Source: a virus (Duplodnaviria; Heunggongvirae; Uroviricota; Caudoviricetes). Taken from it: a DNA stretch of 14,648 nucleotides. The DNA lies in the IMG/VR virus record IMGVR_UViG_2548876863_000002. One strand, written 5' to 3'. The position numbers were made by a program, and so were the translations under genes. Every line of letters begins with the position of its first letter. Within the stretch, counting starts at the first letter, position 1. Below the pieces are notes generated by a model. The model did not search any database. It had not been told where the DNA came from and saw only the letters and a list, made by a program, of their open reading frames with translations. Below are positions 1-14,648 of the stretch, one piece after another.

Positions 1-52
1 TCCTGTTTACCTCTTTCTCAGGGAGTTTAGTCTCCAGGATTCCCGGGGCGGT

Positions 53-559
53 TCAGCTCATGTTGTTGGCGTATGTCTGCCCGGCGTTTGCCTGACCTTG
101 CAGCGCACCAAGCCCAACGTTTGCCAGATTGTTGTAATTGCTCATCTGATTTGATAACCAAGACTGACCGAGTGTCGGCGCGATCGTAGCCAGTTGATTG
201 CTTGTGGCTGTCGAACCAAGTCCACCCGTCGCCTCCGCAGCAGCAAGACTCTGGTAACGCGCCTGCCCTGCAAGGTCTTTATACTGCTGAGAGTTGTAAT
301 ACTGATTAAGTGCCTGCCCCTGACCTTCTAAACTGGAAAGGTTCTGAAGCTGGTTAACATACTGCTCCGCAAGAGGCGTGAACGGAGCAAGGTTTTTCAT
401 GATCGTCTGCCACTGCTGATTTTGCAGGTCTGCGGCATACTTCTGAGCTTCTGCTGCATATTTTGCGCTTTTATCAGAGTTGCCACCTTTCCCGCCTTTT
501 TCAGGGCAATAAGGTTCCTCACCGCGCAGTTTTCTGCCCAGTTTAAATGCATATAACAT
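53..559 (-). CDS. Ejection / internal virion protein, P22 gp7-like (168 aa)
   Basis: ATG at 559-557 preceded by GGGAGA 5 nt upstream. N-terminus MLYAFKLGRKLRGEE matches my memory of P22 gp7; position after the gp14-like gene fits the P22 order 26-14-7-20. C-terminal half is Q/N/G/A-rich. Shorter than the 229 aa I recall for P22 gp7. Confidence 0.6.
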   Translation of the reverse strand: MLYAFKLGRKLRGEEPYCPEKGGKGGNSDKSAKYAAEAQKYAADLQNQQWQTIMKNLAPFTPLAEQYVNQLQNLSSLEGQGQALNQYYNSQQYKDLAGQARYQSLAAAEATGGLGSTATSNQLATIAPTLGQSWLSNQMSNYNNLANVGLGALQGQANAGQTYANNMS

Positions 560-561
560 GG

Positions 562-1017
562 CTATCTCCCGTGATTCAGGAAGTCGATTAGTTCTTCGCG
601 TGTGGCGCTGTAAAACGTCACGTCATCCACGCCTTTGAAGTATTTCTTGATGGTTCCTACACGCTTAAGGCCAATCATTGCGCAGTACATCTGACCGTGG
701 CGGAATTTGCGTGCAGCGAACGATGTGACGCACTGAACGGTGGTGTTAGTCAGAATGTATTTCCAGAACTCCAGCCCGATTTCCTTGCTGAATCCACGAA
801 CCTCTGGCAGGTACATGGCGTGGCAATCGAATGTAAGCGGCTGAATCTCCTGATAGTAAACAATGCCGCCAAACTGACCGTGCACGTTAACCTCAAAGTA
901 ACGGCATTCAGGCTTGTAATCGTATCCATCACCGTTGTTGCTCCCGGCAATAATGTCAGGGTGATTTCCTACTGCTTCTATCAGGTCGATGTTTCGCGTT
1001 GGTTTGAACTGAATCAT
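562..1017 (-). CDS. P22 gp14-like protein (assembly factor for ejection proteins), 151 aa
   Basis: ATG at 1017-1015 overlaps the needle gene stop as TAATG. Assignment is by position between needle and gp7-like genes, not by recognised sequence. Confidence 0.55.
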   Translation of the reverse strand: MIQFKPTRNIDLIEAVGNHPDIIAGSNNGDGYDYKPECRYFEVNVHGQFGGIVYYQEIQPLTFDCHAMYLPEVRGFSKEIGLEFWKYILTNTTVQCVTSFAARKFRHGQMYCAMIGLKRVGTIKKYFKGVDDVTFYSATREELIDFLNHGR

Positions 1018-1865
1018 TACTGCTCCGCGATTATCTTGATGGTTGTGGCAGTAAACGCCGCACCATTTGACTGGATGGTTAACGTACTGCCATTTGTGGC
1101 AAGAAATCCGTCTTTATCCACGCTGAAGAACGTAGCTAACAGGATGTTGTCGGTTGTTGTCGCCGCATTACGACTGCTAACCAGTGTGTCAGGAACAGAG
1201 CCGGAAAAGGTTAGCTGCATTGACCTGTTGGCGGTTCCGCTGGGCCACGTCCCGACGATCGACAGCTTGAAGAACAAGGTTTTGTTCTCGTTGAACACAA
1301 CCATCTTGTTGTTAACGGTATCGAAGAATGGCGCTAATGTTCCTGATGACGGCGTGAGCGTTTTCAGCAGACTGACAAGGTTGGTCGGCGCTGTCGGGAT
1401 GGTTACAGATACGCCAGAGTAAACAACCTCTGACTTCTTGCGAGTAGTGGCATACTCCAGAGCATCGATGCGAGTTTCATGGTCTGAAAGCGTGTTTTGA
1501 ATGGCGACAACTTCATCCGTCAGGTAATCAATATCGTTTTCTGCTGTCGTTAATCGTGAGTCAAGGCTGACTATCGCCGCTTCTGCGTTAGTGATCCTTG
1601 TTTCGTGGTCCTGTATCTTCGCTTCAGCTGATGCCAGTCGAATTTCGTGATCAACCAGAATCACATCCTGCTCATCGTTCCTGACTTGTGCGTCATAAGC
1701 GCCCTGTCCGGCCTCGTTGGCCTTGTTAGCCACGTTACCAACATCAGTGCCCTGTGCGATAACGTAAAGCAGATACGACTGCGAGAAGATATTGCGTGGA
1801 AGAACTGATGTATCGAGCCGCGTAGCTTGGATGATTACCGGCACATTGAGATTCGAATCCGCCAT
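1017..1865 (-). CDS. Tail needle (P22 gp26 family) with C-terminal knob-type domain, 282 aa
   Basis: N-terminal ~60 aa ([43 protein letters not shown]...) match the conserved gp10-binding tip of P22 gp26. This is followed by a heptad-like coiled-coil segment with DHETRI repeated, then ~140 aa of Thr/Ser/Gly-rich beta-type sequence that the 233-aa P22 needle lacks. Start overlaps the gp10 stop as TAATG. Confidence 0.8.
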
Positions 1866-3283
1866 TACTCAATCCTTATCTGGCAGCCAGACAGAGTGAC
1901 TGGTGACTTCGTGATAACGCGCAATTTGAAGCCGACATTTTTCCTGATGCGCCCTACTCGTTTCCACAAAACGCGTTTGTCGTAAACGAACGGTTCATTC
2001 TGCTCAATCATCTGCTCACGTCCGTAATTGATGCCGTCAGTGGTTGCAGAGAGGAACAGTCGGTCGGCGTACTGCGCAACGCCAGTTGACGATTCAACCT
2101 CAAGGTCGAAAACTCTGGCGTTATCTGCTTTGAAGAGTGGAGTAAACAGCAGGTGTTCCTGCTGCTTGTCGTACTGGCTGCTGATATCGAACTGCAATTT
2201 CCCGGTCACGGACTCCAGCTTATCGCCGCACGTTATCTGATTGCCTTCGTAAATGAAGTCGATAGCGCGGTACACATCGTCATACAGGCCTGTTTTCAGC
2301 ACACACCATTGCGGACCATTGGCGCTTGAAGATGCGTCGTAAACAAGAACATGGCGCGGAAGGTGGATAATCAGCAGCTCATGCGCATCAAATCGCAGAG
2401 ACTCCATCACGCCATCAGCCAGTTCATCAGCAGTGTAGGAGCGTAGTATTTTCTCAATGCTCGCGCTGGCGATTGGTGATACCTGACCGGAGCCGATGAT
2501 ATACACAGACGGCGCACCTGTTGCCGGATTGCTGATGAACGCATAAGAATCAGCGAATGGCGTTTTGCAGTAAGTCCCGGCAATACCTTTCTGCACCATC
2601 AGCGATGGTTGTGCAACATACAAAGCGGCACCAACGGTGGTTGCACCAGTCAGGGAGAAATATTCAATCGTCGATGAACCAAAGCAGACGATGAAATCTC
2701 GCCATGTGCCGATACCGATTATTCCGTCAGGCTGTGATTCTGCCCGATATTGTGCGCTGTAGCGGTCAGGATGCGATTCGTCTTCAAGGTCAGTGATAAA
2801 CCATGAATCGGTGCCGTCTTTTGACCACGCATAACGCCCACGTAATCGCGTAATGTCGCGGACTGAGCCTAACTCATACTGCGTGAATCCGCTGTCTGCA
2901 GGCCAGTTTGAGACGGTTTTAACCGTGCCATCATAGCGATACTCGACCAGTTGACCATTAACGCCTACAGCCTGAGATGTCCGACCATGAGCCATTGATA
3001 CGCGACCACTTCCGGAAACATCACCGACTTCGCTTTCGCCCTTATACAGCTTGCCACCACACACGCGATAAACAGCATTCTGCGCCATGTTGTACTCGAC
3101 GCCTCGTGATACACCGTTCACATCAGAACGTTTGGCAATGCCCGGGAATGAGCGAAGATATCCGCTGCTGTTCAGGATTTCTTTGGGTGTAGCCAACATA
3201 TTCACTGGCAGATAGTCGATATAGTCGGCGTTTCGAAAGTCTTTGCCGACACCTTTCATAAGCGGAAGTTGCTGAATCGGCAT
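1865..3283 (-). CDS. Tail accessory factor gp10 (472 aa)
   Basis: Length equals P22 gp10 (472 aa) and it sits between gp4 and the needle. ATG at 3283-3281 directly abuts the gp4 stop. Confidence 0.8.
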
Positions 3284-3784
3284 TTATTCGCTCCCGTTAT
3301 CGCAAGGTTCCTTCCGGTGGAAGTAATTCCAACCGTTCCACTTCGCCAACTGATTACCGCTACCAACAGGCATACGGTTTGGATAACCGGACTTACATTT
3401 TGCGGCTTTTGCTCTGTCCATTGCAGACAGTTTGACGAGTCGCTCTTTCCCGTATCTGGCAGTGGTTATAAGTTTTGCAGACGCTTCCAGCGCATAATCC
3501 GGAGCAATGCGGCAGGCAAGGTTGAAAATGACGGCATTGATAGCGTTATTTGATAAACCGTGTTTATCGCCAGGATCTGGAGCGACATCTGCATCAGCGA
3601 AAATGTAGCCAACGTTGATACCTGGTGACGCATCACCGCCAAGCCATTCAGCCATCATCATTTCAAGGTCGTTAACGCCGTCTTCCATAGACTGCGGTTC
3701 GACATCGGTTAACGTGGCATTTGATGCCACACCGAGCTTACGTAATGCCGCAAGAACTAAATCACCCTTCGTTGTCAGGTTCAT
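3284..3784 (-). CDS. Tail accessory factor gp4 (head-to-tail adaptor), 166 aa from internal ATG
   Basis: The open frame runs to 3847 (187 aa), but the ATG at 3784-3782 has AAGG 9 nt upstream and gives 166 aa, the P22 gp4 length. The [34 protein letters not shown]-terminus resembles P22 gp4 from memory. Confidence 0.7.
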
Positions 3785-3986
3785 CTGCTGCCGCCTTAGG
3801 TTTTCGACCAGGCTTTTTACGCTGTTTTTCTTCTGGCTCTGCAACATCCTTCAAAAGGTCATCAGGATGTGAAAACCAGCCAGCATCCAGATATTCCTGA
3901 AGCTCTTCGGCTTTCACGATTTCAAAGTCGTATCCAACGCCTTTCCATTTCTTCATGTCTCCATGACGAAAGATCATGTGTGTCAT
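3762..3986 (-). CDS. Small hypothetical protein between coat and gp4 (74 aa, basic C-terminus)
   Basis: The track ORF 3762-4034 begins with GTG overlapping the coat stop. The first ATG (3986-3984) has GGAGA 5 nt upstream and lies just after the coat terminator. Product [16 protein letters not shown]...[22 protein letters not shown] small ORF at this position is known in P22-like phages. Confidence 0.45.
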
Positions 3987-3998
3987 GCTTGTCTCCAG

Positions 3999-4022
3999 AT
4001 AAAAAAGGGAGCCGAAGCTCCC
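3999..4022 (-). terminator. Intrinsic terminator immediately after the coat gene
   Basis: Minus-strand RNA GGGAGC-UUCG-GCUCCC (6-bp GC-rich stem, UUCG tetraloop) followed by UUUUUUAU, 8 nt after the coat stop (TGA at 4033-4031). Confidence 0.6.
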
Positions 4023-4030
4023 TCTGGTTA

Positions 4031-5326
4031 TCACGCGGTCTGGTTAGGCAGACCAACACCAATTGCCTCTGGTCGTACAGCACATGCTGAATACCACACA
4101 GCAATACGGCACTTACCAGACAGAGTGTTGATATCACCCTGCGTTGCGAAGATGCCGTTAACACCAATACCAGGAATGCTGAAGGAAGACGTTTTCATGC
4201 CAGCAAACAGTTCATGGGTTACCGGGATCGGCTGAGACAGAAGGCGGATTGAGTCATCAGCCCAGAACACGTTAGCGGTGGTTGTTGCCACGTTCAGAAC
4301 GTTTACCGGAGTGGTATCAGCAAGAGAGGTGTTTACGTTAGCGTAAGCCTTCTCTTCTTTTGTCAGTGACGCGTCATCCAGTGCAATCGGTTTCGGCGTG
4401 ATTTCGATGTGAGTACCATCGATCACACGGGTGATTGAGAAAGTAGCATCATCAGTCAGCACGTTCTTCGCCATCTGAGACAGGAATTTCACACCAGTGA
4501 AACTGATTTTGTCGCCGCGCTTAAATCCGGTGGTGGAGGATACGGTCACCGTTGCAACACGGTTGTCGACGTTCTCTTTGTTACCATCGGTATCAAGGGT
4601 GTATGCCTGCGGCTTAAACTTCTGCGCACCAGAAACAGTTACACCAGTAGCGGTTGACTTGGTAACTGCCGGAAGTTTCGGTGAGCGAAGAATTTCATCA
4701 AAGCCAGCAATCTGACGCTGAATAGTACCGTTGCGATACGCTTCTTCAGGAACGCGCCCGAAGATGTCACCATCTACCAGGTTGCGGCCTGCTTTACGGT
4801 AATCGTCAGGGTTCAGGAAGTAACTGATGCCCATATCGCGGTTTAGCTCACGGGAGAACATCAGGCGCTCTGCATCAGACACAAAATCCCAGCCAGACAG
4901 GCCAGTAGATGGACCAATTGCGCGGGTATCGTGAACAACAAGCGAGCCCATTTCAGTTGCCTGTTTGGCAATCGCTGACTCAATGTTATTCGCCAGTTTT
5001 TTGGCGGATGCTTGGATGCGGCGACGGTAAGAACGCTCATCACGCAGGTCATCTGCACGAAGCTCGAAGAAATCGTTATCCGGATCGCCCATGTTGCATT
5101 TCACGGAGAGTTCCAGAATCCCGGTTGCGTTGCCAGTTAAATCCCAGCCAGTCTGGGTTGGCGCTTCCTGCTCAACAGGCATCCACACGGTGTTGCTTGA
5201 ACGCTGCATGGATTCTGCCGGAGGGGTGTATTTTGTCACTTTTGACGCCATTGGCGTCAGGTTCTGGACGGTTTCGATGATTTCATCCAGAGCATACGTG
5301 ACCAGTTGACCTTCATTTAATGCCAT
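4031..5326 (-). CDS. Major capsid (coat) protein, P22 gp5 family (431 aa)
   Basis: Full-length similarity to P22 coat protein as I recall it (MALNEGQ... ...[14 protein letters not shown]), diverged. ATG at 5326-5324 overlaps the scaffold stop as TAATG; AAGGA 8 nt upstream. Confidence 0.9.
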
Positions 5327-6237
5327 TATCGAATTCCTTTATTCAGTTGCGCCTTGAGCTTGCGGTATGTCTCTACATCCCCTTTGTTTGCTGCCGCTTC
5401 CATCTGCCTTTCAATCGCAGAGATATTTGCAGCAACAGCGTGTCCATGAATGGGTTCATCAGGTAACGGGGCTTCTGAAACAGGCTTGGCTCGAGGCTTG
5501 AGAGTTAAACGTTCTGACAGTCGAGTGAGTTCAATCAGCGCGGATTGCCCGTCCATCGCCAGCAACTGGCGTGTTTTCTCAGGATTAGCACCAAGGTGAT
5601 ACATGAGAGCGGCGGATTTCTCCGGGAAGAGGCGCATGATGTCGGCACCGACTGCTGGCGGCACCAGTTGCATGAATGCATCCTCTTTCTCCTGATAGTC
5701 AGGGATATTGAGCTTTTCCGCTGCGTCGTAGTGCTTACGGGCTGCCTCGACGTATTGCGCTGATTGCTGGGTGAACTCCTGAGTTTTGCGACCCTGCTCG
5801 GCGACAGCCTGGCTTCGTGCGTCCATAGCCTTGATCTGCCATTCACTGTTTGCCTGCTGGAAGGCGGCCAGTGCGCGGCTCTGGTCATAGTCGTACTTAG
5901 CCAGTGCATCTTCGGAAAGATAATCGTTAGGGTCTGGTTGTTTTGGTAACTCAGGGTTCACCCGCAGGTGCTCCGGCAATTCTCCACGCTTAACCGCTTC
6001 CATCTGCTGCTCAAGCTCACGCTGGCGTTTGCGTTCGATGCGGCGACGGGCAAATTCAGCATTAGTTGCCGGGTCTTGTTTTGGTTTCTCATCGTCTTTC
6101 AGGACAATCTCGAAGCCTTCTTCCTGACCTGCGCTGTCGTTGGCATTATCGACAACTAAGCCATCAGCAGATGCCGCTGCATGATTGCCGGGCAGGGTTA
6201 ATTCTTCAGAAGCCTGAATGTCGGTGGTTTGGTCCAT
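5326..6237 (-). CDS. Scaffolding protein, P22 gp8 family (303 aa)
   Basis: 303 aa, the P22 gp8 length, with long identical stretches ([26 protein letters not shown]; [71 protein letters not shown]). GAGAGAG precedes the ATG. Confidence 0.9.
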
Positions 6238-6250
6238 GATTAACTCTCTC

Positions 6251-8416
6251 TTATTGAGGTGTCTCGGCTACTCCGCCGGAGGGGATTTGAACTTGACGCA
6301 TAAGATTCGCGAAATCCATGCGTTGTGAATGAGTCTGGTCTGCATCTTTAAGAAGCAGCTCAGCGTTAGCACGAGCATCTTTGCTGCGCTGTTGCTGGAA
6401 TTGACCTACGAGCTTGAGGTACTCACGCAGTTCTGCCTGCTTGTCGAGGTCCATATTGTTGAAGATTTCCGCAATCTTCGCGGCGTTGAGTTGGTTTTGG
6501 GCTTCAACCTTGGCGGCTTCAACCTGAATCTGCGCCTGTTGGTTCTCTGCCTTGAGCAATTCAGCCTGACCTTGCAGAAGGATACCCTGCGCCTGAATTT
6601 GCTCTGCTGATGGCTGCTGCGGCTGCTGTTGAGCCTGCTGTACCATCTCCATCTCTTCAGGTGTTTCTGGTTTCTTCAGCCCCATCATCACCAGTTGCTT
6701 GTTCGCGTACTCTCGCATCATCTCGACGCCTTTACCATCAAGCAGCGTGAAGTATTGCAGCATCAGCATCTGGAACTCTGGAGTACCTTGTGGAACCTTG
6801 GTGAGTAACTCCTGAATCTCTGCGCGGTTCTGTTCCTTCATACTCTGGAAGGATGGTCCAACGTCCGTATAGCACTCATAGCGACCGCGAATGTCGTTGA
6901 GTGTGACCACATTGCCGGACTGGTAATCGACAACTTGCGCATAGAGTTGAACGTCTTTCTCGCTTCCATCTTCAAGTGTCAGCGTTACATGACGAGGAAC
7001 GTCATAAATATCGTTGACCATTGAGGCATAAATCTCGCCATCACGTCGCATTGCGGTAGCCAGGTTATCCTGAAACACGTATGTCTCAAGGTCTGCCCGC
7101 ATGTTCAGTTGATTGACGGTATCGAAAGCGACCTGAGAGTTTGCTGCCTGCGCATCCACACCAAGACTAGCCACCTCTTTCACTGCGTTGGTGGCAGCCT
7201 CAAGCATGTAAGCGTTGGCTTGCGGCACTTCAGGGTTTTCCATGTAGGAGATTGGACCAATCGGCAGGTCGTTACCGTTTTCATCGGTCCTGTTCTGCAG
7301 ATAGTACGGATAGTCATCATTTCCACCGTACATGTATTCGTAGCCTTCGATTTGCTCAGGGAAGAAAGTCGGTTTCTTCTTCGGTGAACGAGCAACAATA
7401 TCGGCGTTGAATGACATGATCATGTTACGAAGGCGTTGACCGTCTTTCGTCAGCCTTACCACTCCTTCGTAGCACTCCTTGTCACCAGCGAATGACCATT
7501 CGCCATATACTGGAACGATTGGAATATGCTCTCCGGCTATCTTCTCGCGGTCTTTCAGTATCTGCGTGCAGGTGATGATCGACTTATACACACGCCGACG
7601 CTTGACCTTACGCTCTGCTACCTTAATGAATCCACGATTAGCCAGGTCATCGATGACGTCTTTGATATCCTGCTGGTAATAGCTGACCGGCTCACCTGTC
7701 AGCGGGTCGCGGTAGATGAAGACTTTCTCTTTCTTCTCTTCGACCTCGTAATACTCAGCGACGTAGACGACATCATTCGATACCCACGGAAACAGCCATG
7801 TATCGTTCGGATTCTGGAAAGATGGCAGCGTGTCAGGATCAATGCCGTAATCCTCTGCGAACTCTTTCCAACCATTGCGTGACAAGGCGTTAATCACCGT
7901 GCAGTGCTTGGCGTCGCTCTTATCCATCTGCTTGCTGTTGGCATCCCATATGACGTGTGAGCAGGCTTCATGGATTGGAAGGCGTCGGATTACCTGATTG
8001 TTGCTTGTTGGGTCGTTGTCTTCGTACTGCGTGAGCAGACGCCATGCACCAACGCCGGACTCTATCTGCTCACGAACTCCAACGTTAACGGCAATCTTTG
8101 CCGTGTTATGGCGCATATCAGTACGATACATTCCCATCAACACATCGGCTGCATCAGGATTAGCACCGTCTTTTGGTCGGAAGAGAACGTCGATAGGGTT
8201 CCGGCGCATCTCTGCGACCAGCTTCCTGACCACCGGGCGGACAACATCGAATTGTCCGCGATATTGCAGGGTGGTGTAGTTTGATAGCCAGTCATCCCAT
8301 TGCGACACTCGGCTAAAATACAGGTCATTTGTCGCCTCGGTTCTGGCTTCATCGCTCGCCATCCAGTCTGCGTCAAACTTACACAGAATGGAATTGAGTC
8401 TGTTTTCGTCGGCCAT
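6251..8416 (-). CDS. Portal protein, P22 gp1 family (721 aa)
   Basis: 721 aa with extensive similarity to P22 portal, including the Q-rich C-terminal helical segment. ATG at 8416-8414 directly follows the terminase stop. Confidence 0.9.
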
Positions 8417-9916
8417 TTAAGTTCTCCGTGCGATGGGCCTGATTGGGGCTGGTATCTTTTTCTCTTTTGGTTTTTTGATGTCGCGCATCATTTTTGCGAA
8501 GCGGCGCATCATGTATGCATAGCGAACGGCTGAGAGAACGTCGTCGTTAAGCTTGACGATCTTCCCGTTTTCATCACGGTGATAGAGGCGGAACTCCTCA
8601 AAGAATGGCTCACAGGTGTTGAATACTTTGAAGCGACCATCAAGCATCATGTCGCGCAATTCAGTGATGCCAGGCTCAACAGCATTACCGCCATCAGGCC
8701 ATGTCGCATGCTCCTGCAACATCATAAATCCAGCGTCTGCATACTGCCCTTTGAGCTGCTCACCGCCACCCTTCTCGTGCTGGTTTCCGTCATGAGGCCA
8801 TGCGGTTGGCACTTTATGCGCCCATGATTTAACTGCTCCCCACGCCTGAACGGCTGTCTTTTCTTTCGCCTTCCACACGCGTGAAACGTAGATTGTGTCT
8901 GCGTCCTTATCCCACCAAAGCTGAACCTGCGCCTGCGGGTGATCCCATCCGAAATCCATACCGCCAATTACGTAGAAGTGATCAGGACACTCGAACGGCT
9001 GACACTTAATCGTCTCTTCCGGTATCTGGAAGATTCGACCACTACCCATCGTAGGAATACCGCGAGCACGCGCCTCTCTCTCATGCTCAGGATAGGATGC
9101 GATGATTTGCTCTTTCTGCTCGTCGGTATAGTGCTCAGCGTCATAGATGGTCATGTTGACCACTTTCTGCGACTTGCTGGGATTCTTCAGGAACTTGGTA
9201 ACAACGTCAGACATCCCCATCAGCGGGGTAAACGTCAGGATTGAGAATTGCCCGTATTTGTTGGTACGGGTAAGCCCTTCGCCATAAATGCTGTATGGTG
9301 GTTCTTCGTCAAACCACACTCCGTGGATTGTGTCACCCTGCCAGCGAGCACGACCTTGCGAGTATGGCTTGAAGTAGCAGATTGAAATGCCATCTTCAAC
9401 GCCATCAGCCGTGTGATGCTTAACCAGAAGGTGATCAACAAGGTTCGGAAAGAAAGGAGACTTCTTCCAGCTAATGATGTCCTCTTTCGGTATTGAACCG
9501 TAGCCCGGTTCATCATTCTCTTCAATACGACCGCACAGGATGCGTTGAGTCGTTTTGGTTACCGTCTCGTTTGTCTCGCCACCAATCCAGAAGACAACAG
9601 GCTCATAGAAACGCTTACCTTTCCACTCCCCACCATATTTACCATCAGCAGGATATCCTTTTGTGCCCGGATAACGCCCGGTAAGGTGAAATGCGACTTC
9701 AGCAGCACCAGTAAATGACTTACCAAGCTGGTTACCAGCCATAAAACAGCGCTCTGGATAGTCATGCCCGGCGTCGATGAACTCACGCTGTTTGCTGTAT
9801 GGCGTAAATTCATATAGCAGGTGTGTGTTCCGGTAGTTCTCTTCTTCTTCGAGTAGCTCGAGCAATTCGATTTGCTCTTCGTCGCTCAAGTTATCAAGAA
9901 TCGCGTCCAGTTCCAC
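8417..9916 (-). CDS. Terminase large subunit, P22 gp2 family (499 aa)
   Basis: 499 aa, matching the P22 TerL length. The start codon at 9916-9914 is GTG, the first start after the upstream stop, with AAGGAG 10 nt upstream; it overlaps the small-terminase 3' end by 23 nt. Confidence 0.88.
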
Positions 9917-10382
9917 GGTTGAATAGCTCCTTGATACGAGAGCGCCGCTTATCGCGATCTCCCTTATCAGGTGTCACGTCTTCAACTTGCGACTGCTCTT
10001 TGATGCCCAAATCACGGGCGATGATGTTAGCGTTGAGAAGGTCAGCGGCTGCGCCAGAGAATTTCTGGTCGTAGATGATGTCTTCCGCTCGCGATGTGAC
10101 GTCAGAAAAACCTTCCATTGACCGGAAGGTTCCCCACGTTTGCCTGGTGATATCAAGGAAGGTACACAATCCTGAAATAGTCATGGCTCGCATCTTAGGG
10201 ACATTAGCCTTAATTATTTCTCCCTGATATGAAAATACCTTACCCTCCCATAGTGGGTTATCATCAGCCCACTCGAAGTATTCACAACAAGCAGCCCACA
10301 GCGCCTCAGGCGATTCGAATTTAGGATTTCGCCCATGACTACTGCGGGCCTCCCAAAATCGGTTGCCCTTTGGTGCTGCCAT
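9894..10382 (-). CDS. Terminase small subunit, P22 gp3 family (162 aa)
   Basis: The track ORF starts [11 protein letters not shown] at 10388. The second ATG (10382-10380) gives 162 aa, the P22 gp3 length, and has AAGTGAG 6 nt upstream. Confidence 0.85.
10094..10115 (-). other. Candidate pac (packaging initiation) site inside the small-terminase gene
   Basis: Minus-strand GAAGGTTTTTCTGACGTCACAT lies about 265-286 nt into the gene, the position of the P22 pac site, and matches the P22 pac sequence I recall (GAAGACTTATCTGAGGTCGTTA) at 14 of 22 positions. Part of that similarity may be coding conservation. Confidence 0.4.
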
Positions 10383-10417
10383 ATTCATCTCACTTAGTTG
10401 TCATTTCAGGTTGAGCA

Positions 10418-10660
10418 TCATGCTCCGGTGGTGAACAGGTCTAACGCTTCCTTCGATTTACGCACCGCTTCGATAGTGCGGGTCGTGATATCTGAATTAG
10501 CGCCGCCTGACTGGAAGTGAATTTTGAATAGCTCAAGCTTCAGCTCGTCAGTGCCAATGAACTGAAATGCTTCCTCTGCGGCTTCGTTCTGGTTCATGAC
10601 CAGTTTGTAAATCTCTAACTGGAATTTCTGTTCTTCAGTCATAGGAATAATCTCTGCCAT
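10418..10660 (-). CDS. Hypothetical protein (80 aa) immediately upstream of the small-terminase gene
   Basis: ATG at 10660-10658 with GGAG 6 nt upstream. P22 has an 80-codon ORF at this position. Acidic, helical-looking product; function unknown. Confidence 0.55.
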   Translation of the reverse strand: MAEIIPMTEEQKFQLEIYKLVMNQNEAAEEAFQFIGTDELKLELFKIHFQSGGANSDITTRTIEAVRKSKEALDLFTTGA

Positions 10661-10681
10661 TGTTGGCTCCGTTTATCCGTT

Positions 10682-10707
10682 AAAAGGGATATCAGTTAAG
10701 ATATCCC
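10682..10707 (-). terminator. Hairpin / weak intrinsic terminator between the 126-aa and 80-aa genes
   Basis: Perfect inverted repeat GGGATATC-(6 nt)-GATATCCC; on the minus-strand RNA it is followed by UUUUAACGG (only four U). Confidence 0.4.
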
Positions 10708-10763
10708 GTGTAGGGTATAAGCCATTATCAAAGCCACTCTGTAGGGAATGGCTTTTGTAATAA

Positions 10764-11144
10764 CTACTGTTCGCTTAGCTTCTGCTTCAGCAAGTAACCT
10801 TCGAGCATCCAGATTTTGTTTACAGCATTTTGCCGGGCAATCTTCCGACCAATTTCTGCATCAAAGTTTTCCGGGCTTGCACAGGCACTCTCTCCGGTGA
10901 CGGTGAAGCCATTCTTCAGCACCAGTACGCAGAAAGTGAGCAACTTCAATGGTGATAAATCACGATCGCCTTCTTCTGGTTTTTCCCTGCCACAATATTC
11001 GTTGCTGGAAATGGCACCATTTCGTCCATCATAAGCAGTAAAGTAATGCTCGCTTTTAATCACGTCTTCGATGTGCTGCGGAGTGATTCTCGGAGCGGTT
11101 TTGCCTTTCTCAACGATTTCTTTTTCGATTTGCTGGTCGTTCAT
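10764..11144 (-). CDS. Hypothetical phage protein (126 aa)
   Basis: ATG at 11144-11142 with a weak AGGG-type ribosome-binding site. Product MNDQQIEKEIVEKGKTAPRITPQHIEDVIKSEHYFTAYDG...NGFTVTGESACASPENFDAEIGRKIARQNAVNKIWMLEGYLLKQ. Not recognised with confidence. Confidence 0.55.
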   Translation of the reverse strand: MNDQQIEKEIVEKGKTAPRITPQHIEDVIKSEHYFTAYDGRNGAISSNEYCGREKPEEGDRDLSPLKLLTFCVLVLKNGFTVTGESACASPENFDAEIGRKIARQNAVNKIWMLEGYLLKQKLSEQ

Positions 11145-11434
11145 AATTATGACCCTGTGGAGTGGTTGCTTGATTAGGATGTCTTTCCATCAGTCCGCCA
11201 CCACAAAGAATCTTTTTTTTGCCATAAGGCAGGAGGTTCATCTTTCAGTGGCTGCCAGTGTTATTTCCCCACTTACTGGCTTGGGTTGTTTCGCTGTACT
11301 GCCGTAACTGGTTACCCAGAATAAATTCCGGTTTCATTATCAAGCCCACCCGTAGATGGGCTTTGTAATGGATAGCTGTTGCTCAGTTCTCGTAATGCTT
11401 TGATTTTTCCGATAACGCAGTTTTGCGTTTGCCA

Positions 11435-11956
11435 TCAGCAAGCGATATCGAGAGTCAACTGCAGTTGCTCGCGCCAGTACTCGACATTTGCTTCAATAAC
11501 CGGCTTATCCCATCGCCAGCGAGCCATCTCTCTTGCCCCATTGCTGGCTTTTGATTTCCGGTCATCGCGAATGCGACATGCTTGCTCATATTTCTGCTGC
11601 TCAGTCAGTTCACCGCGAAGCAGACTATCAATGTGCAGGTCGCACCACACAGCAAAACGAGCATCACACCAACGGGCAAATGCAACTGAAAGTTTTGGAT
11701 GTAGCCACGTACCACCACCCCTGTCCTTTCGTGCCTTGCTGGTTTTTACATACCTCGATTGTGAGGGATGTAAAATTTGAGATTCTTTCCCGGTCAACGC
11801 TTCGTCTAAAGCACGAACGTATTCAAGCGTTTCTGCCAAACGCATCCAGTTATCAATGCGTTTCCCAAATCTCTCAGCAACACCTGTGACGTTGATCCAA
11901 CCATCAGTGTTGAAACTGACAATTTCACCTTTGTAATTAAGTGGCACGATATTCAT
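11435..11956 (-). CDS. KilA-N domain protein (173 aa)
   Basis: ATG at 11956-11954. Carries the KilA-N-type signature: ...FGKRIDNWMRLAETLEYVRAL...GGGTWLHPKLSVAFARWCDARFAVWCD. Confidence 0.65.
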   Translation of the reverse strand: MNIVPLNYKGEIVSFNTDGWINVTGVAERFGKRIDNWMRLAETLEYVRALDEALTGKESQILHPSQSRYVKTSKARKDRGGGTWLHPKLSVAFARWCDARFAVWCDLHIDSLLRGELTEQQKYEQACRIRDDRKSKASNGAREMARWRWDKPVIEANVEYWREQLQLTLDIAC

Positions 11957-12071
11957 AACGTTTACCTACCATTTGAAATGAACCTTTGCCGCACAGGAAA
12001 CCAGCCCACCGAGGCTCGCCAGCACTAACTGGTATCCTCAAAGGCCCATTCCAAAGGGTCAGGTTCGGTGT

Positions 12072-12098
12072 AAAAAACATGCGTTGCGGTACGCATTT
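12072..12098 (-). terminator. Intrinsic terminator (second of a tandem pair downstream of Rz/Rz1)
   Basis: Minus-strand RNA AUGCGU-ACCGCA-ACGCAU followed by GUUUUUUA. The same hairpin is followed by UUUAUU on the plus strand, so it may act in both directions. Confidence 0.55.
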
Positions 12099-12103
12099 AT
12101 TGC

Positions 12104-12126
12104 AAAAAAGCCCCGCATCGCGAGGC
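12104..12126 (-). terminator. Intrinsic terminator (first of a tandem pair downstream of Rz/Rz1)
   Basis: Minus-strand RNA GCCUCGC-GAU-GCGGGGC (7 bp including one G-U pair) followed by UUUUUU, about 30 nt after the Rz stop. Confidence 0.6.
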
Positions 12127-12158
12127 TCATTAAATGGACTTTGTGATTTGCAAAAAAA

Positions 12159-12596
12159 TTACTTCAGGCATTGCGTCCTGATGTACTCCTGCAGGTAGTT
12201 AACCTGCGCGGTTATCCTGTCGATTCCACTTCGGAGACGGTAATAATTGAGTTCAGCATCTGCTGTAAGTCTTGGGCTTTCTCCATCGCCCATGCTGCTG
12301 GCTCCGGTCGTTGACTTTGCACAGGTGGCGGCGACTTGCAGGCGCTTACGACCAGCAGAAACATCAGCACGGAGACTTTCGATAGTCGCGTTAGCATCAG
12401 CAAGCTCCTTTGTATATCTGGCATCGAGTTCTGCTACGTCACGTTGACGCTTCTGCATGTCAGCAATGATGTACGTGGCCTTATCGCGCTGTTCTTTATA
12501 GGCAATGGCTTTATCACGGTAATGATTAACAGCCCATGACAGGCAGACGATGATGCAGATAACCAGAGCGGAGATAATCGCGGTTACTCTGCTCAT
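12159..12596 (-). CDS. Rz: Rz i-spanin (inner-membrane spanin subunit)
   Basis: From the ATG at 12596-12594 the product begins [28 protein letters not shown], essentially the lambda Rz N-terminus. The start overlaps the endolysin stop as ATGA. The track ORF starts 4 codons earlier (MGAAM). Confidence 0.85.
12212..12397 (-). CDS. Rz1: Rz1 o-spanin (outer-membrane lipoprotein), nested in Rz in the +1 frame
   Basis: ATG at 12397-12395 with AAGGAG 7 nt upstream. Signal peptide [20 protein letters not shown] with lipobox Cys, then a Pro-rich mature region ([16 protein letters not shown]). 61 aa, entirely inside Rz. Confidence 0.78.
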
Positions 12597-13097
12597 TGCT
12601 GCCCCCATAAACAGACTTCACGCTCAATCTCACGGCGAGTCATCAGCCCTTTCCATTGCTTACCGCCAGCGTATGTCCAGCGACGTAGCTGGTCACATGC
12701 GCCTTTGATATCACCCTGGTTTATTTTGCGAAGAAGCGTCGATGTTCTGAAATTGCCAGCCCCCCACGTTGTAGACGAACGAGTAAAGAGCGCCGCGCGT
12801 TGTTTCCGGTATATCGACTTTGATGTACGGGTTAATTTGTCTGGCGACCGTGGCAAGGTCTTTATTCAGGAGAGCTTTGCATTCTGCTTCGGTATACGTT
12901 TTACCGAGCATGATGTCTTTTCCTGTATGCCCGTAACATACAGTCCATACACCAACTATGTCTTTGTAAGGATTATGTCTCACACCTTCCAGACCATCGT
13001 TACCACTTGGGCCAGTGATTAACACAGATGCTATAGCAATAGCCCCGCCACTTATCGCCGCTATTACGCTATTTCGTAGTGCCGGTGACATTGCCAT
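12593..13097 (-). pseudogene. SAR endolysin (phage 21 R-type lysozyme) interrupted by a +1 frameshift
   Basis: The N-terminal ORF (12711-13097) has a Gly/Ala-rich signal-anchor-release helix ([16 protein letters not shown]) and the E-x8-D-x5-T catalytic motif ([17 protein letters not shown]). The C-terminal part continues in another frame (12593-12856: ...[55 protein letters not shown]). The frames meet at a C6 run on the plus strand (12760-12765); one fewer G would give a continuous ~167-aa protein reading ...[11 protein letters not shown].... Confidence 0.7.
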
Positions 13098-13272
13098 TCA
13101 ATCTGTCCTCGCGCTCTTTGCGCTTGTAGTACCAGTTGATGCCAAATGTGCCGACAGTACAAAGAATACCAATGATGACAGCCCAGTCATTCAGGGAGAG
13201 AATGCCACCCATCGCAGTCAGTCCTCCGAAGCTGTAACTGAACCATTCTCTGATTTTGTCCATACGGTACAT
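13069..13272 (-). CDS. Class II holin (pinholin-like, two transmembrane segments) with dual-start motif
   Basis: 67 aa beginning M-Y-R-M (ATG TAC CGT ATG at 13272-13261), i.e. two in-frame starts separated by a basic residue, as in lambda S. Gly-rich first segment ([17 protein letters not shown]), more hydrophobic second segment, charged C-terminus. Its 3' end overlaps the endolysin start. Confidence 0.7.
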
Positions 13273-13278
13273 GCTCTA

Positions 13279-13294
13279 CCCCTTCATTGAGGGG
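13279..13294 (-). promoter_or_regulatory. Stem-loop over the holin ribosome-binding site (analogue of the lambda S upstream hairpin)
   Basis: Minus-strand CCCCU-CAAUGA-AGGGG ends 6 nt before the first holin ATG and contains the GAAGGGG ribosome-binding sequence. Lambda has CCCCUUAUUGGGGG at the same place. Confidence 0.45.
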
Positions 13295-13562
13295 ATTTGC
13301 TCTATTTAATTAGGAATAAGGTCGATTACTGATAGAACAAATCCAGGCTACTGTGTTTAGTAATCAGATTTGTTCGTGACCGATATGCACGGGCAAAACG
13401 GCATCAGGTTGTTAGCGCAACCTCTTGCCACCCGCTTTCACGAAGCCAGCCATTGAGCTGGTTTTCTTTTATGCAAAGCACACCGCACCGTAGCCACAGC
13501 GGATAAGGTGAGGGTTTTGTCTGTCTGGTTTTTGGTGGAATGCGCTTTCAGAAATGTCGTGC

Positions 13563-13586
13563 AATAAAAAGGCCGCCTTAGCGACC
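13563..13586 (-). terminator. Intrinsic terminator of the cargo ORF
   Basis: Minus-strand RNA GGUCGC-UAAG-GCGGCC followed by UUUUUAUU; the ORF's UAA stop codon sits in the loop. Confidence 0.55.
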
Positions 13587-13853
13587 TTTATTTGAATTTG
13601 GATTCCCTCTCCATTTCCATTCATCTTTATGAGCTGCAACGCCAAGTTCGGTAAGAGAGTAGTATTGCATTAAGCTATGATATCCGCCGTTATTATCACG
13701 GTCGAAAAAGCCAACAGCAAGATATCCATGACGGACCAATGAGTCAACCATGAGAATCTCATCATCCTGTACGTCAGAATCAGCAATTCTCTCCTGCTTA
13801 AATTGAAGAATTCGATTGAGAAAATGCAGTTCTCTTCCAGAGATTTTTTCCAT
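13578..13853 (-). CDS. Hypothetical small protein, cargo (moron-type) gene between tR' and the holin (91 aa; 118 aa from the alternative start at 13934)
   Basis: The frame is open from the ATG at 13934, which has no ribosome-binding site. The internal ATG at 13853-13851 has GAGG 5 nt upstream. Visibly AT-richer than the flanking late genes and followed by its own terminator. No homolog recognised. Confidence 0.45.
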   Translation of the reverse strand: MEKISGRELHFLNRILQFKQERIADSDVQDDEILMVDSLVRHGYLAVGFFDRDNNGGYHSLMQYYSLTELGVAAHKDEWKWRGNPNSNKGR

Positions 13854-14163
13854 AACAACCTCGTCTAGTTGCTCGTCTATGTTCGCTATGGCAGGCAGTG
13901 ACGATACTGCTTTTCGACTGGCCGGTCTAGCCATAGCTGAAGGGGACCAGTTACGTTTATCAGGCGTCTTTCGACCGATTTCCTGAGGTAGCAGGTTAGG
14001 ATGTGGTGGCTACTACGTGAGACTTAGCTCAGCGCCCTACAGGAAGGTTCTTTGGCTGAGTACCCATTACAAACCCTGTTTTAACCACATGGGGAAGCCA
14101 ACTCTCCCAAATACTTAGTGTCGAGCCTAAGCAGGGCATGAAAGAAGGCTTTCCGTTGTGCTT

Positions 14164-14200
14164 AAAACGCAAAAAGCCCCGAGACGTTAATATCAGGGCT
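14164..14200 (-). terminator. tR'-like intrinsic terminator of the short pR' leader transcript
   Basis: Minus-strand RNA AGCCCUGA-(10 nt)-UCGGGGCU (8 bp, one G-U pair) followed by UUUUUGCGUUUU, about 25-60 nt downstream of the predicted pR' start. Confidence 0.5.
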
Positions 14201-14219
14201 TGAACGAAGGCAGCAACCC

Positions 14220-14261
14220 ATCGTTAGAGTCAAATTTACCCAACTTTATTCAAAAAGTCAA
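14220..14261 (-). promoter_or_regulatory. Late promoter pR' with Q-utilisation region and pause-inducing element
   Basis: Minus strand TTGACT-(17 nt)-TAAATT-TGACTCT-AACGATGGGTT is near-identical to lambda pR' as I recall it (TTGACTTATTGAATAAAATTGGGTAAATTTGACTCAACGATGGG). The -35 is at 14261-14256, the -10 at 14238-14233, and the AACGAT element at 14225-14220. Confidence 0.8.
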
Positions 14262-14303
14262 TATCATGCCGTTAATATGTTGCCATCCGTGGCAATCATG
14301 CTG

Positions 14304-14648
14304 CTAACGTGTGACTGCATTCAAAATGTTGTCTGCGATTGACTCTTCCTTGTGGCATTGAACCACCAGAGCGTCATACAGCGGCTTAACAGTGCGTGAC
14401 CAGGTGGGTTGAGTAAGATTTGGGATTAGCATCGTTACAGCGCGATATGCGGCGCTTGCTGGCATTCTTGAATAGCCGACACCTTTGCATCTTCCGCATT
14501 CTTTCTCAACAACTCTCCCCCACTGCTCTGTTTTTGCTATATCAACTGCCCGACCTGTACCGTGGCAATCTCTGCATCTTGCGCCCGGCGTCGCGGCACT
14601 ACGGCAATAATCCGCATAAGCGAATGTTGCGAGCACTTGCAGTACCTT
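14304..14648 (-). CDS. Q: Late antiterminator Q, lambda type (C-terminal part; 5' end beyond the window)
   Basis: The frame is open to the window edge; the track's M at 14636 is a GTG inside the gene. Sequence ...ATFAYADYCRSAATPGARCRDCHGTGRAVD...CGRCKGVGYSRMPASAAYRAVTMLIPNLTQPTWSRTVKPLYDALVVQCHKEESIADNILNAVTR matches the lambda Q zinc-binding C-terminus from memory. Stop TAG at 14306-14304, about 45 nt before pR'. Confidence 0.8.
   Translation of the reverse strand, partial: KVLQVLATFAYADYCRSAATPGARCRDCHGTGRAVDIAKTEQWGRVVEKECGRCKGVGYSRMPASAAYRAVTMLIPNLTQPTWSRTVKPLYDALVVQCHKEESIADNILNAVTR

Follow-up and report, generated by a model that had tools for sequence, protein, structure and literature searches.

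A two-site cassette slot between the lysis module and the small terminase of a P22-like prophage holds a predicted Acb4-family cyclic-dinucleotide sponge

By comparing the interval between the Rz and small terminase genes of a P22-like (Lederbergvirus) E. coli prophage with related loci, we find that its three-gene block is made up of two cassette sites and one conserved gene and is not a single accessory unit, as the initial annotation had proposed. We think it likely that the lysis module ends in an accessory slot for two cassettes, with an anti-CBASS sponge of the Acb4 type at site 2 and a protein of the Bro network at site 1. The prophage is contained in IMG/VR virus record IMGVR_UViG_2548876863_000002, and we use "the window" for the whole stretch of DNA that was analysed (14,648 nucleotides).

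Borders, cargo and RNA elements of the two cassette sites

All three block genes lie on the minus strand, in the order Rz, 173-aa gene, 126-aa gene, 80-aa gene and gp3-type small terminase (Table 1), and the initial annotation had correctly placed three small genes between the lysis cassette and the terminase. Because each of the three ORFs has a Pfam match (E-values of 8e-22 for KilA-N, 3e-35 for PF13876 and 2e-42 for DUF2560) and numerous homologs, we regard them, on sequence grounds, as genuine genes; an NCBIfam search returned zero matches for the 173-, 126- and 80-aa proteins. In the neighbouring lysis module, the endolysin has a G-run near 12765 that could reflect either a pseudogene or an error of sequencing.

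Table 1. Genes and RNA elements of the block and its borders in the window.
Feature	Coordinates	Strand	Basis
Rz i-spanin, upstream block boundary	12159-12608	-	PF03245, E 3e-36
Rz1, embedded in Rz	12212-12424		70-aa ORF, Rz1-like sequence
Terminator T1, just 3' of the Rz stop codon	~12102-12128	-	RNA fold
Terminator T2, tandem with T1	12072-12096	-	Terminator scan and RNA fold
Cassette 1 5' leader, P22F-like, long stem-loop	11972-12050	-	Identity to P22F and RNA fold
Cassette 1 gene, KilA-N::ORF11CD3 protein, 173 aa	11435-11956	-	PF04383 and weak PF10549
Hairpin A (TTACAAAGCCCATCTACGGGTGGGCTTGATAAT), 3' border of cassette 1	11336-11368	-	RNA fold and recurrence
P22G-like non-coding element between the cassette sites, common cassette 2 leader	11178-11305	-	Conservation
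Cassette 2 gene, Acb4-family protein, 126 aa	10764-11144	-	PF13876
Hairpin B (TTACAAAAGCCATTCCCTACAGAGTGGCTTTGATAAT), 3' border of cassette 2	10724-10760	-	Recurrence after cassette-2 genes
Terminator-like hairpin upstream of DUF2560	10682-10707	-	RNA fold
DUF2560 gene, 80 aa, P22 ORF80 / Sf6 gp67 type	10418-10660	-	PF10834
Small terminase, P22 gp3 type, downstream block boundary	9894-10388	-	PF16677 GP3_package, E 4e-30

The borders of the cassettes, their variability and what the slot contains elsewhere among phages were established directly, by a survey of alignment coverage in 79 related loci and a survey of cargo in 64 loci. The cargo survey used ORF clustering instead of anchoring on the Rz and TerS genes of the window, since these genes are themselves mosaic and such anchors would drop 53 of 80 loci. 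Coverage across the 79 loci falls sharply at ~10760, 11170, 11310-11370 and 11950, and comparative synteny, which had been suggested as a way of defining the cassette, gives sharp borders. Cassette 2 as inserted spans ~10764-11177, an insertion exactly the size of a gene relative to empty sites. The KilA-N ORF aligns in 3 of the 79 loci and the 126-aa gene in 19, both behaving as the variable cargo they had been taken for, and the DUF2560 gene with its leader is kept in 74-79, in line with the conserved position predicted for it.

Acb4-like genes make up the site cargo in 16 of the 64 loci, Tad2-like genes (PF11195) in 4 and a gene with the Acb2/Tad1-hairpin domain (PF24729) in 1, and Rha and KilA-N types are found as well. 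KilA-N, Acb4-like and DUF2560 genes are combined in a single locus (1/64). Of 5,426 complete E. coli genomes, only 5 carry the whole block and 524 carry megablast-level relatives of the Acb4-like gene. The same Rz-terminase interval in Sf6 carries gp66, one residue away from the 126-aa protein, and gp67, the DUF2560 gene, but has gp65 at site 1 instead of KilA-N and an additional gp68. In P22 the interval likewise ends in the DUF2560 gene (ORF80), but Rha (ORF201) stands at site 1 and ORF25 with the reverse-strand pid moron at site 2, so that P22 does hold different content in this slot, as the initial annotation stated. Both intervals share the P22F-like and P22G-like leaders with the window. 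Because the same slot holds Tad2-like and Acb2/Tad1-like genes in other phages, we conclude from this predicted gene content that the late operon has an anti-signalling hotspot at this point, which agrees with the earlier guess of an anti-defence role for the slot overall. Signs of superinfection exclusion or toxicity did not emerge from the analysis. A literature search, limited in reach, found the slot in P22-like phages nowhere described as an anti-defence hotspot.

The tandem terminators expected upstream of the block are present by both terminator scan and RNA folding. On the minus-strand RNA, T1 (GAGCCUCGC-GAU-GCGGGGCUC followed by U6) folds into a 9-bp G+C-rich stem, and the homologous site in phage Emek is annotated as a rho-independent terminator; T2 reads AUGCGU-ACCGCA-ACGCAU followed by GU6. 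The scan counts 7 terminator-like sites in the region, and shuffles give 2.8 +/- 1.7. Where a single hairpin had been noticed between the 126-aa and 80-aa genes, there are two, hairpin B and a terminator-like hairpin (GGGAUAUC-UUAACU-GAUAUCCC then UUUU), and the segment as a whole folds strongly (-39.7 kcal/mol, z = -6.8). The terminator-like hairpin sits within the segment kept in 74-79 of the 79 loci, and its absence from the consensus terminator scan is due to a U run of 4 bases only.

Hairpins of a common type mark the 3' border of each cassette. Hairpin A follows any occupant of cassette 1 (gp65-like, Rha, KilA-N, Tad2-like or unknowns), its motif lying 4-67 nt after the stop codon across loci and 230 nt after it in one, and the segment that contains it (11440-11306) folds with z = -4.3. 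The arms of hairpin A recur in those of hairpin B (repeat families D6 and D7), which in turn follows every cassette-2 type (Acb4-like, DUF551, a 61-aa unknown and a trypsin-like protease) and of which empty cassette-2 sites keep a degenerate copy.

The 5' sides of the cassettes are conserved too. The leader of cassette 1, which ends 15 nt ahead of the KilA-N start codon, is identical at 79/79 nt to the first 79 nt of P22F, and the RNA of segment 12060-11957 has a fold energy of -42.2 kcal/mol (z = -3.6). This leader is present in 14-17 of the 79 loci and, in the ORF table, always precedes a Rha- or KilA-N-type gene; the Rha locus of P22 and the KilA-N locus of the window are identical in it up to the start codon. 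The P22G-like element matches nt 59-186 of P22G at 123 of 130 nt and is kept in 68 of the 79 loci irrespective of cargo, its fold energy being unexceptional against shuffles (z = -1.3). P22F and P22G are small RNAs detected in P22-infected Salmonella (PMC13397905), and in the matching segments the 3' ends of the small RNAs are 6 and 16 nt short of the start codon that follows.

In our proposal, the P22F-like and P22G-like leaders together with the recurring 3' hairpin would probably supply homology for cassette exchange among lambdoid phages. It is possible, if on balance unlikely, that these segments and hairpins A and B are instead functional RNAs or signals and not passive recombination linkers, acting as small RNAs, as processing or stability elements, or in translational control of the cassette genes. 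The detection of P22F and P22G as small RNAs ending so close to start codons, the conservation of the elements (68/79 and 74/79) despite varying coding cargo, and the strong folding of the P22F-like leader and the hairpin-containing segments (z -3.6 to -6.8) all point that way. However, an Rfam search of 10300-12250 on both strands gave zero matches at E <= 1, the P22G-like element folds no better than shuffles, the copies of the elements are near-identical and thus too similar for a covariation test, and the small RNAs could be degradation intermediates of a long late transcript. A function of these RNAs is compatible with a linker role.

The slot lies inside the late operon, between the lysis module and the conserved DUF2560 gene. 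In 2.5 kb, a promoter scan detected 2 sigma-70-like sites where chance would give 3.2, neither of them upstream of a cassette, the scan being consensus-based, so that weak or non-sigma-70 promoters could escape it. Among the features of morons, which are genes set into a phage operon together with a promoter and a terminator of their own, gene-sized insertions with sharp borders and downstream hairpins were seen, and sigma-70-like promoters were not found by the consensus scan. Since the cassette genes have no promoter-like signals of their own, we propose that they are transcribed by late read-through: Q-antiterminated polymerase would presumably read through T1, T2 and T3, which would hold the cassette genes silent without Q. 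We infer the late timing of their expression from their position. A late-operon position is unusual for a counter-defence gene.

The Acb4-family protein of cassette 2

The 126-aa protein, listed as unrecognised in the initial annotation, belongs to PF13876 (Phage_gp49_66), which it matches over residues 20-123 and the whole 82-position model (120.8 bits against a cutoff of 27, E 3.4e-35). The name of this family derives in part from Sf6 gp66, from which the protein differs by its one residue and which is listed among 1,331 Acb4 homologs (Acb4 paper, Table S3). Acb4 (anti-CBASS 4) of Bacillus phage SPO1, the founding member, itself scores 35.5 bits on the PF13876 model, and phmmer matches the 126-aa protein to the SPO1 Acb4 entry in the PDB (9E4W) with an E-value of 0.007 over residues 69-111. 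The AF2 monomer model (pLDDT 88.8) has strands at residues 29-36, 69-76 and 81-87, followed by a long C-terminal helix (96-125), and fits the SPO1 Acb4 protomer, in which N-terminal helices are combined with an antiparallel sheet of three strands and a C-terminal region that is long and helical. When the model was compared with the PDB by Foldseek, the best 13 matches were all chains of 9E4W (E 3e-4 to 2e-3, probability 1.0, with moderate TM-scores of 0.61-0.69 by target length), the next match having an E-value of 0.07 and 9E4W being the sole significant PDB match. Both proteins are phage-encoded, and for the window protein family membership and fold are direct results.

SPO1 Acb4 is a cyclic-dinucleotide sponge that blocks CBASS, and its solved structure is a tetramer with pockets at the protomer interfaces. 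Published work on SPO1 Acb4, eight unnamed homologs and N4 Acb4 shows nanomolar binding of cyclic dinucleotides and a block of CBASS. From sequence and model we predict that the 126-aa protein is a cyclic-dinucleotide sponge of the Acb4 family, a prediction that bears out the anti-defence role guessed for this gene. By analogy with its relatives, the protein would form a homo-oligomer, which in the solved relative is a tetramer, and would sequester CBASS cyclic dinucleotides, likeliest 3'3'-cGAMP and adenine-containing ones such as 3'3'-c-di-AMP. With these dinucleotides sequestered, the CBASS effector would stay inactive during virion production.

The two proteins share ~24-29% identity. The window protein has 126 aa against 96 in SPO1 Acb4, with an 18-aa N-terminal extension (an N-terminal helix) and a ~26-aa insertion, both absent from SPO1 Acb4. 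Three of the ten ligand-contact residues of SPO1 are identical in the window protein (F80, F94 and I98), and these keep F48, F62 and I66, the aromatic and hydrophobic residues of the adenine pocket. Two further changes are conservative (N63 to D and V56 to C), whereas the guanine-specific K36 and E49 are replaced by L68 and T81 and the phosphate contacts Y57, T70 and K81 by A89, I102 and M113. Because the guanine-reading and phosphate contacts are replaced, the ligand could differ from that of SPO1 Acb4.

The pocket pattern resembles that of the PF13876 homolog of phage N4 (RefSeq EPNV4_gp48, the 'N4 Gp49' behind the Pfam name), which is 45% identical over residues 19-126 (E 4e-29) and shares the NGFT(V/I)TG(E/K)SAC core, including T81 in place of the guanine-reading E49 of SPO1; the comparison fits a different base preference rather than a loss of binding. 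Binding of c-di-AMP at 111 nM is reported for N4 Acb4, which we equated with EPNV4_gp48 by sequence match only. Both phages infect E. coli, but N4 is a lytic schitovirus in which replication genes and the virion RNA polymerase flank the locus, in contrast to the temperate P22-like late operon.

It is improbable, in our judgement, that the 126-aa protein uses the Acb4 fold for a purpose other than countering CBASS, whether to bind another signal (2'3'-cAA, cUA, a trinucleotide or a Thoeris signal) or RNA, through a dsRBD-like ancestry. Seven of the ten SPO1 pocket residues differ, and the protein has its N-terminal extension and internal insertion; according to the Acb4 paper, extensions may bring additional functions and the fold is similar to that of dsRBDs, the latter in favour of RNA binding. 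However, core residues 66-120 are nearly invariant across the clade and close to the N4 homolog, N4 Acb4 being reported to bind c-di-AMP, and 8/8 diverse, unnamed homologs bound 3'3'-cGAMP, those from phages of Gram-negative hosts also binding 3'3'-cAA (Acb4 paper). In addition, the fusion partners and neighbours are other nucleotide sponges: close homologs (~72% identity) carry a fused Tad2 or Sequestin sponge domain (P0100, P0107), and the N4 gene adjoins a Tad2-like gene, as does the Acb4-like gene in phage Huey and some IMG/VR loci.

The KilA-N protein and the conserved DUF2560 gene

The KilA-N match of the 173-aa protein (PF04383, 77.5 bits against a cutoff of 23.8) covers residues 7-114. 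Its C-terminal part, which had been placed outside the KilA-N signature, weakly resembles a named domain, ORF11CD3 (PF10549; residues 122-169, 16-19.5 bits, under the 25-bit Pfam cutoff). Most full-length homologs of the protein have PF10549 among their precomputed Pfam matches, PHROG 518 ('Rha-like') matches residues 118-170 (E 4e-9), and hhalign of the C-terminus against the C-termini of P22 ORF201/Rha proteins gives a probability of 78% (E 1.7e-5). P22 ORF201 joins Phage_pRha to ORF11CD3 (E 1e-27), where the window protein joins KilA-N to a weak ORF11CD3; pairwise BLAST detects no similarity between the two, and their relation emerges at the profile level only. Because a C-terminal ORF11CD3 is probably common to both, the 173-aa protein, as judged from its domains, is probably a domain-swapped counterpart of P22 Rha and not an unrelated protein: it would share the architecture of ORF201/Rha with a swapped N-terminal DNA-binding domain, and at site 1 it is the counterpart of Rha in position as well.

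We predict that the 173-aa protein binds DNA and is a member of the 'Bro network' of KilA-N domain-shuffled regulators of the phage D3 ORF11 type (Iyer et al., 2002, as cited in PMC8585504 and PMC10111431). It has the KilA-N N-terminus and ORF11CD3-type C-terminus of this network, the ORF11CD3 match in the window being below the Pfam threshold, and the annotation of its Emek ortholog records a similarity to D3 Orf11. Prophages of Pseudomonas and enterobacteria hold homologs in abundance; our literature search found no assigned function for any member with the KilA-N::ORF11CD3 architecture, and a PDB sequence search gave zero matches for the KilA-N protein.

There is little reason to favour a BstA-like role for the KilA-N protein, as a prophage defence or exclusion factor guarding the lysogen from other phages. 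PADLOC does return a weak match over the KilA-N domain, to candidate PDC-S22 (E 1.2e-5), but at E <= 0.1 this is its only match and the BstA family is absent. The BstA protein, known from the P22-like prophage BTP1, is a KilA-N(-like) abortive-infection protein of two domains and ~300 aa with a C-domain of ~150 aa, whereas the window protein has 173 aa and an ORF11CD3-like C-terminus. Moreover, its gene lies 3' of two terminators in the late operon and has no promoter-like site, which is atypical for lysogen-expressed genes, and KilA-N substitutes Rha behind an identical leader.

The 80-aa protein is a clear member of DUF2560 (PF10834, 143.8 bits against a cutoff of 25, E 2e-42) and is identical to P22 ORF80 at 78 of 80 residues (98%). 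DUF2560 is found in 899 of the 5,426 complete E. coli genomes. Its gene lies directly upstream of the small terminase in nearly all sampled loci, often with other genes intervening, and adjoins three unrelated small-terminase types (gp3, Sf6-type PF20901 and Terminase_2). The predicted model has four helices (pLDDT 76); its best Foldseek match in the PDB has an E-value of 2.8, Foldseek against BFVD gave uncharacterised proteins only, and a PDB sequence search with the protein returned only noise. When 1.84 billion representatives were searched with a profile, 75 matches resulted, mostly short stand-alone proteins. In that search, long multi-stretch matches were taken as spurious, being repeat proteins, and the single case of a GDSL-lipase 'fusion' has partial domain coverage. 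One distant homolog is again positioned after a Rha gene. The succession of variable genes and a conserved small gene resembles acr-aca anti-CRISPR loci, an analogy that is positional only: since DUF2560 is acidic (14 D/E against 8 K/R) and has no HTH match, an Aca-like repressor role was rejected, and on present evidence it is not an Aca-type repressor.

That all three genes are universally conserved helpers of assembly or packaging ahead of the terminase, as the adjacent 5' position of DUF2560 might suggest, is highly improbable and, for the KilA-N and Acb4-like genes, largely refuted, given their presence in only 3/79 and 19/79 loci, the three unrelated terminase neighbours and frequent intervening genes of DUF2560, and the reported viability of a P22 orf25-orf80 deletion.

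Implications for P22-like phages

The families of the three block proteins are all already in Pfam, and the locus is largely of an already-catalogued counter-defence type; nothing is overturned, and the mechanism is carried over from relatives. The slot resembles the anti-signalling hotspot of N4-like phages (bioRxiv 10.64898/2026.06.04.730250) in being a fixed interval with exchangeable counter-defence cargo that includes Acb4 and Tad2, but it belongs to another phage lineage and is flanked by Rz and DUF2560/terminase.

More speculatively, and with a low probability in our view, the Rz-to-DUF2560 interval could be an organised two-site cassette system with fixed RNA leaders and 3' hairpins rather than a random mosaic joint, with leaders and hairpins that drive how counter-defence genes are exchanged and also how they are expressed. 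If this were true, nucleotide-signalling immunity or its regulation would gain new participants in the Rha/KilA-N::ORF11CD3 proteins, in the unknown ORFs, such as those of 86 and 61 aa, and in the acidic, always-present DUF2560, and the hairpins would be signals of cassette boundaries, loosely like integron attC sites but with no integrase.

With this slot, a lineage of temperate phages that form prophages and are common in E. coli and Salmonella is seen to carry a predicted cyclic-dinucleotide sponge. The precise borders of the slot make the unknown genes in both sites a short list of candidate counter-defence genes, and the conserved flanks are usable as primers or anchors for mining slot genes. 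The patchy presence of Acb4 could relate to guard systems that punish sponge-carrying phages, namely PanDA and Panoptes, both of them reportedly triggered by N4 Acb4.

Genome setting and proposed expression of the block

The window represents the late part of a P22-like phage or prophage (Lederbergvirus) and is described here in minus-strand orientation. The closest phage overall is IME10 (96.5% identity across 80% of the window), and a perfect (100%) match to the block occurs in E. coli OkiPb01684, within a prophage next to tRNA-Arg/intS. IS3, IS1 and IS21 insertions are spread throughout the portal, coat, Rz and tailspike genes of that prophage; the block copy persists inside a dead prophage. 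The three ORFs of the initial annotation are present, with Pfam matches far beyond chance, as are the tandem terminators that it placed upstream of them. It was right that a hairpin separates the 126-aa and 80-aa genes, except that there are two, the second (10707-10682) followed by U4; the segment holding them has z = -6.8 vs shuffles.

Our promoter scan found no excess of promoter-like sites across the block and none upstream of either cassette. Because of this, and because the block genes are placed between the Q-dependent lysis genes and the terminase, the simplest model is that an antiterminated polymerase would read through T1, T2 and T3, the terminator-like hairpin upstream of DUF2560, to express them.

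Among the lysis genes, the SAR endolysin gene (12593-13097, minus strand) is split into 128-aa and 87-aa ORFs because a G-run near 12765 (GTGGGGGGCTGG) contains one surplus G, and an otherwise identical IMG/VR locus (L006) encodes an intact 167-aa endolysin; the split reflects either an error in sequencing or inactivation of the lysis gene. Pfam gave no match for a 118-aa ORF located between Q and the pinholin (13578-13934, minus strand), a position where lambdoid phages often have cargo genes.

Features of the window and depth of alignment to 79 related loci
Feature	Coordinates	Strand	Remarks
Q antiterminator	14304-14636	minus	heads gene order
Pinholin, SAR endolysin		minus	between Q and Rz/Rz1
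Rz/Rz1	12159-12608	minus	directly before block
Terminator T1	12128-12102	minus	intrinsic; after Rz; annotated in phage Emek
Terminator T2	12096-12072	minus	intrinsic; after Rz
173-aa ORF	11435-11956	minus	KilA-N, E 8e-22; domain residues 7-114
Hairpin type A	11368-11336	minus	after site-1 gene
126-aa ORF	10764-11144	minus	PF13876 Phage_gp49_66, E 3e-35
Hairpin type B	10760-10724	minus	after site-2 gene
80-aa ORF	10418-10660	minus	DUF2560, E 2e-42
gp3-type small terminase	9894-10388	minus	directly after block
Large terminase, portal, scaffold, coat, downstream genes		minus	after small terminase
Rz, aligned interval	12160-12590		41-50/79 loci
Cassette-1 leader	11950-12100		14-17/79 loci
KilA-N, aligned interval	11370-11950		3/79 loci
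Non-coding element	11170-11310		68/79 loci
Acb4-like gene, aligned interval	10760-11170		19/79 loci
DUF2560 and leader	10420-10760		74-79/79 loci

Two cassette sites with conserved flanks

Cassette borders were surveyed in 80 IMG/VR loci anchored on DUF2560, to which window positions 9300-13300 were aligned; L006, whose block is identical to that of the window, was excluded. Two conserved, non-coding segments on the minus strand match small RNAs detected in P22-infected Salmonella (PMC13397905): 12050-11972 is 100% identical to part of 'P22F' and 11305-11178 is 95% identical to part of 'P22G'. Neither segment matched an Rfam family. Just downstream of the stop codon of the cassette gene, at site 1 or site 2 and whatever that gene is, stands a hairpin whose arms (TTACAAAGCC...GGCTTGATAAT) are conserved; it recurs in 49 of 64 loci examined among the fetched set (L006-L085). 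In position it resembles integron attC sites, although no integrase is present here. Where site 2 is empty, the P22G-like element runs straight into a degenerate hairpin B, which makes the Acb4 cassette a gene-sized insertion of ~414 nt (11177-10764). The same set has a second variable site, of smaller size, between DUF2560 and the small terminase; it is empty in the window, occupied by ORF59/gp68-type genes in 14/64 loci, and elsewhere filled by unknown ORFs of 134, 129 and 162 aa.

The annotation's statement that P22 carries different content here was accurate: P22 has, in order, ORF201, a stretch of ~830 bp containing ORF25 and pid (a reverse-strand moron), and ORF80. The 80-aa gene is conserved in position, as it proposed, and its product is identical to P22 ORF80 at 78/80 residues. 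DUF2560 is confined to enterobacterial P22-like phages in searches of protein clusters (88 among 5.8 billion proteins), phage records (165) and representatives (75 of 1.84 billion), and adjoins three unrelated small-terminase types. The predicted model has four helices (pLDDT 76), the protein is acidic (14 D/E vs 8 K/R by our own count), and structural and profile searches returned no informative relatives. The P22 region holding it was reported dispensable, in a deletion that may not include orf80 itself (PMC11016777). We can only call DUF2560 a conserved accessory gene. In the lambdoid siphoviruses mEp234 and mEp235, only its first 25-28 codons are present, and these look like what is left of a recombination joint within it.

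The cassette proteins

The 126-aa protein, called unrecognised in the initial annotation, belongs to PF13876 and differs by a single residue from Sf6 gp66, one of the two namesakes of that family. PF13876 was recognised as the Acb4 family in 2024-25; SPO1 Acb4 is a tetrameric anti-CBASS sponge that binds 3'3'-cGAMP (~157 nM) and related CBASS signals, 8/8 further homologs bound cGAMP, with additional binding of 3'3'-cAA by those from Gram-negative hosts (bioRxiv 10.1101/2024.12.30.630793). In a direct membership test, the 126-aa protein scored 120.8 bits against PF13876 and SPO1 Acb4 35.5 bits. The SPO1 structure (PDB 9E4W) was matched by phmmer at E 0.007, and its chains were all of the best 13 PDB matches to an AF2 model (32 homologs as input; pLDDT 88.8), the next match being about two orders of magnitude worse. 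The phage N4 homolog is much nearer than SPO1 Acb4 (45% identity, T81 common to both); in the N4 locus (L088, 5633-6486) it is RefSeq gp48 (123 aa), not gp49. Other near homologs are fused to Tad2 or Sequestin domains. On the PF13876, 9E4W, N4-homolog and sponge-fusion evidence, the 126-aa protein is an Acb4-family member.

Its mechanism is most likely that of a cyclic-dinucleotide sponge, whose ligand and oligomeric state we infer. Ten SPO1 ligand contacts were mapped on it: three are identical (F80, F94, I98) and two are conservative changes, with loss of the guanine-specific contacts and of those to phosphate. For N4 Acb4, c-di-AMP binding at 111 nM and triggering of the PanDA guard system have been reported (bioRxiv 10.64898/2026.08.10.743972). 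N4 gp48 lies directly upstream of a DUF2829/Tad2-like gene, a pairing repeated in the P22-like phage Huey. In the Huey GenBank record the Acb4 and Tad2 homologs (382-762 and 997-1497) are both labelled 'anti-CRISPR protein', apparently as a generic anti-defence term or by mistake.

The C-terminal part of the 173-aa protein does lie outside the KilA-N signature, as first described, but that account missed a weak ORF11CD3 (PF10549) match there (16-19.5 bits vs a cutoff of 25). P22 ORF201 combines Phage_pRha with a strong ORF11CD3 match (1e-27). Pairwise comparison of the two proteins gave no similarity; profile-profile comparison aligned residues 125-169 with ORF201 residues 151-196 (E 1.7e-5, probability 78%), PHROG 518 'Rha-like' matched residues 118-170, and the leader upstream of the gene is identical to the P22 rha leader at 79/79 positions. 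Judged from these C-terminal profile matches and the identical leader, the 173-aa protein is probably a domain-swapped counterpart of Rha that belongs to the 'Bro network', a group of DNA-binding phage proteins with shuffled domains (PMC10111431). A 177-aa protein of another IMG/VR locus (L028) has a KilA-N-like N-terminal half (by eye only) and a clear Rha-type C-terminus. BstA, a KilA-N-like protein that acts in abortive infection and is encoded by the P22-like prophage BTP1 (PMC8585504), is an unlikely identity: size, C-terminus and location all differ, and the PADLOC matches at E <= 0.1 included no BstA family.

Cargo of the interval in P22-like phages

For the 64 loci whose flanks were long enough, ORFs were clustered and representatives scanned against Pfam. 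The Rz-DUF2560 interval holds gp65-like small ORFs in 32/64 loci, Rha-type proteins in 28, Acb4-like proteins in 16, the window's KilA-N type in four, other KilA-N proteins in five, Tad2-like PF11195 in four and an Acb2/Tad1-hairpin protein (PF24729) in one; DUF551, T5orf172/MUG113, a trypsin-like protease and several unknowns were also found. Alternative cargo (Tad2-like, Acb2/Tad1-hairpin, T5orf172/MUG113, trypsin-like protease, 86-aa and 61-aa ORFs) lies at L029 5176-5697, L020 5423-5707, L062 5268-5753, L063 5018-5866, L019 5016-5291 and L009 5674-5862. The window's combination of KilA-N, Acb4-like and DUF2560 genes is rare (1/64 loci; 5 of 5,426 complete E. coli genomes, of which 155, 524 and 899, respectively, have the gene in question when each is counted by itself).

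With Acb4-like, Tad2-like and Acb2/Tad1 cargo, three known signal-sponge or inhibitor families have predicted members in the interval, a parallel to the anti-signalling hotspot of N4-like phages; our literature search found no paper on such a hotspot in P22-like phages. The early suggestion of an anti-defence slot was thus right in spirit, this being a variable accessory slot with predicted anti-defence cargo, and partly wrong in its gene details. The recurrent 86-aa and 61-aa ORFs are candidate new counter-defence genes. All protein families of the block had been catalogued before; the novelty lies in a defined architecture of two sites bordered by conserved RNA-like flanks, and in its sponge-rich cargo in P22-like phages.

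Follow-up and report, generated by a model that had tools for sequence, protein, structure and literature searches.

A probable slippage-derived frameshift pseudogene of a phage 21 R/RrrD-type SAR endolysin in a defective P22-like prophage of Escherichia coli

The window, by which we mean the whole stretch of DNA analysed (14,648 nucleotides of the IMG/VR virus record IMGVR_UViG_2548876863_000002), carries the late genes of a P22-like prophage. Genes 3, 2, 1, 8, 5, 4, 10, 26, 14, and 7 follow one another in the same order as in the P22-like phage IME10 (Lederbergvirus), to which the sequence is about 96% identical over about 80% of the window. The prophage as such was found in no record of the complete-E. 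coli or phage collections searched. Unlike IME10, which has a lambda-type S/R cassette, the window holds a lysis cassette whose genes are arranged on the minus strand in the order holin, lysozyme, and Rz with the embedded Rz1. The partner holin belongs to the HP1/PF16080 type, as in the P22-like phages PS34, ST104, and Emek, and not to the S21 type. Its DNA is identical in all sister loci; an apparent second lesion in this gene (47 aa instead of 67 aa in some loci) was discarded, being a matter of the start chosen by the gene caller. The coordinates of these and of the other features discussed below are collected in Table 1.

Table 1. Features of the window that bear on the split lysozyme gene and on the state of the prophage
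Feature	Position	Strand	Remarks
IS3-family terminal inverted repeat and leader (TGAACCGCCCCGGGAATCC...)	1..55	-	contig end; second late-operon lesion
P22 gene 7 (ejection protein), cut short at codon 168 of 230	53..559	-	stop supplied by the IS end
Tail-needle gene (gp26 position)	1017-1865	-	282-aa knob-bearing type, PF16532; IME10 needle 233 aa
Rz i-spanin gene, intact	12159..12596	-	145 aa, PF03245
Rz1 o-spanin lipoprotein gene, embedded in Rz	12212..12397	-	61 aa, PF06085
Remaining lysozyme codons, 55 (A113-Q167) plus stop	12593..12760	-	+1 frame relative to the N-terminal ORF; PF00959 profile 77-125
N-terminal ORF of the split SAR lysozyme gene	12711..13097	-	128 aa, ATG start; PF00959 profile 3-85
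G6 homopolymer (C6 on the plus strand), +1 insertion site	12760..12765	-	ancestral G5 = GTG GGG GCT (Val-Gly-Ala)
Holin gene, intact	13069..13272	-	67 aa, PF16080, HP1-type class II holin; overlaps the lysozyme start
int-alpA RNA (Rfam RF02996)	13871-13937	-	43.7 bits, above the gathering score
Q antiterminator gene, cut by the contig end	14304-14648	-	110 of 207 codons; full gene in sister contigs

Upstream of the cassette, the int-alpA RNA match falls in the interval that separates the Q antiterminator and holin genes. It extends over the start of an unannotated ORF of 118 aa (13578-13934), for which no Pfam match was obtained. A 12-bp insertion occurs inside this element, at about 13880, in the sequencing run SRR18965447 (contigs L004/L023). 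The assembly break at which the window ends is probably due to a second copy of Q, 94% identical and located in another prophage (L015 17731-18150).

The lysozyme gene is read in two frames. The product of its N-terminal ORF, which is already present in public records under the name "phage lysozyme", consists of 112 native residues and, before the stop, 16 residues read out of frame. The preliminary description had assigned a SAR helix and the E-x8-D-x5-T motif to this ORF, and the translation bears this out: the basic residue R8 is followed by a weakly hydrophobic, charge-free TMD in which A, G, S, or T account for 12 of the 20 residues from S10 to G29, and the catalytic triad reads E37-x8-D46-x5-T52. 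Equally, its placement of the C-terminal third in the +1 frame, with the break at the C6 run, proved accurate to the base. The two frames meet at this run, the only G/C run of six or more in the window; the stretch of the gene that spans the tract is GTGGGGGGCTGG. Runs of at least five G/C number three in the window, two of which are found inside the lysozyme gene. In the gene as found, no uninterrupted ORF encodes the whole GH24 domain, its two fragments being matched by separate parts of the PF00959 profile. Removal of a single G yields an ORF of 167 aa, the DNA of which is identical to that of the intact gene in two sister assemblies (see below), and the repaired protein is covered by PF00959 from profile position 3 to 125 of 125.

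The expectation that one fewer G would restore a phage 21 R-type lysozyme of ~167 aa is confirmed by relatives of solved structure that match it end to end. Residues 3-167 of the repaired protein align to residues 1-165 of both PDB 4ZPU (RrrD) and 3HDE (phage 21 lysozyme), with E about 1e-103 to 1e-104 and ~93% identity. The E-X8-D-X5-T triad, a motif defined in PMC9239132, is common to the repaired protein, phage 21 R (R21), and RrrD of the E. coli K-12 prophage DLP12 (3HDE/3HDF, 4ZPU), as is the placement of the gene in a holin-lysozyme-Rz/Rz1 cassette. Furthermore, the SAR segment is near-identical to that of R21, while the C-terminal 55 residues are identical to those of RrrD. In contrast to R21 and RrrD, the frame here is broken after residue 112, and a full GH24 domain is no longer encoded. 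As a comparison of sequences, the full-length match speaks for ancestry and not for present function; the lysozyme gene as found is a pseudogene of the phage 21 R/RrrD-type SAR endolysin family (GH24, PF00959).

The truncated product retains the SAR anchor and the E-D-T triad. However, it is predicted to be inactive because the last 55 residues, corresponding to about 45 of the 125 GH24 positions, are missing. The frameshift may also reach the neighbouring spanin gene. In the allele with five Gs (5G), the TGA of the lysozyme gene overlaps the ATG of Rz (ATGA; in GCA_047262435.1, contig L018, lysozyme 5977-6480 and Rz 6477-6914). In the allele with six Gs (6G), upstream translation ends 115 nt before the position of this TGA, so that ribosomes would stop short of Rz and translational coupling to it would be lost; the GGGGG Shine-Dalgarno-like element before Rz is still present. 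Should the late operon still be expressed, the intact holin would be expected to kill the cell with no wall degradation, spanin action, or lysis.

The break in the lysozyme gene had been presented as the only obvious lesion of a late operon that is intact in all other respects. This holds for positions 560-14648 of the window, in which the other late genes match their IME10 or P22 counterparts in length, but fails at the contig end, where gene 7 is truncated by an insertion sequence. The first 55 nt of the window (TGAACCGCCCCGGGAATCCTGGAGAC...) represent the same end as that of the IS3 copies annotated in NZ_AP042519, and the element is one which we take to be IS629/IS1203-like. The first three bases of the IS give the stop codon of gene 7, and the truncated gp7 is identical to residues 1-168 of IME10 gp7 at 167 of 168 positions. 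Beyond the IS, the longer contigs are of three types. Type 1 continues with a 161-aa ORF, mnt/arc, tailspike, acyltransferase, and an integrase adjoining yfdC and mlaA; type 2 is type 1 plus IS66; and type 3 is an entirely different prophage. The partner joined after gp7::IS varies by strain, being IS66, the other orientation of the IS, or another prophage. Searching 10 kb downstream in contigs L014-L016 by tblastn, we detected none of the gp7 C-terminus, gp20, or gp16. Compared with IME10, gene 7 is cut, and downstream of it genes 20 and 16 are lacking, although, within the limits of the 10 kb covered, IS-mediated rearrangement could have relocated these two genes to another part of the genome without their loss. 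Essential particle genes are disrupted, and the prophage is a defective (cryptic) one. As in other cryptic prophages of IS-rich E. coli lineages, of which it is a typical example, it bears multiple IS3, IS21, and IS66 insertions as well as junction rearrangements that differ between sister strains, and its lesions fall independently in different late genes.

On the far side of the junction, the genes for tailspike, O-antigen acyltransferase, and integrase are neighbours in L016 (14961-20153) and L014 (12522-17714), adjoining yfdC and mlaA, a location which is presumably the argW region. Not a single early gene is found between acyltransferase and integrase in these two contigs, and in L003 (1-963) an IS abuts the replication gene O. 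These layouts suggest that the immunity and early-left region was rearranged or lost through the action of IS elements.

An exact protein look-up located the 128-aa product on 23 contigs. One of these, AIBO01000160.1 of the NCBI assembly GCA_000446825.2, is the window itself, its locus (L005) being equal to the reverse complement of the window. Six Gs were read in the DNA of all 13 distinct samples whose product-bearing loci were inspected, namely five NCBI assemblies (GCA_000446825.2, GCA_037957325.1, GCA_005392385.1, GCA_014105715.1, and GCA_005392585.1) and eight sequencing runs (SRR18965447, SRR21465849, SRR11484554, SRR20517296, SRR18743864, DRR103090, SRR6816948, and ERR6099770). Over up to 14.6 kb, just 0-4 substitutions separate these loci from the window, and for this reason we regard them as one prophage in one clonal lineage. 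One of the 6G assemblies, JARWBV, is that of strain MFDS1017696, an EPEC/ETEC hybrid of serotype O49:H10 and ST785 isolated from beef in Korea in 2020 (PMC10454139).

The same prophage occurs with five Gs and an intact 167-aa gene in GCA_047262435.1 (L018) and GCA_037957285.1 (L020), where the lysozyme DNA equals that of the window minus one G. In both assemblies the portal gene is interrupted by an IS21 and the nin region by an IS3; neither insertion occurs in any 6G copy whose locus spans these sites. Apart from the IS insertions and the G, L020 shows zero real substitutions relative to the window. Apparent SNPs at window positions 6992-6996 in the 5G loci were dismissed as alignment-edge artefacts of the IS21 target duplication. 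At the portal gene (equivalent to window about 6985-7001; contigs L014, L015, L018, and L020), the coding sequence is split by IS21 in the 5G sub-clade, with an IS3 added in L018. Among 24 contigs read for the neighbouring gp3 protein, two are 5G and about 21 have 6G-type places. The gp7::IS junction, on the other hand, is common to both sub-clades. Two points follow from this distribution. By parsimony over the two sub-clades, the shared junction indicates that the prophage had lost the ability to form infectious particles before it gained the G. Moreover, as the state of the tract tracks the IS-defined sub-clades, with one state in each, one mutational event would explain the tract-length pattern, a single insertion apparently sufficing and no homoplasy being seen. 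The sub-clades are decaying via different lesions.

Sequence comparison shows five Gs to be the ancestral state of the tract. The complete genome NZ_AP042519 contains a block of 2,397 nt identical to the window except for the 5G; this block sits in a different prophage, and the gene is annotated there as an intact rrrD. A 33-mer specific to 6G was absent from all 5,426 complete E. coli genomes, 25 of which contain the 5G 32-mer used as a control. Exact scans of IMG/VR, GTDB species representatives, and JGI metagenomes with 6G 24- to 35-mers returned no match either, a result of little weight given that the 5G control was near-absent there too (0 and 2 matches). The length of the G run was also compared in relatives, as the preliminary description had proposed. 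Among the 80 closest IMG/VR homologues, 78 of which have intact ORFs, it is G3 in 69, G2 in six, and G5 in five, and none has G6. For the glycine at this site, 75 of them use GGT or GGC and the remaining five GGG. The tract is not maintained by selection across the gene family but stems from a minority synonymous GGG codon; on these alignments, the run is a variant that happens to create a mutable tract and no conserved feature, which argues against a programmed frameshift or a phase-variation site. An unrelated rrrD homologue in NZ_CP083512 (strain elppa4; L002 1511-1999) is annotated as a pseudogene and has a different lesion, with GGGTG at the site. Endolysin decay among E. coli prophages is not unique to the lineage that contains O49:H10 ST785.

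Could the sixth G be an error of sequencing or assembly, the true tract being 5G and the gene intact? The break does fall exactly in a homopolymer, and the window derives from a draft assembly (AIBO01000160.1). Nevertheless, no fewer than 13 independent samples, deposited in several archives (NCBI, SRR, ERR, and DRR), show the same 6G, the SRA-derived contigs being presumably mostly Illumina. It is also found in JARWBV, a Unicycler hybrid of PacBio and MiSeq reads (PMC10454139), while JARWBQ, probably from the same project to judge by its adjacent accession prefix, has 5G, and therefore the 6G call is no systematic artefact. The remaining homopolymers of the window, eight further A/T runs of at least six, leave every ORF unbroken. 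The preliminary description had listed an error of this kind as one reading, and we reject it as having next to no probability. Equally improbable is that the gene as found still yields enzyme, either by programmed or leaky +1 ribosomal frameshifting or as a functional split enzyme whose fragments complement each other. Leaky expression of the wild type by a +1 slip is chemically conceivable, since in G-GGG-GGC a P-site tRNA-Gly bound to GGG would, on slipping by one base, pair without mismatch to the GGG that overlaps it, so that the product would read V-G-A-G-N-F as in the wild type, and small amounts might matter for a catalytic protein such as an endolysin. However, the site is missing in 75 of the 80 homologues, and its 6G form is confined to one clonal prophage. 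The zero-frame codons that follow GGG are GGC and then TGG. As GGC is a common codon, the tract has no known stimulator: neither a stop nor a rare codon comes next, and nothing resembles the prfB arrangement. Both marks of a programmed +1 site, a conserved slippery sequence and a stimulator, are thus lacking. As to a split enzyme, the C-terminal fragment is provided near the break neither with an ATG or GTG start nor with a Shine-Dalgarno sequence. A second ORF of 87 aa is called mechanically at 12593..12856 (minus strand), but it begins with a TTG at 12856 that is preceded by CTGAATAAAGACC, in which there is no Shine-Dalgarno sequence; separate translation of the C-terminal piece would accordingly not be expected from these signals.

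A further reading, also raised in the preliminary description, is that the tract works as a contingency locus which toggles between five and six Gs by slippage and turns lysis competence on and off in the population. Both states are indeed seen in an otherwise identical prophage of very close strains, and G/C homopolymers are the most indel-prone among short tracts. Yet typical phase-variable tracts are longer than six Gs, the run is unconserved among homologues, and the 5G and 6G states are unmixed across the IS-defined sub-clades; besides, switching of lysis would be purposeless in a prophage that lacks intact ejection-protein genes. We consider such a switch unsupported and very unlikely. 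Slimmer still are the chances of a variant in which the tract is either a reversible switch or a low-level +1 tRNA-Gly slippage site that keeps up a trickle of endolysin, with 5G a revertant instead of the ancestor; were this true, it would allow occasional lysis from an otherwise domesticated prophage, releasing for example DNA, vesicles, or toxins. Somewhat less improbable is selection by the host. SAR endolysins are released at a low rate even without holin (PMC9239132), and a frameshift that disarms a spontaneously releasing enzyme might be favoured in a prophage that is unable to spread. The 6G sub-clade is the majority and is found under NCBI, SRR, ERR, and DRR accessions; this majority (about 21 of 24 contigs) could reflect selection as opposed to neutral drift. 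Against this, the sister sub-clade retains the intact gene and gathers IS insertions elsewhere, the holin, lethal alone, is still intact, and a single event carries no statistical signal of selection. Host-selected domestication is therefore unsupported and, in our judgement, unlikely.

We conclude that the locus is, with high probability, a vertically inherited, slippage-derived frameshift pseudogene of a SAR lysozyme in an already defective P22-like prophage. The proposed course of events would be the following. The prophage is carried by a clonal E. coli lineage, at least one member of which is O49:H10 ST785. It is crippled by an IS3-family insertion in gene 7, after which genes 20 and 16 no longer follow, and would have become so before or independently of the G insertion. 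As the prophage was already defective, selection for lysis would have lapsed, and the most mutable G/C tract of the region would have decayed: replication slippage would have added one G to the G5 tract (GTG GGG GCT) of the phage-21/RrrD-type lysozyme gene. The idea of a real inactivating mutation hence stands, the allele being inherited, whereas the statement that it leaves a lysis-defective prophage was too modest, with gene 7 already cut by an IS and the operon lacking genes 20 and 16.

The pseudogene is an ordinary one, and the prophage that harbours it is decaying and riddled with IS elements. For annotation, the gene should be recorded as an RrrD/R21-type SAR endolysin pseudogene caused by a frameshift, and the prophage as defective, with little wider import. 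The case may serve as a worked example of how a homopolymer error is told from a real mutation by means of the exact truncated product in independent assemblies. Finally, the length of the tract is a marker that splits the two sub-clades of the prophage-bearing lineage, which includes O49:H10 ST785.

Follow-up and report, generated by a model that had tools for sequence, protein, structure and literature searches.

Why a leader that is almost identical to the region upstream of the lambda S gene should stand in front of a holin that is not lambda S is the question raised by this locus. It lies on the minus strand of the window, i.e. the whole stretch of 14,648 nucleotides that was analysed. 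From 14648 down to 11435 this strand represents the start of a lambdoid late operon, from the antiterminator gene Q through a KilA-N gene (Table 1), while the remaining genes of the window are P22-like virion genes with approximately 77-81% nucleotide identity. The Q/pR' block (14648-14215) shares 94.9% of its nucleotides with lambda in BLASTN comparisons, and the segment from gene 23 through tR' (14648-14155) is 91% identical to P22. Very probably, the locus is the usual lysis cassette in the late operon of a P22-like (lambdoid) prophage and belongs to the type present in PS34, PS119, ST104, SE1, SPN9CC, BTP1 and Emek.

Table 1. Features of the late operon in the window, listed in the direction of transcription (aa, amino acids)
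Feature	Position	Strand	Evidence and details
Antiterminator Q, 3' part, cut by the window end	14304..14648	-	Pfam PF03589 Antiterm, 2.6e-33
Late promoter pR', TTGACT-17-TAAATT	14233..14261	-	Consensus scan; inside the block that aligns with lambda and P22 pR'
Late terminator tR'	14165..14190	-	Hairpin and T-run, ctcggggctttttgcg; aligns with annotated P22 tR' 37917-37945
Insertion of about 590 bp between tR' and the holin leader	13563..14154	-	Gap in all four reference alignments
Late leader, whole	13562-13273	-	Between insertion and holin
Lambda-type late leader block	13290..13445	-	152/156 identical to lambda 45015-45170
Inverted repeat, 26-nt loop	13293..13344	-	Arms GGATTTGTTCTAT (13344-13332) and ATAGAGCAAATCC (13305-13293); folding, variant comparison
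Hairpin CCCCU/AGGGG, loop CAAUGA, equivalent to the lambda sdi stem-loop	13279..13294	-	Folding; stem covariation across holin types
Holin, 67 aa from Met1 (putative antiholin form)	13069..13272	-	PF16080, 4.4e-21; PHROG 20
Holin, 64 aa from Met4 (putative holin form)	start 13263	-	Second in-frame ATG
R21/RrrD-like SAR endolysin, frameshifted	12593..13097	-	Pfam PF00959, split over two frames
i-spanin Rz	12159..12596	-	Pfam PF03245, 3e-36; start overlaps the endolysin stop (ATGA)
o-spanin Rz1, inside Rz, +1 frame, lipobox LVVSAC	12212..12397	-	Pfam PF06085, 2.4e-20
KilA-N gene	11956-11435	-	Downstream of Rz

The idea that the holin swap is peculiar to this genome is contradicted by its relatives. 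The coding sequence of the holin is 100% identical at the nucleotide level to that of Salmonella phage vB_SemP_Emek and 98.5-99.5% identical in phiKp_30, ST104, SEN22, SE1, PS119, SPN9CC, BTP1 and others. The protein occurs unchanged in 31 phage records, i.e. in about 30 deposited phages, under the annotations class II holin, gp13 or holin; the class II annotations include PS119, Emek, BTP1, SPN9CC and SE1. Leader, holin and endolysin together (13562-12590) are 95.6% identical to Emek and 91.3% identical to PS34, Emek also shares 97.3% identity with the part that extends from Rz to the KilA-N gene, and the gene order of Emek and PS34 is that of the window. The same holin, leader, SAR endolysin and Rz/Rz1 order is shared by PS34/PS119, ST104, SE1, SPN9CC, BTP1 and Emek, in which the genes are named 13-19-15 or hol-lys-Rz, and in all of these phages the 3' end of the holin gene overlaps the start of the endolysin gene as it does in the window. 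In contrast to the P22-like Salmonella phages, the window carries the 590-bp insertion and a frameshift in the endolysin gene, and its closest overall match is a prophage of E. coli OkiPb01684 from bovine faeces, which is identical from 14648 to 12252 except for one base. Since identical holin proteins are already annotated in these phages, the swap represents an old and widespread cassette. It is already known from sequencing as the ordinary lysis cassette in many Salmonella and E. coli phages of the P22-like group, and the lambda similarity observed here is normal lambdoid mosaicism and nothing new. Shin and colleagues reportedly published a paper on the SPN9CC lysis genes in 2014; a literature search for the PS34/PS119 holin retrieved nothing relevant.

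For mapping the breakpoints, the window was aligned with lambda, P22, Emek, PS34 and DLP12 of E. coli K-12, which served as the phage-21-type reference. The region upstream of the holin is indeed lambda-like, as the earlier note on this DNA had stated, and both sequence strings quoted there, CGTGAAAGCGGGTGGCA and GCAAATCCCC, are present in the window. BLASTN aligns 13445..13277 with lambda 45015..45181 at 95.3% identity over 169 nt (E 3e-73), and in an ungapped comparison 114 consecutive bases from 13290 upstream are identical to lambda, followed by the four mismatches up to 13445. Beyond this position identity with lambda collapses. The lambda-type leader occurs in 184 phage records, and P22-type leaders are only 73% identical to the window between 13562 and 13331. 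The similarity had been proposed to end at the holin start codon, but it ends earlier: the last base shared with lambda is the T of CCCCT at 13290 (lambda 45170), which lies within the loop of the hairpin, 17 nt upstream of the holin ATG. In the multiple alignment, lambda reads GCAAATCCCCT-TATTG--GGGGTAAGAC-ATG AAG ATG at the joint and the window GCAAATCCCCT-CAATGAAGGGGTAGAGC-ATG TAC CGT ATG, so that past 13290 only GGGGTA and CATG still agree. Across the holin region no nucleotide similarity to lambda, P22 or DLP12 was detected. Lambda S and the window share the leader, a G-run 3' arm reaching to -7, a spacer of 6 nt and a pair of in-frame ATGs that enclose a basic residue, whereas the hairpin loop, the spacer sequence and the coding sequence are unrelated, and the second start is codon 3 in lambda (S107/S105) but codon 4 in the window.

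The hairpin over the ribosome-binding site, which had likewise been noticed before, is found as CCCCU-caauga-AGGGG at -22 to -7 relative to the ATG. Its 3' arm ends at -7, as in lambda, for which the S stem-loop has been reported at -21 to -7 (bioRxiv 10.1101/2025.05.14.654169). This G-rich arm constitutes the Shine-Dalgarno (SD) sequence for Met1. The two in-frame start codons in ATG TAC CGT ATG (13272-13261) enclose a basic residue (M-Y-R-M); in the closest relative PGAP annotates only the Met4 form. Holin relatives detected by tblastn, with 38-55% identity, mostly begin with M-x-(K/R)-M when read in open frames. Examples are MKM in the holin of Yersinia vB_YenM_210.17 (53% identical to the window holin), MRM in Morganella and Providencia, MTRM in HK225 and MKNM in Enterobacter vB_Ecl_MII_001 (38% identical), while the relatives in APSE-7 and mEp013 have a single start. 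Upstream of each gene with a dual start there is a hairpin with a G-rich 3' arm, and a distance of 5-8 nt separates this arm from the ATG. The hairpin stems vary and yet pair, as CCCC/GGGG, CCCCU/AGGGG, CCCCA/UGGGG, CCCCAA/UUGGGG, CCUCAC/GUGAGG, CCUCAC/GUGGGG or CCUCC/GGAGG; this covariation was read from the list of stem variants and is not a formal count, and the sdi hairpin is missing from the RNAalifold prediction, as loops of unequal length misalign. Another possible pairing, CUUAUU/GGUAAG in lambda and CUCUAU/GUAGAG in the PS34 variant, was also considered and dismissed, as it is not conserved in the variant present in the window.

The earlier note had the holin keep a dual start from lambda. 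The M-Y-R-M arrangement exists as described, but it was not retained from lambda and is a property of the lineage and translation-initiation region of the holin itself. Inheritance from lambda was rejected, as lambda has M-K-M with another spacer and the dual start also occurs in distant holin relatives behind unrelated leaders. The dual start is considered native to the holin lineage because it is found in diverged relatives (MKM, MRM, MTRM, MKNM). DLP12 EssD, which starts with MKSM, shares with the window the M-x-x-M dual start and one extra basic residue. Judged from these start regions, the dual start recurs as a design among lambdoid holins of both classes, in agreement with reports on lambda S and S21 (PMC9636201; bioRxiv 10.1101/2025.05.14.654169).

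Which holins follow this type of leader was surveyed in two scans. The first used an exact 22-mer of the lambda-type leader in IMG/VR and, pooled with loci that had already been fetched, gave 125 occurrences. Only two types were found downstream, lambda S or the 67-aa holin (about 29), and across all 125 hits each holin type had its own hairpin variant without exception: CCCCTTATTGGGGG followed by TAAGAC for lambda S, and CCCCTCAATGAAGGGG followed by TAGAGC for the 67-aa holin. The second scan was keyed on the 10-nt arms of the inverted repeat and revealed a shared architecture of repeat arms, a variable loop of 23-32 nt, the hairpin, a 5-8-nt spacer and a dual start, which precedes at least six types of holin. 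These comprise lambda S/P22 gp13 (PF05106), the 67-aa MYRM holin (PF16080), a 78-aa MKNM holin (PF16080/PF04971), a 105-108-aa M[F/Y/L/V]RMNT holin without Pfam assignment, a LydA-like 107-aa MNKM holin (PF16083) and further holins of 106-119 aa without Pfam matches. The M[F/Y/L/V]RMNT type and the 67-aa type have TAGAGC-ATG-TWC-CGY-ATG in common. Because one leader-loop variant was found with different holins, the exchange joint lies consistently at or just after GAACAAATCC.

Further downstream, similarity to DLP12 begins at 13092, five bases into the endolysin gene, and continues at 85% to 12348. The spanins had been described as lambda-like; this applies to the first 28 residues of Rz, which are identical to lambda, but Rz as a whole shares 90% of its amino acids with P22 gp15 and 58% with lambda Rz. 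At the nucleotide level, the 5' part of Rz (12596-12348, from the ATG) is 78% identical to lambda, and from 12562 on the gene is 87.7% identical to P22. The start of Rz1 was chosen by analogy with the 61-aa Rz1 of P22. The cassette can therefore be read, from sequence similarity, as a lambda-type leader, a PS34-type holin, a 21-type SAR endolysin together with a lambda/21-type Rz N-terminus, and a P22-type remainder of Rz/Rz1. The exchange joints are located 17 nt before the holin ATG, at the endolysin start at 13092 (relative to phage 21/DLP12) and at the overlap of endolysin stop and Rz start at 12596 (relative to lambda). The proposal that the joints fall at gene boundaries thus stands, as all of them coincide with a gene border or lie only a few bases from one.

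The endolysin had been classified as SAR-type, and its N-terminus is indeed of this type and R21/RrrD-like, but a +1 frameshift divides the gene in the window. Both the SAR segment and the region of the E-D-T motif are retained, and from 13092, the sixth base of the gene, the sequence is 85% identical to DLP12 rrrD. Within a run of six G at 12760-12765 the frame shifts, and the first frame ends after 128 aa. The PF00959 match is accordingly divided, with profile positions 3-85 covered by 12711-13097 and positions 77-125 by 12593-12856 in another frame; a SAR segment and a lysozyme domain joined in one frame are not present in the window copy. Due to this frameshift no full-length endolysin can be produced from the cassette as it stands in the sequence. 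In the intact gene of E. coli OkiPb01684, a run of five G instead of six is the sole difference in 505 nt, and a run of six G in this motif was seen in none of 42 related loci. In addition, positions 1-58 of the window match the end of an IS3-family element at 98% identity, within the P22-like ejection-protein region, which indicates that the prophage is interrupted; the OkiPb01684 prophage likewise has IS insertions. Considering frameshift and IS end together, the cassette may be non-functional, and the locus could be a decaying remnant of a defective prophage with a real frameshift. On the other hand, an extra base in a homopolymer is the commonest error of sequencing and assembly, and the cassette is otherwise intact and does not differ from that of functional phages. 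The frameshift may thus reflect real decay or a homopolymer sequencing error, and we give decay slightly less than even weight. In either case, the endolysin should be flagged as frameshifted in annotations.

The earlier description of the holin as a non-lambda protein of 67 aa with two hydrophobic segments, the first of them Gly-rich, was confirmed. While lambda S (PF05106) has 107 aa and three segments, the window holin has two, and it matches the HP1 holin family PF16080 (Phage_holin_2_3, holin superfamily II) with 75.1 bits over residues 5-53 at a cut-off of 28.8, and the PHROG 20 'holin' with 3.5e-25. NCBIfam holds no model that matches it. Membership in the S21 family was ruled out: the score against PF04971 (Phage_holin_2_1, phage 21 S) is 19.5 bits and thus below the cut-off of 26, and BLASTP against the S21-type EssD gives a non-significant E of 0.024 over 27 aa. 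The 78-aa relative (MKNM) passes both cut-offs, so that PF16080 and PF04971 appear to be distantly linked. The first predicted transmembrane domain (TMD1, W10-L27) consists to 50% of Gly/Ala/Ser/Thr and has a mean Kyte-Doolittle (KD) hydropathy of 1.02, compared to 30% and 1.34 for TMD2 (W30-Y49). TMD1 of EssD reaches 58% and 0.44, and the overall profile of EssD resembles that of the 67-aa holin. The composition of TMD1 suggests a SAR-like, weakly hydrophobic segment. With its two predicted transmembrane segments and a basic C-terminal tail (6 K/R, 3 D/E), the protein is by prediction a class II holin, and class II, HP1 family and dual start are the terms that should enter its annotation.

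In the survey, the N-terminus of the partner endolysin was hydrophobic and SAR-like in 84/84 loci with the 67-aa MYRM holin and in 18/18 loci with the MFRM holin, whereas it was soluble next to lambda S/P22 gp13 (118/118), the 78-aa MKNM holin (14/14) and the MNKM holin (5/5). This strict pairing supports a functional coupling of the 67-aa holin to SAR endolysins, and the survey illustrates in quantitative terms that the unit of functional exchange is the pair of holin and endolysin, whose types are strictly co-inherited, each pair bringing its own translation-initiation region. In lambda, the corresponding endolysin R is a cytoplasmic transglycosylase, different from the SAR-type endolysin of the window. 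The predicted two-TMD design with N-in/C-in topology, a weakly hydrophobic TMD1 and a hairpin over the SD sequence are shared with S21 (EssD) of phage 21/DLP12. In contrast, the DLP12 leader is unrelated and lacks the inverted repeat, the two holins are not significantly similar, and holin and endolysin genes meet in TAATG in DLP12 but overlap by 29 nt in the window. PF16080 is defined by sequence and its members have different partner endolysins, so membership does not fix the mechanism. The occurrence of a 78-aa PF16080 holin next to soluble endolysins likewise means that family and two-TMD topology alone do not imply a pinholin.

Canonical holins can serve SAR endolysins too, for instance in phage P1. 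Alternatively, the 67-aa protein could be a class II holin of the canonical, large-hole kind; any depolarisation would then free the SAR endolysin, and the pairing would reflect co-inheritance only. Its position outside the S21 family is in line with this, as is the 78-aa PF16080 member with soluble endolysins in 14/14 loci, which presumably forms large holes. We nevertheless consider a canonical holin unlikely in view of the pairing in 84/84 loci, the EssD-like and SAR-like composition of TMD1 and the very small size of the protein (64/67 aa). 'Pinholin-like', the term of the earlier note, thus fits the weakly hydrophobic TMD1 and the SAR endolysin pairing, but the protein stands outside the S21 family. 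Given its place in the HP1 and not in the S21 family, the pinholin function is an inference, which we regard as probable. A pinholin-type mechanism is most likely because the protein has two predicted transmembrane segments, the first weakly hydrophobic, and a SAR endolysin as neighbour in every relative examined.

According to a pinholin-type model, Q-antiterminated transcription from pR' would pass tR', the moron insert and the conserved leader and reach the four lysis genes. The 3' arm of the hairpin would act as SD sequence for the first in-frame start of the pair in M1-Y-R-M4. If lambda S and phage 21 S are taken as models, the M1 product, which is longer and has one extra positive charge (Arg3), would be an antiholin and the M4 product the active holin; the hairpin would fix the ratio of the two products and hence the lysis time. 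Membrane depolarisation would then free and activate the membrane-tethered endolysin, and Rz/Rz1 would subsequently break the outer membrane. While sequence identities, joints, family assignments, hairpin conservation and the linkage of holin and endolysin follow directly from the sequences, use of both starts, the antiholin role and the formation of small holes are putative for this cassette, by comparison with the characterised systems; the underlying mechanisms of lambda sdi, the S21 dual start, pinholins and SAR endolysins have been described (bioRxiv 10.1101/2025.05.14.654169; PMC9636201).

The lambda identity of the leader very probably results from horizontal exchange among lambdoid phages, the leader being interchangeable among several pairs of holin and endolysin. 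The joint lies at the end of the inverted repeat and inside the hairpin loop, and each holin module therefore brings its own 3' arm, spacer and dual start. That the leader is instead shared through functional constraint on an RNA or a protein-binding site, with the joint as the end of constraint, is quite unlikely: the repeat arms are invariant in at least 34 leader variants with diverging loops and flanks and the architecture of hairpin and spacer is kept before unrelated holins, but the 114 consecutive identical bases include the 26-nt loop, which is free to vary in other phages, and the limited identity of P22-type leaders speaks against constraint as well. The identity across the variable loop indicates recent common ancestry of this leader copy with that of lambda. 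A constrained core and recent exchange are mutually compatible.

The candidate for such a core is the inverted repeat, which forms a 13-bp stem in the predicted fold and marks the upstream joint in the survey as a short invariant element; the last two bases of its 3' arm are the first two of the 5' arm of sdi. Its conservation was assessed in 126 loci chosen by the 3' hairpin arm and ATG, blind to the repeat. It is present in all 34 distinct upstream variants, its 5' arm is exact in 33/34, and the only changes in the 3' arm are from A to G, with U.G pairing retained, while the loops and flanks around it can be grouped into several families of unrelated sequence. In 18 diverse leaders RNAalifold selected the repeat stem with 10 pairs, all of which were kept and none of which was compensatory. 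Such invariance without covariation means that the repeat could be an RNA stem or a sequence-specific site. It is missing from the leaders of DLP12, HK225, Yersinia and Morganella. No Rfam entry and no mention in the literature were found for it, and a search of genome contigs with the repeat pattern gave, among the matches listed, almost only chance hits in unrelated MAGs (Treponema, Kiritimatiellae and others).

One could speculate that the 10-13-bp repeat (GGATTTGTTC...GA[A/G]CAAATCC) is an undescribed universal adaptor, by which exchangeable holin and endolysin modules with a compatible 3' arm, spacer and dual start keep their timing. The repeat may then be a fixed docking and regulatory element, either an RNA stem that competes with sdi or a protein-binding site. 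We regard this adaptor function as improbable; if it were true, the window would be one case of a general plug-in system and not a chance mosaic joint. A putative regulatory role of the repeat would add an element to the well-studied lysis-timing circuit of lambda.

The insertion of approximately 590 bp between tR' and the leader is missing from the lambda, P22, Emek and PS34 alignments. It contains an int-alpA RNA motif and a 91-aa ORF, and a 100% identical copy is present in E. coli OkiPb01684. This int-alpA/ORF91 insert and the conserved inverted repeat are the only items of the locus that may be worth a separate look.

The leader of the 67-aa holin carries an inverted repeat that directly adjoins the hairpin over the holin ribosome-binding site, the two structures overlapping by 2 nt. 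This repeat is also found in lambda (L001), in P22 (L004), in the fetched locus L136 and in many IMG/VR loci. Its arms are kept in at least 34 leader variants and with at least six holin types, while the loop and the flanks differ; the 3' part of the loop contains a semi-conserved ATTCYTAAT motif. The repeat has no entry in Rfam, and no description of it was found in the literature. Further upstream in the leader, the lambda-like block has a terminator-like hairpin, opposed to the late operon, exactly at its 5' edge. A hairpin of different sequence occupies the equivalent place in P22 and PS34.

Features of the holin leader, the 590-bp insert, the endolysin gene and the left edge of the window
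Feature	Position	Strand	Details
IS3-family end	1-58		98% identity to the outer end of the element
Endolysin frameshift (+1)	12756-12767		GTGGGGGGCTGG; G run 12760-12765 (G6); within endolysin gene 12593-13097
Inverted repeat	13293-13344	minus	GGATTTGTTC...GA[A/G]CAAATCC; arms invariant among leaders compared
Terminator-like hairpin, leader	13446-13461		A/T run 13462-13470; plus-strand reading GAAGCCAGCCATTGAGCTGGTTTTCTTTT
Terminator-like hairpin, insert	about 13580-13563		aaggcggcctttttatt; after the 91-aa ORF
Hypothetical ORF	13578-13853	minus	91 aa; 118 aa with start at 13934; within the 590-bp insert
int-alpA RNA (RF02996)	13871-13937	minus	Rfam match over full-length model; 43.7 bits vs gathering score 35.8; E 4e-8

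The start region of the holin gene is shared with a second type of protein. Several IMG/VR loci (L284, L293, L291, L312, L349, L350 and others) encode a holin-like protein of 93-108 aa, M[F/Y/L/V]RMN[T/N]xNGFWSYFW..., which has no match in Pfam and is followed by a SAR-type endolysin in all 18 cases (18/18). This protein and the 67-aa holin have the same 3' hairpin arm and spacer, and their first four codons also agree (TAGAGC ATG TWC CGY ATG). The longer protein may represent a further family of holins with two transmembrane domains, with a translation-initiation module in common with the 67-aa holin. In the closest relative, a prophage of E. coli OkiPb01684 (L007), PGAP recognises the second start alone for the holin (7386-7580; 195 nt, 64 aa), so that the RefSeq annotation of the gene shows neither the dual start nor the longer form.

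Downstream, the endolysin of the window is cut to 128 aa by a +1 frameshift. The rrrD gene of E. coli OkiPb01684 has G5 where the window has G6 and is otherwise identical, and G6 was found in none of the 42 related viral loci that have the motif. The endolysin gene could be a real pseudogene, or the additional G could reflect a homopolymer sequencing error.

The 590-bp insert separates the terminator tR' from the holin leader; in Stx phages this is the site of the toxin genes. The insert contains an int-alpA RNA match whose end lies 18 nt before the ATG (13853) that opens a 91-aa ORF. The hypothetical ORF is a rare moron: it has no match in Pfam, NCBIfam or PHROG, and its homologues form only 9 clusters in a collection of 5.8 billion proteins, all of them unnamed proteins from E. 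coli, Yersinia proxima, Sodalis ligni and Serratia.

At the left edge of the window, P22-like similarity, in the ejection-protein region, begins at position 57, next to the end of an IS3-family element of which E. coli OkiPb01684 has several copies (L007 9652-9709 and 4790-4844). Judged from these two adjoining similarities, the prophage appears to be interrupted here by the IS element.

What the first reader, a model, noticed from the sequence alone, without database searches (positions are those of the whole stretch)
13563..13934. Uncharacterised AT-rich cargo ORF with its own terminator at the Q/pR' to holin hotspot
Between the tR'-like terminator and the holin, where Stx phages carry stx and other lambdoids carry porin or tRNA cargo, sits a 91-118 aa ORF I cannot assign to any family. 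It is AT-richer than its neighbours, has a ribosome-binding site on its internal ATG, and ends in a hairpin terminator with the stop codon in the loop. Flanking sequence on both sides is lambda-like, so this looks like an inserted lysogenic-conversion, regulatory or anti-defence gene. The candidate N-terminal extension (MARPASRKAVSS...) lacks a ribosome-binding site.
Basis: partly seen in the sequence, partly recalled or inferred. Interest (0 to 1): 0.6.

Follow-up and report, generated by a model that had tools for sequence, protein, structure and literature searches.

The report
Phage cargo gene behind RNA leader
The flagged ORF is a real 91-amino-acid phage accessory gene of unknown function, and its supposed N-terminal extension is a structured RNA leader (Rfam int-alpA) that sits in front of many unrelated small genes and probably controls their translation.

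Summary
About 599 bp (13559-14157, minus strand) are inserted between the late terminator tR' and the holin gene. Phages HK022 and Emek lack this insert.

The insert has four parts:
- a 220-nt spacer;
- an 87-nt leader;
- a 91-aa ORF (13853-13578, 39.9% GC, under purifying selection, no family match, weak winged-helix-like model);
- a conserved intrinsic terminator, with the stop codon in its loop.

The 118-aa version is an artefact. Its extra 27 codons are the Rfam int-alpA RNA motif (43.7 bits, threshold 35.8). The same leader, at least 96% identical and ending at the same ATG, precedes 19 unrelated small ORF families.

Across about 250 instances from phages and many bacterial phyla, the three helices covary. 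The P3 loop is complementary to two downstream sites. One lies 8 nt after P1. The other overlaps the ribosome-binding site, inside a small hairpin loop 8 nt before the start codon. I read this as a portable translational control leader on a swappable late-operon cargo slot.

No own promoter was found, so lysogenic conversion is unsupported. The protein's function remains unknown. The gene is an ordinary moron. The leader architecture is the interesting part.

The parts
13559..14157 (-). Whole insertion relative to the empty site in HK022 and Emek. The boundary is ambiguous by a 4-nt GCAC repeat: ...TTTTAAGCAC|insert...TTTATTGCAC|GACATTTCTGAAAGC.
   Evidence: Alignment with HK022 and Emek. Flank-only matches in about 175 phage records. 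The full insert occurs in only 4 of 5426 complete E. coli genomes, plus 2 with a different Q gene.
14171..14199 (-). tR'-like intrinsic terminator of the short pR' transcript (context, not part of the insert): GCCCUG...CGGGGC stem plus UUUUU.
   Evidence: Read from the sequence. It is homologous to the annotated terminator and qut region of Emek and the HK phages.
13938..14157 (-). 220-nt spacer between tR' and the leader. It is mosaic and of unknown role. Several related cassettes lack it, and there the leader starts directly after the tR' U-tail.
   Evidence: No Rfam hit. No fold signal, z +0.77. Only 2 weak phage matches. No promoter-like site.
13885..13937 (-). Three-way-junction core of the int-alpA RNA motif. 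P1 is 13937-13930 with 13892-13885. P2 is 13927-13925 with 13918-13916. P3 is 13910-13907 with 13898-13895. The junction nucleotides CUAG, CGAAAAGC and GCCUG are conserved. The false ATG of the 118-aa form (13934) lies in P1.
   Evidence: Rfam RF02996, 43.7 bits against a gathering score of 35.8, E 2e-7. My own covariance model scores 63.6 bits, and this is the only copy in the window. The minimum-free-energy fold reproduces P1-P3. Covariation over 68 distinct sequences.
13899..13906 (-). P3 loop L3 (UAUCGUCA). Its UCGUC is complementary to the two GACGA sites downstream.
   Evidence: Read from the sequence. Family-wide loop-to-tail complementarity tests.
13873..13877 (-). Copy 1: GACGA, 8 nt after P1, complementary to L3 (proposed pseudoknot partner).
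13854..13873 (-). Hairpin P4. Its loop (13861-13866) holds copy 2, GACGA (13865-13861), which overlaps the Shine-Dalgarno GAGG (13862-13859). The start codon follows directly at 13853-13851.
   Evidence: Minimum-free-energy fold. Copy 2 is enclosed by a hairpin in 105 of 114 family members and ends a median 8 nt before the start codon.
13578..13853 (-). Cargo ORF of 91 aa, pI 6.0, 39.9% GC. The predicted fold is winged-helix-like: three helices, a beta hairpin and a C-terminal helix.
   Evidence: ORF list. Homologues in Serratia, Yersinia proxima, Sodalis ligni and E. coli at 71-98% identity. Purifying selection. AlphaFold2 pLDDT 72. Fold matches. Only 6 hits among 1.84 billion representative proteins.
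13566..13589 (-). Conserved intrinsic terminator that closes the cassette (AAAGGUCGC-UAAG-GCGGCCUUU plus a U-tract). The stop codon falls in its loop.
   Evidence: Fold: dG -13.4 kcal/mol, z -3.3. The same hairpin follows every different cargo ORF in this slot, 0-40 nt after their stop codons.

Best explanation
The region is a self-contained cargo cassette inserted into the leader of the phage late operon, between tR' and the holin gene of a P22-like/lambdoid prophage. It has three working parts.

1. An 87-nt RNA leader (13937-13851).
- Shown: it is a member of the Rfam int-alpA family. It has a three-way junction (P1, P2, P3), followed 8 nt later by a sequence complementary to the P3 loop. 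A small hairpin then presents a second copy of that complement, overlapping the Shine-Dalgarno sequence, just before the ATG.
- Inferred: the P3 loop pairs either with copy 1, a pseudoknot that leaves the ribosome-binding site in an open hairpin loop, or with copy 2, a loop-loop contact that masks the ribosome-binding site.
- Inferred: the leader therefore sets or switches translation of whatever ORF follows. It also makes the cassette's expression independent of where it is inserted.
- Open: whether a ligand or protein acts on the conserved junction, and whether the effect is activation or repression.

2. A 91-aa ORF (13853-13578).
- Shown: it is a real protein-coding gene and one of at least 19 unrelated small genes found behind the same leader.
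- Inferred: it is made late, from Q-antiterminated pR' transcripts, because no promoter of its own was found.
- Inferred: it is a small, slightly acidic winged-helix-like protein. I think it more likely binds a protein or nucleic-acid partner as a phage accessory factor than acts as a classical repressor.

3. A conserved intrinsic terminator (13566-13589).
- Inferred: Q-modified polymerase reads through it, and it stops any tR' leak-through before the lysis genes.

The conserved leader and terminator also act as homology arms that let cargo ORFs be exchanged between phages (inferred).

My sub-confidences:
- cassette anatomy and non-coding extension: 0.9;
- leader acts in cis on translation: 0.6;
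- late-only expression: 0.5;
- protein role as stated: 0.25.
For: Insertion and empty site.

The leader is an int-alpA RNA:
- Rfam hit above the gathering score;
- the same hit in 10 related loci;
- 17 of 20 taxonomically diverse genome loci also pass Rfam's threshold.

Helix covariation over 68 distinct sequences:
- 92.8% of cells paired against 67% in shuffles;
- covariation score 0.60 against 0.13;
- 0 of 500 shuffles reach the observed value, and slid controls score 0.12 or less.

The conserved block runs exactly from the first base of P1 to the ATG (13937-13851). At 96-100% identity it precedes 19 unrelated ORF families of 52-129 aa.

The extension is not coding:
- the ORF frame stays open through the leader in only 37 of 144 distinct leaders, which equals the chance value (61/64)^28 = 26%;
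- the related leader variant is 1 nt shorter and out of frame;
- PGAP aa in one genome and 118 aa in another.

Loop-to-tail complementarity of 5 nt or more, own loop against swapped loops:
- viral set, copy 1: 66% v 6%;
- viral set, copy 2: 70% v 11%;
- viral set, both: 48% v 1.7%;
- independent genome set: 59% v 6.5%, 57% v 12%, both 39% v 2.8%.

Fixed geometry:
- 8 nt from P1 to copy 1;
- 8 nt from copy 1 to copy 2;
- 8 nt from copy 2 to the start codon;
- 33 nt from P1 to the start codon;
- copy 2 sits in a hairpin loop in 105 of 114 cases.

Other points:
- Conserved 3' terminator.
- Real gene.
- Fold.
- No promoter-like site between tR' and the ORF.
- The Sodalis homologue of the ORF carries the other leader variant in a different slot, so cargo and leader assort independently.
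Against: - There are no expression data of any kind. The regulatory role of the leader rests on covariation and geometry alone.
- The direction of control (on or off) is not determined, and no ligand or protein partner is known.
- Rfam classes int-alpA as an sRNA gene, not a cis-regulatory element.
- G-U (31) against A-C (22) counts in the helices do not settle which strand folds. Strand assignment rests on the constant orientation and distance to the downstream ORF.
- The promoter scan covers only sigma-70 consensus sites, so a weak or atypical promoter in the 220-nt spacer cannot be excluded.
- The protein model is of moderate confidence: pLDDT 72 from 7 sequences.
- All fold matches are weak: PDB E 5e-3 or worse, viral library E 3e-4 or worse.
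- The fold resemblance is to a very common fold.
Confidence: 0.7

Rival explanations
1. The leader is a trans-acting small RNA, as Rfam types it. It merely happens to lie upstream of genes, and the ORF has an ordinary, unregulated ribosome-binding site.
For: Rfam lists RF02996 as 'Gene; sRNA'. The core is compact and stable, and could accumulate as a processed 5' fragment.
Against: In about 250 instances the motif is in the same orientation as an ORF whose start lies a median 33 nt after P1 (interquartile range 31-38). Its P3 loop covaries with the sequence that overlaps that ORF's own Shine-Dalgarno site. No terminator follows the motif itself. A cis role does not exclude an added trans role.
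Confidence: 0.1
2. The conserved element works at the DNA level as a recombination site, for example an attC-like folded single strand or a site for a recombinase. It would mediate insertion and exchange of gene cassettes.
For: It marks the exact 5' edge of the variable segment. Integrases and HNH endonucleases are among the downstream genes in the wider family. The paper that discovered such motifs notes that attC sites can be picked up as 'RNA' motifs (PMC5737381). The G-U against A-C count is not decisive.
Against: It occurs only on the 5' side of the cassette, while the 3' edge is a different element, a terminator. There are one or two copies per genome and no arrays. No dedicated recombinase is linked in the lambdoid cases. 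The loop complementarity is to the ribosome-binding site at a fixed distance from the start codon, which a DNA site would not need. Ordinary homologous recombination in conserved flanks explains the sharp borders.
Confidence: 0.07
3. The ORF is a lysogenic-conversion or superinfection-exclusion gene expressed from the prophage. It would be transcribed by leak-through of tR' or from an unrecognised promoter, and the downstream terminator would protect the lysis genes from that transcription.
For: The architecture is moron-like: foreign composition, its own terminator, and a hotspot position. pR' is constitutive in lambdoid phages (established knowledge), so tR' read-through would reach the ORF. 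A distant homologue (P0030) lies in the variable region of P2-like phages between gene A and the portal gene, which in P2 carries tin and old (my knowledge of P2).
Against: No promoter-like site lies between tR' and the ORF. No PADLOC hit for the protein or its relatives. There is no membrane or signal feature. Nothing is known about expression.
Confidence: 0.2
4. The 118-aa ORF is the true product, and the conserved 27-residue N-terminus is a shared peptide module fused to different C-terminal domains.
For: The frame is open from the ATG at 13934. Many database proteins carry the prefix MARPASRKAVSSLPAIANIDEQLDEVVM. PGAP annotates 118 aa in strain HL15.
Against: No ribosome-binding site precedes 13934. 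The prefix always ends at an in-frame Met preceded by GAGG. The segment is a covarying RNA structure. The sister leader variant is out of frame, and the frame is open no more often than chance across 144 leaders. Most homologues are called as 91 aa.
Confidence: 0.03

Closest known systems
Rfam RF02996, int-alpA RNA motif (one of the 224 candidate structured RNAs of Weinberg et al. 2017, PMC5737381)
   Same: The window sequence scores above the curated threshold. It has the same three helices and the same conserved junction nucleotides (CUAG, CGAAAAGC, GCCUG). It lies in a prophage or phage context.
   Different: Rfam types the family as an sRNA gene and its model stops 14 nt after P1. Here the element continues into a fixed expression platform: two loop-complementary sites, a hairpin P4, the Shine-Dalgarno sequence and the start codon. 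It precedes many kinds of genes, not just int and alpA. I could not read the original supplementary description, so I cannot say how much of this the authors had already noted.
Morons of lambdoid phages (extra genes inserted between conserved neighbours, as defined for HK97/HK022 by Hendrix and colleagues; from my own knowledge)
   Same: The gene is absent from close relatives at the same junction. It differs in base composition, has its own terminator, and sits at a known variable spot downstream of Q.
   Different: No promoter of its own was found. The cassette carries a conserved structured RNA leader shared by many different cargo genes.
Loop-to-ribosome-binding-site pseudoknots that control translation, for example repZ of IncI-alpha/IncB plasmids (Rfam PK-repZ) and pseudoknot riboswitches such as SAM-II or preQ1-II (from my own knowledge)
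   Same: A hairpin loop pairs with sequence at or next to the Shine-Dalgarno site of the downstream gene, and the pairing covaries.
   Different: There is no sequence or structural homology. Here there are two alternative pairing sites and a three-way junction with invariant nucleotides. No antisense RNA or ligand is known.
Small winged-helix proteins (PadR/MarR-type regulators, TFIIE-type winged helices, replication terminator protein)
   Same: The predicted topology is helix-helix-helix-beta hairpin-helix. The best structural matches are all winged-helix domains.
   Different: No profile match to any such family. The putative recognition-helix region is acidic, with 7 acidic and 2 basic residues in 21-45. 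The matches are weak.

Membership tests
Rfam RF02996 int-alpA RNA | Score at or above the curated gathering threshold (35.8 bits) of the covariance model | tested here: met
   43.7 bits, E 2.2e-7, full-length match to model positions 1-71, window 13871-13937 minus strand (confirmed at the gathering setting).
Rfam RF02996 int-alpA RNA | Three helices (P1 enclosing P2 and P3) supported by compensatory changes, with conserved CUAG, CGAAAAGC and GCCUG junction nucleotides | tested here: met
   The minimum-free-energy fold gives P1-P3. In 68 distinct sequences, 92.8% of cells pair, 10 of 15 pairs show changes on both sides, and 0 of 500 shuffles reach the observed score. Several invariant pairs were fixed by my search pattern and carry no weight.
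Rfam RF02996 int-alpA RNA | Association with integrase or alpA genes, which gave the family its name | tested here: not met
   The downstream gene here is an unrelated 91-aa ORF. In the wider set, 3 of 105 downstream genes are integrases, and AlpA is not among the 25 families listed (36 were found). The K-12 CP4-57 int/alpA region has no hit. This is a naming association, not part of the Rfam model.
Moron (phage accessory gene cassette) | Present between two genes that are adjacent in related phages | tested here: met
   HK022, Emek and about 170 other phages match both flanks with no insert.
Moron (phage accessory gene cassette) | Own terminator downstream | tested here: met
   Hairpin 13568-13589 plus U-tract, z -3.3. 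It is conserved behind all cargos in this slot.
Moron (phage accessory gene cassette) | Own promoter allowing expression from the prophage | tested here: not met
   No sigma-70-like site on the minus strand between 13854 and 14232. This was a consensus scan only, so the test is weak.
Moron (phage accessory gene cassette) | Base composition different from its neighbours | tested here: met
   39.9% GC against 46-52%.
Winged-helix DNA-binding regulators (PadR/MarR-like) | Profile match to a family model | tested here: not met
   No Pfam, NCBIfam or PHROG hit even at E up to 10.
Winged-helix DNA-binding regulators (PadR/MarR-like) | Winged-helix fold | tested here: inconclusive
   The model has pLDDT 72. 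Best PDB matches are TFIIE, PadR, MarR and RTP with TM 0.54-0.63 and E 5e-3 or worse. Matches to viral models have E 3e-4 or worse.
Known anti-phage defence proteins | Match to a PADLOC model | tested here: not met
   No hit for the ORF or for its distant relatives.

The most novel reading that the evidence does not exclude
The int-alpA element is not an sRNA. It would be a widespread orphan riboswitch-like translational switch of phages and mobile elements, present from Enterobacteria to Planctomycetota, Acidobacteriota, Actinobacteria and Bacillota.

Its invariant three-way junction would sense a general signal, such as a phage or host protein, a nucleotide messenger or the physiological state of the cell. 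Its P3 loop would toggle between a decoy site and the ribosome-binding site. It would act as a plug-in controller for any accessory gene dropped behind it, including homing endonucleases, integrases, methylases and morons.

The conserved leader and terminator would double as recombination arms that make the slot a gene-exchange point.
Probability: 0.3. Interest if true: 0.75.

Novelty: new member of a known kind. Interest (0 to 1): 0.5.

Why it matters
As a gene, this is one more phage moron of unknown function.

The useful results are three.

1. Annotation. The 27-residue prefix MARPASRKAVSS...DEVVM on many database proteins is a translated RNA motif, and their start codons should be moved.

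2. A swappable slot. The late-operon site downstream of Q in P22-like and lambdoid prophages is a cassette slot with fixed ends: an RNA leader on the 5' side and a terminator on the 3' side. At least 19 unrelated small genes occupy it. That gives a simple handle for harvesting phage accessory genes.

3. A hypothesis for an unstudied RNA. I found no experimental study of the int-alpA motif. Its architecture is conserved and covarying. It points to cis control of translation, and mutate-and-restore reporter experiments can test that directly.

Tried and rejected
- Profile searches of the 118-aa and 91-aa proteins against Pfam, PHROGs, NCBIfam and PADLOC found nothing.
- An exhaustive HMMER profile search of 1.84 billion representatives gave only 6 hits, none annotated.
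- Fold searches against the PDB and the viral model library gave only generic, weak winged-helix matches. I did not use the third fold-search job, since the model quality would not support finer claims.
- tRNA scan of the window: none found. The spacer is not a tRNA cargo.
- The spacer 13938-14157 has no Rfam hit, no fold signal and almost no relatives. I set it aside as mosaic filler.
- I tested whether the classic int/alpA region of E. coli K-12 (CP4-57) carries the motif. It does not.
- I tested for a multi-copy regulon. There is one copy in the window, one in a complete Klebsiella phage, and two in one viral contig. It is not a large regulon.
- The G-U against A-C count meant to fix the folding strand was not decisive.
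- A 3' terminator as a general feature of the wider family was rejected. It is common behind small ORFs in the viral-contig set (21 of 36) and rare in the bacterial-genome set (8 of 69).
- Literature searches for 'int-alpA' and 'RF02996' found one paper that only lists the motif in a table, and no functional study. The supplement of the discovery paper is not held.
- The simple terminator scan missed both minus-strand terminators. I checked them by eye and by folding.
Full report
**1. What is in the window**

All genes in this part of the window run on the minus strand, in the order of a P22-like/lambdoid late region:
- the 3' part of an antiterminator Q gene (14304-14636);
- a pR'-like promoter (14261-14233);
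- a tR'-like terminator (about 14171-14199);
- the flagged ORF (13578-13934);
- holin (13069-13272);
- a lysozyme gene split into two frames;
- Rz and Rz1;
- a KilA-N gene, a gp49/66-family gene and a DUF2560 gene;
- terminase and head genes.

**2.

- The ORF is 118 aa from the ATG at 13934, or 91 aa from the ATG at 13853.
- GAGG lies 5 nt before the internal ATG.
- The ORF has 39.9% GC, while its neighbours have 46-52%.
- It ends in a strong hairpin with a U-tract (dG -13.4 kcal/mol, z -3.3), and its TAA stop lies in the 4-nt loop.
- About 175 phage records match the two flanks of 13300-14300 but span only about 405 bp. They include HK022, HK97, HK544 and Emek.
- An alignment with HK022 and Emek places the insertion at 13559-14157, between ...TTTTAAGCAC and GACATTTCTGAAAGC. 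A GCAC repeat sits at both ends.
- Only 4 of 5426 complete E. coli genomes carry the whole insert. Two duck isolates carry the same ORF next to a different Q gene.
- Other prophages carry tRNA-Asn and tRNA-Thr at this position.

**3. The ORF is a real gene with no assignable family**

- Pfam, PHROGs, NCBIfam and PADLOC give nothing.
- Full-length homologues at 71-98% identity exist in E. coli, Serratia, Yersinia proxima, Sodalis ligni and a few metagenomic contigs.
- A profile search of 1.84 billion representative proteins found only six hits.
- Differences to the HL15 and Sodalis copies fall mostly on third codon positions (27 of 35 and 26 of 40). Synonymous codon changes outnumber non-synonymous ones (22 v 8 and 21 v 13). 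The sequence is therefore under purifying selection as a protein.
- AlphaFold2 gives a moderate model (pLDDT 72) with a helix-helix-helix-beta hairpin-helix order.
- All fold matches are winged-helix domains and all are weak: TFIIE, PadR, MarR, RTP and uncharacterised viral proteins.
- The protein is slightly acidic (pI 6.0). The stretch that would be the recognition helix has 7 acidic and 2 basic residues. This argues against a classical DNA-binding repressor.
- A distant relative (P0030) sits 9 nt after a Dam-like methylase, in the variable region of P2-like phages between gene A and the portal gene. Another (P0031) lies in a run of small phage genes. Neither tells us the function.

**4. The N-terminal extension is an RNA motif, not protein**

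- The homology search returned about 20 proteins that share only the first 27 residues (MARPASRKAVSSLPAIANIDEQLDEVVM), at about 100% identity. After the next Met they continue with unrelated sequences.
- Rfam identifies that stretch (13871-13937, minus strand) as the int-alpA RNA motif: 43.7 bits against a gathering score of 35.8.
- In 18 viral contigs that hold the exact core, the conserved block runs from the first base of helix P1 (13937) to the ATG (13851) and stops there.
- Behind this leader, at 96-100% identity, I count 19 unrelated ORF families of 52-129 aa, all starting at the same ATG.
- A sister variant of the leader (about 80% identical) is one base shorter and out of frame.
- Across 144 distinct leaders, the downstream frame stays open through the leader in 37 cases. 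That equals the chance expectation of 26% for 28 codons.
- The 118-aa form, and the same prefix on many database entries, is therefore an annotation artefact. PGAP itself aa in one genome and 118 aa in another.

**5. The cassette has a fixed 3' end as well**

- Every cargo ORF in this slot is followed, 0-40 nt after its stop, by the same hairpin, aGGTCGCtaaGGCGGCCttttttATTGCAC. Homology to the holin-proximal flank resumes after it.
- The stop-codon-in-loop feature belongs to this cargo only.
- In several contigs the leader starts directly after the U-tail of tR'. The 220-nt spacer in the window is therefore dispensable. It has no Rfam hit, no fold signal and almost no relatives.

**6. The same leader marks other slots**

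- The sister variant lies between the lysis genes and DUF2560/small terminase in P22-like prophages. It occurs in 51 of 5426 E. coli genomes and in Salmonella phage BIS08P22.
- It also lies among head genes of a Klebsiella phage.
- In every case it sits directly before the ATG of a variable small ORF, such as DUF551 proteins or hypothetical proteins.
- One viral contig close to the window carries both variants.
- The Sodalis homologue of the 91-aa ORF sits in that second slot behind the sister variant. Cargo and leader therefore assort independently.
- A covariance model I built finds exactly one copy in the window, with filters off.

**7. The RNA family is broad and its structure is well supported**

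- Most hits show P1 pairing in at least 6 of 8 positions: 123 of 142 in the viral set (87%) and 94 of 121 in the genome set (78%).
- The genome hits span Proteobacteria, Planctomycetota, Acidobacteriota, Chloroflexota, Nitrospirae, Actinobacteria and Bacillota.
- 17 of 20 genome loci tested pass Rfam's own threshold for int-alpA.
- On 68 distinct sequences, 92.8% of pair cells are standard pairs, against 67% in shuffles. The covariation score is 0.60 against 0.13, and no shuffle or slid register comes near it.
- Pairs fixed by my search pattern carry no weight in this test. The variable pairs of P1, P2 and P3 all show compensatory changes.

**8. A downstream expression platform that I have not seen described**

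The P3 loop is complementary to two sites in the tail. In the window, loop UCGUC (within 13899-13906) matches GACGA at 13877-13873 and again at 13865-13861. The second site overlaps the Shine-Dalgarno GAGG and lies in the loop of a 7-bp hairpin (13854-13873) that ends at the start codon.

| Perfect complement of 5 nt or more | Own loop | Swapped loops |
|---|---|---|
| Viral set (50 distinct loops), proximal tail | 66% | 6% |
| Viral set, Shine-Dalgarno window | 70% | 11% |
| Viral set, both sites | 48% | 1.7% |
| Genome set (70 distinct loops), proximal tail | 59% | 6.5% |
| Genome set, Shine-Dalgarno window | 57% | 12% |
| Genome set, both sites | 39% | 2.8% |

The geometry is fixed:
- a median of 8 nt from P1 to copy 1;
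- 8 nt from copy 1 to copy 2;
- 8 nt from copy 2 to the start codon;
- 33 nt from P1 to the start codon.

Copy 2 is enclosed by a hairpin in 105 of 114 cases. Copy 1 is the longer match in 56 cases and the shorter in 12.

The genes served are heterogeneous. They include HNH endonucleases, integrases, Dam methylases, DUF1376, Rha and HTH proteins, and most have no family.

**9. Most likely mechanism**

Shown: the anatomy above.

Inferred:
- The leader acts in cis on translation initiation of whatever ORF follows.
- The P3 loop pairs either with copy 1, a pseudoknot that leaves the ribosome-binding site exposed in the P4 loop, or with copy 2, a loop-loop contact that masks it.
- Copy 1 is made first and is usually the better match, so the default state is probably 'on'.
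- The invariant junction nucleotides suggest that something, a protein or a ligand, can shift the balance. That step is speculative.
- No promoter-like site lies between tR' and the ORF. The cassette is therefore most simply a Q-dependent late gene.
- Its terminator would be read through by Q-modified polymerase and would stop tR' leak-through before the lysis genes.
- The conserved leader and terminator give homology arms for exchanging cargo by ordinary recombination. This explains the knife-edge borders at the start and stop codons.

**10. Comparison with known things**

- The RNA is a member of Rfam RF02996 (tested, met).
- Its Rfam type (sRNA) and its name (int, alpA) do not describe what is seen here.
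- The cassette fits the moron concept except that it has no detectable promoter.
- The loop-to-ribosome-binding-site pairing works like the repZ pseudoknot of IncI/IncB plasmids, or like pseudoknot riboswitches, but is not related to them. This comparison rests on my own knowledge.
- The protein resembles small winged-helix domains but belongs to no defined family.

**11. Verdict**

- The flagged gene is an ordinary phage accessory gene of unknown function, in a rare allele of a known variable site.
- The most interesting product of the check is the leader. It is a widespread, covarying RNA with a conserved dual-site expression platform, and it marks plug-in slots for accessory genes.
- I rate the finding as a new member of a known kind, with interest 0.5.
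- There is a 0.3 chance that the leader is a true regulated switch of a new class, which would deserve about 0.75.

Noticed in passing
window 12593-13097 (minus strand), extra C near 12760: The endolysin gene is split into two overlapping frames (12711-13097 and 12593-12856). The window has one extra C compared with the otherwise identical prophage of E. coli OkiPb01684, where the lysozyme gene is intact. This is either a sequencing error or an inactivating frameshift in a decaying prophage.
   Followed up: partly
proteins P0010-P0028 and P0002; L002 3147-3503: Many database proteins from Salmonella, E. coli and metagenomes begin with the 27-residue translation of the int-alpA leader. Their start codons are called too far upstream. 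PGAP gives the same gene as 91 aa in one E. coli genome and 118 aa in another.
   Followed up: yes
window 13938-14157: The 220-nt spacer between tR' and the leader is mosaic. Parts are shared with some viral contigs and parts with strain HL15. It has no Rfam hit and no fold signal, and only two weak phage matches (a Klebsiella phage and an uncultured Caudoviricetes record). Its origin and role are unknown.
   Followed up: partly
L012 3466-3530 and 6394-6494: One viral contig close to the window carries two int-alpA leaders. One lies in the Q-to-holin slot with the same 91-aa ORF. The other lies in the Rz-to-terminase slot with a different ORF.
   Followed up: no
window 10418-11956: The window's own Rz-to-terminase slot holds KilA-N, gp49/Sf6-gene-66-family and DUF2560 genes without any int-alpA leader. 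In related prophages this slot holds leader-plus-ORF cassettes.
   Followed up: partly
L150 2656-4255: In P2-like phages a distant relative of the 91-aa protein (P0030) follows a Dam-like methyltransferase by 9 nt, together with a DUF7415 protein. They lie in the variable region between replication gene A and the portal gene. No int-alpA leader is present there.
   Followed up: partly
L170 5756-5957 and L171 1385-1582: In Pseudomonas peli and Marilutibacter prophage regions, C4 antisense RNA, its a1/b1 targets and isrK-like hits lie 0.5-1.7 kb from an int-alpA element. Several other genome hits lie within about 1.5 kb of a tRNA gene, as expected near integrase ends.
   Followed up: no
L001 698-1911 and 5560-6773: The E. 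coli OkiPb01684 prophage that matches the window best carries two IS3-family insertions. One truncates Rz and the other lies upstream, in the nin region.
   Followed up: no
window 13566-13589 and 14171-14199: The consensus terminator scan reported neither of the two minus-strand terminators. The other should have qualified. Both were confirmed by reading and folding.
   Followed up: yes
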